Shown piece after piece: positions 1-64,000 of a stretch of DNA of 64,000 nt. A program made the translations under genes and the position numbers. The notes beneath the pieces were generated by a model. That model saw only the letters and a list, made by a program, of their open reading frames with translations, was not told where the DNA came from and did no database searches. Within the stretch, counting starts at the first letter, position 1, and the number at the start of each line of letters is the position of its first letter. Source of the stretch: Longimicrobiales bacterium (GTDB lineage: Bacteria; Gemmatimonadota; Gemmatimonadetes; Longimicrobiales; Gaopeijiaceae); assembly GCA_965198065.1 (NCBI GenBank), contig CBDAON010000004.1, forward strand, positions 352,001 through 416,000, written 5' to 3'.

Positions 1-565
1 CGCCGCGCTCCGCATGAGCGCGACGCTGGCCCGCCTCAGGGAAAAGTGGAAGGAGGAGGGAAAGCCGCTTCTCGAGGCCCGGGTCGGGATCAACACCGGA
101 GAGATGCTCGTCGGGAACCTCGGCAGCCACCGCATCATGGACTACACAGTCATGGGCGACCAGGTGAATCTCGCCTCCCGCCTGGAAGGGACGAACAAGC
201 TGTACGACACGGAAGTCATGGTTTCCGAGTTCACCTGGGAGGCCGTCAAGGACCACATGGTCGGCCGCGAGCTCGATCGAATCCGCGTGAAGGGGAAGAA
301 CGAGCCGGTGAGGATCTTCGAGATCTTGGCCGCACGCTCAAACGGCGCCCCCCCCGACCTCTCGGACCTTCTCGAGCGCTTCAGCCAGGAGCTCGGCCTT
401 TACGTGGAGCGGCGATTCGAAGAAGCGAGGGCCTCGTTCGAGGCCCTCGCTCGCGACTTTCCCGAAGACGGCCCGACCGCGCTTTACATGGAGCGCTGCG
501 CCGAATACGCCCAGAGCCCTCCGCCCGCGGACTGGGACGGCGTGTACACGATGAAGACCAAGTAG
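1..565 (+). CDS. Adenylate/guanylate cyclase (class III), C-terminal part; 5'-partial at window edge
   Basis: Motifs RVGINTG, DYTVMGDQVNLASRLEG and RVKGK, followed by a TPR-like tail. The frame is open back to the window start. Confidence 0.9.
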   Translation, partial: AALRMSATLARLREKWKEEGKPLLEARVGINTGEMLVGNLGSHRIMDYTVMGDQVNLASRLEGTNKLYDTEVMVSEFTWEAVKDHMVGRELDRIRVKGKNEPVRIFEILAARSNGAPPDLSDLLERFSQELGLYVERRFEEARASFEALARDFPEDGPTALYMERCAEYAQSPPPADWDGVYTMKTK

Positions 566-568
566 GGG

Positions 569-2158
569 TTACTCCAGCGGCCGCGAAATCACACACGCGT
601 TCACGCCGCCGACTCCCATGGAGAGCTTTCCCATCGGCTTCCTGGGGGCGGGACAACCCGTGTCGTACACGAACGCGTCGTGCAGGTCGGCGATCTCGGC
701 GTTCACCTCCCCCTTCTTGAGCGGAGTCGGGAACAGCCGCCCTCGCTCGGCCCCCAGGTACTGGGCCGTCAGCTCCCAGCCTCCTCCGGCGCTCATGCCG
801 TGCCCAAACGTCCCCTTTCGAGCCGTGACGAGAACGTCGGCCGGAAGCAGGTCCCTCAGGTTCTCCACCTCGACGTAGTCGCCCGGGGTGGCGGTCGCGT
901 GGAGGTCCCAGCTCCCTATCTCCTCCGGGGGGATCCCCGCCACCTCGAGCGCCTGGCGGATAGCCGATTGGGGTCCCTCCCTGGACGGCGTGATGATGTG
1001 GTCCGCGTCGGACGAGACGCCAACGGCGACCGGCTCCATTCCGAGGGGCCGGAACCCCTTCCCTTCCATGAACGCCCGGTCGCCCACGATCCAGACGACG
1101 GCCCCACCCGCAACGTGCGCGCCCCGGAGGCCCGTAAGGGGCTTCGACACCCTGCCGCCCGCGGCGAGCACCCTCCCCCTGTAGAAGGCTCCGACGATCA
1201 GGGGGTGCGGAGGCGGGTCCGTCGCGCCGATCACTACGGCCTTTGCTTCCCCGCGGCGGATCGCGTCCATGGCCACCTTCAGGCAAACGCCGAAGGTCGC
1301 GCACGCCGCCACCGGCGCGAAGGAGAATCCCGTAATGCCGCCCAGCATCGAGACCTGGGCCGCGGCGGTGTTCGGGATGTTCCAGAGCACGTTAGACGAA
1401 ACCTGGGCCCACGGAGGATCGGGCACCCCCCAGAGCTCCTGGAGCTTGGCGCGACTCCGTGCCTTGTCACGGATGAGCTTGAGCTTCCCGGCCTCCACCT
1501 CCCCACCCACAGACGCCTCCTCGATCTCTGCGAGCCCCTCGAGATACCTCCGGAGATCCGGAGAGCGCGCCGCCCAATAAGCGTTCCAAACGCGCGCGGC
1601 ATCGTGCCGATCGTCCTCGTCCTCGATCCCGGAAGGATCCGGGGGAACGTCTCCCAGCTCGGCCCTCACACGATCGGGATTCTCCTCGTAGCGGAAGCGA
1701 TCTGGGCATCGGGCCGGCTCGGCCCAGAAGCGGTCCCAGACGCGCTGCGCGCGATCCAACTCGAGCGTCACGCCGTGGATCGTCGGGAGCGAGCCCATCC
1801 CGATCCCTAGGTACACGTGCGCCTGGGGACCAAGATCCTGGAGGAGCGTCTCGATCCCCGGGTTCTGCCCAAGCGCCTGGATGAAGGCCCCCACCGCGTA
1901 GAGCGCGGTGGCCTCCATCTTGGACGTCAGCTGACGGAAGCGCGTGGGGGGGAAGCGGGCGTCGATCCAGGCACGATAGTCCGCGAGGTCGAACTCCGGG
2001 ACCCCGACGAGGAAGGAGCTCGGACCGAACTCTTCGAACCGCTCGAGCCAGCTCTCCGAGGTCTCGAGGTTCTTTCGGAACGTCTCGATGTTCGGAGACC
2101 GGGGGGCCACGATTCCCCAGCCGTAGACGCCGATCCGGGGTGATGGTCCCTCCGTCAC
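569..2158 (-). CDS. Beta-ketoacyl synthase family protein (FabF/FabB-like) with a large internal insertion
   Basis: Catalytic Cys in AACAT, His in HATATPGD, His in KGTFGHGM, and C-terminal GVGGVNA. Confidence 0.85.
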   Translation of the reverse strand: MTEGPSPRIGVYGWGIVAPRSPNIETFRKNLETSESWLERFEEFGPSSFLVGVPEFDLADYRAWIDARFPPTRFRQLTSKMEATALYAVGAFIQALGQNPGIETLLQDLGPQAHVYLGIGMGSLPTIHGVTLELDRAQRVWDRFWAEPARCPDRFRYEENPDRVRAELGDVPPDPSGIEDEDDRHDAARVWNAYWAARSPDLRRYLEGLAEIEEASVGGEVEAGKLKLIRDKARSRAKLQELWGVPDPPWAQVSSNVLWNIPNTAAAQVSMLGGITGFSFAPVAACATFGVCLKVAMDAIRRGEAKAVVIGATDPPPHPLIVGAFYRGRVLAAGGRVSKPLTGLRGAHVAGGAVVWIVGDRAFMEGKGFRPLGMEPVAVGVSSDADHIITPSREGPQSAIRQALEVAGIPPEEIGSWDLHATATPGDYVEVENLRDLLPADVLVTARKGTFGHGMSAGGGWELTAQYLGAERGRLFPTPLKKGEVNAEIADLHDAFVYDTGCPAPRKPMGKLSMGVGGVNACVISRPLE

Positions 2159-2236
2159 CGAGCCTCCCCGCTCGACGCGCCGGGGATGATCCGCGCTATG
2201 GCGGCCCGCGCTGCCGGTGCCACGGCCCCGCAGGCC

Positions 2237-3547
2237 TCAGCCCCTCTTCGCATTGGGGACGTAGGAGCGCTCCCCACTCCCCAGATAGACCTGACGGGGC
2301 CGGGCGATCTTCTGCTCCCGGTCCGAGAGCATCTCCTCCCACTGCGCAAGCCAGCCCACGGTCCGGGGAATCGCGAAGAGCACGGGGAACATCTCGACGG
2401 GGAACCCCATCGCCTGATAGATGAGCCCGGAGTAGAAATCCACGTTCGGATAGAGGTTCCGTGACACGAAGTAGTCCTCCCCGAGCGCAATCCTCTCCAG
2501 CTCGATCGCGATGTCCAGGAGCGGGTTCCGGCCGGCCACCTCGAAGACGTCGTGCGCCGTCTTCTTGATGATGCTCGCCCGGGGATCGTAGGCCTTGTAG
2601 ACGCGGTGCCCAAAGCCCATGAGCCGTCGCTCCCCAGCCTTCACCCGCTCGATGAACGCCGGGACCTCCTTCACGTCTCCGATCTCGCTTAACATCCGGA
2701 GGACCGCCTCGTTGGCCCCACCGTGGAGCGGCCCGTAGAGCGCAGCCATGGCTCCGGCCAGCGCCGAGAACGGGTCCGACTGCGAGCTTCCGATGACCCG
2801 CATGGCGGTCGTCGAGCAGTTCTGCTCGTGATCCGCGTGCAGGATGAAGAGCACGTCCAGGGCACGCTCGAAGACCGGGCTCGGGTCGTACTCCTTCACC
2901 CCGATCCGGAAGAGCATATTCAGGAAGTTCCCGGTGTAGGAAAGCCGATTCTCGGGATAGACGTACGGAAGACCCAAGTGGTGGCGGAACACGAACGCCG
3001 CGAGGGTGGGCATCTTCGCCACCAGCCGGACCACCTGGGTCCAGCGACTGGCGGGATCCAGGACGTTCTTGGCCCCCGGATAGAACGTGGAGAGGGCCCC
3101 GACCGCGGAGATCATCATCCCCATGGCGTGGGCGTCGTACCGGAACGCGCCCAGGAGCTTGGTGATGTTCTCGTGGATGTACGTGTGGTACGTGATCTCG
3201 TGAGTGAAAGCGTCCAGCTCGGAGTGCGTGGGGAGCTCGCCCTTCACGACTAGGTATGCGACTTCGAGGAAGGTCGCCTGCTCGGCCAGCTGCTCGATCG
3301 GGTAGCCACGGTACCGGAGAATCCCCTTCCCGCCGTCTATCTCCGTGACCGTGCTTCGCGTCGATGCTGTGTTCGTGTACGCGGGGTCGTACGCCATCAT
3401 CCCGAAGTCGCCATCGTTCACCCGGATCTGGCGGAGGTCCATGGCCCGGATCACGTCCCCCTCTAGGATCTCGATCTCGCACTCCTTGCCCGTCCGGTTG
3501 TCACGAACTGAGAGGCTGTTCCTGTAGTCCTTACCGCTGCCGGTCAT
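2237..3547 (-). CDS. gltA: Citrate synthase
   Basis: LHADHEQNCST, GPLHGGANE, GFGHRVYK.YDPRA and YPNVDFYSG motifs. Confidence 0.97.
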   Translation of the reverse strand: MTGSGKDYRNSLSVRDNRTGKECEIEILEGDVIRAMDLRQIRVNDGDFGMMAYDPAYTNTASTRSTVTEIDGGKGILRYRGYPIEQLAEQATFLEVAYLVVKGELPTHSELDAFTHEITYHTYIHENITKLLGAFRYDAHAMGMMISAVGALSTFYPGAKNVLDPASRWTQVVRLVAKMPTLAAFVFRHHLGLPYVYPENRLSYTGNFLNMLFRIGVKEYDPSPVFERALDVLFILHADHEQNCSTTAMRVIGSSQSDPFSALAGAMAALYGPLHGGANEAVLRMLSEIGDVKEVPAFIERVKAGERRLMGFGHRVYKAYDPRASIIKKTAHDVFEVAGRNPLLDIAIELERIALGEDYFVSRNLYPNVDFYSGLIYQAMGFPVEMFPVLFAIPRTVGWLAQWEEMLSDREQKIARPRQVYLGSGERSYVPNAKRG

Positions 3548-3837
3548 TCTCCCGCCTCCCTAGTGGCCTGTAACGGATGAACCCTTGACATTCGACGAAC
3601 AGCTGGAGTCGCCCGGGTGCCCCACCCGCGGATCCAGGGGGGGGGGTACCCGCTCCACCGTCCCCCTCCGGAAGGGCCGAAAGATACCACGGTACGGAGT
3701 GCGGAGGCTACCGGGGGTCGGGGTGTCATGAGGCGTGTCTCAGCTCGCCCCTTGCCGCACACGTCTCCGCTGAAAAGGTTGTTACCGGAACGCCACGACG
3801 GACCCCTCGCCAATCCGACTGAGAAGGAGCCGCACCC

Positions 3838-4122
3838 ATGGCCGCACTCTTCGAAGTCCACCACGCCGTGAACCTCAAGGATCGGTACCTCTTCGGCCTC
3901 GTGGGTGTCATCGAGGAGGGGATGGTTCACACGGGGATGGCCGCATCCCTGGCGGACGAAGAGGACGGAAGGGACTTTGCGGGAAAGGTGCACGGCGTGG
4001 AGTTCCTCGGCGTGGACGGCGTGCAGGAGCCCACCCTGACGTTCCACTACCGTGACCCCGAGAAGCTCAGGCGTTGGGAGTCCATCGACTGGGAGGGGAG
4101 GAAGGTCCGCCTGGAGTGGTGA
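3838..4122 (+). CDS. Hypothetical protein (94 aa, beta-rich)
   Basis: AAGGAG RBS upstream, natural composition, directly upstream of the EF-G-like gene. Confidence 0.7.
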   Translation: MAALFEVHHAVNLKDRYLFGLVGVIEEGMVHTGMAASLADEEDGRDFAGKVHGVEFLGVDGVQEPTLTFHYRDPEKLRRWESIDWEGRKVRLEW

Positions 4123-4176
4123 AGTAGCCTCCCGATCGAGGGAGGCCAGAGTGAGTCCATCGATTAGGGAGGTAGC

Positions 4177-6270
4177 ATGCCGTCAGCGAAGGAGTTCCCC
4201 ACCGAGCGCATCCGCAACGTCGCCGTCCTCGGGCACGCCGGATCGGGCAAGACCACCCTGGTCGACGCGCTCTGCTATGCCGCCGGCTCGGCCACGCGAA
4301 AGGGGAACGTCCAGGACGGGCACGCCGTCACCCTGACCACTCCGGAGGAGATCTCCCACCGCGTCTCCATGCAGCTCACTCCGGCTTTCGTGGAGTGGGA
4401 AGACACGAAGATCAATCTGCTCGACACGCCCGGGTACCTGGACTTCACCGGGGAGGCCGTTGCCGCAGTTCGGGCCGCGGACGCGGCGATCATCTTAGTC
4501 AGCGCGACCGCGGGGGTCGAGGTGGGGACCGAGAAGGTTTGGGAGTACTGCGAGGCCCGCGGCATCCCGCGCATCGTGGTGGCGTCCATGATGGACAAGG
4601 AGCACGCGGACTTCGACTCGGCGTTCCAGGACGTGAAGGAGCGGCTCACAGAGAAGGTCGTCTCGATCGAGATCCCGATTGGATCCGGTGAAAGCTTCCG
4701 GGGGCTCGTGAACCTGTTCCGTGAGCAGGCGCACATCTACAAGGCCCCCGACGGTAAGGGGGAGTTCGACGTGAGCGATGTTCCGGAGGAGCTCCAGGGA
4801 CGCTTCGAGGAGTGGCGCACGGAACTCCAGGAGACGCTCGCCACGTTGGACGAGGAGCTGCTGGAGCAGTACCTGGAGGGCGGAAAGATCGCGCGCGAGG
4901 AAGCCATTCAGGCAATGGCCCAGGGAATGAAGCGGCGCGAGGTCTTCCCGGTGCTCCTCGGATCCGGTCGGCACGGGTACGGGACGCGAGCGCTCCTCCA
5001 CAGGATCGTCCAGCTCCTCCCGAACCCGGCGGAGGCGACGCCCAATACCGCCCGCCCCGCGAGTGGGGGCGACGAGACGATCACCTTGAAGGCGTCGGAC
5101 GAGGAACGGTTCGCGGCGCTCGTATTCAAGACCACGGCCGAGCCCCACGTCGGCCACCTCTCGATCTTCCGGGTCGTGAGCGGTTCCGTGAAGAACGGAG
5201 CCCAGGTTCTGAACGTCGAGCGGAACGCCTCGGAGAAGCTGAACCATCTGTCGGTCCCCTTCGGGAAGGAGCGCCCGGACGTCCCCGAGCTGCACGCCGG
5301 AGACATCGGAGTCGTGGCTAAGCTCCGTGACACGCACACGAACGACACGCTGGCCGACTCGGGGCGCCCCGTCGTCCTTCCCGGCGTGCGCTTCCCACGC
5401 CCCGACATCACCCTGGCCGTGCGAGGCGTCGCCCGGAGCGACGAGGACAAGCTCGGGGAGGTGCTCGCGAGTCTCCGCGAGGAGGACCCGTGCTTCCAGT
5501 TCGAGTTCAACGCCGAGCTCCACCAGACGATCGTGCGCGGGCTCGGCGAGCTCCACCTCGACGTCCAGATCGAGAAGATGGCTCGGAAGTACGGCGTCAC
5601 GGTCGAGACGGAGCAGCCGAGGATCGCGTATCGTGAGACGATCACGAGGAAGGCCGAGGCCCACGGCCGCTTCAAGAAGCAGACGGGGGGCCGTGGCCAG
5701 TTCGGGGACTGCTGGATACGGTTGGAGCCCCTCGCGCCGGGCGAGGGCTACGAGTTCGTGAACTCGATCAAGGGCGGGGCGATTCCGGGGAAGTTCGTGC
5801 CCTCCGTGGATCGCGGGATCCGCGAGGCTGCGGCCAAGGGCGTGCGCGCCGGCTATCCGGTGGTCGACTTCAAGGCGGTGTGCTACGACGGGGGGTACCA
5901 CGCCGTGGACTCCTCGGACATCGCCTTCCAGGTGGCCGGATCCCTCGCGTTCCGTCAGGCGGTGGAGAGCGCGGGAGCGGTCCTGCTCGAGCCGATCATG
6001 AAGGTTCGCGTCACAACCCCCGACTCGCACGTAGGGGACATCCTCGCCGACATCACCCAGCGGCGGGGGAAGGTCCTCGGAATGGAGGGGGATTCAGGCC
6101 GGACCACCGTGAAGGCGAGAGTGCCGGAGGCAGAGCTCTACAAGTATGCCGCGGCCTTACGCGCGATGACGCAGGGAAGAGCGCACCACGAGAGGGAGTT
6201 GGTGGCCTATGAGGCCGTTCCCGACGTGGTGACCAAGCGGATCATTGGAGAGGTCGAGAAGGCGTCCTAG
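4177..6270 (+). CDS. fusA: Elongation factor G-like protein (EF-G2/FusA2-type paralogue)
   Basis: GHAGSGKT, DTPG, GLGELHL, KKQTGGRGQFG, HAVDSS and LLEP motifs. G2 and G4 are divergent. GGAGG RBS. Confidence 0.9.
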   Translation: MPSAKEFPTERIRNVAVLGHAGSGKTTLVDALCYAAGSATRKGNVQDGHAVTLTTPEEISHRVSMQLTPAFVEWEDTKINLLDTPGYLDFTGEAVAAVRAADAAIILVSATAGVEVGTEKVWEYCEARGIPRIVVASMMDKEHADFDSAFQDVKERLTEKVVSIEIPIGSGESFRGLVNLFREQAHIYKAPDGKGEFDVSDVPEELQGRFEEWRTELQETLATLDEELLEQYLEGGKIAREEAIQAMAQGMKRREVFPVLLGSGRHGYGTRALLHRIVQLLPNPAEATPNTARPASGGDETITLKASDEERFAALVFKTTAEPHVGHLSIFRVVSGSVKNGAQVLNVERNASEKLNHLSVPFGKERPDVPELHAGDIGVVAKLRDTHTNDTLADSGRPVVLPGVRFPRPDITLAVRGVARSDEDKLGEVLASLREEDPCFQFEFNAELHQTIVRGLGELHLDVQIEKMARKYGVTVETEQPRIAYRETITRKAEAHGRFKKQTGGRGQFGDCWIRLEPLAPGEGYEFVNSIKGGAIPGKFVPSVDRGIREAAAKGVRAGYPVVDFKAVCYDGGYHAVDSSDIAFQVAGSLAFRQAVESAGAVLLEPIMKVRVTTPDSHVGDILADITQRRGKVLGMEGDSGRTTVKARVPEAELYKYAAALRAMTQGRAHHERELVAYEAVPDVVTKRIIGEVEKAS

Positions 6271-7482
6271 CGATCCGCGGCGGAGATGCGGCAGTTCGCG
6301 TCGCGGGTGACCCGGCAAGGGCCTCAATCTCCGTCACCGCGCGGCTCGTGCCGTCCTCCTCCGTCCGAACACGGCGACCGAGCGCCTCCGCGCGCTCGCG
6401 GTACCGAGCATCCGTCACGATGTCCCGCACACGGGCCGCCAGCCGTGCGGCCGTGAGGCGCCGAACCGGCAGGGGCGGAGGCGAGACGCCCAGGAGCCGC
6501 GCCCGCCCGGCCCAGAACGGCTGATCCATTCCAAACGGACAGCACACCTGGGGGCGCCCGGCCCGGACGGCAGCGCCCAGGGTTCCGGGGCCCCCATGGT
6601 GAATCACGACCGCGACGCGCGGCAGCAGCCACTCGTGTGGCACCCCCTCCCAGCCGTCCAGCGCCAGCACGCGACTCCCCTCCCCCCGAGCCGCGACCTC
6701 CCTCGGAGCCAGGGCACCCGACCCACGGGCCAGAAGGAGGCGTGCCCCCGTCGAGAGCACACCGTCCACGACCGCACGGGTCAGCTCGGTCGTCCGCGGG
6801 TGGGTCATGCTCCCGAAGCCGACGTAGACGGGTGGAGGGCCTGCCTCGAGAAAGCTCGTGAGCTCCGTCGGCGGCACCCACCCGTCGGGCGGCGGAAGGG
6901 TCCAGTACCCCACGGTCTTCCACTCCGGCTCCCAGTCCCCGGGCGTGGGCAGGACCGGTCCCGCCGCCACAGGTCACGCGTGCGGCGGATCGGGCCGAGG
7001 AGCATGTCGAGGACGCTATAGCTGGCCCGGTTCCCCCAGTTCCCCAGGGGTCGTCCCACCAAGAAAGTGGAGGGGAACTCGCGAGTGGGACAAAGCGTCG
7101 GGAGGGCACTCGCGAACACGACCGGGATCTTCCGGCGCTCCCCAATGTCAGACGCCGCGATCGCGCCCGGATGAGCGAGCAGGACGTCCGCCTCTTCGGT
7201 GGCGGAGAGACACTCGTTGAAAGCCCCGATCGCGCTCTCCCCGAAGGACCTCCAGCTCTCCATGAGGCCCGTGGGCGAGCGACTTTCGAGCACCGCTCTA
7301 AGACGCTTCAGCGGATCGTGGCTGAGAGGGATCCACGGGACGGCGTAGGGCTCGACCAGCCACCGGAAGCGTTCCGGGGCCGCGAGGACCACGGAGTGAC
7401 CGGACGCCAAGAGACCTCGAGCGAGCGCGACGTACGGCTGCACGTCGCCCCGGGATCCCAGCGAGAGGATAGCGACCCGCAT
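6242..7482 (-). pseudogene. GT1-family (sterol glucosyltransferase-like) glycosyltransferase, frameshifted near 6965
   Basis: N-half (GSRGDVQP) and C-half (YVGFGSM, HHGGPGT, PFGMDQPFW) lie in different frames. A segment normally present between them appears deleted. Confidence 0.75.
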
Positions 7483-7494
7483 CTCTCTCTCCGC

Positions 7495-8982
7495 TCAGTA
7501 GCGGTAGTGATCCGGCTTGTAAGGGCCTTCGACCGGCACACCGATGTACTCCGCCTGCTTCGGCGTGAGCTCGGTCAAGCGCACGCCCAGCTTCTCCAGA
7601 TGGAGCCGGGCAACCTTCTCGTCCAACACCTTTGGAAGCGTGTACACCTTCCGCTCGTAGGAGGCGGCGTTCGCGTGAAGGTCGAGCTGAGCCAGGACCT
7701 GGTTCGAGAACGACGCCGACATGACGAAGCTCGGGTGTCCGGTGGCGCATCCCAGGTTCAATAGCCGGCCCTCGGCCAGGACGAGCACGCTGTGTCCGTC
7801 CGGGAAGATGAACTCGTCGAGCTGGGGCTTGATTTCGTTCCTGCGGATCCCGCGCTTCTTCAGCCCGGCCATGTCGATCTCGTTGTCGAAGTGGCCGATG
7901 TTTCCGACGATCGCCTTGTCCTTCATCCGGGCCATGTGGTCCACGGTGATCACGGACGTGTTGCCCGTGGCTGTCACGAACACGTCGGCCGTCTCGATCA
8001 CGTCTTCGAGCTGGACCACATGGTAGCCCTCCATCGCGGCCTGGAGCGCGCAGATGGGATCGATCTCCGTAATCACGACACGCGCTCCCTGGCCGCGGAG
8101 CGCCTGGGCGCACCCCTTGCCCACGTCGCCGTAGCCACAGACCACGCACACCTTCCCGGCGAGCATGACGTCCGTGGCTCGGAGAATCCCGTCCGTGAGC
8201 GAGTGCCGGCAGCCGTAGAGGTTGTCGAACTTCGACTTGGTCACCGAGTCGTTCACGTTGACGGCAGGAAAGAGGAGCGTGCCGCTCCTCATCCGCTCGT
8301 AGAGCCGATGCACCCCCGTGGTGGTCTCCTCAGACACGCCCTGGATCTCCTTCGCCCACCGGGTCCAGCGAGTACCATCCTCTCGGAGCGACTGGCGGAG
8401 CAGGTCGAGGATGACTCCCCACTCCTCGGGTTGGGTCTCCGCGTCGAAGTCGGGGACCCGTCCCGCCCCCTCGTACTTGACCCCGAGGTGCACGAGGAGC
8501 GTCGCGTCGCCGCCGTCGTCCAGGAGAAGGTTCGGCCCCCGGCCATCCGGCCAGCGGAGCGCCTGGTCCGTGCACCACCAATACTCCTCCAGGGTCTCGT
8601 TCTTCCAGGCGAAGACCGGAACTCCCGCCGGAGCTTCCGGGGATCCACCCTTCCCGACCACCACGGCCGCCGCGGCTTGATCCTGGGTCGAGAGGATGTT
8701 GCAGGAGGCCCAGCGCACCTCCGCCCCGAGGTCATCGAGCGTCTCGATCAGGACGGCGGTCTGCACGGTCATGTGGAGGCTGCCCATGATCCTGGCGCCG
8801 TCCAGCGGACGCGCGGGGCCGAACTCCTCCCGGAGCGCCATGAGCCCCGGCATCTCGTGCTCGGCCAGGCGGATCTCCTCTCTTCCGAGCCTCCAGAGCG
8901 AGAGGTCCTTGACTTTGAAGTCCGGGCTTCCGTCGAGCTCCCTGGAGAGGAGCGGGTTCTTGGCCTTGGTGGCTACGGGCAT
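7495..8982 (-). CDS. ahcY: Adenosylhomocysteinase
   Basis: [47 protein letters not shown] and YKPDHYRY motifs. Confidence 0.98.
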
Positions 8983-8997
8983 CTTTCCTTCCTCGGA

Positions 8998-9945
8998 TCA
9001 GGTTCGGGTGGTGGCGCAAAGGTTGAACAGGAGGGGCCCGGCCGCGCTCGGGTCCGCCGGAAGCTCCGAGAGGCGAGGCGGATCGAACCCCGCGGCCTCG
9101 AGCCAGCCGGTCAGATCCTCACGGGTAAAACCGAGCCAGACGTGGCCCATTTCCTCCCGGAACGCGGTCCGCTGGTGACGCACCATGTCCAGGATCAGAA
9201 TCCTCCCCCCAGGCCGGAGAGCCCGGTGGACTTCCGCGAGAGCCCGGGGCGGGTCCACCACGTAGTGGAGCACGAGGGACAGGATGGCCAGGTCGAGGGT
9301 CCGTTCGCCGATGGGTAGCGCTTCCAGGTCGCCCTCCCGCACGTCCACGTTCTCCTGCCCTGCGAGCCTCTCGCGGGCCACCCGGAGCATCTCGGCGGAG
9401 CGGTCCACGGCCACGACCTGGCGCGCGAAGGGCGCGAGGAGCCGGGTTAGTCGTCCGGTCCCACACCCCAGATCCCCCACTACGTCCCCGGGGCGGAGCA
9501 GCGCGGGGAGGAGCCGCAAGTCCACCTCGGCCCCGAACAGCTCCTCACGCAGTGTGTCCCACCGCCCGGCTGCCGAGGAAAAGAAGGCCCTCGAGCGCTC
9601 GGCCCTCGCGTCGAGCACGCTCTTCGCGCGCGCCCGATCGGCCTCGGCCGCCGGGCTCCGGGAGAGCTCGCCTCGCACGGCGTCCCAAAGGGCTCGGGCC
9701 GACGCCTCGAGCGACGGAGATACGCGGTAGTGCCGGCTGGGGCCCTCGGCGCGCGCCGTGAGCCACCCTTCGCGGGACAGGATCCGGAGGTGTCGGCTCA
9801 CCGTGGACTGGGGAAGCTGCACCACCTGGCAGATCTCCGAAACGGTGAGCTCGCTCCCGTCGAGGAGGAGCAGGATCCTCGCTCGGGTCTCGTCGGCGAG
9901 CGAGCTGAGCCGGCCTAGGACCGGAACTGGAGAAGAGATGGCCAC
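8998..9945 (-). CDS. sahR: ArsR-HTH / SAM-methyltransferase fusion regulator (SahR-like)
   Basis: N-terminal ArsR HTH (QSTVSRHL) and C-terminal DLGCGTG MTase domain; immediately upstream of ahcY. Confidence 0.85.
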   Translation of the reverse strand: MAISSPVPVLGRLSSLADETRARILLLLDGSELTVSEICQVVQLPQSTVSRHLRILSREGWLTARAEGPSRHYRVSPSLEASARALWDAVRGELSRSPAAEADRARAKSVLDARAERSRAFFSSAAGRWDTLREELFGAEVDLRLLPALLRPGDVVGDLGCGTGRLTRLLAPFARQVVAVDRSAEMLRVARERLAGQENVDVREGDLEALPIGERTLDLAILSLVLHYVVDPPRALAEVHRALRPGGRILILDMVRHQRTAFREEMGHVWLGFTREDLTGWLEAAGFDPPRLSELPADPSAAGPLLFNLCATTRT

Positions 9946-9960
9946 GTAACGTTAATCCTT

Positions 9961-9980
9961 GTATCCGGATTAACAGATAT
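9961..9980. promoter_or_regulatory. Putative SahR operator, GTATCCGGATTAACAGATAT
   Basis: TATC-N10-GATA palindrome in an AT-rich patch 15 bp upstream of the sahR start; resembles the 20-bp ATATC...GATAT SahR box. Confidence 0.6.
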
Positions 9981-10137
9981 TACCTATGGAGCGGTCCGTC
10001 AAGGGGAGCGGGCATCCCGGCCCCGGACGGTCCGTACCCGTGACCCCAGGCGGGGCGAGCGGTGCCGCGGCGCTCCTTTCCCCAGGCCCCCTCCGTGCAT
10101 ACTCTTCGCCCGTCACCGACGACGAGGTCCTAGAAAC

Positions 10138-11706
10138 GTGTCTAACACTCGCCGCCTCGCCACATGCGGGTTCCTGGCCGCGGCTGCCTCGTGGCTGGGG
10201 GCGCCCGCTGCCCAGGCGCAGCGGCCCGTCGATTCTCCGCCCTTCGAGGTGCACGAGGCCACGATCGCCGAGCTCCAAGCAGCCATGGGAGCGGGTCGCG
10301 TGACCTCGGTCGAGCTGGTCGACGCCTACCTGGCACGCATCCGAGCATATGACCTGGCCGGCCCCCGCCTGAACGCGGTGATCCACCTGAATCAGCGAGC
10401 GCGGAGCGATGCGGCAGCGTTGGACGGGGAGCGGTCGGCGGGACGCGTGCGCGGGCCCCTGCACGGCGTGCCGATCCTGCTCAAGGACAATTACGACACG
10501 AGGGACATGCCGACGACCGCCGGGTCCATGGCGCTCGCGGGCGTGATCCCGCCCGACGACGCCACGATCGTCCGGCAGATCCGCGAGGCAGGAGCCGTGA
10601 TCCTCGGGAAGACGAACCTACACGAGTGGGCGCGCGGGTACACCACGATCAGCTCGCTCGGAGGCCAAACGCTGAACCCCTACGATCCGACGCGCATCGC
10701 GGGGGGATCGAGCGGCGGGACGGGGGCCGCGGTGGCCGCGAGCCTGGCGGCCATAGGGTGGGGAACGGACACGTGTGGATCCATCCGGGTCCCCGCCGCG
10801 CTGAACGGCCTCTTTGGGCTCCGCCCCACGAAGGGGCTCGCGAGCATCGACGGCATCATCCCGCTCGCACACACGCAGGACGTGCCCGGGCCCCTGGCCC
10901 GTACCGTGTCTGACCTCGCGATCGGTCTCGACGTAACGGTCGGTCCCGATCCCGGTGATCCGTCCACGGCGATCCTGGCCGGGCGCCCCCTGCCCCGCTT
11001 TGCCGAGGCTCTCGATCCCGACGCGCTCCGGGGAGCTCGCATTGGGGTGCTCGCGAACTACTTCGGGAGTGCTCCCGAGGACGCCGAGGTCGGGGAGCTC
11101 GTGCGACGAGCAGTCGCCCGAATGTCCGAGCGCGGTGCCGAGGTGGTCGAAGTGACGCTTCCTGGCCTCGACTCTCTCCTCGCGGGCACGAGCGTGATCT
11201 CCGTGGAGTTCAAGTTCGACCTCCTGGACTATTTGGCGGCCACACCCACCTCCCCGTGGCGCACCCTCACCGAGGTGCTCGAGAGCGGGCTCTACCACGA
11301 CGCGGTGGCCGGCGGCCTCAGGCGAAGCGACGCGGTGGAGAGCCGGGACTCGAACGCGCGCCGCGAGGCACTCGCCCGGCGTGAACGGGCGCGGCAGACG
11401 GTCATCGATTTCCTCGAGAGCGAGGACCTCGACGCCCTGGCCTACCCCTCGGTCCGCCGCCCGCCCGCGCGCGTGGGAGAGGGCCAGGGAGGGGTGGCGT
11501 GCCAGCTGAGCGCCGCGACGGGCCTCCCAGCCATAACGATTCCCGCAGGACTGGTGGCGGACGCCCTTCCCCTGGGGTTCGAGCTCTTGGGGCGGCCGCT
11601 CGACGATGCGCGACTCGTCCAGTTAGCGTATGGTTACGAGGAGGCGTTTCGCCCGCGCATTCCCCCGGCCCTTACGCCCCCGCTGCCGAACCCCGACTCG
11701 CCCTAA
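10138..11706 (+). CDS. Secreted amidase (amidase signature family)
   Basis: Signal peptide; GPLHGVPILLKDN, GGSSGG and GTDTCGSIRVPA motifs. Confidence 0.93.
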   Translation: MSNTRRLATCGFLAAAASWLGAPAAQAQRPVDSPPFEVHEATIAELQAAMGAGRVTSVELVDAYLARIRAYDLAGPRLNAVIHLNQRARSDAAALDGERSAGRVRGPLHGVPILLKDNYDTRDMPTTAGSMALAGVIPPDDATIVRQIREAGAVILGKTNLHEWARGYTTISSLGGQTLNPYDPTRIAGGSSGGTGAAVAASLAAIGWGTDTCGSIRVPAALNGLFGLRPTKGLASIDGIIPLAHTQDVPGPLARTVSDLAIGLDVTVGPDPGDPSTAILAGRPLPRFAEALDPDALRGARIGVLANYFGSAPEDAEVGELVRRAVARMSERGAEVVEVTLPGLDSLLAGTSVISVEFKFDLLDYLAATPTSPWRTLTEVLESGLYHDAVAGGLRRSDAVESRDSNARREALARRERARQTVIDFLESEDLDALAYPSVRRPPARVGEGQGGVACQLSAATGLPAITIPAGLVADALPLGFELLGRPLDDARLVQLAYGYEEAFRPRIPPALTPPLPNPDSP

Positions 11707-11731
11707 CCCCGAGCTTCTCGTGGAGATCGAC

Positions 11732-13480
11732 ATGAGGCGGATCCTTTCCATCCTGACCGTTCCCCTGACCTTCGCCGTGCCGTGGGCCCTCACCGCCCAG
11801 CAGGGAGCCCCCGGGACCGTGCCGCAGGCGGCGGTCCGGGTGGACGATGACCTGATCCGGCGCGCCGACCCCGCCGAGTGGCTCACCTACGGTCGGGACT
11901 ACGCGGAGACCCACTTCAGCCCGCTCAACCAGATCGACGACGGAAACGTCGGCCGGCTGGGGCTCGCGTGGACGTGGCAAGTGGTAGGCACGAACGGCCG
12001 ACTGGAGTCCACGCCGCTCGTGCACGACGGCGTCATGTACGCGAGCGGCACGTACAGCACGGTCTTCGCCCTGGACGCGCGAACTGGGGAGCTCAAGTGG
12101 ATGTGGGATCCGGCCCTCGTGAGGGGAGGATACAGCCAGGGCGGGCCGACGTTTTGCTGCGGGCCGAACAACCGCGGGGTCGCGCTCTACCGGGGCAAGG
12201 TATTCGCCGGGCTCCTCGATGGACGCCTCGTCGCGCTCGACGCGGAGACCGGTCGACTGCTGTGGGCGCGCCAGACCACCCCGGTCGGCGTCGAGTACAG
12301 CATCACCGGGGCACCCCGGGTGGTGAAGGGAAATGTGATCATCGGGAACGGGGGAGCCGAGTACGGCGTGCGCGGGTTCATCACGGCCTACGACGCGGAG
12401 TCCGGCGAGGAAGCCTGGCGCCTCTACACGGTACCGGGCAATCCGGAGGACGGGTTCGAGTCCGTAGCCCTCGAGGTGGCCGCATCGAGCTGGGTGGGGG
12501 ACTGGTGGGCGCTCGGCGGAGGCGGGACGGTCTGGGATGCGATGGCCTACGACCCCGAGCTGGACCTCCTCTATATCGGGACCGGAAACGGCTCTCCCTG
12601 GAGCCGAGAGATCCGAAGCGCCGGCGAGGGGGACAACCTGTACCTCTCGTCGATCATTGCTGTCGACCCCGATGACGGGTCCTACGTCTGGCACTACCAG
12701 ACGACGCCCGGAGACGACTGGGACTACACGGCCACGCAGCCCATCATGCTCGCGGATATCGTGATCGACGGCGTGGAGCGTCAGGTCCTCATGCAAGCGC
12801 CGAAGAACGGCTTCTTCTACGTGATCGACCGGCGCACCGGCCGGCTCATCTCGGCCGAGCCGTATGCATACACGACCTGGGCCACGCGGATCGATCTCGA
12901 GACAGGTCGCCCGGTGGAGACCCCCATCGCCCGATACGACGAAGTGGGCGCCTGGATCTCGCCCGGGCCCATCGGAGCGCACAACTGGGAGCCGATGTCT
13001 TACAATCCCGGAACCGGGCTCGTCTACGTCCCGGGACAGAACAACCAGTCTTTCTACCGCCGGAACATCGATTTCGAGGTCGTGCGGGGACGGTTCAACA
13101 CGGGGACCGGGGGGTCGGCTCCGAGGACCATCGAGGCCCCATCGATCCCCGCGTCCCCCGGGTACCTGGTTGCGTGGGACCCTGCGGCCAATGCCGAGCG
13201 ATGGAGAATCCCGTACGAGACGCGGCGGAACGCGGGGACGCTCACGACCGCCGGTAACCTGCTCTTTACGGGAGAGGCTGGCGGAGTGTTCTACGCGTAC
13301 GACGCCACGACCGGTCGGGAGCTCTGGCGATACGACCTTCCGGCGGGCCTGGGGTCACCGATGACGTACGAGATGGACGGGCGGCAGTACGTCACGATCC
13401 TCGCTGGCCGGCAGGAGTCGGGCGAGTCCGCCGGCCGAGTGTGGACGTTCGCGCTGGACGGGAACGCGCCAAGGCCGTAG
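11732..13480 (+). CDS. PQQ-dependent alcohol dehydrogenase (methanol/ethanol family)
   Basis: Signal peptide from ATG 11732 (GGAG RBS); vicinal CCG.NRG, GNGGAE, WDYT and APKNGFFY motifs; Trp-docking repeats. Confidence 0.92.
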   Translation: MRRILSILTVPLTFAVPWALTAQQGAPGTVPQAAVRVDDDLIRRADPAEWLTYGRDYAETHFSPLNQIDDGNVGRLGLAWTWQVVGTNGRLESTPLVHDGVMYASGTYSTVFALDARTGELKWMWDPALVRGGYSQGGPTFCCGPNNRGVALYRGKVFAGLLDGRLVALDAETGRLLWARQTTPVGVEYSITGAPRVVKGNVIIGNGGAEYGVRGFITAYDAESGEEAWRLYTVPGNPEDGFESVALEVAASSWVGDWWALGGGGTVWDAMAYDPELDLLYIGTGNGSPWSREIRSAGEGDNLYLSSIIAVDPDDGSYVWHYQTTPGDDWDYTATQPIMLADIVIDGVERQVLMQAPKNGFFYVIDRRTGRLISAEPYAYTTWATRIDLETGRPVETPIARYDEVGAWISPGPIGAHNWEPMSYNPGTGLVYVPGQNNQSFYRRNIDFEVVRGRFNTGTGGSAPRTIEAPSIPASPGYLVAWDPAANAERWRIPYETRRNAGTLTTAGNLLFTGEAGGVFYAYDATTGRELWRYDLPAGLGSPMTYEMDGRQYVTILAGRQESGESAGRVWTFALDGNAPRP

Positions 13481-13506
13481 GCCGGGCGGCGCGAACCGGC
13501 CGACCG

Positions 13507-14478
13507 TCAGCTCGGCACCAGGAGCACCTTCCCGGTCGTCTTCCGGCCAGTCAGTCGCTCGTGCGCCTCGCCCGCGTTCCCGAGCGGGTGCTTCTCGCCG
13601 ATCCGCACGTCAAGCTGGCCGGCCTCGATCCACTCGAAGAGGTCTCCCGCCCGGCCCCGCAGCTCATCGGGCGTGGCGATATAGTGCCCAAGGGTGGGGC
13701 GGGTCAGGTAAAGGGAGCCACCCGCGTTCAGGCGCTGGGGGTCCACGGGAGGGACGGCGCCGCTCGACTGACCGAAGAGCACGAGAAACCCCCGGGGCCC
13801 GAGACACTTCATGCTGGCGTCGAATGTGTCCTTCCCGACGGAATCGTAAACCACGTCCACACCCTTCCCCTCCGTAACCCGCGAGACCTCCTCCGCGAAG
13901 TCCTTCTCGGTGTAACGGATGACCTCGTCCGCGCCGGCCTGCTTCGCGAGCTCGGCTTTCTCCTCCGTGGAGACGGTTCCATAGACGGTAGCGCCGCCTA
14001 GCTTCGCCATCTGGGTGAGGAGGAGGCCGACCCCGCCCGCCGCCGCGTGGACGAGCACCCGCTTGCCTCTCTCGAGCGGAACCGTACTCCGCGCCAGGTA
14101 GTGGGCCGTCATCCCCTGGAGCATGACTGCGGCCGCGATCTCGAGGTCAACGCCCTCCGGCACGGGCACCAGCTTCCACGCGGGAAGGACGGCGTACTCG
14201 GCGTAGCTCCCGACCTGCATCGCGTACGCAACCCGATCCCCCGGCTGGACGCCGTCCACTCCGGGGCCCACGGCGTCCACGATCCCGGCCGCTTCCATAC
14301 CGGGAGTGAAGGGTAGCGGGCTCTTATAGGCCCCGGTCCGGAAGTACACATCGATGAAGTTGACACCCGATGCCGCTACGCGGATCCTCGCCTCTCCCTC
14401 GCCCGGGTCGGGAACGGGCACGTCCTCCAATCGGAGGACCTCTGGCCCTCCAAGTTCTTGGACCCGGATCGCCTTCAT
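13507..14478 (-). CDS. qor: NADPH:quinone oxidoreductase (zeta-crystallin/MDR family)
   Basis: [21 protein letters not shown] and TTGK motifs. Confidence 0.92.
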
Positions 14479-14728
14479 TCTTCACACCTCCTGGTGGGAC
14501 TCGGTCGGGTCCCATCGGTCATCTAACGAGAACCCGCGGGCTGGGAGCACGTGACGGTAAGAGCCCGCCGATCACGGGGCAAGAAACGCCTCCGAGGGGT
14601 GCGCCTGCGCCCCCCGACCGTTACCCTAGCCGAGGCTCGAATCACACCGACAAGTGGGCTTCGACCTGCGGTCTGGCGGGTCCCTTCGTCCGCAGCACTT
14701 CTGCTCTGAACAATAGGAGGGAAGTGTA

Positions 14729-15382
14729 ATGGCTCGTACGAAGATGTATCTCGCGGCTCTCATCCTCGCCGGCCTGGCCGTGCCGGGCTCGGTCGAGGCG
14801 CAGGACCCGCGGATGAACTTCTTTTTCACAAGCGTGGGCCCGGGAGACGGCGCGAACCTGGGGGAGCTGGCCGGTGCGGACGCACACTGCGAGCACCTCG
14901 CGTACGCCGTCGGCATGCAGGACAAGACCTGGAGGGCCTACCTGAGCGCGGCCGGTACCGGCGGGCGGCCCGCGGTGAACGCACGTGACCGGATCGGGGA
15001 CGGCCCGTGGTACAACTACGCCGGGGTCATGGTCGCGAGTGACGTGGACGAGCTCCACGGACAGAACAACCTCGCGAAGGAGACCGCCCTGAGTGAGATG
15101 GGCGTCGTGATCCACGGTCGTGGGGACAGCCCGAACCGCCACGACGTCCTCACCGGCTCCGAGATCGAAGGCACCGTCATGCCAGGGCCGGCCGCCGATA
15201 CGACGTGCAACAACTGGACGAGCAACGGCGCGGGAAGCGCGCAGGTCGGCCACTTCGATCGGCAGGGCGGCGGACAGAATCCCACGTCCTGGAACTCGGC
15301 CCACTCGTCGTCGGGGTGCGGCCAGGAGGATCTCCGCGGGACGGGAGGCGACGGGCTCTTCTTCTGTTTCGCGATCGACTGA
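14729..15382 (+). CDS. Secreted Cys-containing lectin/endostatin-like protein
   Basis: Signal peptide; LAGADAHC, WRAYLS, ARDRIG.GPW, HDVLTGS and C..WTS motifs; C-terminal FCFA. Confidence 0.75.
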   Translation: MARTKMYLAALILAGLAVPGSVEAQDPRMNFFFTSVGPGDGANLGELAGADAHCEHLAYAVGMQDKTWRAYLSAAGTGGRPAVNARDRIGDGPWYNYAGVMVASDVDELHGQNNLAKETALSEMGVVIHGRGDSPNRHDVLTGSEIEGTVMPGPAADTTCNNWTSNGAGSAQVGHFDRQGGGQNPTSWNSAHSSSGCGQEDLRGTGGDGLFFCFAID

Positions 15383-16326
15383 TGCCCCGCGGCTCGGTGC
15401 CCCTCGTCCTCCTTGCCGTCCTCGCCGCGGGAGCCTCGATCGTTCGGGAGGGCGCCGCATCGGGGGCAGGAGCCCCGGAGTCCCGCGAGCTCGCGGAGCC
15501 GCGCCCGCCGGCTCCGCGGGCCGGACAGGCACCCGTGATCCTCGTCACGGGATCCACGAGCGGGCTTGGTCGCGAGGTCGCCCTTCGACTGGGGGCGACC
15601 GGCGCCCACGTGATCGTGCACGGACGGAACCGCGAGCGAGGACTCGATGTCGTCCGAGAGATCGAGGCCGGCGGCCGCGGGAGCGCACGGTTCTACGCCG
15701 CCGACCTGGCATCGTTCGACGAGGTGAGGGGGCTCGCTCAGGAGATCCTGGCCGATTACGACCGCCTGGACGTCCTCGTGAACAACGCGGGGATCTGGCT
15801 CGAGCCCTCGGATGGGCGGCTGCTCAGCGCCGACGGGCACGAGCTTCACTTCCAGGTGAACTACCTCTCGGGCTTCCTCCTCACCCGTATGCTCCTCCCG
15901 CTCCTCCGGCAGAGCGCGCCGGCGAGAATCGTGAACGTCTCCTCGGGAGCCCAGAGGCCGATCGACTTCGACGACCCAATGATGACGCGGGGCTATTCCG
16001 ATGGCCGGGGCTACGCTCAGAGCAAGCTCGCCCAGATCCTCTTCACGTTCGACCTGGCGCAAGAGCTGGCCGGGACGGGGGTAACCGCGAACACCCTCCA
16101 CCCCGCCACGATGATGGACACGAACATGGTGCTTTCGCGGGGGGCGACGGCACGGAGTTCGGTCGACGAGGGAGCAGCGGCCGTGATGAACGTCATCACC
16201 GGATCGGACGTCGGGACCGGCCAGTACTTCAACGGCACGAGGCCCGCTCGCGCGAACGCGCAGGCCTACGACCCGACGGCTCGGGAGAGGCTCCGGGAGC
16301 TTAGCGAAGAACTGACGGGGCTCTGA
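15382..16326 (+). CDS. Short-chain dehydrogenase/reductase with N-terminal signal
   Basis: TGSTSGLG, NNAG and YAQSK motifs; ATG overlaps the upstream stop (TGATG). Confidence 0.9.
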   Translation: MPRGSVPLVLLAVLAAGASIVREGAASGAGAPESRELAEPRPPAPRAGQAPVILVTGSTSGLGREVALRLGATGAHVIVHGRNRERGLDVVREIEAGGRGSARFYAADLASFDEVRGLAQEILADYDRLDVLVNNAGIWLEPSDGRLLSADGHELHFQVNYLSGFLLTRMLLPLLRQSAPARIVNVSSGAQRPIDFDDPMMTRGYSDGRGYAQSKLAQILFTFDLAQELAGTGVTANTLHPATMMDTNMVLSRGATARSSVDEGAAAVMNVITGSDVGTGQYFNGTRPARANAQAYDPTARERLRELSEELTGL

Positions 16327-16329
16327 AGC

Positions 16330-17394
16330 TCATCCGAGGGCCGCGTTCCGCGCCCGCGTCGCCTCGGCGAGCTGCTCGAGGCAGGATACGGAGTCCTCCC
16401 ACCCGAGGCACCCGTCCGTGATGCTCTGTCCGTATACGAGCTCACGCACGTCGCCTAGCGCCTGGGCTCCCTCGACCAGGTTGCTCTCGATCATGACCCC
16501 CATGATTCCCGTCTCGCCGTCGCGAAGCTGACCGCAGACGTCCGCGCAGACGTCGATCTGCTGCTTGAACCGCTTTCCGCTGTTCGCGTGGCTCAGATCG
16601 ACCATGACCTTCGGGGGAAGGTCTCCCCGCTCCAGCATCTGGACCACCTCCTTCACCGACTCCCGGTCGTAATTCGGAGCGCCGTTCCCTCCCCGGAGGA
16701 TGATGTGACAGTCCTCATTCCCGGCGGTGGAGAAGATCGCGGAGTGCCCCTCCTTGGTGACGGAGAGGAAGATGTGAGAATGGCGGGCCGCCCGAACCGC
16801 GTCCACCGCGACCTGTACGGAGCCGAGCGTACTGTTCTTGAAGCCCACCGGGCAGGAGAGGCCGGACGCGAGCTGGCGGTGCACCTGGCTCTCCGTCGTC
16901 CGGGCCCCGATGGCCGCCCAGGCCACGAGGTCACCGAAGTACTGGGGGGAGATCGGATCCAGGTACTCGGTTCCCGGCGCTATCCCCATGTCCACCAGGT
17001 CGCGGAGCAATCCGCGGGCGATGCGGAGCCCCTCGTTGATCACGAAGGAGTTGTTCAGGTGTGGGTCGTTGATGAGCCCCTTCCAACCGACCGTCGTGCG
17101 CGGCTTCTCGAAGTACACCCTCATCACGATGTCGAGTGCATCCTCGAAGCGGACGGCTTGCTCGTGGAGTCGCGCCCCGTACTCCAGAGCGGCCTTCGGA
17201 TCGTGGATGGAGCAGGGGCCGATCACGACCAGGAGCCGCGGATCCCGCCCGTGGATGATCTGTCCGATCTCCCACCGCGACGAGAACACGAGCTCGGACG
17301 CGACATCGGAGAGCGTGAGGTCCCGGATCAGGATCTCCGGGGCCTCCACCTCCTCCATCCCCGTGATCCGGACGTCATCGGTGTGGTATTTCAC
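16330..17394 (-). CDS. 3-deoxy-7-phosphoheptulonate (DAHP) synthase, class I-alpha (AroF/G/H type)
   Basis: GPCSIHD, KPRTTVGWKG, IGARTTESQ.HR, SHANS and YGQSITDGC motifs. Confidence 0.96.
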   Translation of the reverse strand: MKYHTDDVRITGMEEVEAPEILIRDLTLSDVASELVFSSRWEIGQIIHGRDPRLLVVIGPCSIHDPKAALEYGARLHEQAVRFEDALDIVMRVYFEKPRTTVGWKGLINDPHLNNSFVINEGLRIARGLLRDLVDMGIAPGTEYLDPISPQYFGDLVAWAAIGARTTESQVHRQLASGLSCPVGFKNSTLGSVQVAVDAVRAARHSHIFLSVTKEGHSAIFSTAGNEDCHIILRGGNGAPNYDRESVKEVVQMLERGDLPPKVMVDLSHANSGKRFKQQIDVCADVCGQLRDGETGIMGVMIESNLVEGAQALGDVRELVYGQSITDGCLGWEDSVSCLEQLAEATRARNAALG

Positions 17395-17487
17395 GCGGGG
17401 AGCCTAACGGGTGGCAGGACGGCCGACAACGGGGAAAGGCAGCGAGAATAGTGACTGGACCCGGCCACGTTGGCCCCGCGCCCTCAA

Positions 17488-18504
17488 CTACGGAAGGGAG
17501 AGCAGGCTCGTCCCGTCCACGGTGATCACCCCGTAACGGACGATCCAGTGCAGGTGGGGGCCTGTGACCCGTCCGGTGGCCCCGACCCGCCCGATCACCT
17601 GACCGGGCGCCACGACGTCCCCCTCCTCCACCTCCCGCACGCTCAGGTGCAGATAGGCGGTCACGAGACCCGCGCCATGATCGAGATAGACGACGTTTCC
17701 GCCCAGATAGAAGGAATCGACGAGGGCGACGATCCCGGGGGCCGGGGCGAGCACGGGCTCCCCGGGCGCTCCCTGGTAATCCGTCCCCATGTGGCGGCTC
17801 TGGACCTGGTCGTTGAACACGCGCCCGTGCCCGAAACCACTCGTGATCCGGGTGCCGCGCGGGGCCTCGAACGGCGCCTCCCACTCCCACATCCGGGGCG
17901 TGCCGTGCGAGGCGCGAGATATCGCCATCGCGCGCGCGGACTCCTCGTCCACCCGGCGCTGGAGATCGGGCGGCAGAGGGTCCCCGAACTCGGGGGCGAC
18001 CGTGAGCCGCTCCATTCGGTAATCTCCGGGCACGATGGGCACTTGATGGAGCTGGCTCGCCCGCTCCCCCGCGGGCCCGCGGAGATCGAGCGACAGCTGG
18101 AGGCGACCCGAGGCGTCCACGGGCGCCGCGGCCAAAGCGAGGAGCGCGCCGTCGGGTCCCTCCACGAAGTGGATCGGCTCACCCGCGAAGGTGGCATCAA
18201 CCTCGTCCGGGAGCCCACCGTCCACCGCCGACAGTCGGACCTGGAAGAGGGTCCCCTGGGGCACCTCGGCCGGCGTCCATCTGACCGCGACCGAATCGAG
18301 CGCGGCTGAAAACGAGGGCCGCGCAGTGGCCCCAGAGGGGGAGCCCGGCTCCACCACTGGAGAGCCGGCCGGGGGCGCGGCCATCGGGGCGGGCCTACTC
18401 CCCGACAGGGCCGGCCCGACAGCTACGGCCGCCATCGCCGCCGCCAGACCCCACGCCCAGCGTTCCCTCACCGTCGGATCTCTTCCTCCCTTCCGGCTCG
18501 ACAA
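17488..18504 (-). CDS. M23 family metallopeptidase
   Basis: HMGTD, HLS and GPHLHW motifs; start position uncertain. Confidence 0.88.
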   Translation of the reverse strand: MSSRKGGRDPTVRERWAWGLAAAMAAVAVGPALSGSRPAPMAAPPAGSPVVEPGSPSGATARPSFSAALDSVAVRWTPAEVPQGTLFQVRLSAVDGGLPDEVDATFAGEPIHFVEGPDGALLALAAAPVDASGRLQLSLDLRGPAGERASQLHQVPIVPGDYRMERLTVAPEFGDPLPPDLQRRVDEESARAMAISRASHGTPRMWEWEAPFEAPRGTRITSGFGHGRVFNDQVQSRHMGTDYQGAPGEPVLAPAPGIVALVDSFYLGGNVVYLDHGAGLVTAYLHLSVREVEEGDVVAPGQVIGRVGATGRVTGPHLHWIVRYGVITVDGTSLLSLP

Positions 18505-18683
18505 CGCGCTAGTCGAGGCCCTCGTGACCCCTGCCTAGCTCCCAATCGCAGCCAGTTCCTCGTACCCGTCCTGACGGACTATTGCGCCCCGCGGGGCTTC
18601 CCGGAAAGCTCGATGGACGCCCGGCGGACCGAGCTTGCCTCCGCTCCACGCCCTCTTTACCACCGCGCGAAGCAGAGTGATCG

Positions 18684-18812
18684 CGATGGTTCCGGGCGCA
18701 CGACGTGAGGACCGGCGAGGTCCTCTTGGAGGCGCGACTCGGCACCTCCGCCCCGGGGCACCCGATCTCGTTCGCGGTGGACGGGAAGCAGTACATCGCG
18801 GTAACGACGGCG
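18684..18812 (+). pseudogene. Orphan C-terminal fragment of a PQQ-dependent dehydrogenase
   Basis: Translates as RWFRAHDVRTGEVLLEARLGTSAPGHPISFAVDGKQYIAVTT, similar to the C-terminus of the gene at 11732. An in-frame stop lies just upstream. Confidence 0.65.
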
Positions 18813-18822
18813 GCAGCGCAGC

Positions 18823-20700
18823 CTACGGCGCCGCGTCGGTCGGCCCGCTCACGAAGGCCCTCATGAGGAGCCACCCGTCCGGATCGAGGCGGAGACGGGT
18901 CGGGCGAGACGGCAGGGTCACCGAGACCGACCACTCGCGTCCGTCTACCCACTCGGTGACGCGGTGGACCCCTCCCGCGAGCTGGAACTCGAGCTCCACC
19001 GGCATTTGGAAGGTCGGCCAATCTTCCGGCTGATCCTGGACGATCGAGACCCGGGCTCGCTGGGACCGTTCGTCCCAGCTCCATTCCACCCGGTAGGTCG
19101 GGTATCCCGGTGAGTGGAGCCACTGCTGGAAGAACCAGTCCAGGAGCTCGCCCCTGACCTCGTCGAACGCGGCCTGGAGATCGGCCGTCACCACGTTTCC
19201 ACCGGTGTGCCGCTGGTAGTAGCTCCGGATCTGGTTGAAGAACGTCCGGTCTCCGACCACCCACCGTAGCATGTGCAGGACGAGCGCACCCTTGTCGTAC
19301 GAGTTCGCGTTGAGGAGGTCCAACAGGTTCGACGCGGTCGAGTCCACCACCGGGCGGTCGACCACGTCCGAGGTCAGGTATCGCTCCCGGGACCGCGCCA
19401 TCCGGGTCTGGAAGGCCTCCGGCCCCTCGATCCGCTCACGAAACACGGCCGCGAAGTACGTTGCGAAGCCCTCGGAGAGCCAGAGGTGCGGCCAGTCCGC
19501 GGGCGTGACCGCATCCCCGAACCACTGGTGCGCGATCTCGTGGGCGACGGTGTCCTCGATGTCGCGCCCTTCGGCAATCGCCTCTTCCGAGTAGAAGATG
19601 GCGGACGCGTTCTCCATCCCCCCGAAGCGGGTCGAGGCCTGCACGTTCGCAAGCTTCTCGAAGAGATACGGACCGAACAGATCCGTGAACGCGTCCACCA
19701 TCTGCCCGGAGCGGCCGAAGATCTCCCGAGCGAACGCCGTGTCGGGTGGGAACGCCCACGACGTCACCTCTATGCACCCGTCGGACCGGGGAGAGGCGGG
19801 CGCCGCCCCGCACGCCGCCACCCCCTGATCCAGCACTTCGAGGTTCGCGATCCCCACGACCATGAGGTAGGTGGGGATCGGAACCCGTGTCCCCCAGCGC
19901 CAGGTCACGAGCCCCTCGATCCCACCGGTGCGAGCCGGATCGGCCGGCTCGGGCTCCCCCGTCTGGGCCCCATTCGCGATCACGCTATAGGCGGGCGGCA
20001 CGTGCACGGTATACGAAACCGTGGCCTTGTCCGACGGGTGGTCGTTCGACGGGAACCAGAAACGCGCCCGATTCGGCCAGTTGTCCGCGAAGACGGTTGG
20101 CTCCCCGTGCACGTTCCGCCCGATGATGAGGCCGTCGTCCGGGGTGCCACGCGTCATGACCTCGACCTGGAGGGTGTCGTAGACCCCGGGCATCCCGGGG
20201 CTCACCATGCGGAGGAGGCCTGGATCCTGGCGGAACTGAATCGGGACCCCGCGAGCCGTGACCGCCTCGACCGCGAGTCCCGACAGGTCGACGGTCACCG
20301 TGTGGACGCCGCGACCCTCCCTCAAGTACCGGATGACGGTCCGCGCCGCGATCCGATCACCCTCGGGTGGCACGACCAGCTCCACGTCGTAGTGGAGCAC
20401 GTCAATCGCGTCGTGGTAGCGGTCCGCCTCGGGAGGGAGCCCGATGGGAACGGGGTCGGGCTCGGTCCACCCGGCAGCCGGGTCGAGGGGGGGCGGGGAG
20501 AGGGTGTCCCAGACGAACGCGGGAGCGTCCTCTCCGTAGAGCCAGCGGAGCGGCCGCTCCCAGTCCACGTCAGAGAGGTACGCGCACCCCGCCGAAGCCG
20601 CTGAGGCCGTTAACCCCACGGCCGCCAGGACGATGGCCCTTCCGCGTGCCGTCGGGGGCGGGGCGGCGGCTCGGCTGATCGTTCGGCCCTCCCCTTGCAC
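18823..20700 (-). CDS. M1 family aminopeptidase (probable lipoprotein)
   Basis: GGMEN, HEIAHQWFG...WLSEGFA and YDKG motifs. Confidence 0.93.
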   Translation of the reverse strand: MQGEGRTISRAAAPPPTARGRAIVLAAVGLTASAASAGCAYLSDVDWERPLRWLYGEDAPAFVWDTLSPPPLDPAAGWTEPDPVPIGLPPEADRYHDAIDVLHYDVELVVPPEGDRIAARTVIRYLREGRGVHTVTVDLSGLAVEAVTARGVPIQFRQDPGLLRMVSPGMPGVYDTLQVEVMTRGTPDDGLIIGRNVHGEPTVFADNWPNRARFWFPSNDHPSDKATVSYTVHVPPAYSVIANGAQTGEPEPADPARTGGIEGLVTWRWGTRVPIPTYLMVVGIANLEVLDQGVAACGAAPASPRSDGCIEVTSWAFPPDTAFAREIFGRSGQMVDAFTDLFGPYLFEKLANVQASTRFGGMENASAIFYSEEAIAEGRDIEDTVAHEIAHQWFGDAVTPADWPHLWLSEGFATYFAAVFRERIEGPEAFQTRMARSRERYLTSDVVDRPVVDSTASNLLDLLNANSYDKGALVLHMLRWVVGDRTFFNQIRSYYQRHTGGNVVTADLQAAFDEVRGELLDWFFQQWLHSPGYPTYRVEWSWDERSQRARVSIVQDQPEDWPTFQMPVELEFQLAGGVHRVTEWVDGREWSVSVTLPSRPTRLRLDPDGWLLMRAFVSGPTDAAP

Positions 20701-20704
20701 GCCC

Positions 20705-23566
20705 CTACTCAGGCATGAGGGTGACCCTGAAATAGTTCTCCGTGTCGAGGACGCGCCGGGCCATCTCCTGCACGTCCGCGGGCGTGAGCCCGTCCACGGT
20801 CGCCCCGAACGTATCGACGGCCGAGCCCGGGGGCACTCCCCGCTGATAGTCGGCCACCAGCTGGTTGAGCCACGTGCGGTTGCTCGAGAAGTCCGTCTCG
20901 AACTGCCGGAGGAGCGCCTCCCGTGCGTCCGCCGTCTCGGACTCCGTGGGGCCGGTGGCCTTGATCGTCTCGAGGGCTTCGAAGATGGCGTCGAGCAGCT
21001 CCTCGGTGCGCTCGGGATCCGAGCCGAAGCCGATCGAGAACTGGTACGCCTCCTCGGGACGCCACGACAGCCCCGGGCCGACTCCGATGCTGTACGTGCC
21101 GCCCAGCACCTCGCGGATCTCGCTGTTCAGGCGCGTGTCGAGGGTCATCGCCAGGGCTCGGATCGCGGCCCGGGCAACCTGGTCTCCGTAATCGAACGGG
21201 CCCGTGAAGGTGACGACCGTCTGACTGATCGGCTCGAGGCCCCGCTCGACCGTCTCCTCGACGACACCTCTCGGAGGCCGCACGCCGACGTCCCGCCAGG
21301 TCTCGTCCCGGTCCGTGGCGGGAAGGGCGCCCAGGTAGCGCTCCACGAGAGGGCGCATGACGTCGAAGTCGATGTTTCCCACGAACACGAACGTGAAGTC
21401 GTCCGTGTCGGCGAAACGCTCCTGGTAGAAGGCGAACGACTCGGCCAGATCGGTCTGGTCCAGGGTGGCGACCGTGACGGGTCGTTCTCGCGGGTGGTCC
21501 TGGGTGATGATGCGCACGTACGCGTCGTTGAACGCCGTGTTGGGATCCGCGTCCCGGTTGGCGAGCGACTCCCGGGCACGGTTGAGCCACACCTGGTAGT
21601 ACTGCTCGTCCATTCGCGGCTCGGTCAGACGAAGGTAGATGAGCTGGAACAGCGTCTCGAGATCGCGGATCGACGCCCCTCCGCTCACGCCCTCCTCGAA
21701 GTCCGTGATGAACGGGCTCGCCGAGGCCACCGTCCCAGCGAGAAGCCGGTCCAGCGCGATCGCGTCGAAGTCGGCAACGCCACCCGCCGTAATGAGCTGG
21801 GCCGCGGTCATCGCCGGAACGAAGTCCTCGTCGGAAGCGAGGGACGTCCCGCCCGTGCTGTACGCCCGGAAGACGACCTCGTCCTCCTCGAAGTCCGTGG
21901 ACTTGAGCGCGACCAGGATCCCGTTGGCGAGCCGCCACTCGGTGATGCCCCGCTCCAGCTCGCGAGTCTCGACCACGGGCGACCCGGTAGGAACGTCATC
22001 CAGGAGCGTCTCCGCGGCCACCCGGTCCACGTAGGGCGTGATCTCCGCCGTCTGGACGCCCTCGAGCACGGCGGCGAGCTCTGTCTCGTCCGGGAGGTCC
22101 GATTGGGCGCCCTCCGGTCCAGACACCAGGACTACTCGATTCGAGTCCGTGATCCAGCTCTGGCCCACCCGGTTCACCTCGTCCAGCGTGATCTCCGGGA
22201 CGAATCGCTGATAGAGCTCCCACTCGTACTCGATCCCCGGAATCGCCTCGCCGTCCAGCAACGCCCGTGTGTACTCGGCGGCGAACGAACCCGAGGGAGT
22301 GTTCACCCGGTTCGTGTAGATCTGCTCGATCTGTCGGAGAATGTTGGTCTTCGCTCGCTCGAGCTCCGTTTCCGTGAATCCGAACCGCTCGACCCGCTCC
22401 GCTTCCTCGAAGAGAGCCGCGAGCCCGCGCTCCACCCCACCCTCGGGAACCGTGGCGCTCAGGGAGTAGATCTTTTCCGTGCGCACAAACATGCCCTGGG
22501 ACCCCGAGGCTCCCAGAAAGGGCGCCTCCGGCTGGCGGGCGATCTCGGCGAAGCGGTCGTTCAAGAGCGAGTTGTAGAGCCCCTCGACGATCGTCTGGCG
22601 GTAGCCCCCCACGGTCCAGTCGTGATTCGCGTCCATCTTGTGGTAGACCGATACGCTCGACGTGGTGAGCTCGGGGTCCGTGACGATGGAGTAGAGGGTC
22701 TCCTCATGGTCGGGCACGCTGTAGGCGACGCGCTCGCGGGTGCCTCCCGAAGGCGGCCAGTCCCCGAAGTGATCCGTGAGGAGCGCCTCCACCTCCAGGC
22801 GGTCGAAGTCTCCGATGGCGATCACCGCCATCAGGTCGGGCCTGTACCATTCGCGGTAGAAGCGACGGAGCGACTCGTGCTCGAAGGTCTCGATGTTCTC
22901 GATCGTCCCGATCGGTAGCCGCTCCGCGTAACGCGAGCCCTGGAAGATCACGGGATACTGCTCGTCCTGGACCCGGGCCTGGACCCCCCGTCGGAAGCGC
23001 CACTCCTCCACGATCACGTCTCGTTCCTGGTCGATCTCCTCAGGATCTAGGGTCATGCCGTGAGCCCAGTCCTCCAGGATCTGGAAGGCCGTGGCCATGT
23101 AACGCGGGTCGTCCGTGGGCACGGTCAGGCGGTAGGTCGTCTCGTCGAAGCCCGTGGAAGCGTTCACGCCGGCCCCGAAGCGCATCCCGATCGACTCCAT
23201 GAACTCGACGAGCTGCTGCTCCTCGAAGTTTTCGGTGCCGTTGAAGGCCATGTGTTCGAGAAAGTGGGCGAGGCCCAGCTGGTCGTCGTCCTCAACGATT
23301 GAGCCCACGCGCACGACGAGGCGGAGCTCCGCCCGGTTCCCGGGCTCCTGGTTCGAGCGAATGTAGTATCGGAGCCCGTTCGGGAGCTCGCCGAGCGAGA
23401 CGGCCGGGCTCGGAGGAATCAGGAGGTCGAGAGGCGCGGTTCGGGCCTCCTCGGGAACGGCAACCGGCTGGAGCTGCTGGAGCGCTAACGCGGGCGGGGC
23501 GAGTACCGTGAGGACCAAGAGCCCGACGAGTCCCGCGGGGGCGACACCACGGATGGCTTCCTTCAT
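20705..23566 (-). CDS. M16 family zinc protease (PqqL-like)
   Basis: Signal peptide; HFLEH (HxxEH), NAST.FDET and Y..WYRPD motifs; 953 aa. Confidence 0.93.
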   Translation of the reverse strand: MKEAIRGVAPAGLVGLLVLTVLAPPALALQQLQPVAVPEEARTAPLDLLIPPSPAVSLGELPNGLRYYIRSNQEPGNRAELRLVVRVGSIVEDDDQLGLAHFLEHMAFNGTENFEEQQLVEFMESIGMRFGAGVNASTGFDETTYRLTVPTDDPRYMATAFQILEDWAHGMTLDPEEIDQERDVIVEEWRFRRGVQARVQDEQYPVIFQGSRYAERLPIGTIENIETFEHESLRRFYREWYRPDLMAVIAIGDFDRLEVEALLTDHFGDWPPSGGTRERVAYSVPDHEETLYSIVTDPELTTSSVSVYHKMDANHDWTVGGYRQTIVEGLYNSLLNDRFAEIARQPEAPFLGASGSQGMFVRTEKIYSLSATVPEGGVERGLAALFEEAERVERFGFTETELERAKTNILRQIEQIYTNRVNTPSGSFAAEYTRALLDGEAIPGIEYEWELYQRFVPEITLDEVNRVGQSWITDSNRVVLVSGPEGAQSDLPDETELAAVLEGVQTAEITPYVDRVAAETLLDDVPTGSPVVETRELERGITEWRLANGILVALKSTDFEEDEVVFRAYSTGGTSLASDEDFVPAMTAAQLITAGGVADFDAIALDRLLAGTVASASPFITDFEEGVSGGASIRDLETLFQLIYLRLTEPRMDEQYYQVWLNRARESLANRDADPNTAFNDAYVRIITQDHPRERPVTVATLDQTDLAESFAFYQERFADTDDFTFVFVGNIDFDVMRPLVERYLGALPATDRDETWRDVGVRPPRGVVEETVERGLEPISQTVVTFTGPFDYGDQVARAAIRALAMTLDTRLNSEIREVLGGTYSIGVGPGLSWRPEEAYQFSIGFGSDPERTEELLDAIFEALETIKATGPTESETADAREALLRQFETDFSSNRTWLNQLVADYQRGVPPGSAVDTFGATVDGLTPADVQEMARRVLDTENYFRVTLMPE

Positions 23567-23715
23567 CGCTCACTCCTTCGCTGTTCGACCGGGGTCCGTG
23601 AAGCTCTCGGCCCCCCGGCGTGGAGACGCTCCTCTCCGCCCGGCGGGGGCCCTCTAAGTATGGAGGAGCGGCGCCGGTCACGCGAGCGACGTCGCGCCCC
23701 CCTCGCCAACGCGTC

Positions 23716-23922
23716 TCAAGGAGGGGTCAGGACGATCCTGAACCCAATGAACAGCCGCCTCGCTCCCGGATCCGCTCCTCCGCGAACGGCAGCCCGCACG
23801 TTCTGCTCGGTGTCGCTGAACGAGCCTCCTCGCATGATCCAGAGCGCGTCTGCCTCGAGGTCCACGCGCTCGTTCCCCGGATCATAGGGGGTGGCCTGGT
23901 AGGGCGTCCGGGTCCACTCCCA
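23716..23922 (-). pseudogene. Orphan C-terminal fragment of an FGE-sulfatase (SUMF1) domain protein
   Basis: Translates as WEWTRTPY...WIMRGGSF...VRAAVR...IGFRIV*, the typical WEW/RGGS/GFR pattern. No start codon; upstream in-frame stop at 23944. Confidence 0.65.
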
Positions 23923-23943
23923 TGGAAGCCCGCCCCCACCGAA

Positions 23944-25048
23944 TCAACTCGGGGAGCGCGCGGCCCGGGCCGAGGCCGCCGGACCCCGGCTCGGGCGAGC
24001 CTCGTTCTCGGTACTGTCGTGAGCCAATCGGGTCGCCGTCTCCTTTCGGACCACAGGGGCCACGCTCGTTCCGAAGAGACTCGATCGCGCGTAAGACCCG
24101 GTCGTGAGGCATCGGACCCACCGTGAGCTGAAGGAGGAAACGGTCGTGCTGGAAGAGGATCTTTTCAGCGACCTGTTCCGGGTTCCCCACGAAGAGCGCG
24201 CCGTCCAGCCGGACTTCCCGGTCGAACTGATCCCGACCGAACGGCGGCCATCCGCGCTCCCGCCCGATGCGGGTCATCACCTCCGAGACGGGCGGAAACG
24301 CCGTGTCACCCGCGTCCTTGGCATCCTCGGCCAGGAAGCCGTGGGAGTTGATCCCGAGCCGGAGCGCCCGAGAGTCGTATCCCGCCTCCTCCGCGCTCTC
24401 CCGGTACAGCTCGACGATCGGCCGGAACCGCGCCGGGGCTCCTCCAATGATCGCGAGCGCCATGGGAAGCCCGAGCGCCCCCGCGCGCACGACAGAGCGG
24501 GGCGTCCCGCCCACCGCGATCCAGACCGGGAGGAGATCCTGCTCCGGGCGCGGGTAGACGCCCCGATCCTCGATGGGCTGGCGATGCCCTCCCGACCATG
24601 TGACGCGCTCCGCCTCCCTCACCCGGAGGAGGAGATCCAGCTTCTCGGAAAAGAGCTCGTCATAGTCAGTGAGGTCCTGCCCGAAGAGGGGAAACGACTC
24701 GGTGAACGAGCCGCGCCCCGCCATGATCTCCGCCCGACCGCCCGAGATCAGGTCCAGGGTGGCAAAGTCCTGGAACACCCGCACGGGGTCGTCCGAGCTC
24801 AGGACCGAGACGGCGCTCGTCAGGCGGATCCGCTTCGTGCGCGCCGCGGCCGCTGCCAAGACCACCGCCGGCGCGGACACCGCGTAATCGGGCCGGTGGT
24901 GCTCTCCCACACCGAAGACGTCGAGCCCGACTTGGTCCGCCAGCTCGATCTCTTCCAGGAGGTTTCGGATCCGCTCGCCCGCGCCGAGCTGTCGCCCGGT
25001 CACCGGATCGAGTCGGGTCTCGGCGAAGGTGAAGATCCCGAGTTCCAC
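23944..25048 (-). CDS. LLM-class flavin-dependent oxidoreductase; apparent +1 frameshift at about 24079
   Basis: [18 protein letters not shown] and GRGSF motifs. Removing one base at about 24079 restores the typical IELFGT.VAPVVR tail ending at 23944; the ORF as read ends at 23882. Confidence 0.85.
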
Positions 25049-25090
25049 AGCCCGGGAATCTAACAGAGGGGGACAGACCGACCGAGGGCT

Positions 25091-25714
25091 TCACGCCTCG
25101 GCTGCGCGCTCCGCCTGTACCAGGTGCCACTCCTGGTGGCGGGGGAGTACGACGAGGCAGGAGTACACGTTGTAGCGAAGCCGAGAGTCAAACGGGGAGA
25201 CGATCTTGACCGAGGCGAGCGGAAGTCCGTCCGACGCGCGGGCCAGCGCGATCTGCTCGTCCTGGAGCCGGTCGAACTCCCGGACGACGTCCCCTGGGGG
25301 AAGCTCTCCTCGGGGAACGAACGCCGGCGAGGTTCGGATCCGTCCGAATCGGAGGCGGCCGACTCGCAGGACGGGCCCGGTTCCGGCCCAGAGGAGCCAA
25401 CCGACGGGGTCCCGCCGATAGCGCTCCGGCGGGGGTCCTCCCAGGCGACGGGCTTCGTCGAGCGCGTCCCGGAGAACGGGCACGTACGCCCGTCCCGTCA
25501 GGTTCAGGTGCTCCACGCACTCCGCCACCGACCAGCTCCCCGGCGCGGGGCGCCGGGCCCAGCGCTCGTCCGGAAGCGTGTCGACCAGGTCGTGGAGACG
25601 GTCGCGAGCGGCCTCGAGGTTTCGAACGACTCTAGCGAGCTGGGACCGAAGGCGCCCTGCCCCGCCCGTTGGCTCGCTCCGTTCGCTAGACCCGCCCGCC
25701 ACCCCCCGGCTCAC
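25091..25714 (-). CDS. DinB family protein
   Basis: WSVAECVEHL and H..H C-terminal motif; GTG start overlaps the upstream stop. Confidence 0.8.
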   Translation of the reverse strand: MSRGVAGGSSERSEPTGGAGRLRSQLARVVRNLEAARDRLHDLVDTLPDERWARRPAPGSWSVAECVEHLNLTGRAYVPVLRDALDEARRLGGPPPERYRRDPVGWLLWAGTGPVLRVGRLRFGRIRTSPAFVPRGELPPGDVVREFDRLQDEQIALARASDGLPLASVKIVSPFDSRLRYNVYSCLVVLPRHQEWHLVQAERAAEA

Positions 25715-26421
25715 TGGCCCGCCTCGTGGAGGAACCGGAGTACGTCGCCCATCAGCCGATACATGGATCGATAGCGCTCTGGGCCCGGCGCTAGGATCTC
25801 CTCCTCGGTCTGCACATACGTCGAAGGCTCGAGGCCGCCCCGGCAGCATCGGACCAGCTCCCTCGCACCCTCGGGCGTCGTCTCCAAGTGGAACTGGAGG
25901 CCGATCGTGGACCGGCCGAGCTGGAACGCCTGATTGTCGCAGGCCTCGCTCCGGGCCAGGTGGACAGCCCCGCGAGGGAGGTCGAAGGTATCGCCGTGCC
26001 AGTGGAAGACCTCGGTGGACGGTGGAAATCGGAAGATCGGATCGCCGTCTCCGTCGGCCGCGGCCGGTTCCACCCCTCGGACCGCGAACCACCCGATCTC
26101 CTTCTCCCGGTTCCGGTACACCCTCGCGCCCATCGCGCTCGCTATCATCTGAGCACCCAGGCACACGCCGAGCACAGGCTTCCCAGACTCGACCGAGGCC
26201 CGAACCAGCCGCTTCTCGGGCACGAGCCAGCCGTGCTCCGCTTCGTGGTTCACACTCATGGGCCCGCCCATCACGACGAGGAAGTCGATCTCCTCCGGCG
26301 TCGGGAGCTCCACCGACTCGTATATAGGCGTGCGGGTGACCTCGTATCCGGCGGCTCCGAGCCACGGCTCGATGGCACCGAGCCCCTCGAAGGGAACGTG
26401 CTGGAGGTAATGCGCTCGCAT
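25711..26421 (-). CDS. Type 1 glutamine amidotransferase (GuaA-like GAT domain)
   Basis: HVPFEG, MGGPMS, GVCLGAQ, WHGDTF and QFHLE motifs. Confidence 0.92.
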   Translation of the reverse strand: MRAHYLQHVPFEGLGAIEPWLGAAGYEVTRTPIYESVELPTPEEIDFLVVMGGPMSVNHEAEHGWLVPEKRLVRASVESGKPVLGVCLGAQMIASAMGARVYRNREKEIGWFAVRGVEPAAADGDGDPIFRFPPSTEVFHWHGDTFDLPRGAVHLARSEACDNQAFQLGRSTIGLQFHLETTPEGARELVRCCRGGLEPSTYVQTEEEILAPGPERYRSMYRLMGDVLRFLHEAGQ

Positions 26422-26599
26422 GCGCGTGGGCTCCACTCAGCGACCCGACGGTTGAGATGGGGAAGGTTCGCTAGCCAGCCAACCCTCCCGAGGTCGGGTA
26501 TCTCACGATCTCGAATGCTCTTCAATGGAGGCTGCAATACCGGCGGGCGATCGACCAGGCTGGTGCGGTCGACGGCATCTTGCGAGTGAGGTAAACAGC

Positions 26600-27031
26600 A
26601 TGGCTGTCCGGAAGAAGACCAAGAGCAAAGCAGAATTCGGGGACTTCTAAACCCCCCCGGCACTAACCGAGCAAGTGTGTGCCTTACTCGTCGATCACGG
26701 TCTTCATCCTTCTAGCGTCCTTGAGCCTACTTGTGGCACAGGGAGCTTCCTGGCTGCGGCGGTCCGGGCGTTTCCGGCTGCGCGCCAAATCGTGGGCATG
26801 GAGATCAACCCGCAGTACGTGGCTCAAGCAGAGAGCTTGTTGAACGGAGCGCGTTCGGATGCGCACGTCCACATTCAGCAGGCTGATTTCTTTCAGACCG
26901 ATTGGGAAGAGCTAATCCGTGACCTGCCGAAGCCACTTCTAGTTCTGGGTAATCCCCCCTGGGTGACGAGTGCGGAGCTCGGCAACCTAGGTAGCTCGAA
27001 TCTACCCGAGAAGTCCAACTTTCAGGCGTGA
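26600..27031 (+). pseudogene. Amino-DNA methyltransferase (type II/IIG R-M-like), nonsense mutation and 3' truncation
   Basis: ATG at 26600 with GAGG RBS; GDF*TP (TAA at 26648 where Gln is expected), LEPTCGTGSF and GNPPW; the frame ends shortly after NPPW. Confidence 0.8.
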
Positions 27032-27171
27032 TATTTGGACCGCTCCAAGTCTCTGGGTAATTCCGGATAACTGGGCGAAGGATACGGGATCCGGAAGCTC
27101 TGTCACCTTTGTGGCCGGCAACGCGGGCAGGCGTGGCTTCCGACATCACCGATTCTCTTGTCCGAGGTAAA

Positions 27172-28407
27172 CTAACGTAGCGAAGAAGACCGACCATCCG
27201 CAGGCTTCCCACTGAGGTAGGCTTCCCAGTCACCCATGAGCCGGCGTCGGCGTTCGAACAGGTCCGTGCGCCGATAGGCCGCCTCAACCCTGTTCTGGAC
27301 GACATGCGCGAGAGCCGCCTCGATGACCTCGCGGGGATGATCCGTTTCCTCGGCCGCCCAATCGCGGAAGCTGGAGCGAAACCCGTGGGGCACGGCCGCG
27401 ATCTTGTGCTTCCCGAGCATCCGGCGCAGTTGCTTCTCCTCGAGCTGCTTGCCGAGCCGATTGGGAAACAGATACGGACTGGTTCCCTCCACGAGCGTCC
27501 GTGCCCCGTCCAGAATCTCCAGTGCACGACCACACAGCGGGACCCGGTGCTCGCGGTTCGCCTTCGTCCGCCTGGCCGGTACGGTCCACACGCCATTCTC
27601 CCGATCAATCTCGGTCCACTCGGCCCACCGCACCTCGCCCCACCGCGCTGCTGTCAGCACCAGGAACTCGAATGCCAGCCGGACGGCCGGAGGTACCGTC
27701 GATGCCCGCGCCGTCCGGATGGCCGCGGCCACCTCGCGATGTGGCAAGGCCCGCATGTGCTGCACGACCTTATGCTGTGGACCCAGGACCGGGCCAATCC
27801 GGTCGCACGGGTTGTCGATCCGAAACTCCATCGCCACCGCCCATTCCAACACCGCATGGAGGCGTTGGCGCAGCTTCCGGGCGGTGGCCGCCTTCGTGTG
27901 CCAGATGGGAGCGATGATCTCCAGCACGTCGGCGCTCGTGACCTCCGACACCGGCAGCTTCCCGACCCGCGGGAAGGCATACCGCTCGAAGGTCAACATC
28001 CAGTCGCGGCCCTGCGCCCGACTTCGCCACCCGGCCCGCTTCTGCTCGACCACACGTCGAGCGGCTTCGGCGAACGTGGGTATGCCAACGGAGCGCCGCT
28101 TCTCGGCCAGCGGGTCGCCGCCCGTGCGGGCCAGCTTGCGGTTGGCCAGCGCCTGCTCGCGGGCCTCGGCCAGCGAGACTAGGGTGACGCTGCCGAGTCC
28201 GAGCTCGCGCTTGCGGCCCCGGATCACGAGCCGCTGAATCCAGCTCCGCGTTCCCGTCGGCTGCACGTAGAGGTACAATCCGTTGCCGTCCGCGTGTCTT
28301 CCAGGCGGGGCGGTGCGCACGAAAGCGGCCGACAGGGCCTTGTCGGGATGACGGCCCTTGGGCTTCGTTTTCCGGGGCGAGCGGGCCTTGTTCGTTACAG
28401 AATCCAT
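27172..28407 (-). CDS. P4-type tyrosine integrase (Int1) with N-terminal arm-binding domain
   Basis: DGNGLYL...W arm domain; catalytic R (TAARWGE), K, HGFR, LAH and AAY; probable start ATG 28407. Confidence 0.93.
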   Translation of the reverse strand: MDSVTNKARSPRKTKPKGRHPDKALSAAFVRTAPPGRHADGNGLYLYVQPTGTRSWIQRLVIRGRKRELGLGSVTLVSLAEAREQALANRKLARTGGDPLAEKRRSVGIPTFAEAARRVVEQKRAGWRSRAQGRDWMLTFERYAFPRVGKLPVSEVTSADVLEIIAPIWHTKAATARKLRQRLHAVLEWAVAMEFRIDNPCDRIGPVLGPQHKVVQHMRALPHREVAAAIRTARASTVPPAVRLAFEFLVLTAARWGEVRWAEWTEIDRENGVWTVPARRTKANREHRVPLCGRALEILDGARTLVEGTSPYLFPNRLGKQLEEKQLRRMLGKHKIAAVPHGFRSSFRDWAAEETDHPREVIEAALAHVVQNRVEAAYRRTDLFERRRRLMGDWEAYLSGKPADGRSSSLR

Positions 28408-28512
28408 CCCCATATAATATAGGGGATGGAAGTGGATATCAATGGATGCCGGAGTCGGAAGAATCCGCTAGGATGTGTCCATAACTTGTTGTTATAGCAG
28501 TTACTTATGGAC
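28403..28512 (-). promoter_or_regulatory. Int1 leaderless sigma70 promoter with palindromic operator and IHF-like site
   Basis: TTGATA-17-TATTAT-6-ATG; TCCATCCCC-N10-GGGGATGGA at 28403-28430; GTCCATAA-N20-TTATGGAC at 28477-28512 around TAACAACAAGTTA. Confidence 0.65.
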
Positions 28513-29733
28513 TGTACTGGATGATACTGCACATCGGTCTAGATAGCATGCCCATTCCTCCATGAGCCGACGGCGGCGCTCGAACAGGTCGGAGCGCATG
28601 TAGGCGGCCTCGACCGGGTTCCGGACTACATGGGCCAGGGCCGCCTCGACGACTTCGCGGGGGTGGTCCGTCTCTTCGGCGGCCCAGTCTCTGAACGACG
28701 ACCTGAACCCATGCGGCACCGCCGCGATCCCGTGCTTCCTGAGCAGCCGGCCCATCTGCTCGCCGCCCACCTCTCTGCCGCGCTTGCCGACGAACACGAT
28801 CGGACTCCCGCCGCCGCCCAGCTTCCGCGCCGCGTCGAGAATCTCCAGCGCGCGGCCGCACAGCGGCACACGGTGCGCGCGCAGGCTCTTCATCCGGCTC
28901 GCGGGGACCGTCCAGACGCGCTCCTCCCGGTCGATCTCGCTCCATACCGCCCCGCGGACCTCGACGCCCCGCGCCGCCGTGAGCACCATGAACTCGAACG
29001 CCAGCGCGTCCACCTTGCCCGCCTTCGCCGCCCGGACCTTCTCGATGGCCGCCCCCACCTCGCGGTGAGGCAGGGCCTTCCGGTGTCTGACGACATGTTG
29101 CTGGGAGCCGAGCACCGGCAGGAGCCGGTCGCACGGGTTGTCCGTTCTCCAGTCCATGGCGATGGCCCATTCCAGCACGGCGCGGATGCGGTGGCGAACG
29201 ATCCGGGCCGTCGGCGGGTTCGCGTGCCAGATGGGTGTGAGGATCTCGAGCACGTCGGCGCTCGTCATCTCGGAGACCGGCACCCTCCCGATCCTTGGGA
29301 AGACGTGAATCTCGAAGCTGCGATACCAGTTCCTCGGCACCGCCGCGTTGCGCCATCCGGCGCTCTTCTGCTCGATGACGCGCTTAGCGGCCTCGGCGAA
29401 GGTGGGAATGCCCGCCGAACGCCGCTTCTCGGCCAGCGGATCGCCGCCCGCGCGGGCAAGCTTGCGGTTGGCCAGCGCCTGCTCCCGCGCCTCGGCGAGC
29501 AAGACCAGTTGGGCGTTGCCGAGTCCGAGCTCGCGCTTGCGGCCCCGGATCACGAGCCGCTGAATCCAACTCCGGGTTCCGGTCTTCTGGACGTAAAGGT
29601 AGAGACCGTTGCCATCGCAGTGCCTGCCGGGCGGTGCCGAGCGCACGAAGGCGGTCGAGAGCCGCTTGTGGGGATGGCGGCCCTTGGGCTTGCCTAGGCG
29701 GCGCTTGACGGGAGATCGAATCACATTATCCAT
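28501..29733 (-). CDS. P4-type tyrosine integrase (Int2, complete copy)
   Basis: Same domain layout and catalytic residues as Int1; probable start ATG 29733. Confidence 0.93.
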   Translation of the reverse strand: MDNVIRSPVKRRLGKPKGRHPHKRLSTAFVRSAPPGRHCDGNGLYLYVQKTGTRSWIQRLVIRGRKRELGLGNAQLVLLAEAREQALANRKLARAGGDPLAEKRRSAGIPTFAEAAKRVIEQKSAGWRNAAVPRNWYRSFEIHVFPRIGRVPVSEMTSADVLEILTPIWHANPPTARIVRHRIRAVLEWAIAMDWRTDNPCDRLLPVLGSQQHVVRHRKALPHREVGAAIEKVRAAKAGKVDALAFEFMVLTAARGVEVRGAVWSEIDREERVWTVPASRMKSLRAHRVPLCGRALEILDAARKLGGGGSPIVFVGKRGREVGGEQMGRLLRKHGIAAVPHGFRSSFRDWAAEETDHPREVVEAALAHVVRNPVEAAYMRSDLFERRRRLMEEWACYLDRCAVSSSTVHK

Positions 29734-30027
29734 CCCACAATCATAACTGGGATGGAACGGGATCGCAAAGGGCACTGCTGGCAGAACGAGACAAGAAAGA
29801 AACTACGTAACCTGTTGTAAATACTGGATGTTATGCACCTACCCGGAAATCCTTGGACGGTATCGGATTCAAGTTGTGCGTTTACGGCAAGTAATCGTCT
29901 AAGTTCAACCGGGACTGCACGATCTGCCGCACTTGCCGTTGGCCGATGGCTGATTGCAGCGTACCGAAACAGCGAGAAAACGGCATCGAATGGCGGGAAT
30001 CCGGGTCGCATCGGGTCCCGTGTCAGC
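28559..30027 (-). repeat. 1469-bp inverted repeat, left copy (Int2 plus about 290-bp leader)
   Basis: Reverse complement matches 41118-42586. Both ends were aligned by eye, and the six-frame translations are identical. Confidence 0.93.
29729..29772 (-). promoter_or_regulatory. Int2 leaderless promoter/operator
   Basis: TTGCGA-17-TATGAT-6-ATG; TCCATCCCA-N10-TGGGATGGA at 29729-29756. Confidence 0.65.
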
Positions 30028-30536
30028 AGTTCGTCGTGAGTTCCTCACGCTGGCCAAGGTCACGTGGATGGTCCCCCGTATGACGGCCCACACCTACGCG
30101 GGACTCCTCAGCGATCACAAGTGGACGATAGGTCAGTGGTGATACGGGAAGGAAGACTGCTGCATCGACCGATGGGCCGGGAACGGGCGCGGCGCCCACA
30201 CGATCGTTCACGAGGTCTTCCGCCTGTTCAGATTTCGGCGCCCGGACACACCGCCCGACAGAGGCGGCGTCCTGACAAGCTCAGAGCTTCTATGGCGGCG
30301 TCGCCGGAGCTATGCGCGGAGCTTCTTCACGACAGTGCGCACGCGATCGGGTATCGTCCGAGCCCCGGCGCCCCCACACTTGGCGGAGGAGCTCGTCCGT
30401 GGTCACCCCCGCATGGTCGTGGGTAGCCAGCAAGCAATGCTCCCTCCTCGATCAGCAACGCCCGCACCGACCGCAACTTCGTTAGGTCCTAAGCCGGGGG
30501 CGGTCCCGGGCAGCTCCGGGCGGGGCACCGTCCGCT

Positions 30537-31622
30537 TCAGCGGCGCACGGCCTCGAGCAGGAGCTGCCCCACCTCCCGGTTCTCCTTCAGTCCACCGAAG
30601 CGCTCCGCACCAGGACCCACGGCGAAGAGCGGAACAAACGCCGCCGAGTGGTCCTCGGTGGTGTACTGCAGACTGTCGGCGCGGCGCTCGGCCGTGGGGA
30701 GGCCGATGCCGCCGGTCTCGTGGTCCGCGGTCACGACGACCAGCGTCTGGGGGCTCCGGCGGCGGAAGTCGAGCGCCAGTCGCACCGCGTCGTCGAAGGC
30801 GAGCATCTCCCGGACGAGGATCTCGCGCCCGGCGTTCCGATGCGCCTCCGTGTCGGTGCCCTCGCTTTCCACCATCAGAAAGAACCCTCCGGGGCGGCCC
30901 TCCAGCATCTCGAGCGCGACGGACATCATGGCCGCAAGGCTGGGTGACCGCTCCGCTGCGGGCGCCATCTCGCCCTCGGCGAAGAGGCCGAGGAGAGCGA
31001 CCTCCTGATCGGTACGAACGGCTTCCAGCTCCGTGAGGGATTCGACGATCTCGTACCGCTCCCTGGCCAGAGCCCAGAGATCGACGCCCGCCCGCTCCTC
31101 CGCAATGTCCAACAGCCCTCGGCCGCCCCCCATGAGCAAGTCCACGGGCAGGTCGATCATCTGCCGGAAGATGCTCACTTGCTCCGTGCGTGAGAGGGCA
31201 TGGGCGCCGAAGGCTGCCGGAGTGGCATCGGTGATGTACGTCGTCGTGACGAGCCCCGTCCCCATCCCTTGCCGCTTGGCGGCTTCCAGCACGGTTTCCA
31301 GGTGGGCCGAGTCGGGCCCGACGGCAACGGCTCCGAAGAACGTTCGGGTGCCGGTCGACAGCGCGGTGGCGCCCGCCGCGCTTCCCGTCACGACATGGCC
31401 GTGGCCTCTGGTATCGACGAGGCCTGTCACGGGGAACTCCCGCACCGCCAGCTCGCTCCGGGCGAAGTAGGCAAGCGTCCAGTGCTCGACGCCCGCCCCG
31501 TCGGCGATCATCACGATGAGGTTTCGGGACGCCAGCCCGCTCGGAGCCTCGGGGGTGCAGGCCCACGCTCCAAGCGCGGCGAGCGCGACGAGCCCGAGCG
31601 AAGGACGGGAAGATCCGGTCAT
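30537..31622 (-). CDS. Alkaline phosphatase (lipoprotein)
   Basis: IADGAG, VTGSAAGATA (catalytic Ser), DATPAAF and TADHETGG motifs; lipobox-like AWAC. Confidence 0.9.
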   Translation of the reverse strand: MTGSSRPSLGLVALAALGAWACTPEAPSGLASRNLIVMIADGAGVEHWTLAYFARSELAVREFPVTGLVDTRGHGHVVTGSAAGATALSTGTRTFFGAVAVGPDSAHLETVLEAAKRQGMGTGLVTTTYITDATPAAFGAHALSRTEQVSIFRQMIDLPVDLLMGGGRGLLDIAEERAGVDLWALARERYEIVESLTELEAVRTDQEVALLGLFAEGEMAPAAERSPSLAAMMSVALEMLEGRPGGFFLMVESEGTDTEAHRNAGREILVREMLAFDDAVRLALDFRRRSPQTLVVVTADHETGGIGLPTAERRADSLQYTTEDHSAAFVPLFAVGPGAERFGGLKENREVGQLLLEAVRR

Positions 31623-31780
31623 TGAACGGTCCTTAGGCTCACCCTAGATCCACTTCGCCGCCTTGATCCAGGTAGACTCAGGGGCTGGCGGGCCCTGGCG
31701 CAAGCGTCCTTATCCCCCAGGGCCCTCCCTGAGCCCGCGTGTGGGGCTTGTGGGGGGCCCCGAGTCGCCCCTATACCACG

Positions 31781-31804
31781 CGCCAGAAATGTCGCCAGAA
31801 ATGT
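31781..31804. repeat. 12-bp tandem direct repeat CGCCAGAAATGT x2
   Basis: Exact duplication in intergenic island DNA. Confidence 0.85.
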
Positions 31805-32305
31805 AATAGGCCAACTGTCACGAGCCCGAGAGATTCTTGGATCGGCGCTTGCCAACCCCTGGCGCCGGCAGGTGCCGAGGAGCATGGATAACATGGCCGG
31901 AGACGAACAGAAGGCGTCGGAAGGGTCCGGGTGGCCGGGTATCGCCTGTGGTGCTCGTGCTCGACGGGAACGGCTACCCAGTGGAGGGCGAGCGGGTGCT
32001 TCCTGCAACTGACAGCCTGCGTTGAGCACGAGCCGCGGGTAAAAGGCGAGCTCAGCGGATACGCTGCGTACCCAGACCGTTCCCACCTGGTGGGTGCGCA
32101 GACCAAGATCACCTTGACCTAGTCTAGACATACCTTCGGTGTCGCTTCTCATGGCCATCCTTTCGCTCCGAAGAGACTTCCTGGAGGCTGCCCACTACAT
32201 GTCTATCGAAGCATCTCTTTCCATCTTCATCCGGCAGACCGTTTCGATCCGGCCAAACTGTCAGGTGAATGCCATCACAGAACACCCGACGCTTGCTGAT
32301 TTCGA

Positions 32306-33712
32306 TCAGGCCAGGAGTGAAGGCGCAGACGATGTTGCTTTCTCGGGAGGGGATTCCTCCGGTTCATCACGCGGAAATCTGGGAGCCTTCGGCACATACG
32401 GCACCAGACCCTCCATTGCTTGACGATAGAAGCGTTCCACACCGTCCGTAATGGACGTGAGTACACGGGCACCGGCCCGTCGTCCACGCCCGGTAGCGGC
32501 CCGTCGTCCACGCCCGGTAGCCAGCCCCATTGTCCAACTGAGCACGAAGAAACGAGGTTCTGCGTCTGTAGAGATCGCCGCGCGATCAGGGCCCGTCATG
32601 ATCGGCATGGGTCCGTCTTGAAGGGCGTCGATCGGGGCTTCAGTGTATAGCCCTCGCCTGTTCCACTCTACGTGCACCTGCAATCCCTTGGGAAGGTCGT
32701 CAATGGGAAGCTTCCGCAGCAACCAATTGAGCCGTGTCTTTGTTCTTCCTTCACTCGGCGCCGGGAACCTGACCGAATACCGCACGACTTTACCCTGAAG
32801 CATCAGCTCCAGACGTATATCACCAATCGCATCTCGCACTTTCAATGCGCCTGTCAAAATGCCACTGTCAAGGGCCTCCGCACACATCTGTTTCGTGCGT
32901 CTGCCAGGGTCCTTCACATCTGCCCGAGACGTACGGCGCTGCACGTCTGCTCCCATTTTGGCGCGCAGCCGGAAAGCCAGCTTCTTGAGAAATGCATCCC
33001 AATGTTCGGTAACGTCGGTCAGTTGATTAGGTACCGTAGAAAGTTTGTGTTCTCTCGCAGCCTGAAGCACGATACCCCAGTGAGCACCGAGCGACGGGGG
33101 GGCGATGATGCGCGACTCGTCGTCGGTGATATACTTGATCCACTCATCAAGCATCCAGTGTTGATCCGAATCTTTGATCTCCTTCTTGGTACTGAGCACT
33201 TGTGCTTCCGCGAGAAGACGCTCCCACGATAGGTGGACGACCGGCACCTTACGCAGACGTCTCCCATCTAACTCCACTGGAGGTCGTCCGTTGGGCAGGG
33301 AGGCCTGGTTGCTGATTGTCACGAGGGCATCAAAACCTCCCTCGCCCGCCAACTTGTGGTAGGTATCGACCTGTCCAGCGTCGAGGAGATTGTCACCCAC
33401 CTTGACCTCGACGGGCGCCGACCACTGGGTCTTTCCGCGGATGACACGGATTATGCCATCTGGTCGAACGATCCTGGTCGGAGAAGTCCCCATCTCGAAG
33501 CTCGCTTCGGTGTAGCACGAGATGCGCCCCGCAGGCCCGCCCGCAGCACGAACCACGATCCGCCCAAACTCGGACACCGCCCGTACCATAGCTAATAGGG
33601 ATGCTGCGGCGCGCAGCTCGGCCTCCCGTGTGCTGGAGATGTGTGCAGACGGAAACAGACGGACTTCGTGTCCCTCAAGTCTGTCGCTGTGTACCATGGT
33701 GTCGTCTCCCAC
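32306..33712 (-). CDS. Conserved hypothetical protein with PD-(D/E)XK nuclease-like N-terminal domain
   Basis: RPDG...VEVK...Q..TY...ALVTISNQ; 468 aa; lower GC; start may be ATG 33697. Confidence 0.7.
   Translation of the reverse strand: MGDDTMVHSDRLEGHEVRLFPSAHISSTREAELRAAASLLAMVRAVSEFGRIVVRAAGGPAGRISCYTEASFEMGTSPTRIVRPDGIIRVIRGKTQWSAPVEVKVGDNLLDAGQVDTYHKLAGEGGFDALVTISNQASLPNGRPPVELDGRRLRKVPVVHLSWERLLAEAQVLSTKKEIKDSDQHWMLDEWIKYITDDESRIIAPPSLGAHWGIVLQAAREHKLSTVPNQLTDVTEHWDAFLKKLAFRLRAKMGADVQRRTSRADVKDPGRRTKQMCAEALDSGILTGALKVRDAIGDIRLELMLQGKVVRYSVRFPAPSEGRTKTRLNWLLRKLPIDDLPKGLQVHVEWNRRGLYTEAPIDALQDGPMPIMTGPDRAAISTDAEPRFFVLSWTMGLATGRGRRAATGRGRRAGARVLTSITDGVERFYRQAMEGLVPYVPKAPRFPRDEPEESPPEKATSSAPSLLA
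32473..32520. repeat. In-frame 24-bp tandem duplication (ATGRGRRA x2)
   Basis: CGGCCCGTCGTCCACGCCCGGTAG repeated exactly. Confidence 0.9.
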
Positions 33713-33860
33713 CGTTGATCGTTGGGTTTGCCCGACAGCTGCTTCGAGGATTTGAGATGTGGTGGGACTTCTTTGATTCCTCTGAGTGGTGCTGCCTACC
33801 GGGACCAGCTACCCCCCCTAATATCGCCACTGTTGGTGAACCTGTTGGGACGCTGAAGCC

Positions 33861-34397
33861 TTAGGAGATATACTGACATCTTATCTCATCTGAACCCCAG
33901 TGCGCGGCTACGACCGCCTCGTACGCGGACCAGCGCAAGCGCTGTGGCGCGGTCGAGTCCCCCATTCCGATCAACGGCATCTTCGCCCATGTCCTGCAGT
34001 CCCCGCACTGCCTGCCGGCGCACGCCGTAGGCTCGCACTGCGGCGGCACCGTCCAGTCGTCCGGCCACAGGAACACTTGGCGGTAGCGCGTGGCGACTAC
34101 GTCTGCAACCCTCGCGGACGTCGAGCGCGGTGTCATCGGCGCGTCCGTTCGGTATTCGCGCACCCGTAGACTGACTTCCCCCGTTTCCGGGTCTATCCCG
34201 TCGACGATCCCTTTCGCGTACACGCCGTTCTCGAAGCGGTGGGGGCCGTGGAAGTACACCCAGCATTCCCAACCCTTCTCCACAACGTCGATGTAGTGGC
34301 GCCACCCGAGCCGCAATCGGCGACCCTGCATCCGTTCCGGGAGCACGGCTGGCCGGAAGCCGTCGTAGCCGCTGTGTATCTTGTAGAGAAACCTCAC
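33861..34397 (-). CDS. Hypothetical protein: beta-rich N-terminal domain plus Cys cluster; probably 3'-truncated
   Basis: GTG start overlaps the HAD stop (GTGA); CxxxxCxxxxCxxC; abrupt switch to AT-rich DNA at about 33895. Confidence 0.65.
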   Translation of the reverse strand: MRFLYKIHSGYDGFRPAVLPERMQGRRLRLGWRHYIDVVEKGWECWVYFHGPHRFENGVYAKGIVDGIDPETGEVSLRVREYRTDAPMTPRSTSARVADVVATRYRQVFLWPDDWTVPPQCEPTACAGRQCGDCRTWAKMPLIGMGDSTAPQRLRWSAYEAVVAAHWGSDEIRCQYIS

Positions 34398-34987
34398 AGG
34401 TCAAGCAGTTCGTCGAAGCGCGCGAGCACCTTGTCCGCGCGGTAGGGCTCCTCCGTCTCGTACCCGAACGACGCCCAGGCGAACCGCACTGAGGCCGCCT
34501 CCGCAGCCTCAGCGTCCGTGGCTCCGTCCCCCACGAACCAGATCCCCGCGTCCGCTTCCCGCCCAATCTCGGCCAGAACCCAGCGTATCCCGTGCGGCCT
34601 CGGTTTCGCTGGTATTTCCGCCCGGGGTGTCGCGATGGCGGCGGAGTACTTGCCGACGCCGGTCGACTGCAGCAGGGGCTGGACAAGCCAGTCCGGCAGG
34701 TTCGTCACGATACCGATCGGCGTTCCTCTTCCCCGAAGCCGGTCCAGCGTCGGGACGACCCGGTCGTACAGCTCGACCGCACCGCCGTCCTCCCTCGCCG
34801 CCCGGGCCAGCCGCGCGTTGCTCACGCCGCGATCCCTCGCTGCCCGTACGACGCTTACGCCAGCTTCGAGTTCCCGCTCGACCTGCAGCGCCGAAACGCC
34901 GGACAGCCGTGCGATGGTCCCCGCGTACCACGGGCGGCTGTCCCAAACCGTCCCGTCTAGATCCAGGACGACAACTGTTGCAGCCAC
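34394..34987 (-). CDS. HAD-family hydrolase
   Basis: Motif I DLDGT, motif II VTN, motif III KP and motif IV VGDGATD; GTG start at 34987 overlaps the DprA 3' end. Confidence 0.88.
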   Translation of the reverse strand: MAATVVVLDLDGTVWDSRPWYAGTIARLSGVSALQVERELEAGVSVVRAARDRGVSNARLARAAREDGGAVELYDRVVPTLDRLRGRGTPIGIVTNLPDWLVQPLLQSTGVGKYSAAIATPRAEIPAKPRPHGIRWVLAEIGREADAGIWFVGDGATDAEAAEAASVRFAWASFGYETEEPYRADKVLARFDELLDL

Positions 34988-36066
34988 GCTTCTTGTTCTT
35001 GCGGATTGTCCGTCAGTTCGAAGGCGAAACCGCCCGTGCGATCGTCTTCCTCGATGAGTGCGTTGCCGCTCGTCTCCTTGGACCCATCCGTCCTGAATGT
35101 GGCGACCAGCTTCTTCTGCTCCCGTCCGAAGCGGTAGGCGTTCATCGCTCCCCCGGTCAGCGACGACTGGGCAACCAGGACGCCCTGGGCGAACGCCACG
35201 ATCAGCTTGTTCCTCTTTCTGAGCAGCAGCGACGACGCCCGCTGTCCGAAGCCGAATTCGCTGACGAACGCCGCTCCTGGGTGCGCGAGCAGCTCTTGCC
35301 ACAACTCGCGGTTCTCCGGTGGAAACACCTTGTCGAGTCCACAGGGCATAACGCACACCGTGCGGCCCCCAGCCTCCACGGCTGCGCTGTGCCCCATCGA
35401 GTCGGCGCCCATTGCGAACCCCGACACGACCACCATTCGATTGCGCGCCGCCACCGTCGCGAACCGCTGAGCGGCGCTCGCGTAGGGTTCGTGCGTCTTC
35501 CGCGAGCCCACGATGGCCACCGTCCCCGCCGCGTCCCAGACCGCCGGATCCCCGCGCACGTAGAGCACGGGTACCGGATTGTTGCTCGCGTACACACGCG
35601 CCGGGTACCCCGGGTCGCCATGGACGAGGATGGTCGCCGAGAGTTCGGCTGCACGTTCGAGTTGGTCGATTGCCCTCCCCCGCCCCGCGGCCACGTCCGC
35701 CTCCGAAAGGGCGGCAATACCGCCTCGCAGCTTTTCGCCCGTGCGCCCCCTGAACGGCAGGAGATCGGGGTTCCTGATCGCCGCCTGTGCGTCGACGCCG
35801 GCGTCGTACATGGCACGGAACTTCACAGGACCGAACCCGGGGACCCGCTCCAGCGCGAAAATGGCGCCGAGACGGTCGGCGCCAGGGCCGCGCCCGCTTC
35901 GATACGGTGCGTCCCCTACGATGTCCCGGCCCCTCAGCAACCGTTCCTCCAGCAACAACCTGACGGCTTCAGACCTCGATGGCGCTGGGGTACGAGTGGT
36001 CCGCCAACCGTCCAGCGCTTTGATGGTCGCCTCGTCCAGCCGTGACTCGATACGTTGCGTCGTCAT
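34957..36066 (-). CDS. DprA/SMF-domain protein with N-terminal ribbon-helix-helix (ShosA-like)
   Basis: YP...PVLYVRG, VAIVGSR, VVSGFAMGAD..H, FVSEF and RNKLI motifs; N-terminal RIESRLD...SRSEAVRLLL; ATG 36066 with GAGGA RBS. Confidence 0.88.
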   Translation of the reverse strand: MTTQRIESRLDEATIKALDGWRTTRTPAPSRSEAVRLLLEERLLRGRDIVGDAPYRSGRGPGADRLGAIFALERVPGFGPVKFRAMYDAGVDAQAAIRNPDLLPFRGRTGEKLRGGIAALSEADVAAGRGRAIDQLERAAELSATILVHGDPGYPARVYASNNPVPVLYVRGDPAVWDAAGTVAIVGSRKTHEPYASAAQRFATVAARNRMVVVSGFAMGADSMGHSAAVEAGGRTVCVMPCGLDKVFPPENRELWQELLAHPGAAFVSEFGFGQRASSLLLRKRNKLIVAFAQGVLVAQSSLTGGAMNAYRFGREQKKLVATFRTDGSKETSGNALIEEDDRTGGFAFELTDNPQEQEAWLQQLSSWI

Positions 36067-36174
36067 TCCTCTCTCACTACCAGCACCGCCGCCAGGCGGT
36101 CGTCTTCCTGCCAACCGGCGCTCCCGTCGCGTTTTCGTCAATGGGACGCGACCAACGGGCCGTTCCGTACGTCC

Positions 36175-37197
36175 TCAACTCCCCGTTCCCTGCGTGTGGC
36201 GGCTGGACTGGAGCGAACTCTCCGCCAGCGCAAGCACCAGCAGCACGACGCGCTGGCAACCGGACTCGCGAAGCCGCAGAGCACACACGCCCGTAGTGTG
36301 ACCGCGGTTCATCACGTCGTCGAGCAGTAGGACCGTTCGTCCCCGCACCTCATCCGCCTTCCGGTCGGCGAACGAGTACTGGCGGGCCAGCTCTGTTTTG
36401 CCGACGAATCTCGACCGCGCCGAGCTGTCCGCTCGTTCGAGGAAGTCCGTGCGCAGCGGGATCCTGAGCCTCGAACTCAGGTGTTCTCCGGTCTTGGCCA
36501 GGATGTCCAAGCCTCTCTCTGCCCTCCGGCTCTCCGCCGCGGGCACTGGTACGATGTAATCCACTTCACGGATCCACGCTCGGCACATCGGGCTGGCTCG
36601 CACATGCTCTGCCAGAACGCGCCCGAAAAAACCCGGTAGCACAGGATTGCCCTGTTTGAATTCCCGGATTAGTAGCGACCATTGCTCGTTGCGGTTCTTG
36701 TCGCCGGCCCAGCGGTAGACGCCGATGGCCGACACCTCGTCGATTCCCACTACGGTCGGGCTGCGTATCGCTTGGTTCAATCCGAATTGCTTCAGGAACC
36801 TGCCGCGCAACTCGACCTCCGAGGGCGGCCTCTCGAACTGTTCTGCGATCGCCGCGTCGAACTTCCTGACTTCCGCGCTCGCACCTTTCTGGATGACGGT
36901 CAGCTGCTGCTGGATCAGCCACCTGAGTCGCCGGGGCACGCCGGGAAACCGCAGAGCAGTTTGGAGATCCCCGACGGTCCGCGATTCGTCCAGATCGCTT
37001 TGGTGCGCCAGCGCGCGCCGATAGAACGCGTATGCTAGGTCGTCAGCGTGCTTCGCCTGCTGCTTCGGCGACGAGCCCGACCGATCAAACCTCTCGGCGG
37101 CATCCGAGTGATGCCCCTCTCTCGCCAACCGGGCAGCGTCGTCCAGCTGCTTGCGCTGGAATTTAGCCTTCAGACTGGATAGGTCCGCGGACATCAT
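36175..37197 (-). CDS. ComF-like phosphoribosyltransferase with TPR-like helical N-terminus
   Basis: DYIVPVP, R..ERG, VLLLDDVMNRGHT (PRPP loop) and V.LLVLA motifs. Confidence 0.85.
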   Translation of the reverse strand: MMSADLSSLKAKFQRKQLDDAARLAREGHHSDAAERFDRSGSSPKQQAKHADDLAYAFYRRALAHQSDLDESRTVGDLQTALRFPGVPRRLRWLIQQQLTVIQKGASAEVRKFDAAIAEQFERPPSEVELRGRFLKQFGLNQAIRSPTVVGIDEVSAIGVYRWAGDKNRNEQWSLLIREFKQGNPVLPGFFGRVLAEHVRASPMCRAWIREVDYIVPVPAAESRRAERGLDILAKTGEHLSSRLRIPLRTDFLERADSSARSRFVGKTELARQYSFADRKADEVRGRTVLLLDDVMNRGHTTGVCALRLRESGCQRVVLLVLALAESSLQSSRHTQGTGS

Positions 37198-38374
37198 CAC
37201 CCCTCGGCCGGTCCGTTCGACCCGTCGTCCACGACTCGTGCGGGTTCCCCAAGTGCAACACCTTCACCGGCGCGACGTCCCGTCGATCCGTTCGTCCAAT
37301 GTCGTTTGACATATAGGGGATTGACGGCTCGCTCACCCATAACAGACGAGATGACGGCGCACGGTATGACCTCCCCTGTGATGATCCATGGGCGCCGCGA
37401 TGCCCGCCAATCCCTGTACTGGCGCTCTAAGGCGCATACTCCCCACGGGACATCCATCGCGGCTGCTGGCGGGGGTACCCCGGAGTCCCCCCAGTGCTCA
37501 CCGGCGCAGGGGGCAATTGGTCACTCCCGGCCCGTTTGCCCGTACTGCTCAAGTCAAGAGCACTCGAAGCGAAAACCGCGCTCGCAAGGGTACAGGGGCG
37601 CCTGTCGGAAGTCTCGCCGCGCCACGATACCACCAGCAAGACCATGAACGTGTCGGCCACCGGACGGCCACGCCGCCACGGCCGGAAGCCACGTGCCTGG
37701 CCTAGCCGCGCGCCGCAGGGGGTTCGAAGGGGCAGCATAATGCTAGGGTTCGAACCCATACCTGCCCCCCCGCCCTATGATCGGATGGCTAGGTTCAACG
37801 GCGGTGCCCTGAAAGCGGTTCGGCTGCAGCTGCGAGGCCCCCAATTTCACGCGGGGGTGGCGCAGTGGCGACGCACGAGCCGCCTGCGCACGTTGAAAGC
37901 CTGCCTGCCGAAGCAGATCTGCCAATTCAGCCAAGAACTGGCGGTCTCCGCGTAGCGGCGCACGGAGGCGCTTGTCCATCAGTCCACCTCGTCGTCCAGA
38001 AACTCACGCCTCTCGTTCGTCTCGCGGTTCAGATACACCATCGTCCAGTCATCGGCTTGCGGTCCATTTGCCGACCCGAGAAGCTCCCGAGATAGAACTG
38101 CCGCGACGAGCTGTACGGCGGCACGACACTTGTCATATCTTGCCTGCGAAGGTGAACGTGCCACTGCGAGGCATCGGGAGGCAGGCCACCCACGGTGCTA
38201 GCGTTTCAGCGGAGGGCGGATGACCCGCTAGCCAAGTTGCGGTCCACCCTCAAAGAGTATGAACGAGCAGGAACTCTCGGCAGCGTGCCGGTAGCGGAAC
38301 TACTCCTCGTCTCGCACACTCGCTCGAACGGTTCCAGTTGACCTGGCCTACGCACAACCCGAGTCCCTAGGCAC

Positions 38375-38866
38375 ATGATCCGAAACTACACCGATGAGGA
38401 GCTCATGAGGCTCCGTAAGCTTCCCAAGAAGGTACGAAACCCGGGAGCCCACTGGTCTGAGAAACCGACAGAACATCCGGCCCACAGACAACGTACTTTA
38501 AAGGCGACAGGAACCAGTACGGATGGCCGAGAACACCGTTTCCTGATCTATCAACGTAAGAACCTTCGTGACGAGCCCAGTTACTCGTGCGGGATCGTCT
38601 ACCTGCCACCAAGTGGGCCGAGGCTCACGCTGGCTCGGTACAATGGGCCGAGTCACCGGCACGGGGGCATCCGTTACAAAACTCACATTCATCGGGCCAC
38701 GGAGACCGCCATGGCTGCTGGGGCGCGACCAGAGCAGCCAGCCGAGGAAACCACGCGCTACAGTACCCTCGAGGGTGCCTTTGCATGTCTTATCGAAGAC
38801 TTTAACCTGTCTGGAGTACACGCCGAACCTGATCATCCGAGTCTGTTTCATGGCCATCAAACCTGA
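38375..38866 (+). CDS. Hypothetical protein with His-rich motif (partner of DUF1828-like gene)
   Basis: LARYNGPSH.H...THIH; overlaps the downstream gene by 17 nt. Confidence 0.7.
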   Translation: MIRNYTDEELMRLRKLPKKVRNPGAHWSEKPTEHPAHRQRTLKATGTSTDGREHRFLIYQRKNLRDEPSYSCGIVYLPPSGPRLTLARYNGPSHRHGGIRYKTHIHRATETAMAAGARPEQPAEETTRYSTLEGAFACLIEDFNLSGVHAEPDHPSLFHGHQT

Positions 38867-39629
38867 CGACCTTGAGCGGCGACTGTGCGAACAGCTCTGC
38901 GCCGCCGTTCGTGTGGAGCAACGTCCCGACGGCGAGTTCATGCTCGCGGCTGAATTCGAATTCCCCGATGGGGACAAATACCCAATCCACCTATCGGAAG
39001 CCCCCGGCGGCGTCCGGTTATCAGACAAGGGCGACACGTTGATGCGGATAAGCTACGACCATGACATCGACGCTTTCATTACCGGAAGTCGCGGGCTACT
39101 GATCGAGCGCATCTTGAGCGAGGAACGAGTCGACCAGGACCGAGGCGTGTTCTACCTAGATACGCCTACCGACCGTCTTTCCGATGCCCTCTTTCGTTAT
39201 GGTCGCGCCCTCACCCGAATCTATGACCTCACACTCCATTCACGGTCACGGGACGCCTCCACCTTCTACGAGGACCTCGCGGACCTTATCCTCCATACGG
39301 CTGACGAAGAACAGATCCAGCGCGACCACCTTCTGCCCGACATTCCCAACTCCGAGGCCTATCCGATCGACTATCGATTGCCAGGGAAGCGTGGTGGGCA
39401 GGTTTTCTTGTATGGCGTTCCGAATCGGGACAAGGCCCGTCTGACCACCATTATCCTGTCCCACTTTCACCGAATTCACTTGGACTTCGAGTCGATTCTA
39501 GTTTTCGACGATCAGGCTGAGATCCCTCGGATGGACTTGGCCAGGCTCTCGGATGTGGGAGGAGAAATGGTTTCGTCGCTCACGTCGAGTGACGATCTGC
39601 GCCGAAAGATGGAGCGCCGGCTCGCCTAG
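38850..39629 (+). CDS. DUF1828/DUF1829-like protein
   Basis: F.FPDGD..PI.L...RLSDKGDTL..I N-terminal pattern and a nuclease-like C-terminal half (YPIDY); ATG 38850. Confidence 0.7.
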   Translation: MAIKPDDLERRLCEQLCAAVRVEQRPDGEFMLAAEFEFPDGDKYPIHLSEAPGGVRLSDKGDTLMRISYDHDIDAFITGSRGLLIERILSEERVDQDRGVFYLDTPTDRLSDALFRYGRALTRIYDLTLHSRSRDASTFYEDLADLILHTADEEQIQRDHLLPDIPNSEAYPIDYRLPGKRGGQVFLYGVPNRDKARLTTIILSHFHRIHLDFESILVFDDQAEIPRMDLARLSDVGGEMVSSLTSSDDLRRKMERRLA

Positions 39630-39991
39630 CCTTCGTTCCTTTACGTGCTGGCCCATGACAGTGCCTCCGGCGTGACGCTGAATCCCTTTGGTCAAACTGT
39701 ACCAGTACCTCAATACCGAACAATGCAATCCATCAACGAGTCCCGTGTAATGTTTCTAGATCTCCGAAGTCACAACAGCCTGACGTCACCAGACCGTGGC
39801 GACGCCGTTGCCCTTCCGGATCTCCCCGCACGCCATCAAGATACGCGTTCCACGAGATGGCGGAGGGTGGTTCACGGAAGCTTCAGTAGGCGACTCAGAG
39901 GGGGGGACGCAACCCGACGGATCGGGAACTCAAGGAGGACACGGTTCGGGTCGATACCTAGCCGCCCAGCGCGGACATCGCGAGGCCTGAC

Positions 39992-40935
39992 ATGAAGGAG
40001 TGGCAGCAGGCCGCACGCATCACAGGCGCGCCTTGGTTCCTTCTCGTGCTCGCCGTATCCGGGTGTCTCCCGACACAGGACTCGCCCGAGGCGCAGTACA
40101 ACCTCGGTGTCATGTACGCCAGCGGCGAGGGGGTCCCTCAGGATGACGCCGAAGCCGTGCGCTGGTACCGCATGGCTGCCGAGCAGGGTCACGCCGAGGC
40201 GCAGAACAATCTTGGCGTCATGTACGACAACGGCCGGGGGGTCACTCAGGACGACGCTGAAGCCGTACGTTGGTATCGGATAGCCGCCGAGCAGGGTGAA
40301 CCCCGTGCCCAGTTCAACCTCGCGGGCATGTACGACAACGGCCGGGGGGTCACTCAGGACGACGCTGAAGCCGTACGTTGGTATCGGATAGCCGCCGAGC
40401 AGGGTGAACCCCGTGCCCAGTTCAACCTCGCGGGCATGTACGACAACGGCCGGGGGGTCACTCAGGACGACGCTGAAGCCGTACGTTGGTATCGGATAGC
40501 CGCCGAGCAGGGTGAACCCCGTGCCCAGTTCAACCTCGCGGGCATGTACGACAACGGCCGGGGGGTCACTCAGGACGACGCTGAAGCCGTACGTTGGTAT
40601 CGGATAGCCGCCGAGCAGGGCGAGGCCCGTGCACAGTACTATCTCGGGTGGATGTACGTCGGCGGCGACCCTTGGGACCAGCTCTGGCTGGGCGGCCAAG
40701 CTTCCGTTGAGCTGGCCCCGACGGTCCCGACGGACACGGTGTTGGCGCATATGTGGTTCAACATGGCCGGAGCAAACGGAGACGCACGGGCCCGAAGCGA
40801 AAGGGAGCGCCTAGAGCGATACATGACGCAGGAGGACATAGGCGCGCTACCGACTTCGCGCGCCGGTGTATTGAGTCGAGCTACCGGGAATGTGGCCCAG
40901 GGCAGCACCCGGATTCGCCGCCCTCGTCCCGATAA
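39992..40935 (+). CDS. Sel1-like repeat lipoprotein; probable frameshift at about 40840
   Basis: Lipobox VSGC; repeats AQ.NL..MY.NG.GV.QD.AEAVRWYR.AAEQG. The natural tail RATDFARRCIESSYREC is in another frame ending at 40935; the ORF as read ends at 41068. Confidence 0.85.
40219..40620 (+). repeat. 108-bp exact tandem repeat, about 3.7 copies
   Basis: Units start at 40219, 40327, 40435 and 40543. Confidence 0.93.
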
Positions 40936-41117
40936 GGCTAGCCTTGCCACCCGGGCAGAACCAGATACTTCGCGTACCCTTCGAGGCCTCCTCCGGCGAG
41001 GAGGCCGTCATCGGCTTGCCACAGCATGTTCACCTCAGCGGAGACTATTCGAGCCAGACAACGGATGAGCCTAGGAAATCGGTGGTGCCATGGCGATCAC
41101 CGATACAATCGGGACGC

Positions 41118-42586
41118 GCTGACACGGGACCCGATGCGACCCGGATTCCCGCCATTCGATGCCGTTTTCTCGCTGTTTCGGTACGCTGCAATCAGCCATC
41201 GGCCAACGGCAAGTGCGGCAGATCGTGCAGTCCCGGTTGAACTTAGACGATTACTTGCCGTAAACGCACAACTTGAATCCGATACCGTCCAAGGATTTCC
41301 GGGTAGGTGCATAACATCCAGTATTTACAACAGGTTACGTAGTTTCTTTCTTGTCTCGTTCTGCCAGCAGTGCCCTTTGCGATCCCGTTCCATCCCAGTT
41401 ATGATTGTGGGATGGATAATGTGATTCGATCTCCCGTCAAGCGCCGCCTAGGCAAGCCCAAGGGCCGCCATCCCCACAAGCGGCTCTCGACCGCCTTCGT
41501 GCGCTCGGCACCGCCCGGCAGGCACTGCGATGGCAACGGTCTCTACCTTTACGTCCAGAAGACCGGAACCCGGAGTTGGATTCAGCGGCTCGTGATCCGG
41601 GGCCGCAAGCGCGAGCTCGGACTCGGCAACGCCCAACTGGTCTTGCTCGCCGAGGCGCGGGAGCAGGCGCTGGCCAACCGCAAGCTTGCCCGCGCGGGCG
41701 GCGATCCGCTGGCCGAGAAGCGGCGTTCGGCGGGCATTCCCACCTTCGCCGAGGCCGCTAAGCGCGTCATCGAGCAGAAGAGCGCCGGATGGCGCAACGC
41801 GGCGGTGCCGAGGAACTGGTATCGCAGCTTCGAGATTCACGTCTTCCCAAGGATCGGGAGGGTGCCGGTCTCCGAGATGACGAGCGCCGACGTGCTCGAG
41901 ATCCTCACACCCATCTGGCACGCGAACCCGCCGACGGCCCGGATCGTTCGCCACCGCATCCGCGCCGTGCTGGAATGGGCCATCGCCATGGACTGGAGAA
42001 CGGACAACCCGTGCGACCGGCTCCTGCCGGTGCTCGGCTCCCAGCAACATGTCGTCAGACACCGGAAGGCCCTGCCTCACCGCGAGGTGGGGGCGGCCAT
42101 CGAGAAGGTCCGGGCGGCGAAGGCGGGCAAGGTGGACGCGCTGGCGTTCGAGTTCATGGTGCTCACGGCGGCGCGGGGCGTCGAGGTCCGCGGGGCGGTA
42201 TGGAGCGAGATCGACCGGGAGGAGCGCGTCTGGACGGTCCCCGCGAGCCGGATGAAGAGCCTGCGCGCGCACCGTGTGCCGCTGTGCGGCCGCGCGCTGG
42301 AGATTCTCGACGCGGCGCGGAAGCTGGGCGGCGGCGGGAGTCCGATCGTGTTCGTCGGCAAGCGCGGCAGAGAGGTGGGCGGCGAGCAGATGGGCCGGCT
42401 GCTCAGGAAGCACGGGATCGCGGCGGTGCCGCATGGGTTCAGGTCGTCGTTCAGAGACTGGGCCGCCGAAGAGACGGACCACCCCCGCGAAGTCGTCGAG
42501 GCGGCCCTGGCCCATGTAGTCCGGAACCCGGTCGAGGCCGCCTACATGCGCTCCGACCTGTTCGAGCGCCGCCGTCGGCTCATGGA
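41118..42586 (+). repeat. 1469-bp inverted repeat, right copy
   Basis: Matches the reverse complement of 28559-30027. Confidence 0.93.
41412..42586 (+). CDS. P4-type tyrosine integrase (Int2 second copy), 3'-truncated; reads through to 43295
   Basis: Identical to Int2 up to RRRLM and retains all catalytic residues, then runs into the antisense strand of the Ig-like gene. Confidence 0.85.
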
Positions 42587-43422
42587 CGTGGCCGCTCACG
42601 CCGTCAGTCGTCGCCGTGATGGTGGCCGACCCGTTGGCCACCGCAGTGACGAGCCCGGTGGCGCTTACGGTCGCCACGTTCACGTCCGACGAGGACCACG
42701 AAAAGACCTGTTCGGCGAGGATCTCGCTTCCATTGTCGTCCACGGCCCTGGCCACGATGGACGCTGTGCCACCGAGGCTGGTCAGCGTCAGCGCGTCCGG
42801 GGCAAGCGTGACCGCTATGACAACTTGCTCGACCGTTACAGAGGCACTCCCGGAGGACGGACCCGATCTGGCAGTGATGGTGGCCGAACCGTTGCCGACC
42901 GACGTCACGAGTCCTGTGGACGAAACCGTTGCGATCGCTTCGGCCGACGACCCCCACGTTACGACGGCACCAGCCATCGCCGTCCCGCTGGCGTCCGTGA
43001 CCGCAGCCGTGAGGCGCACCGTTTCGCCCAGGGAGGCGAACGCGACCGAGGTGGACGAAATCTCGAGGGACACGGCTACCTGCTCAACCGTGATCAGGAC
43101 ATTACCCGAGGCCGAGCCCGATCCGGCGGTGATCGTCGCAATACCGTTGCCGACCGACGTCACCAGTCCCGTGGACGAAACCGTTGCGATCGCTTCGGCC
43201 GACGACCCCCCACGTTACGGGAACACCCGTCATGGTCACCCCAATCTGATCCTTCACGCTGGCCGTCAGCTGCTGGCTGGCACCCACCGAGTTGAAGCTC
43301 AACGTGGAAGGCGACAGGTTCACCGCGGTAGCGACGGGAGGCACATCGGCCAGTCCGGTCAGTATGTCGCAAGAGGCTGTGAACAAGGACAGAACAGTGA
43401 GCGTGCAGAGGCGAGCGGACAT
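42587..43422 (-). pseudogene. Ig-like (Big_2) repeat lipoprotein, frameshifted and truncated
   Basis: Lipobox TASC; three repeats of W.SS...VATVS.TGLVT.V.NG.ATITA; C6 run at 43206-43211 versus C5 in the paralogous repeat; cut at 42586. Confidence 0.8.
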
Positions 43423-43770
43423 GTGGAGCCCTCTCGACTGGACGGGTAATCCCTCTCGGTCCAATCCGCGGGGAGGACGGCGGGTCTCTGGGAAGACAGG
43501 ATGCATCAGGGTCACGATCCGTACAAGCTTGAAGCACGCCATCTCGGCGGCGGCTAGGAAACTGAGGGAGTGCGTCGTTAGGGGACGTCCTCCCACGCTT
43601 ACGCCCGATGTGGTAGCGAGTGAGGTTGGACGGAGGCACTTAAAGGGTGCCGCAGCCGCGAACCCGCCTTGTTAAGCGAAGACGACTTCCGCTCGATCAC
43701 GACTTCTGGTTGGATCGTAAGCGTTGGGTAATCCATTGATCCCGGCGGATGCCGAGTGTGGTTGTTGAAG

Positions 43771-43854
43771 TGCCGGGGCTGGGATTCGAACCCAGAAGGG
43801 GTTGCCCCCGGGGGATTTTAAGTCCCCTGCGGTTGCCGATTTCGCCACCCCGGC
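43771..43854 (-). tRNA. trnL: tRNA-Leu(TAA)
   Basis: GCCGGGG/CCCCGGC acceptor stem, GGGGA-CTTAAAA-TCCCC anticodon arm, long variable arm, GGTTCGAATCC T-arm; no encoded CCA. Confidence 0.95.
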
Positions 43855-44198
43855 GAACACACCGTACTGTAACGACTTACGGCCCCTCGCGCTGGGCGCA
43901 CCGAACGCTCTGGGCGACGAGCCGGGTGACAAACGGGCGTCAGGAAGGTCCAGTGCGTTTCCATTCTACCCTCCCTGCGCGCGCTGGCGGAAGGGCATGA
44001 TCTTCGGCTAGCCGTGCTCGGCCGCGGCGCTCCGCACGTGCGACCGGGCAAGCGTTACGGGGGCCCCTTCTCAAGGGTGCGAGCTGTTTGACCGCGATCC
44101 TGCGTGGGCGTACTCTGCGCCTTCTCCGAGAGTCCTGGGTGGAATCGGGGGATCTCTGGTTCCACAGCCCAAGAACGAAGACATGCAAGGAGCCGTCC

Positions 44199-44445
44199 AT
44201 GAGATCCCATTTCACGCGCGTCATGCGCTGGCCGTTCGCGTTCCCGGTCGCGGCCATGCTTCTCATTGGGCGGTTGCCGGGACGCCGGCATCGCAGCACC
44301 TGAGTCGGCTGCCCTGGCCGTGCCCGAAGCTTTGCCGCTGGCCGACAAAGTCCCGCAGATCACCATCACGGACCTGGGCACGCTCGGCGGGTCCACATCC
44401 ACCGCCAACGCCATCAGTGACCGGGGCCAGGTGGTGGGATCGAGC
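44199..44445 (+). pseudogene. N-terminal fragment of a HAF-repeat extracellular lipoprotein
   Basis: AAGGAG-ATG, signal peptide, frameshift near 44270, then ITDLGTLGG..S.A.AISD.GQVVG.S. Confidence 0.6.
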
Positions 44446-44449
44446 CGGC

Positions 44450-44559
44450 TGGCGGTCTACAAAAGCGTCAGAGATCAGCTCGTCGAGCACTGAAAGTTCC
44501 TTCTTGCCAATGACCTCGTTCATAAACCTCTGATACGCCCTCTTGTTCTGCTCCGACAC
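44450..44559 (-). pseudogene. N-terminal fragment of a SnoaL-like/ester cyclase protein
   Basis: MSEQNKRAYQRFMNEVIGKKELSVLDELISDAFVD, then the similarity is lost. Confidence 0.55.
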
Positions 44560-44769
44560 GGTCTGCCTCTTGACTTAGGCTTGGGCGAATCACTTGCTAG
44601 GAGCGCAAATCAATAGGCGCCCAGTTTCTGGCCCGCAAGATCACCCGGAGACGGAGAGGGGTCACCGCACAATTTCGCTCGCTGACCCGCAACACGTGGC
44701 TCCGCCGCAACACGCAGGAGACCCCTGGAGAGACCCCCCAGGAACTGACCGGGCCTCCGCGGCCCAGGG

Positions 44770-44834
44770 TTGACTCCGACACCCAGTCCAAACTAGTTTA
44801 GTCAATCCTAATCTCATAATTAGGTTGGGCTAAA
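44770..44834 (+). promoter_or_regulatory. Promoter with two DtxR/MntR-type operators
   Basis: TTGACT at 44770; TTTAGTCAATCCTAAT (44797-44812) and ATTAGGTTGGGCTAAA (44819-44834), each TTAG-N6-CTAA. Confidence 0.75.
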
Positions 44835-45520
44835 TGACAGTGCTGTCCCAGTCCGTAGAGGACTATCTCAAGACCATTTATGGCCTGGCGCGCTCGGGGG
44901 AATCGGTGCAGACGGGTGCTCTCGCCGAGGCATTGGCGGTTGCACCAGCTTCAGTGAGTGGAATGGTCCGGCGGCTTGCCGATGCTGGATTGGTGGAACG
45001 TGCCGCCTATCGTGGCGTCAGGTTGACCGATAAAGGGCGCCGAGCAGCGCTCCGGGTCGTTCGGCGGCACCGGATCCTTGAGACCTACCTTGCCCAGGAG
45101 CTCGGGTGGGACTGGGACATCGTGCATGAGGAGGCCGAACGCCTCGAGCATGCGGCCTCCGACAAGTTGATCGAGCGGATGGCTGAGGCGCTGGATAATC
45201 CGAAATACGATCCCCATGGCGCGCCGATCCCAACCGTGCATGGGGAAGTGGAACGACAGGAGTTGGTGCCGATGACGGAGGTCGCTGTGGGGACACTTGG
45301 GGAGGTCCGACTGGTCAGCGACGATGATCCGAGTCGGCTCCGTTACATCGCGTCGCTCGGGTTCCGGGTCGGCGTGCGATTCGAGGTGTTAGAAGCGACG
45401 CCCTTCCGTGGACCGGTCACGATACGGCGTGTGGATGCTGGCGCTCGACCGCAAGTGATTGGGTTTGGGTTGGCGCAGTCGCTCTTGGCTTTGCCCTTGG
45501 GGCAGGAGGTGGCGGTATGA
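44834..45520 (+). CDS. DtxR/MntR-family metal-dependent repressor with FeoA/SH3 domain
   Basis: EDYLKTIY, RRHR.LE.YL, H.EAE.LEH and DPHGAPIP motifs. Confidence 0.93.
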   Translation: MTVLSQSVEDYLKTIYGLARSGESVQTGALAEALAVAPASVSGMVRRLADAGLVERAAYRGVRLTDKGRRAALRVVRRHRILETYLAQELGWDWDIVHEEAERLEHAASDKLIERMAEALDNPKYDPHGAPIPTVHGEVERQELVPMTEVAVGTLGEVRLVSDDDPSRLRYIASLGFRVGVRFEVLEATPFRGPVTIRRVDAGARPQVIGFGLAQSLLALPLGQEVAV

Positions 45521-46524
45521 ACGACGGTCGAATTTCGCGGCGCACGCTCCTCACCCGGGGCGCACTGGGTGCCGCCGGAGTCGTGGTGGGAAGCCGAGCG
45601 CTGAACGCCACTGAGGAACGACATCTTCCGATGACGAGCTCTTACGATCCTTCGCTGCCACTCATCAACGGCAAGGTCAGTGACTCGTCAATCGATCCGA
45701 TGGCCTTCCTCGAGCACTTCGATTACGGCAAGGCGTCGCAGTTGCCTGACGGCAGGACCCTTCGCGAGTACCAACTCACGGTGGTCGACCGCGAGATCGA
45801 GGTGGCGCCGGGGGTGAGATACGCGGCCTGGACCTTCAATGGCCAGGTGCCTGGGCCGACAATTCGTGCGTCTGAAGGCGATGTAATGCGGATACGGTTC
45901 TCGAATGCGGGAAGCCATCCCCACACCGCCCACTTCCACGGCATTCATGCGGCTGACATGGACGGGGTGTACGAAGTGATTCAACCGGGCGAGAGCTACA
46001 CCTACGAGTTCACCGCAGCGCCCGTCGGCCTCCATCTATACCACTGCCACGCTTTCCCTCTCAAGCGACACCTCGCGAAGGGCTTGTACGGGACGTTCAT
46101 CGTCGACCCCCGTACGGCACGGCCTCCTGCGCGAGAGATGGTGATGGTTATGAACGGTTTCGACACGAACTTCGACGGCTCGAACGAGACCTACGCCGTC
46201 AATACCGTGCCGTTCGCCTACCATTCCGATCCGATCCCGGTACGAAAGGGTGAACTCCAGCGGCTATACATGGTCAACGCTCTCGAGTTTGACCTGATCA
46301 ACTCGATGCATCTTCACGGCAACTTCTTCAACGTCTTCCGGACTGGAGCGCAGGCCCCATCCGAGTTCACTGACACGCTGATGTTCTGTCAGGGAGAGCG
46401 ACACATACTGGAGTTCACGTACGAGTACGCAGGAAAGTTCATGTTCCATGCTCACCAGTCGGAATTCGCCGAGCTAGGCTGGATGGGCGTCTTCAACGTG
46501 ACGGAGCAAGCGGTAGCGGAATGA
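45517..46524 (+). CDS. Tat-exported two-domain multicopper oxidase
   Basis: SRRTLL Tat motif; HTAHFHG, YHCH......H...GL, MHLHG and FHAH copper motifs. Confidence 0.88.
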   Translation: MNDGRISRRTLLTRGALGAAGVVVGSRALNATEERHLPMTSSYDPSLPLINGKVSDSSIDPMAFLEHFDYGKASQLPDGRTLREYQLTVVDREIEVAPGVRYAAWTFNGQVPGPTIRASEGDVMRIRFSNAGSHPHTAHFHGIHAADMDGVYEVIQPGESYTYEFTAAPVGLHLYHCHAFPLKRHLAKGLYGTFIVDPRTARPPAREMVMVMNGFDTNFDGSNETYAVNTVPFAYHSDPIPVRKGELQRLYMVNALEFDLINSMHLHGNFFNVFRTGAQAPSEFTDTLMFCQGERHILEFTYEYAGKFMFHAHQSEFAELGWMGVFNVTEQAVAE

Positions 46525-47672
46525 CCGGACGCCGCTGGATCTGGGGAGTCCTTCCCCTGGCGCTTCTCGCCGGGCTGGTGGTCGTGGTAACCCAGACGGG
46601 GTTGCTCGAGCGCCTACGCGGGACCTTTCCGCCGGTGGAAGACCTCACCGTCGAGCGCGTGTCACTTGCACCGGGGTCGATCACCCTCGCCGTCGTCAAC
46701 GGCGGACCAGAACCGGTGACGATCGCTCAAGTAACCGTGGATGAGGCATTTCGGCAGTTCGAGATGACCCCCTCGACCACCCTGAATCGCCTTGGGCGAG
46801 CCACAATCGTGATCCCTTACGCCTGGGTCCAGGATGAGGCTCACCTGGTCACGCTGCTGACTTCGACGGGGCTCACTTTTGAGCACGAGATCGCGCTCGC
46901 GGTAGAGACGCCGACAGCCGACGCCGGGAGTCTGGGCCTGCTCACGATGATTGGCATCTACGTCGGCGTTCTTCCGGTGGCCATCGGGCTGCTCTTCTTG
47001 CCACTGATCAGCCGGCTTTCGCGGGGGCGCTTCGAGGCCATGCTCGCACTGACGACAGGGTTGCTGATCTTTATCGGCGTCGAGGCCCTCTTCGAGGCCC
47101 TGGAGACGGCGGGCGAGGTGCCGGCTGCCTTCCAAGGCACTGCGCTGGTCTTGTTAGGGTCTCTGGGCACGTTCCTGGTGCTCCAGCTCGCCGCCGGCGC
47201 GCGCACTGTCCAGGTCGGGGCCGATGGACGTCGAGCGGTGGGGTGGTTCATCGCGCTCAGTGTGGGGCTGCATAACCTGGGCGAAGGCCTCGCGGTGGGT
47301 GCGGCCTACGCCATCGGCGAAGCCGCGCTGACCGCGTTTCTTGTGACCGGGTTCATGATCCATAACACTACTGAGGGACTCGCCATTGTCGCACCGATTG
47401 CGAAGGACAGACCCCGGATTGCGACCTTAGCCGGAATGGGCGCGCTGGCCGGCGTCCCGACGATCGTCGGCTCCTGGATCGGTGGCCTCGCCTTCACCCC
47501 GACTCTAGCGACGGTCTTCCTTGCGGTCGGTGTCGGAGCGATCGCGCAGGTCGTAGTGCTCCTCTTCCGGATGTTCAGTCAAGGTGCGGAGGGGGTATGG
47601 CGACCGGCAATCGCGGGCGGCGTGCTCGCGGGGCTGGCGATCATGTATGTGACCGGGCTTCTGGTCGGGTAG
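46521..47672 (+). CDS. ZIP-family metal transporter with N-terminal extracytoplasmic domain
   Basis: GLHNLGEGLAVG and IHNTTEG motifs; ATGA coupling to the oxidase. Confidence 0.88.
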   Translation: MTGRRWIWGVLPLALLAGLVVVVTQTGLLERLRGTFPPVEDLTVERVSLAPGSITLAVVNGGPEPVTIAQVTVDEAFRQFEMTPSTTLNRLGRATIVIPYAWVQDEAHLVTLLTSTGLTFEHEIALAVETPTADAGSLGLLTMIGIYVGVLPVAIGLLFLPLISRLSRGRFEAMLALTTGLLIFIGVEALFEALETAGEVPAAFQGTALVLLGSLGTFLVLQLAAGARTVQVGADGRRAVGWFIALSVGLHNLGEGLAVGAAYAIGEAALTAFLVTGFMIHNTTEGLAIVAPIAKDRPRIATLAGMGALAGVPTIVGSWIGGLAFTPTLATVFLAVGVGAIAQVVVLLFRMFSQGAEGVWRPAIAGGVLAGLAIMYVTGLLVG

Positions 47673-47793
47673 AGCGAGCTGAGGCGGAGATCTCACCCTG
47701 AGCCGCCTTGAGGCGAGCCTCCCGCCTCCGCTCGCTGCAAGCGACGTCGGTCGTGGAAGCGGGCCTGCCGATCGGGGAACGGTAGAGGTCGCG

Positions 47794-48774
47794 ATGCAGC
47801 GCTATCACACCGGGGCGTTCTTGCCCCTGAGCGCATGGGCCGTGTCGCTCGCGCTCGTCACCGGCTGCGCCTCGGACTCCGGCGGGGGCACCGAGGACGT
47901 GACGGGCCCCGACACTGGCCCTGACACCGGCCCGGGCACAGGCCAGCTCATCGTGCACGTGGAAGAGTTCCTTGGTTCCCTGGTCGGGAGAGACCTGGAG
48001 GACCGCGAGTTGGAGCACGTCTACGCCCTTGAACACCTCGGCGGGCCCAAGCTCTTCCGGCTTCCCCTGGCGCCGAGCAGCTACGCCTACCGCCCCATTC
48101 CCGCAGGTGGCGAGGAGCTGAGCCTCGTCGTGCACGACGGCGTGGCCTACTGGCACGATCAAGCTACGTTCTACTGGTGGCCCGTTTCGGGCGGGGACAT
48201 CGAGTCCGTGTCCGTGGGCTCCTACATCATCCAGAACGTACCTCTACCGGCGCCTCCGTACATCTACTTCGACGAGTTCATCACGGATCGCCTTTACCGG
48301 ATCCGCATGGCCGGGGGGACGCCCGAGGAGGTTGACGTCTTTCCTCTCGGTGGGAACCGGGGACTCGCCAGGGACGCCAATAACCTCTACTGGATCGGGG
48401 CCACGGATGGCTCGTACCTGAAAACGCAACCCGTGAGCGGCGGGGCCCTGCTTTCGGGCGCTGCCTTCCTCCCCCACAAGCTGAAGGCCGTCCCTGCCGA
48501 AGGCGGCACGACCACCCTGTACTGGCTAGACACCGCCACCAACGGAAACCCAGTGGTCCGGAAGTTCCCGGTCACCGCCATGATATCCTCCTCCTGCGTG
48601 TCAGACCGACAGGCGGGTCACCCCCCGTTCACATCATCCGAGCGATCAGCGGCCGCGCTTGTTCGTCGCTCAAGCCCAGCGGACGGTGCGCCAGAGGCGG
48701 CGCGTTCTCGAGGATCGGCTCCATGGCGTCCAGAGTGGGCCGCTCGGTCTGGAAGAAGAGACCGGTGTAGATAG
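47794..48774 (+). CDS. Hypothetical lipoprotein with beta-propeller-like repeats; probably truncated near 48590
   Basis: Lipobox VTGC and YW/YF repeats. The last 146 nt overlap the convergent gene. Confidence 0.55.
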   Translation: MQRYHTGAFLPLSAWAVSLALVTGCASDSGGGTEDVTGPDTGPDTGPGTGQLIVHVEEFLGSLVGRDLEDRELEHVYALEHLGGPKLFRLPLAPSSYAYRPIPAGGEELSLVVHDGVAYWHDQATFYWWPVSGGDIESVSVGSYIIQNVPLPAPPYIYFDEFITDRLYRIRMAGGTPEEVDVFPLGGNRGLARDANNLYWIGATDGSYLKTQPVSGGALLSGAAFLPHKLKAVPAEGGTTTLYWLDTATNGNPVVRKFPVTAMISSSCVSDRQAGHPPFTSSERSAAALVRRSSPADGAPEAARSRGSAPWRPEWAARSGRRDRCR

Positions 48775-49543
48775 TGTCTCCCCACTCCATGGCCCGCTCG
48801 CAGGCGCTCTTCCAGTCCTGGGGATCGTGACCCTCGTCCTCCAGCTTCTTCAGGCGCCGCTTGAAGAACGCGTAGTCGTTATCGAGGTTGAACGTGACAC
48901 AGGGGCTGAAGACGTCGATCAGGGAGAACCCTCGGTGTTCGATGCCGCGCTTCATCAGCGTCGTGAGCTGCTTGGGATCGCCGCTGTAGCCGCGGGCCAC
49001 GTAGGTGGCGCCGTTCATGATCGAAGAGGTGAGCGGGTTCAGGGGCCACTCCACGCTCCCCTGCGGCGTGCTCTTGGTCTTCATATCCATCCGGCTGGTG
49101 GGAGAGACCTGGCCGGTGGTGAGACCGTAGATCTGATTGTCCATCACGATATAGGTGAGGTCGATATTGCGGCGGGCGGTGTGGGTGAGGTGATTGCCGC
49201 CGATGCCGAAGCCGTCGCCGTCCCCGCCCGTGATAATCACCGTGAGCTCGTGGTTCGCGAGCTTGGCTCCCGTGGCCACCGGGAGAGACCGGCCGTGCAG
49301 CGTATGCATGCCGTAGGCGTTGACGTAGCCGGGAAGGTTCGACGAGCAACCGATGCCACTCACCAGGAGCATCTGGTGCGGCTTTAGGCCGAGCTCGAAG
49401 CAGGCGCGCCGCAGGGCGTTCAGCACCCCGAAGTCTCCACAGCCGGGGCACCAGTCGGGCTCCACCCGGCCCTTGAAGTCCTTGGGAGAGGCGGGGGTCC
49501 GGGGCAGCTGCGCGGTGGGCGGACTCAGAGTCGCCTGGCTCAT
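48629..49543 (-). CDS. 2-oxoacid:ferredoxin oxidoreductase beta subunit
   Basis: WCPGCGD, SGIGCS, HGR, GDGD...N.IYGLT.GQ.SPT and SPCVTF motifs. Confidence 0.95.
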   Translation of the reverse strand: MSQATLSPPTAQLPRTPASPKDFKGRVEPDWCPGCGDFGVLNALRRACFELGLKPHQMLLVSGIGCSSNLPGYVNAYGMHTLHGRSLPVATGAKLANHELTVIITGGDGDGFGIGGNHLTHTARRNIDLTYIVMDNQIYGLTTGQVSPTSRMDMKTKSTPQGSVEWPLNPLTSSIMNGATYVARGYSGDPKQLTTLMKRGIEHRGFSLIDVFSPCVTFNLDNDYAFFKRRLKKLEDEGHDPQDWKSACERAMEWGDTIYTGLFFQTERPTLDAMEPILENAPPLAHRPLGLSDEQARPLIARMM

Positions 49544-51321
49544 ACCATGATCTCCTGGGTGGGTACGAAGAGGGCGGTCTCGCCCTGCAGGATCTCGAGC
49601 ACGCCCTCCGCGACGTGATGCGGCATGAAGGGCTCCCCGTCGTACTTGCGGATGTGGGCGTGCGCTGCGATGCCGGTCTCGCTACGCAGATAGCGGGCGA
49701 ATTGCCCGCTGTAGTTGTTCTCCACGATGATGATTCGCTTCGCGGCCGTGAGCGCCGCGGTGACGGCATCGGCGTGGAGCGGAACGATCCACTTGATGGG
49801 CAGGTGATTGCCGCTAACACCCTGCTCCGCAAGTAGTTCGAGCGCCTCCTTGATCACGCCGTAGGTCGATCCCCAGCCGACCAGCGTCACGTCCGCGTCT
49901 TTCGGGCCCTCGACTGAGGGAGCCGGCACGTCGGCGGCGACGGTGCGGAACTTCCGGGCACGCTTTTCCACCATCTGCCGCCGTTTGAGCGGATTCGTAA
50001 ACTCGTCGCTGATCAGGACACCAGCCTCGTCATGCTCGTCCGTGGCCACGACGTGGACAAATCCCTCTGTTCCCGGCGGCACGCGGGGAGAGATGCCGCT
50101 CTCCGTGTCCGCGAAGCGGTGGTAGTCGCCGTTGGGGGAGGGATCGAGCAGGAGCGCACCGCGATCGATCGTCGGATGGAGGTCGAGGTCCGCGGGGTCC
50201 ACAGTGAAGGTTCCCTCCGAGATGAGCAGATCGGAGATGATAATGCCTGGACACTGGGCTCGGTCCACCAGGTTGAACAGCTCCGGCACCGTGTTGTACG
50301 CGTCCAGGGCGTTCTTCGGCGTCACGATAAAGCGCTCGAAGTCCCCCTGGCTCGCTCCCAGCGCCTGCCAGAGGTCGCCCTGCTCGGTCTTGGTGGGCAC
50401 GCCCGTGGATGGGCCGGCACGCTGAACGTTGATGAAGACGACGGGCACCTCCATCATGGCCGCGCTTCCCAGCGCTTCGGTCATGAGGGCGAAGCCGCCC
50501 CCAGACGTGGCGCACATGGCACGGACGCCGGTATGCGCCGCGCCGATGGTCATGTTGGCCACGCCGATCTCGTCCTCGACCTGACGCACCATGATCCCGA
50601 GCGCACGGGCGTTCTTTGCCATCCAGTGTAGCACCCCGGTGGACGGGCTCATTGGATACGCAGCGTAGAACTTGACCCCTGCCGCCGCGCCGCCCATGGC
50701 GAGGGCTTCGTTGCCGGCCCACACAGCGAGTGGCTGCGAGCCCTGGGGTAGGGACACCGGAAAGGGCTCGAAGTTGGCTTCCGCGTGGTCATATCCGGCA
50801 CGCGCCACGGACACGTTCTCCGCGACCACCTCGGCCCCCTTCCTCCCCAGCATCTGCTTCAGCGCCTCATCGAGGGCCCCGAAGTCGATGCCCAATAGGG
50901 ACATGATCACCCCGAGCGACAGGGTGTTCTGGATCAGCTTGTTCTTACTGTTCCCTGAGAGCTCCTTTACAGACAGGGGGCAAAGACGCACCCCATCGCG
51001 TGCCGTTCCCACCTCGATGCCGTCGCTGTTGAAGAGGACGCGCGCGCCGTCTTCCAAGAGCCCCAGGTGGCGGTCCATGGTCGATTGATCGAGACACAGG
51101 AGCAGGTCGATCCGGTCCCCGTGGGTGTACAGTTCCTGGTCGCCAACGCGTAGCGTCAAGAGGATATGGCCGCCCCGGATGATCGACTGATAGGCGTTAT
51201 AGGCATAGAGGTGAAGCCCCCGCCGGGCAAAGATGCGCGCCAGGACATTCCCGGGCGTCGCGATCCCCTGGCCGGCGGCTCCCCCTATCGCAATGGTAAT
51301 ATCGAGACCACTCGTGCTCAT
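49540..51321 (-). CDS. 2-oxoacid:ferredoxin oxidoreductase alpha subunit (gamma-alpha fusion)
   Basis: GGAAGQG, YPMSPST, EDEI, TSGGGF.LM.E and RAGPSTG.PT motifs. Confidence 0.95.
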
Positions 51322-51645
51322 TGCATGGCTCCTCACACCGGTGGGTCGGTTGAGCGCCGATCGGGACGCGTATGGCCCGCCAAATCGACCCGTGAAGAAG
51401 GGCCTGGAGGGACGGCATCCAGAGGCTTTTCGGATGCGAAAGGTAGAGCGCGGGGTTCTTGGGGACCAGGGGGTCCGGGCGGGGGCGTCTGGCGCAGCGA
51501 GCAGAAGCGGAGGGGGTGCGTCGGAGGCCCGCTGGAGCCCGCGTGGCGGAACGGGCTAAGGCGATGTTGGGGGAGCGCGATCCGCCGGATGGCCACGACG
51601 CCGTCTCTTGACAGCCGTTCCGGCCCCTGCCAAGATTTGCCCCTC

Positions 51646-51918
<273 letters not shown>

Positions 51919-51951
51919 CTCGCCGACAACCGCGAGACCAGCACACCGGTT

Positions 51952-53358
51952 TTACCCTTCCCAGTTCAGCGCGGCGAGAATCTCCTCACTCGACGTGCAT
52001 TTCACTCGCGGCCGCCCCTGTGGTTCTCCCCGCGCCGTCTCGAACTGATTGATCCGCTGCCAGTCGGCGTACGTTACCAACGCGGGCTGCCGCTGCCTGA
52101 CGAACGACTCTACGCTCGCGGGCTCCGGATGAGCAGGTGACGGCAGCGTTTCCAGCTCCAGATCTTCCAGCATCGCCTTGACCGTCTCCGCCGCGTCCGG
52201 CTTGTTGGTGCCGATCACGCCACTCGGGCCACGCTTGATCCACCCGCTAACGTAGACGCCCGGCATCGGCGCGGCGCTGGGGGAAGTGAGCACCCGCCCG
52301 GCCTCGTTCGGCACCACGCCCCACTTCTGGTCGAAGGGCAAGTCCGCTAGCGGGACACCGTGGTACCCGACCGACCGGAAGACCAGGCCCACGGGAAGCA
52401 GCTCGGACTCATCCGTGGCTTCAGCTCGGAGCCTCCCGCGTCCGTCCGCAACGAGCCGGTTGCGTACGAGCCGCAAACCCACCACCTGACCGTCCTCGTT
52501 TCCCACCAGCTCCGCGGGAGACACCAGAAAACGGATCGTAAGCGTGCGAGGCTTCCCGGCCGGCGAGCGGGCCGCGAACTCTCGCAGGATTTCCAGCTTC
52601 CGATGAAGACTGCGTTCATCGCTCTGCTCCACTTCCGCGCGGCTCAGCGGATCCAGCTCGACCTCACCTTCTCGCACCCGAAGGTCGGCCCCGGCGAGCT
52701 CCCCGAGCTCCTTCACTTCCGCGTTGGTGAAGGCAGCCTGCGCGGGTCCTCGCCGGCCCAGCATGTACACTTCCTTTATACGGCTCTTCCCGAGGGCCTC
52801 CAGCGCATAGTCCGCGATGTCTGTAGTGGCAAGCTCCTCCGCCGAACGGCTGAGGATGCGGGCTACGTCCACCGCCACGTTGCCTACGCCCACTACGGCG
52901 ACCCGCTCGACAGAGAGATCGAAGTGGCAGTCCCGATACTCCGGATGCCCGTTGTACCACGCGACGAACTCGGTGGCAGCGTGACTGCGAGCCAGGTCTT
53001 CGCCGGGGATGCCCATCTGCCGGTCGGTCTGCGCACCGGTGGTGAAGCAGATCATGTGATAGTGGCGCCTGAGCTCGTCCAGGGTCACGTGCGAGCCCAC
53101 GTCCACGTTCCCGAAGAAGCGGAAGCCGGGTTTCGCGGCCGTTTTCTCGAACTGGCGTGCCACCCGCTTGATTTCCTCGTGGTCCGGCGCTACGCCGAAG
53201 CGGACCAGGCCAAACGGCGTCGCCAGACGCTCGTAGAGATCCACGGTCACTACGAGGTTCGGCTTGGCCAGCAGATGCTGCGCCACGAAGAAACCTGCGG
53301 GCCCCGAGCCCACAACGGCCACGCGCAGCGGCTGATCGGCAGTACCTGGGCTTGCCAT
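51952..53358 (-). CDS. Ferredoxin-NADP+ reductase (adrenodoxin reductase/FprA type)
   Basis: GSGPAG, GLVRFGVAPDH, GVGNVA.DVAR and GWIKRGPSG.IGTN motifs; ATG 53358. Confidence 0.92.
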   Translation of the reverse strand: MASPGTADQPLRVAVVGSGPAGFFVAQHLLAKPNLVVTVDLYERLATPFGLVRFGVAPDHEEIKRVARQFEKTAAKPGFRFFGNVDVGSHVTLDELRRHYHMICFTTGAQTDRQMGIPGEDLARSHAATEFVAWYNGHPEYRDCHFDLSVERVAVVGVGNVAVDVARILSRSAEELATTDIADYALEALGKSRIKEVYMLGRRGPAQAAFTNAEVKELGELAGADLRVREGEVELDPLSRAEVEQSDERSLHRKLEILREFAARSPAGKPRTLTIRFLVSPAELVGNEDGQVVGLRLVRNRLVADGRGRLRAEATDESELLPVGLVFRSVGYHGVPLADLPFDQKWGVVPNEAGRVLTSPSAAPMPGVYVSGWIKRGPSGVIGTNKPDAAETVKAMLEDLELETLPSPAHPEPASVESFVRQRQPALVTYADWQRINQFETARGEPQGRPRVKCTSSEEILAALNWEG

Positions 53359-53664
53359 CCGTGTCGGTCGGGGGATTCGGGTGTCGACCCGGTCTTCACT
53401 CTGGAGGAATGGCCGTCCAAGGCCCGCTTCAAACGCCCGGGAAGGTACAGCGCGGGGTTCCGGGGGACCAGTTGAAACCCTCCCCTTCCACCGAGGCGCG
53501 GAGAAAGGGCAGAATGCAAGCGCACTGAACCTCTGTGACGAGCCACGCGTATCCGCCTCGCGCTGGCGCGCGAGCCTACTAACCCTAAAGTTGAGCCCAG
53601 GCCCAAAGCCCACACGCCTGTTGCGGCGACGTCGCCCCATGGGTTTACGAAAGAGGAGCCTCCG

Positions 53665-54849
53665 ATGAGATCGTCACGCGCCATGATTCCCATGTTCCTT
53701 GTCTTCTCCGCCATCATCCTCGCAGGCTGCGCCGAGAGTGCAGACACTGCGGGCTCGACCATGGCACAGGGGGGCATGGTGGCGGGAGAGAGCTACTTCC
53801 CCAACCCGATCACGGGTGAGGGAATGCCGAACCCGAACCCGAATCGGATCGGGAGCTGGGCAACCCTTCCCGAGGGACGCGAGTGGGGCTCGACCGCAGG
53901 CATCGACATCTCTCCGACGGACGGCCACGTCTGGGGCTACGAGCGCTGCGCTTCGGGCTCGGCCGGAGGCGCCGGGGTCAACTGTGACAGCAACCCGGTC
54001 GACCCGATCTTCAAGTTCGACCGAAACACGGGCGAGATCCTAGCGAACTTCGGGGCTGGCATCTTCGTCACCCCTCACGGCATCTATGCCGACGACGAAG
54101 GCAACGTCTGGGCCACCGACTTCGCCGGCAACAGTGCGGGCACCAAGGGACACCAGGTCCACAAGTTCAGCCCGGAGGGCGAGCTGCTCCTGAGCCTCGG
54201 CGTCGCCGGCCAACCCGGCAACGGACCCGGCCAGCTCAACCAGCCCAACGACGTCATCGTCGGCCCCGACGGCAGCGTCTATGTCGCCGACGGCCACAGC
54301 GGCCAGGGTATGACGACCGCCCAGCAGATGGCCGAAGGACGTGAGGCGGGGCTCACTGGTCGCATCGTCAAGTTCACGCCCGAGGGTGAGTACATCATGG
54401 AGTGGGGCGAGATCGGCACCGAGCACGGTCAGTTCCGGACGCCTCACGCCCTCGAGTTCGACCCGCAGGGCCGCCTCTGGGTCGCCGATCGGGGCAACCA
54501 CCGCCTCGAGGTCTATGATCAGCAGGGGAACTATCTGGAATCGCGCTACCTGTACGGGCGCGTGAGCGACCTCTTCATCACCGACGACAACATGGTGTAC
54601 GCCGTCGACTCCGAATCGAATCAGGGGCGGCACATCGGCTGGAGCGACGGCGTCCGCATCGGGCCGGTCGATCGGGACTGGCTCGTGGGCTTCATCCCGC
54701 CGTGGGATTCCGACAGCCGGCCGCAAAGTGGCGTGGCGGGCGAGGGCGTAGCGGTCGACGCGGACGGCAACGTGTACGTCGCCGAGGGGCCGGCTTCGCT
54801 CCAGGATGCGGGATCTGCCTTCACGAAGTACGAGGTCGGGGGGATGTAA
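53665..54849 (+). CDS. NHL-repeat lipoprotein (peptidyl-alpha-hydroxyglycine lyase-like)
   Basis: Lipobox LAGC; PHGI, QPNDV...YVADG and PH.L...VADR.N.R motifs. Confidence 0.85.
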   Translation: MRSSRAMIPMFLVFSAIILAGCAESADTAGSTMAQGGMVAGESYFPNPITGEGMPNPNPNRIGSWATLPEGREWGSTAGIDISPTDGHVWGYERCASGSAGGAGVNCDSNPVDPIFKFDRNTGEILANFGAGIFVTPHGIYADDEGNVWATDFAGNSAGTKGHQVHKFSPEGELLLSLGVAGQPGNGPGQLNQPNDVIVGPDGSVYVADGHSGQGMTTAQQMAEGREAGLTGRIVKFTPEGEYIMEWGEIGTEHGQFRTPHALEFDPQGRLWVADRGNHRLEVYDQQGNYLESRYLYGRVSDLFITDDNMVYAVDSESNQGRHIGWSDGVRIGPVDRDWLVGFIPPWDSDSRPQSGVAGEGVAVDADGNVYVAEGPASLQDAGSAFTKYEVGGM

Positions 54850-54894
54850 GGGCCAGGAAGCGGCCGCCACCTATATCCTCCAAGAGGAGTCGCC

Positions 54895-56301
54895 ATGTCG
54901 ACAATCCGCATCGTATTCGCTTTGCTCCTCGTGGTCTCCCCCGCTCGTGCGCAGAGCCCCGACAACCCGTTCCCTGCGTCGATCGAGGCCAACGGAGGCG
55001 TCATCCGGGTCAACTATGTCGAGTTCGCGACCATCCCTGACGTAGACGGCGAGCCCGCCCGGACGATGCATGTGGTGAACGAGCCGGTAACGGGAAGGCT
55101 CTTCGTGAGTGACATGCGGGGACCGATCTACGTCGTAAGCCATGACGGCCAGACCGTCAGCGAGTACGTCGACATCGACGAGCCCCGTTGGGGCGTCAGC
55201 GTCGAGGCGGGCGGCCGGGAGCGTGGGATGCAGAACTTCGCCTTCCATCCCCAATTCGAGGAAGCGGGCACCTCGGGGTATGGGAGGTTCTACACCTGGA
55301 CGGACTCGGATAACACCTCTCCGGCCCCCGACTTCACTCCCACCGGGGACGAGGAAGCCCACCATACGGTGCTCCTGGAGTGGACCGCGGCGGACCCCAC
55401 GGGCGACACGTACGACGGCCGACCGCCAAGAGAGCTGTTCCGCTTCCGACAGCCCTTCGGCAATCACAACGGCGGGTTCCTCGCGTTCAACCCGCTGGCG
55501 TCTCCCGGCGATCCGGACTTCGGGCTCCTGTACATCGGCGTGGCAGACGGGGGGAGTGGGGGCGACCCGATGAACCTTGCCCAGAATCTCGCGAACGGCT
55601 TCGGCAAGATCCTTCGCGTCGACCCGTTCGGCTCCGACAGCTCGAACAGGGCCTACGGCATACCGGACGACAATCCCTTCGCAGACGACGGGGACCCGAA
55701 CACGTTGGACGAGATCTATGCGTACGGCCTTCGGAATCCCCAGCGGGTCGCCTGGGACCCGGCCAACGGAAACATGTACGTGTCGGACATCGGCCAGAAC
55801 CTCGTGGAAGAGGTGAGCCTTGTCACTCTGGGCGCGAATCTGGGCTGGAATACCTGGGAGGGAAGCTACCGATTCCTCTCCCGCTCCGGGCTCGATCTCT
55901 CGAACCCTCGTGGCGACCCCGGCGTGACCTACCCAGTTTCGGAATACGGGCAGGGCGATCCGCTCTTCGGGCCGTGCTGCGCCGCGTCAGGGGTACACGT
56001 CTATCGCGAAACGGAGATCCCGCAGCTGACCGGACTCGTCATCTGGGGAGACAATCCCAGCGGCGAGATCTTCTACTTCGACGCCGACGACCTTCCGGAC
56101 GGTGGTGAGAGATCAGTCCGTCGGATCCTCTTGAACCACGACGGTCGGGCAATGACGCTTCTCGACATCATTCGGGAAAAGAATCGGGAGCAGGGCCGTG
56201 AGCCGGCGAGCCGCGTGGACCTTCGGATCGCCTCCGGCCCGCAGGGACAGATCCTTCTGCTGAACAAGCAGGACGGGATCGTGAGGATGCTCACCCCTTA
56301 G
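54895..56301 (+). CDS. PQQ-dependent sugar dehydrogenase (GSDH family)
   Basis: HNGG, DGGSGGDP, GKILR.D and YAYGLRNP motifs. Confidence 0.88.
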   Translation: MSTIRIVFALLLVVSPARAQSPDNPFPASIEANGGVIRVNYVEFATIPDVDGEPARTMHVVNEPVTGRLFVSDMRGPIYVVSHDGQTVSEYVDIDEPRWGVSVEAGGRERGMQNFAFHPQFEEAGTSGYGRFYTWTDSDNTSPAPDFTPTGDEEAHHTVLLEWTAADPTGDTYDGRPPRELFRFRQPFGNHNGGFLAFNPLASPGDPDFGLLYIGVADGGSGGDPMNLAQNLANGFGKILRVDPFGSDSSNRAYGIPDDNPFADDGDPNTLDEIYAYGLRNPQRVAWDPANGNMYVSDIGQNLVEEVSLVTLGANLGWNTWEGSYRFLSRSGLDLSNPRGDPGVTYPVSEYGQGDPLFGPCCAASGVHVYRETEIPQLTGLVIWGDNPSGEIFYFDADDLPDGGERSVRRILLNHDGRAMTLLDIIREKNREQGREPASRVDLRIASGPQGQILLLNKQDGIVRMLTP

Positions 56302-56438
56302 GGTTCCTGATCTAGACGCTTCGTCCGAGCCACCCTTGGAGGAGATCTTCCTCGGCGTCCGAGAGCGCCTCAGGCCGTCCGGCGCACCGGACCATGCCGC
56401 GCGTTGCTCGGCTCGCCCGCCTACGCTTCTTCCTGAGA

Positions 56439-57211
56439 CTACCGGTGCTCAGGGTTCGGAAAGTCGAACCGACATCCGGCATCCCACTCCGAGCGCTGGT
56501 TTCCGTGAGCGGGAATCCCTCCCTGGTCGCGGAGGGTGCGGGCCAGGTGGAGGAGGTTCCACGTCATGAACGTGGTGTTCCGATTCGTAAAGTCATTCTC
56601 GGGGCCGCCGGAGCCCGGGTCCAGGTAGGAGGGGCCCGGTCCAGCCTCGCCAATCCAGGCCGCATCCGCCTGTGGAGGAATCAGGTAACCGACGTGTTGG
56701 AGGGAGTACAGGATGTTCATGGCGCAGTGCTTGGCCCCGTCCTCGTTTCCGGTGATCAGGCATCCGCTCACCTTGCCGTAGTACGAGTACTGCCCAGCCT
56801 CGTTCAGTTGCACCGAACACGAGTAGAGCCTCTCCACGACCCGCGTACAGACCGAGGACTTTTCCCCCAGCCAGATGGGGGAGCCGAGAACGAGGATGTC
56901 CGCTTTCTCGACCTTTTCGTAAATTCCGGGCCAATCGTCCCGCTCGGCCCCATGCTGCTCCCGCATGTCCGGGTAGACTCCCGGCGCGCGAGCTCGTAAT
57001 CCACGGGCCGAAGCAACTCCACTCCGACCCCCAACTTCTCCATGGTGGCGACGGCGATCCGAATGAGCCCTTCCGTGTGTGACCGTTCCGGCGACGGCTT
57101 CAGGGTGCAGTTGAGGAAGAGGGCGTTCAGATTCGAGAAGTCCCACTGACTCTCACTGCAGAGCCGTTCCTGCCGCTCGCTCAGCACGGCTCGCTCACTC
57201 GAGGGTTCCAT
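56439..57211 (-). pseudogene. Flavodoxin-like / NAD(P)H-dependent FMN reductase family protein, frameshifted at about 56988
   Basis: N-part (LNCTLK.SP..SHT) and C-part (PGVYPD...SPIWLG...GNEDG) are offset by an extra CG in a (CG)n run; this may be a sequencing error. Confidence 0.75.
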
Positions 57212-58223
57212 CGCGATCCGCCTCCCGCTCCAGAAAGTGAACGGAAAACCACCCGCGGGGATCGGTCCACCGTCGGATCGTCTCCCAGCCCGCGCTCCGA
57301 CAAAGCGCTTCGAACTGATCCGGGCGGTACTTGTACGAGTGCTCCGTGACGATCTCTTCTCCCTCCTCGAGCCGGATCCGAAGAGGCTCGCCATCGGGGA
57401 ACGCCGGCTCGAGGCTCACGTCCTGCTGCGCCGTGCAGACGAGGCGCATCTCGATGCGGGAGCGCGCCGCGTTCCAGACGGCCCGATGCGCGAAGGAAGA
57501 GACCGCGAAGTCGCCGTCGAACAGCTCGTTTAGGTGCCGAAGCGCGTTCCGGTTGAACTCCGCGGTCACTCCTTCCGGATCGTCGTAGGCCCGCAGCAGC
57601 GGCTCTCTCTCCTTCACGCAGTCCACCCCGATGAGCAGGGACGACCCCGGACCCCCGATCCGACCCACTCGGTGGAGGAACCGCTCCGCTTCGGTGGGCC
57701 TGAAGTTGCCGATGGACGAGCCGGGGAAGAAGAAGAGGAGCCGACCGACTTCCCCCTCCTTGCCGTCGCCCGTTTTCGGCAAGGAGAATGGCTGCGTGTA
57801 GTCCGCCACCACCGGGAGCACGTCCACCCCCGGATACTCGGCCTGGAGTCGATCCGCGAACCCGAGCAGCTGTGTCTCGGAGATGTCGACGGGAATGCAC
57901 CGCGCTGGTCGATCCAGCGAGTCCAGGAGCAAACTAGTCTTACGCCCGCTTCCGGAGCCGAACTCCACGACAGTAGCGTCCGGGCCCACGAGCTCGCGGA
58001 CCTCCTCCAGGCAGGCCTCGAGAATCTCGATCTCGAGTCGCGTCGGGTAGTACGCGTCCAGGCGCGTAATCTCTTCAAAGAGCTCAGCGCCGCGCTGGTC
58101 GTAAAGGAGCTTCTCGGGAATCCGCCGGGGGGTCGATTGGAGACTGCCCGATACCTCCCGGAACAGACGTGAGAGCGGGTCCTGCCCGGTGAGCGCGGAC
58201 TGCGTCCTGGCTCGAGAGAACAC
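57195..58223 (-). CDS. egtD: L-histidine N-alpha-methyltransferase
   Basis: K.LYD.RG..LFE.IT.L..YYPTR.E, EFGSGS..K, GSSIGNF, AYDD..GVT..FN.N and TE.SYKY motifs; GTG overlaps the egtB stop. Confidence 0.93.
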   Translation of the reverse strand: MFSRARTQSALTGQDPLSRLFREVSGSLQSTPRRIPEKLLYDQRGAELFEEITRLDAYYPTRLEIEILEACLEEVRELVGPDATVVEFGSGSGRKTSLLLDSLDRPARCIPVDISETQLLGFADRLQAEYPGVDVLPVVADYTQPFSLPKTGDGKEGEVGRLLFFFPGSSIGNFRPTEAERFLHRVGRIGGPGSSLLIGVDCVKEREPLLRAYDDPEGVTAEFNRNALRHLNELFDGDFAVSSFAHRAVWNAARSRIEMRLVCTAQQDVSLEPAFPDGEPLRIRLEEGEEIVTEHSYKYRPDQFEALCRSAGWETIRRWTDPRGWFSVHFLEREADRDGTLE

Positions 58224-59578
58224 TACCTCGGGTCTTGGGCCAGACGGACCCCGCTGAACTGCCACGCGGCGTCTGGGGGGAAGAAGTTTCGGTAGGTCGC
58301 TCGAACATGTGTCGAGGGCGTGGCGCAGGACCCGCCCCTGAGGACGAATTGGCCGCACATGAACTTCCCGTTGTACTCGCCGACAACCCCTTCGAGGGGG
58401 GCGTATCCTGGATAAGGGGAGTAGGGACTGGCCGTCCACTCCCACACGTCCCCGAACATCTGACGCAGTGATGGGCTCTCTTCGCCGGGCGATCCGGCGC
58501 GCCCGGGGTGGTAGCGTCCCGACTCCGCCAGATTCCCGACGATCGGAAGCTCTGCCGCTGCTACCTCCCACTCGTCCTCGCGCGGGAGCCGAGCGTCGCT
58601 CCAGCGCGCGAAGGCGTCCGCCTCGAACCAGGTCAGATGACAAACAGGCTCTGCCAGGTCGAGGGGGCGCATCCCCCCAAGGGTGAAGATCCACCGCTCG
58701 TCTCCCCTGCGCTCCCAGTAGAACGGCTCGGTCCACCCTTCGGCCTCGCGCCGCGCCCACCCCTCGGACATCCAGAGCTCGGCCCGTTCGTACCCACCGT
58801 CCTCCAGGAAGGCCAGATACTCTCCGTTGGTTGTGAGCCGGTCCGCGAGCTCGAACGGTTCCAGGTAGCGCCGGTGACGTGGCGCCTCGTTATCGAAGTG
58901 AAAGCCCTCCCCCATCCAGCCGACTTCCCGTAAGCCGCCCTCGAAGGTGAGCCAGCGCAGTAGATCCGGATTCGCGGGGGAGCCTTCGCCTCCCGGTTCC
59001 GTGGAGTCCGACTCCCGGTACGCCGGGCGAAGAGGGTTCACCGAGAACACGTGCTTCAGGTCGGTCAGCATGAGCTCCTGATGCTGCTGCTCGTGGTTCA
59101 AGCCGAGCTCCACCAGGGCCGTGAGCTCCGGATCCTTCGCCCCGTCGGATTTCCGCTCGATCAGTTCGAGCATCGCTCCGTCGACGTGACGCCGGTAGTT
59201 CATCACCTCGGGCACCGTGGGCCGCGAGAGATATCCTCGCTGGGCGCGACAGTGTCGTTCACCCGCTTGCACGTAGTACGAGTTGAACAGGTAGTGGTAT
59301 CGCGGGTGGAACGGCTCGTATCCGGGCATCCACCTGGAGAGCACGAAGGCCTCCCAGAACCAGGAGGTGTGGGCGAGGTGCCATTTGGTGGGGCTTACCT
59401 CGTCCATGGACTGCACGACGAAGTCCTCCGCTGCCAGGCCCTCCGTCAGGGCCTCGGTGGCCTCTCGGACGGACTGGAAGCGGGCGCTGATGTGGGAGGC
59501 TGGGTCGCCCACGCGGGTGGCTCGAGCTCCCGTGTGCCGGGTTGGGTGGGTCCTCGCGTGCGTTCCTGGTGTCGTCAT
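58223..59578 (-). CDS. egtB: Ergothioneine biosynthesis sulfoxide synthase
   Basis: SPTKWHLAHT, LFNSYY, RG.LSRP, HEQQHQEL and EYNGKFM motifs; C-terminal FGE-like domain. Confidence 0.95.
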   Translation of the reverse strand: MTTPGTHARTHPTRHTGARATRVGDPASHISARFQSVREATEALTEGLAAEDFVVQSMDEVSPTKWHLAHTSWFWEAFVLSRWMPGYEPFHPRYHYLFNSYYVQAGERHCRAQRGYLSRPTVPEVMNYRRHVDGAMLELIERKSDGAKDPELTALVELGLNHEQQHQELMLTDLKHVFSVNPLRPAYRESDSTEPGGEGSPANPDLLRWLTFEGGLREVGWMGEGFHFDNEAPRHRRYLEPFELADRLTTNGEYLAFLEDGGYERAELWMSEGWARREAEGWTEPFYWERRGDERWIFTLGGMRPLDLAEPVCHLTWFEADAFARWSDARLPREDEWEVAAAELPIVGNLAESGRYHPGRAGSPGEESPSLRQMFGDVWEWTASPYSPYPGYAPLEGVVGEYNGKFMCGQFVLRGGSCATPSTHVRATYRNFFPPDAAWQFSGVRLAQDPR

Positions 59579-59716
59579 GAAAACGGAATCCCCTCGTAGG
59601 TGTAGCTTGTGAATCCGGATCGCCTTGCGTTTGTTCCGCCCGCGGCCGGCAACTAATCGACCGCCATCTGCGCCCTCAGCTCAAGTTCGCTCGTCGTCGC
59701 TCCCAGCCTGCAGCGT

Positions 59717-61063
59717 TCAAATCCAGCCCAGGACCCAGAGCACGTACACGGCCCCCATCGTCACGACCCCGTTCACGAGCGTGACCCCTCCGTACGAGAG
59801 GAGCGCCGACCGGAGCGGCATGCGCGAGAGGGACGTGCAGACCCAAAAATAGCTCGAGTTCACGTACTTGATGATGATCGAGCCCGCCGCACCCGCGAGC
59901 ATGGTGGCCTCGGGGCTGAGGTCCAGCGTTTCCATCATTGGGGCGGAGATCGCGGCAGCGGTGATGACACCCACAGTCGTGGACCCAGTGATCATGTTTC
60001 CCACGACACCGAGGACGAAGGGGAGGAAGATCGCGGGGAGCCCGGTGGAGGCGACCGCCTCCGCAACCGCGTCCACGGCCGGAGTGGCCCTGAGAATCTG
60101 GCTGAGCGCCCCCCCGAGCCCGGTGACCACGATGATCATGGCCGACGTCTTGAGCCCGTTTTCAACCCACTCCCCCGTGCGTGCTTTGGACTGCTCCCGT
60201 CTGGTGTTCCGGTACGCGAGGAGCACTCCGATGGTGAGCGCGACCACGGGCCAGCCCAGGTAGAGCATCACCGCGTTCGCGAAGTGGTCCTCCGAGAGCG
60301 TGAGCTGGGTCACGCTCAGCCCGGCGATGAGCGCCAGCGGGACCAAGATGGGGGCGTACGCCCAGACCGCCGACGGGAGCTCGCTCTCCCGCCCCTGGTC
60401 GATGAACGACTGGCCCACCCACTCCTCGGAGGGTGCGGACTCGATCCTAGGGCCCACGAGGAGAGCGAAACCCCACCCCGCGAGGGCTCCGGTGAGGCAC
60501 ACGAGGGACCCGAAGAAGATCACGCGCCCGATGTCGGCTCCCACGATGGCCACGGCGGCCAGGGGTCCCGGGGTGGGAGGCACCAGGGCGTGCGTGAGCT
60601 GCATGGCTCCCACCAGCCCCGTCGACATCACGCTCATGTTCAGGCCCGTTCTCAGGGCAGCCGAGTGGACCAGAGGGTTCAAGATCACGTAGCCGACGTC
60701 CGAGAAGATCGCGATCCCGATGACGAGGCCGCTGAGGGTGAGGGCGAGCGGCATGCGACGCTCCCCAACCCACCCGATCATCGTCGTCGTGATGCGCTCG
60801 ACCGCACCCGTGTGCTTCAGGGCTTCGGCCAGGATCGAACCCAGCACGATCACGACCGCGATGCCCCCGATCGTCCTCCCGAACCCTTCCTCGAACGCGG
60901 CGATGAACGCCTCCCGGTCCAGCCCGGGGGCCGCCGCAAAGATGAGGATGGGCACCAGGAAGGCGGCGAAGACGTGCCACTTGTAGCGGGTGATCAGGAG
61001 GAAGAGGAGGACCACCACCGCGGTGAGCCCGGCCAGCGCGATCCAGACGCTTTCGGTGATCAT
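59717..61063 (-). CDS. GntP-family permease
   Basis: Multi-pass membrane protein; F.DVGYVIL.PL, H.LVPPTPGP, GS.TV and VN.S.FW motifs. Confidence 0.88.
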   Translation of the reverse strand: MITESVWIALAGLTAVVVLLFLLITRYKWHVFAAFLVPILIFAAAPGLDREAFIAAFEEGFGRTIGGIAVVIVLGSILAEALKHTGAVERITTTMIGWVGERRMPLALTLSGLVIGIAIFSDVGYVILNPLVHSAALRTGLNMSVMSTGLVGAMQLTHALVPPTPGPLAAVAIVGADIGRVIFFGSLVCLTGALAGWGFALLVGPRIESAPSEEWVGQSFIDQGRESELPSAVWAYAPILVPLALIAGLSVTQLTLSEDHFANAVMLYLGWPVVALTIGVLLAYRNTRREQSKARTGEWVENGLKTSAMIIVVTGLGGALSQILRATPAVDAVAEAVASTGLPAIFLPFVLGVVGNMITGSTTVGVITAAAISAPMMETLDLSPEATMLAGAAGSIIIKYVNSSYFWVCTSLSRMPLRSALLSYGGVTLVNGVVTMGAVYVLWVLGWI

Positions 61064-61215
61064 GGAACTCTGACGGCGTCGCGGAGGAGGAGGACGGGGT
61101 GGAAGGTCCTTCGCCCCGTGCCATGATCGATCTGCTGCTGACAGGAGACCCCGGTCGCGGCGACGAGCGCGTCGTCGGGTGGACGGGCACCGGGAAGTGC
61201 GGGCTCAGAGAGCCC
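61060..61215 (-). pseudogene. Orphan C-terminal fragment of an FAD-linked oxidase / Fe-S protein (YdiJ-like)
   Basis: LVAATGVSCQQQIDHGTGRRTFHPVLLL; its stop overlaps the GntP start (ATGA). Confidence 0.6.
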
Positions 61216-61332
61216 CCCGCCGCTTGACACCGTTTTTCGACAATCTCTACTTTGCGCCCGCTCGCCCTCTGGACCGCGCAGAACGGTCCGACGACTCGCC
61301 ACCGTCCCCCCCATCCCCGACGCGGACTCACC

Positions 61333-62517
61333 ATGCCGAGGCACTCCCCCGGCTGGCACTTCCTCCAGATCCCCGGGCCCACGAACGTTCCGGAGCGGGT
61401 TCGCCTGGCCATCGCCCAGCCGACCACCGACCACCGGGGCCCCGAGTTCGCGGAGCTGACCCGCGAGGTGCTCTCCGGCCTCGGCTGGGTACTCGGGAGC
61501 GAGGGGCCCGTGGTCCTCTACCCGGCGTCGGGCACCGGGGCCTGGGAGGCCGCGCTCGTCAACACGATGAGCCCCGGCGACCGTGTCCTCATGTTCGAGA
61601 CTGGGCATTTTGCGGTAGAGTGGTCCGAGGTGGCGCGTCGCTTCGGTCTCGAGGTGGAGATGGTGCCCGGCGACTGGCGTCGCGGCGCCGACCCGGGCGC
61701 CCTGGAGGAGCGGCTGACCGCAGACCGGGAGCACGCCCTCCGGGCGGTGGCTGTGGTCCATAACGAGACCTCGACAGGGACGCTCAGCCGGATCCCCGAG
61801 ATCCGTCGCGCCATAGACAGGGCGGAGCACCCCGCACTCCTCCTCGTCGACACGATCTCGTCGCTCGGTTCGACCCCCTTCCGGCACGACGAATGGCGCG
61901 TGGACGTGACCGTGGGCGCTTCCCAGAAGGGGATCATGCTTCCGCCGGGGCTCGCCTTCAACGCGGTGAGCCGGCGGGCGATGGAGGCCTCGAGGGAGGC
62001 CGCCCTTCCCCGCTCCTACTGGGGATGGGAGCGCATCGTCGCCCGGAACGAGGAGGGCTACTTTCCGTATACGCCCGCCACGAACCTCCTCTTCGGGCTT
62101 CGCGAGGCCCTGGCCATGCTGAAGGAGGAGGGACTCGAGCGCGTTTTCGAGCGCCACGCTCGTCACGGTGCCGCGACCCGGGAAGCCGTGTCGGCCTGGG
62201 GACTGGAGGTGCAATGCGCGAGCGCCGCGGAGCACAGCCCGGTCCTAACTGGCGTCCGCGTCCCGGATGGCCACGACGCGGACCGGGTCCGGAGGCTTAC
62301 GCTGGACCGCTTCAACCTCTCCCTCGGGTCGGGGCTGGGGAAGGTCAAGGGAAGGGTGTTCCGCATAGGGCATCTCGGGGACTTCAACGATCTGATGCTC
62401 CTCGGAACGCTCGCGGGAGTCGAGAGCGGGCTCGCGCTCTCCGGAATCCCCATTCGCCGGGGTGGCGTGGACGCCGCGATCCGCCGGCTCGAGGTCGAGG
62501 ACGGACCGCCTGCGTAG
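61333..62517 (+). CDS. Class V PLP aminotransferase (serine/alanine-glyoxylate type)
   Basis: LQIPGPTNVP, HNETSTG, VDTISS, SQKG and FRIGHLG motifs. Confidence 0.93.
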   Translation: MPRHSPGWHFLQIPGPTNVPERVRLAIAQPTTDHRGPEFAELTREVLSGLGWVLGSEGPVVLYPASGTGAWEAALVNTMSPGDRVLMFETGHFAVEWSEVARRFGLEVEMVPGDWRRGADPGALEERLTADREHALRAVAVVHNETSTGTLSRIPEIRRAIDRAEHPALLLVDTISSLGSTPFRHDEWRVDVTVGASQKGIMLPPGLAFNAVSRRAMEASREAALPRSYWGWERIVARNEEGYFPYTPATNLLFGLREALAMLKEEGLERVFERHARHGAATREAVSAWGLEVQCASAAEHSPVLTGVRVPDGHDADRVRRLTLDRFNLSLGSGLGKVKGRVFRIGHLGDFNDLMLLGTLAGVESGLALSGIPIRRGGVDAAIRRLEVEDGPPA

Positions 62518-62789
62518 TCGTACTTCGGCGGTGAGCCGGTGTCAACAACGATCCGACGCGTTCCGCAGGCGGCCCCCTCGAGTTCGCTCGCAACCCGGTG
62601 AGGCCGCCGTGGCTCCAGCCCGGTGCCAGTCTCCCCTGGCGTTGGACGACGGAGGCCTCTGGCCCCCGGCCATTGCGGAGATCAACATCAGTCCACAGGC
62701 TGAGACGGGACGGAGCCGCAGGCGATGGGCTGGGGCGGTGAGGGTGCGCTCTGCGATGCTGGAAGGCACATCTGAGGGGGTAATGCTCA

Positions 62790-64000
62790 ATGAAAAAGGA
62801 ATTGGGGTCTCGGATCCAGGATCGGCGTTCGTGCCTCCTGGGCCTCCTCGTAGCGTTGGCCGCCATCGGTCTGGCCCGGACGGTCGACGCCCAGCAGTTC
62901 CCGTTGCCGGAGCCGTTCGCGACGCCCTCCGCTCGCGCCTCCGCGCAGGTGATCGAACGGGCTCCCAGCTCCCAGCTTCAGCTGCCAAGTGGCTTCAGCG
63001 TTGAGGTGTTCGCTGAGAACCTGCCAGGCGTTCGAACCATGCGGCTGGCGCCGAACGGAGACCTCTTCGTGGCCCAGTCACGCGCCGGAACGGTGACGGT
63101 GCTGCGGGATACGAATCGGGACGGTGTGCCCGATACCCGAAGCACCTACATCGACGGTCTCGGCGGCGTTTTCGGAATCGCCTTCCAGCCCGGGTACATC
63201 TATCTCGGAGCACCCGAGCGCGTCGTCCGGGTGCCCTACACGCCGGGCGAGATCGTGGCGCGGGGCGACCCCGAAACGCTCGCCGAGCTGCCGGGTGGGG
63301 GCCACAGTTCACGGAACATCGTCTTCAACCGGGCGGGAACCAAGATGTACGTGGCCGTGGGATCGCGGTCCAACAAGAGCGAGGGAGAGGACCCCGTACG
63401 CGCCGCCATCAACGAGTACAACCCGGACGGTACCGGGCACCGGATCTTCGCGTCCGGCCTTCGGAACCCGGTGGGGCTCACCCTCCAACCCGGCACGGAT
63501 ATCATCTGGACCTCGGTGAACGAGCGCGACACCCTCGGCGACGACCTCGTGCCGGATTACATCACCTCCGTTCAGGACGGGGGTTTCTACGGCTGGCCGT
63601 ACTCGTACCTCGGGAGCAACCCCGATCCCGAGCATGTGGGGAAGCGTCCGGACTTGGTTGGAAGGGCGATCGTGCCCGATGTATGGATTCCCGCTCACGC
63701 CGCGGCGCTGAGCGTGACCTTCTATACGGGCGACCAGTTCCCGGAGCGGTACCGCGGCGGCGCCTTCGTGGGCCTCCATGGGTCCTGGAACCGCTCTATC
63801 CCAAGTGGTTACAGGGTCGGATTCGTTCCGTTCGAGAACGGCCAGCCGGCCGGGCCGATCGAGGACTTTCTCACGGGCTGGCTGTCGAGCGACGGGACCA
63901 CCACATGGGGCCGGCCCGTGGATGGCCTGGTCACCCAGGACGGATCCCTTCTCGTTTCGGACGACGGGGGAGGGAGGATCTGGCGCGTGCGCCACACGGG
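62790..64000 (+). CDS. L-sorbosone dehydrogenase-like PQQ beta-propeller protein, 3'-partial
   Basis: Hand translation gives LPSGFSVEVFA, FASGLRNPVG, NERD.LGDDLVPDY, HGSWNRS and GRP...DGSLLVSDD.G; no stop before the window edge, so it is absent from the ORF track. Confidence 0.88.
   Translation, partial: MKKELGSRIQDRRSCLLGLLVALAAIGLARTVDAQQFPLPEPFATPSARASAQVIERAPSSQLQLPSGFSVEVFAENLPGVRTMRLAPNGDLFVAQSRAGTVTVLRDTNRDGVPDTRSTYIDGLGGVFGIAFQPGYIYLGAPERVVRVPYTPGEIVARGDPETLAELPGGGHSSRNIVFNRAGTKMYVAVGSRSNKSEGEDPVRAAINEYNPDGTGHRIFASGLRNPVGLTLQPGTDIIWTSVNERDTLGDDLVPDYITSVQDGGFYGWPYSYLGSNPDPEHVGKRPDLVGRAIVPDVWIPAHAAALSVTFYTGDQFPERYRGGAFVGLHGSWNRSIPSGYRVGFVPFENGQPAGPIEDFLTGWLSSDGTTTWGRPVDGLVTQDGSLLVSDDGGGRIWRVRHT

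Follow-up and report, generated by a model that had tools for sequence, protein, structure and literature searches.

The window, a 64,000-nt stretch of a Longimicrobiales genome, carries a truncated copy of an operon encoding a DprA-family protein, a HAD phosphatase, and a PRTase fused to a zinc finger and a PUA/EVE-like domain, with an optional TPR-PRTase. We give roughly even credence to a ShosTA-like abortive infection system in which a modified base or nucleotide is the predicted activator of a probably toxic PRTase. The best reading is that the system has no existing model and holds ShosTA parts in a new arrangement.

An ORF check of the window found four minus-strand ORFs in the same direction at 33861–37197. 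Gene 1 (36175–37197) encodes a TPR-like helical domain (residues ~1–105) and a ComF-type PRTase with an intact DD loop (D293–D294). Gene 2 (34957–36066) encodes a DprA-family protein with a clade-specific N-terminal RHH and the three ssDNA-binding arginines of ShosA. Gene 3 (34394–34987) encodes a HAD phosphatase with all four catalytic motifs. ORF4 (33861–34397) consists of a gene 4 remnant (33897–34397), which covers residues 1–167 of a ~351-aa protein and has lost the PRTase, and a post-junction tail (33861–33896) of 11 unrelated codons and a stop. The HAD gene starts inside dprA (31-bp overlap) and overlaps ORF4 by 4 bp (GTGA), so the original prediction of four co-oriented genes, the last three with overlapping junctions, held. 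The PRTase and DprA genes are 108 bp apart. Promoter, terminator, and repeat scans gave nothing exceeding chance.

The region had also been described as an integrase-bounded island. Two identical, inverted 1469-bp repeats bearing a tyrosine integrase do flank it (28559–30027, minus strand; 41118–42586, plus strand). However, because the integrase has many more copies on the same contig beyond these two, and because the tRNA-Leu end was not repeated within the window, leaving no att repeat, a classical att-bounded island was not demonstrated.

Gene 4 had been taken for an added Cys-rich gene; it is a conserved core PRTase, truncated here. ORF4 matched 351-aa proteins at 93% across residues 1–167, and the match then stopped. 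A complete small Cys-rich protein was rejected because ORF4 is the 5' part of this longer PRTase family. The remnant retains the reader domain (residues 1–117) and a cysteine cluster (C121, C126, C131, and C134). The G+C content was 66% before the junction at 33897 and 52% after it. Contigs spanned the junction with 0–1 differences in runs X1, X5, and X6, which belong to a single study and of which X1 may be the source sample, indicating that the truncation was not an assembly error. In X4, X5, and X7, both sides ended exactly at 33897 and were joined to other partners. Tblastn gave no match past residue 167 in the genome (87.6% complete), and the idea that the lost PRTase half lies elsewhere in it was rejected. 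The window locus is a damaged copy, whose core effector gene lacks its enzyme half. Having lost the catalytic half, this copy is predicted to have no working modified-base arm, and leftover activity would rest on the TPR-PRTase. The cut makes the window's own copy less important, and the damage makes it the wrong allele for testing alone.

Elsewhere, DprA, HAD, and gene 4 occurred together in 60 of 73 loci, and 8 further loci were cut by contig ends. DprA–HAD–(PUA/EVE–PRTase) is the fixed core of the module. The expected conserved gene order was found for these three genes but not for the TPR-PRTase, which is optional and occupies all four positions. Loci L022, L071, L076, L078, and L079 held gene 4 fragments with no HAD or DprA upstream. 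The module was present in 2 of 401 genomes of its own phylum and in 1 of 401 archaeal genomes (an already known locus). The gene set is rare and patchy, in many bacterial phyla and one archaeon. Broken copies of the module were frequent, and several relatives had transposases, TniQ, or a relaxase nearby. Such surroundings, the broken copies, and the flanking integrase repeats would suit a selfish addiction module that stabilizes mobile DNA without an anti-phage role. We consider this very improbable, as searches of 72,556 plasmids, 50,697 phages, and viral contigs returned nothing for gene 4, and addiction needs neither a reader domain nor a swappable TPR partner.

The proposed defence-gene neighborhood was seen, with a small control. 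Best hits to RM, DISARM, or BREX lay no more than 8 kb away in 22 of 45 loci (8/22 and 14/23) and in 0 of 8 control regions, all from one genome (Fisher p 0.015, or p 0.12 if one MADS/PDC-like control region is counted, 1/8). Among the ORFs scanned, the other 23 of 45 loci yielded no RM-type hit, and neither one RM type nor one position was conserved. An amino-methyltransferase motif was present in 16 of 19 neighboring methyltransferases checked.

The HAD protein matched PF00702 (E 1.8e-16). D9, D11, and T13 were kept in 62/65 sequences, K128 in 64/65, and D154 and D158 in 65/65. In the window and in every locus fetched, HAD and PRTases were encoded by different genes, in line with the original view that ShosTA parts are rearranged here. 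The protein resembles housekeeping enzymes of the phosphoglycolate phosphatase type. This likeness, the RM neighbors, and their amino-methyltransferase motifs would fit salvage or clean-up beside RM, in which the reader-PRTase would recycle or remove methylated bases, HAD would dephosphorylate the products, and DprA would aid repair. That role seems improbable to us: RM type and position vary, about half of the loci have no RM hit, and DprA–PRTase pairs of known function are toxin–antitoxin systems.

Gene 4 had 196 longer homologues. Among the matches listed, 112 of 120 were 340–365 aa long and 118 of 120 had the DD PRPP loop. In the full-length model (pLDDT 90), predicted residues 118–337 aligned with ComF 7p0h (Z 15.0, rmsd 3.4, 180 aligned). 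Modeled residues 1–117 resembled PUA-like EVE/YTH/ASCH domains. They matched 2ar1 (Z 9.0), 5j3e (8.8), 5o8m (8.4), 2gbs (8.3), 1wmm (8.0), and THYN1 bound to 5mC DNA (Z 8.8, rmsd 3.4, 111 aligned), although Z values of 8–9 for this part are barely over the stated background of the tool. Pfam EVE (PF01878) gave no match to gene 4, with a best E of 0.16 in a distant homologue (P0341). Hhalign of the family against 13 EVE proteins gave a probability of 19.5% across 30 columns, and the ESM Atlas EVE cluster (0.79) served only as a lead. Trp32 and the PRTase residues D303 and D304 were invariant in 58/58 homologues, down to ~25% identity. The invariance of Trp32 is no more than suggestive of modified-base binding. 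From its fold, the N-terminal domain is predicted to read a modified base. This fits the earlier idea of gene 4 as a sensor, except that the gene is not an addition. PUA-like domains also bind unmodified nucleic acid. The single HAD–gene 4 fusion protein in the database (P0268) echoes the hydrolase–PRTase fusion of ShosT.

The gene 2 product matched PF02481 (E 4.6e-43) and scored 130 bits against the dprA equivalog TIGR00732 (cut-off 191). The same genome has a separate housekeeping DprA. In a quick tree, system DprAs formed one clade of 38 (SH-aLRT 100), which mixed several phyla and an archaeon and stood apart from 21 housekeeping DprA rows, all from its own phylum. Branching with housekeeping DprA, which was to count against the original prediction, was not seen. 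The RHH said to have been gained by DprA was weakly supported: PF01402 gave E 0.081 for the window piece and E 0.004–0.09 in 8 of 12 pieces, all under cut-off. It was confined to one DprA sub-clade and was rejected as a system-wide feature.

Arginines corresponding to ShosA R139, R234, and R261 were kept as R189 (38/38), R285 (38/38), and R312 (36 R and 2 K of 38). They are not ShosTA-specific, because R139 and R234 were also kept in 21/21 housekeeping DprAs. The RecA-contact residues K200 and R206 of ShosA aligned, in a distant alignment, with P250 and W256 in 38/38 system DprAs; both were mostly absent from housekeeping DprAs too. The best tree, with only two long-branched ShosA rows, split the system DprAs from ShosA, and with the same rows the AU test did not reject a joint clade (p 0.385). 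The gene 2 product is a predicted antitoxin.

The ShosT PRTase is toxic and requires its DD, ShosA requires its ssDNA arginines, and Gp0.7 shut-off and ssDNA both trigger ShosTA (PMC11961720, PMC12961424). An anti-phage toxin–antitoxin with such a trigger, either DprA loss or titration after host shut-off or phage ssDNA, is a possible but doubtful alternative, in which the PUA-like domain would merely tether the PRTase to nucleic acid and read no modification. The known ShosTA triggers, the ssDNA arginines kept in gene 2, and the weak EVE assignment at the sequence level favor it. The invariant pocket Trp32, top N-terminal fold matches that are all base-pocket PUA-like domains, and the frequent RM neighbors weigh against it.

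The gene 1 product matched PF00156 (E 1.6e-5, under the curated cut-off). It shares the PRT fold of ComF without the Cys cluster (7p0h: Z 14.3, rmsd 3.8, 175 aligned) and also matched ShosT 8zvb (Z 10.4). Its N-terminus was all-helical in a pLDDT-94 model, as expected for the proposed TPR-like extension, but its matches to TPR proteins (Z 7–9) were inside the background for helical folds. The PRPP loop does read DDVMNRGHT; 14 of 90 close homologues carried DDVMTRG, and most distant ones had Thr. The Asn is a clade-specific substitution and was rejected as a meaningful deviation. Of 41 assessable loci, 33 had the TPR-PRTase beside the core, with all four positions represented, and searches of 3 core-bearing genomes revealed no full-length copy at all. 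The cores of L012 and L034 were 70–72% identical to the window clade, whereas their TPR-PRTase domain was 29–31% identical and grouped elsewhere. Within the module, the TPR-PRTase is optional and swappable, and its assignment as the ShosT equivalent was dropped.

As in ShosTA (PMC11961720, PMC12961424, PMC9122126), the operon combines a DprA-family protein, a HAD-fold hydrolase, and a DD-loop PRTase. Both PRTases (gene 1 and full-length gene 4) had ShosT among their best fold matches, and both were nearer ComF than ShosT. ShosT joins hydrolase and PRTase in one polypeptide, whereas here the HAD has its own gene and canonical catalytic aspartates. A zinc finger and a PUA/EVE-like domain are attached to the core PRTase, and the core has three genes, usually with a second TPR-PRTase adjacent, rather than two. 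The ShosT-specific PADLOC profile PDLC03012 matched neither gene 1 nor the gene 4 family (true ShosT E 3e-294); one distant TPR-PRTase gave E 0.0036. The generic PDLC03962 gave 2.4e-7 for gene 1 versus 5.5e-13 to 1.2e-6 for ComF-type controls, and the ShosA model scored housekeeping DprA (6.8e-61) higher than gene 2 (1.9e-45). Because housekeeping DprA and ComF score equally well, the ShosA/ShosT hits returned by the PADLOC check are not diagnostic and were rejected as proof of membership.

RqlH PRTase toxicity is reported to be restrained by a DprA-like partner (PMC4670107). The module resembles PsyrTA/RqlHI in its DprA-like antitoxin and ComF-type PRTase with an extra N-terminal domain. It differs in having a HAD and no RecQ helicase, and its PRTases, of 340 and 351 aa, begin with TPR or PUA-like domains; gene 1 aligned only to positions 572–685 of the 689-position PsyrT model. 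The PUA domain of PUA-Cal-HAD senses m6-dAMP (10.64898/2026.01.15.699771). That system likewise fuses a PUA-like reader to a nucleotide-acting enzyme and has a separate HAD phosphatase and methyltransferase links. Its effector is Calcineurin-CE, without DprA, whereas the fused domain here is a PRTase; the main text of that paper does not mention DprA, PRTase, or ShosT. A literature search, whose coverage did not include comparative-genomics surveys of SLOG/DprA, Ter, and PRTase conflict systems, found no description of the architecture. The main text and three supplements of the EVE survey PMC7641849 contained no DprA, ComF, or PRTase term.

DprA loads RecA onto incoming ssDNA. ComFC, which has a PRT domain next to a zinc finger, is reported to bind ssDNA (PMC9005727). 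The module shares with these competence proteins the DprA fold and, in full-length gene 4, the zinc finger and PRT fold. These properties and the ComF-like fold of both PRTases would fit a non-toxic gate on incoming DNA: ssDNA arriving through transformation or conjugation would be handled by DprA together with the two ComF-like proteins, and the PUA-like domain would sort it according to its modification state. This is unlikely, given the separate housekeeping DprA, a HAD partner that belongs to ShosT and not to competence, and the rare, patchy spread. The system also differs in its extra reader or TPR domains and its own clades. In a quick tree, the gene 4 clade (100) and the TPR-PRTase group (89) were apart from 12 ComF rows (90).

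Under abortive infection with a modified-base trigger, DprA in the uninfected cell would, by analogy with ShosA, bind ssDNA and offset low-level DNA stress caused by the PRTase. During infection, the PUA/EVE-like pocket may bind a modified nucleobase or nucleotide, from methylated host DNA degraded by the phage or from modified phage DNA, and activate the fused PRTase. The PRTase would consume PRPP and disturb nucleotide pools, and the separately encoded HAD could strip pyrophosphate or a nucleotide phosphate, driving the reaction. The infected cell would then arrest or die. The TPR-PRTase may be a second, exchangeable input that responds to a phage protein. Tentatively, this suggests dual-input immunity, in which one DprA antitoxin guards two PRTases, one responding to a modified base or nucleotide via the PUA/EVE-like pocket and the other to a phage protein via the exchangeable TPR module.

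For annotation, PADLOC ShosA/ShosT hits are generic here, and PADLOC-DB 2.0.0 contains no dedicated model for this system of three or four genes. Neither ShosTA structure paper identifies the PRTase acceptor, and the trigger is explained only in part. A PUA/EVE-like pocket on the PRTase offers a handle, as the pocket ligand may be the activator or the substrate. If the dual-input reading is true, the pocket hints that the acceptor of ShosT-type PRTases is a modified nucleobase that is turned into a poisonous nucleotide. It would also carry the modified-nucleotide sensing of PUA-Cal-HAD into the DprA/PRTase family.

The DprA, HAD and G4 genes form a conserved unit. In the window, all four genes lie on the minus strand: G1 (36175-37197), a sub-cut-off Pfam match to PRTase; G2 (34957-36066), a Pfam DprA; G3 (34394-34987), a Pfam HAD; and G4 (33861-34397), with no Pfam match. 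The original prediction of co-oriented genes with overlapping junctions in the last three was confirmed: G2 and G3 overlap by 31 bp and G3 and G4 by 4 bp. A 108-bp gap separates G1 from G2. Scans yielded 30 genome loci, of which 24 were true G4 relatives and six loop-only matches, plus 51 loci from metagenomes, where G4 exceeded the HMM threshold in 49. DprA, HAD and G4 were found in that order in 60 of the resulting 73 loci, and eight more were cut by contig ends. Five loci (L022, L071, L076, L078 and L079) had G4 fragments without partners. Of the predicted four-gene order, this core is conserved, but the TPR-PRTase (G1) is optional and varies in position.

G4 had been regarded as an added gene. 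Comparison with its homologues indicated that it is a truncated PRTase of a 340-365-aa family. A search restricted to longer proteins gave 196 longer homologues; among the 120 listed, 112 were 340-365 aa long and 118 had a DD PRPP loop. The window G4 was 93% identical to one homologue, P0005, across residues 1-167, followed by 11 unrelated codons. The missing PRTase half was not found elsewhere in the genome (87.6% complete). An assembly artefact at the break (33897) was ruled out by bridging contigs from sequencing runs X1 (one difference), X5 and X6 (no differences), all from one study. Contigs of X4, X5 and X7 matched one side only and diverged exactly there. Because of these bridging and one-sided contigs, we consider the break a real rearrangement, with other strains continuing differently. 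A 464-aa protein (32306-33700, minus strand) had no match in Pfam, PADLOC or NCBIfam. ESM Atlas scored it 0.98 against unnamed clusters; clusters in which 18% of members carry PDDEXK_4 scored 0.91. It is likely a PD-(D/E)xK nuclease moved beside the truncated G4 by the rearrangement.

The full-length G4 protein was modeled with AlphaFold2 using P0005 and 41 sequences (pLDDT 90). Foldseek ranked ComF (E 8.9e-6) and ShosT (E 2.2e-4) at the top. For residues 118-337, VIA-align gave ComF (Z 15.0, rmsd 3.4 over 180 aligned positions); the matches of residues 1-117 were PUA-like domains: 2ar1 (Z 9.0), THYN1 with 5mC DNA (8.8), Mmi1 YTH (8.4), 2gbs (8.3), 1wmm (8.0), DrmA (6.7) and VcaM4I (6.6). At the sequence level, assignment of the N-terminus to EVE proper is weak. 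The EVE profile gave no Pfam match in G4 and E 0.16 in one distant homologue, hhalign of the G4 family with 13 EVE proteins gave a probability of 19.5%, and the ESM Atlas score for EVE was 0.79. Across 58 homologues, W32, K193, G195, P226, L227, K231, R239, D303, D304, G309 and T311 (57/58) were essentially invariant. At E <= 1e-30, clustering at 50% identity gave 119 family clusters. Distant relatives (about 25% identity) of 350-380 aa, some without the Cys cluster, were P0277, P0292, P0295, P0299, P0311, P0313, P0316, P0320, P0323 and P0341. P0268 is an 806-aa fusion in which HAD and the G4 protein are joined to a C-terminal piece of GyrB; the GyrB tail may be an assembly chimera.

A quick DprA tree was built with 68 rows: 38 from the module, 21 housekeeping DprAs from Gemmatimonadota, 7 from two-gene DprA+PRTase loci and 2 ShosA. 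The 38 module DprAs did not branch with housekeeping DprA; they formed one clade (SH-aLRT 100) apart from the other three groups. A clade of module DprAs plus ShosA was not rejected by the AU test on 27 of the 68 rows (p 0.385; the full set holds two ShosA rows). The module DprAs keep the ssDNA arginines of ShosA and, in a distant alignment, appear to lack its RecA-contact residues. The predicted RHH on DprA was present with weak Pfam support, but it is restricted to the window's sub-clade and is no general feature. It likely autoregulates the operon. G3 retains all HAD motifs; it was 26% identical to the HAD of PfAC02a ShosT (E 5e-9) and weakly similar to P2_4C9 ShosT (E 1e-4). The short DprA and short PRTase proteins of the two-gene loci L026-L029, from four unrelated genomes, one of them archaeal, formed their own group in both the DprA and PRTase trees.

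The TPR-PRTase is optional and swappable. Among 41 core loci flanked by 1.2 kb or more on each side (three near-duplicates included), 33 had an adjacent TPR-type PRTase: 16 upstream on the same strand, as in the window, 3 upstream divergent, 7 downstream on the same strand and 7 downstream convergent. L003 and L009 are examples of intact four-gene loci, L001 and L008 of natural three-gene loci. No full-length TPR-PRTase turned up in a search of the L001, L008 and L018 genomes (completeness not given). In L012 and L034, DprA was 72% identical to G2, and the TPR-PRTase domain was 29-31% identical to that of G1 and grouped with other subfamilies. The G1 model (pLDDT 94) showed a ComF-type PRTase (Z 14.3); its N-terminus is helical, and the Z scores of 7-9 against TPR proteins lie within the helical background. 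Its PRPP loop had been called deviant. The loop Asn is a local trait: 90 close homologues had DDVMNRG in 51 and DDVMTRG in 14, and distant members mostly had Thr. Elsewhere on the same contig, the probable housekeeping comF (G000:C4:257495-258119) matched as two pieces in different frames, which suggests a frameshift.

Hosts of the module include Alpha-, Gamma- and Deltaproteobacteria, Acidobacteriota, Actinomycetota, Latescibacterota, Gemmatimonadota and one Methanomassiliicoccales archaeon. Within Gemmatimonadota, 2 of 401 genomes yielded the module, versus DprA in 31 of 31. Six of the 24 genome loci (L011, L012, L013, L014, L020 and L024) have a frameshift or interruption in G4 or HAD, with an IS5 transposase in L013 and an insertion in L020. 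Effector decay may be common, and part of the breaks may be sequencing errors. L053 (7986-10157) holds two tandem G4-family genes, the second split, adjoining DISARM genes and TniQ/TnsB. In L021, the gene directly upstream of dprA (5117-6106, minus strand) had a weak match to PF24409, wHTH-PRTase-associated (E 2.4e-5).

The integrase-bounded island held up in part. Some 11 kb of cargo lies between two identical, inverted 1469-bp units (28559-30027 and 41118-42586), each with a P4-like tyrosine integrase, but this integrase is multicopy on the contig, and a search for an att repeat in the window was negative. One related copy lies at 27172-28413, and more than 12 (66-99% identity) are spread along contig C4. 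The integrase appears to have spread as an insertion sequence would, and its copies may form composite elements. The same cargo carries a candidate further defence module, a plus-strand two-gene pair (38375-39629) whose second gene has DUF1828 and matches PADLOC PDC-M24B (E 2.9e-9), and a plus-strand Sel1-repeat protein (39992-41068) with near-identical 108-bp tandem units.

Neighbouring genes were scanned with PADLOC; ABC-ATPase, TnpB, TniQ and kinase matches were excluded from the counts. At E <= 1e-10, the genome scan covered 93 of 254 candidate ORFs (at least 300 aa; 4 left out for their size) in 22 loci, 8 of which had RM or DISARM best matches. The metagenome scan covered 108 ORFs of at least 200 aa in 23 of 51 loci, chosen for long flanks and non-redundancy; 14 had RM, DISARM or BREX. 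The controls were eight regions from the window's genome with 96 ORFs in total, one of them picked to include the housekeeping dprA. None had an RM, DISARM or BREX best match, though among the control ORFs there were two matches to a MADS methyltransferase model and one to a PDC model. Fisher's test gave p 0.015 with the control at 0/8 but p 0.12 at 1/8, so enrichment near defence genes is suggestive, not settled. Amino-methyltransferase motifs were present in 16 of 19 neighbouring methyltransferases checked. Since this is the commonest methyltransferase type anyway, these neighbours indicate no ligand.

PADLOC returned ShosA and ShosT matches for the module, but these were generic. The module departs from ShosTA in toxin fusion and gene number, and its PRTases are not of the ShosT family; a similar way of working is proposed by analogy. 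In the literature searched, which included PMC7641849, PMC12839542, PMC5512222, PMC9005727 and 10.1101/2022.05.11.491447, no description of this architecture was found. An earlier computational mention is possible in work on SLOG, Ter and PRTase conflict systems, and the network table of the PUA-Cal-HAD paper (10.64898/2026.01.15.699771) could list PUA-PRTase contexts.

The anatomy and conserved residues of the module were observed, and each functional step is modeled on ShosTA (PMC11961720, PMC12961424, PMC9122126), RqlHI (PMC4670107) and PUA-Cal-HAD. A modified base or nucleotide would occupy the PUA-like pocket and activate the fused PRTase. The HAD would pull the PRTase reaction forward, DprA would offset the stress from the PRTase, and the TPR-PRTase would serve as a second input. 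Taken as a whole chain, this gated-effector version of a ShosTA-like abortive system has about an even chance of being right. The window copy is predicted from its truncated G4 to be without the gated arm. That the module serves anti-phage defence of some kind is quite probable.
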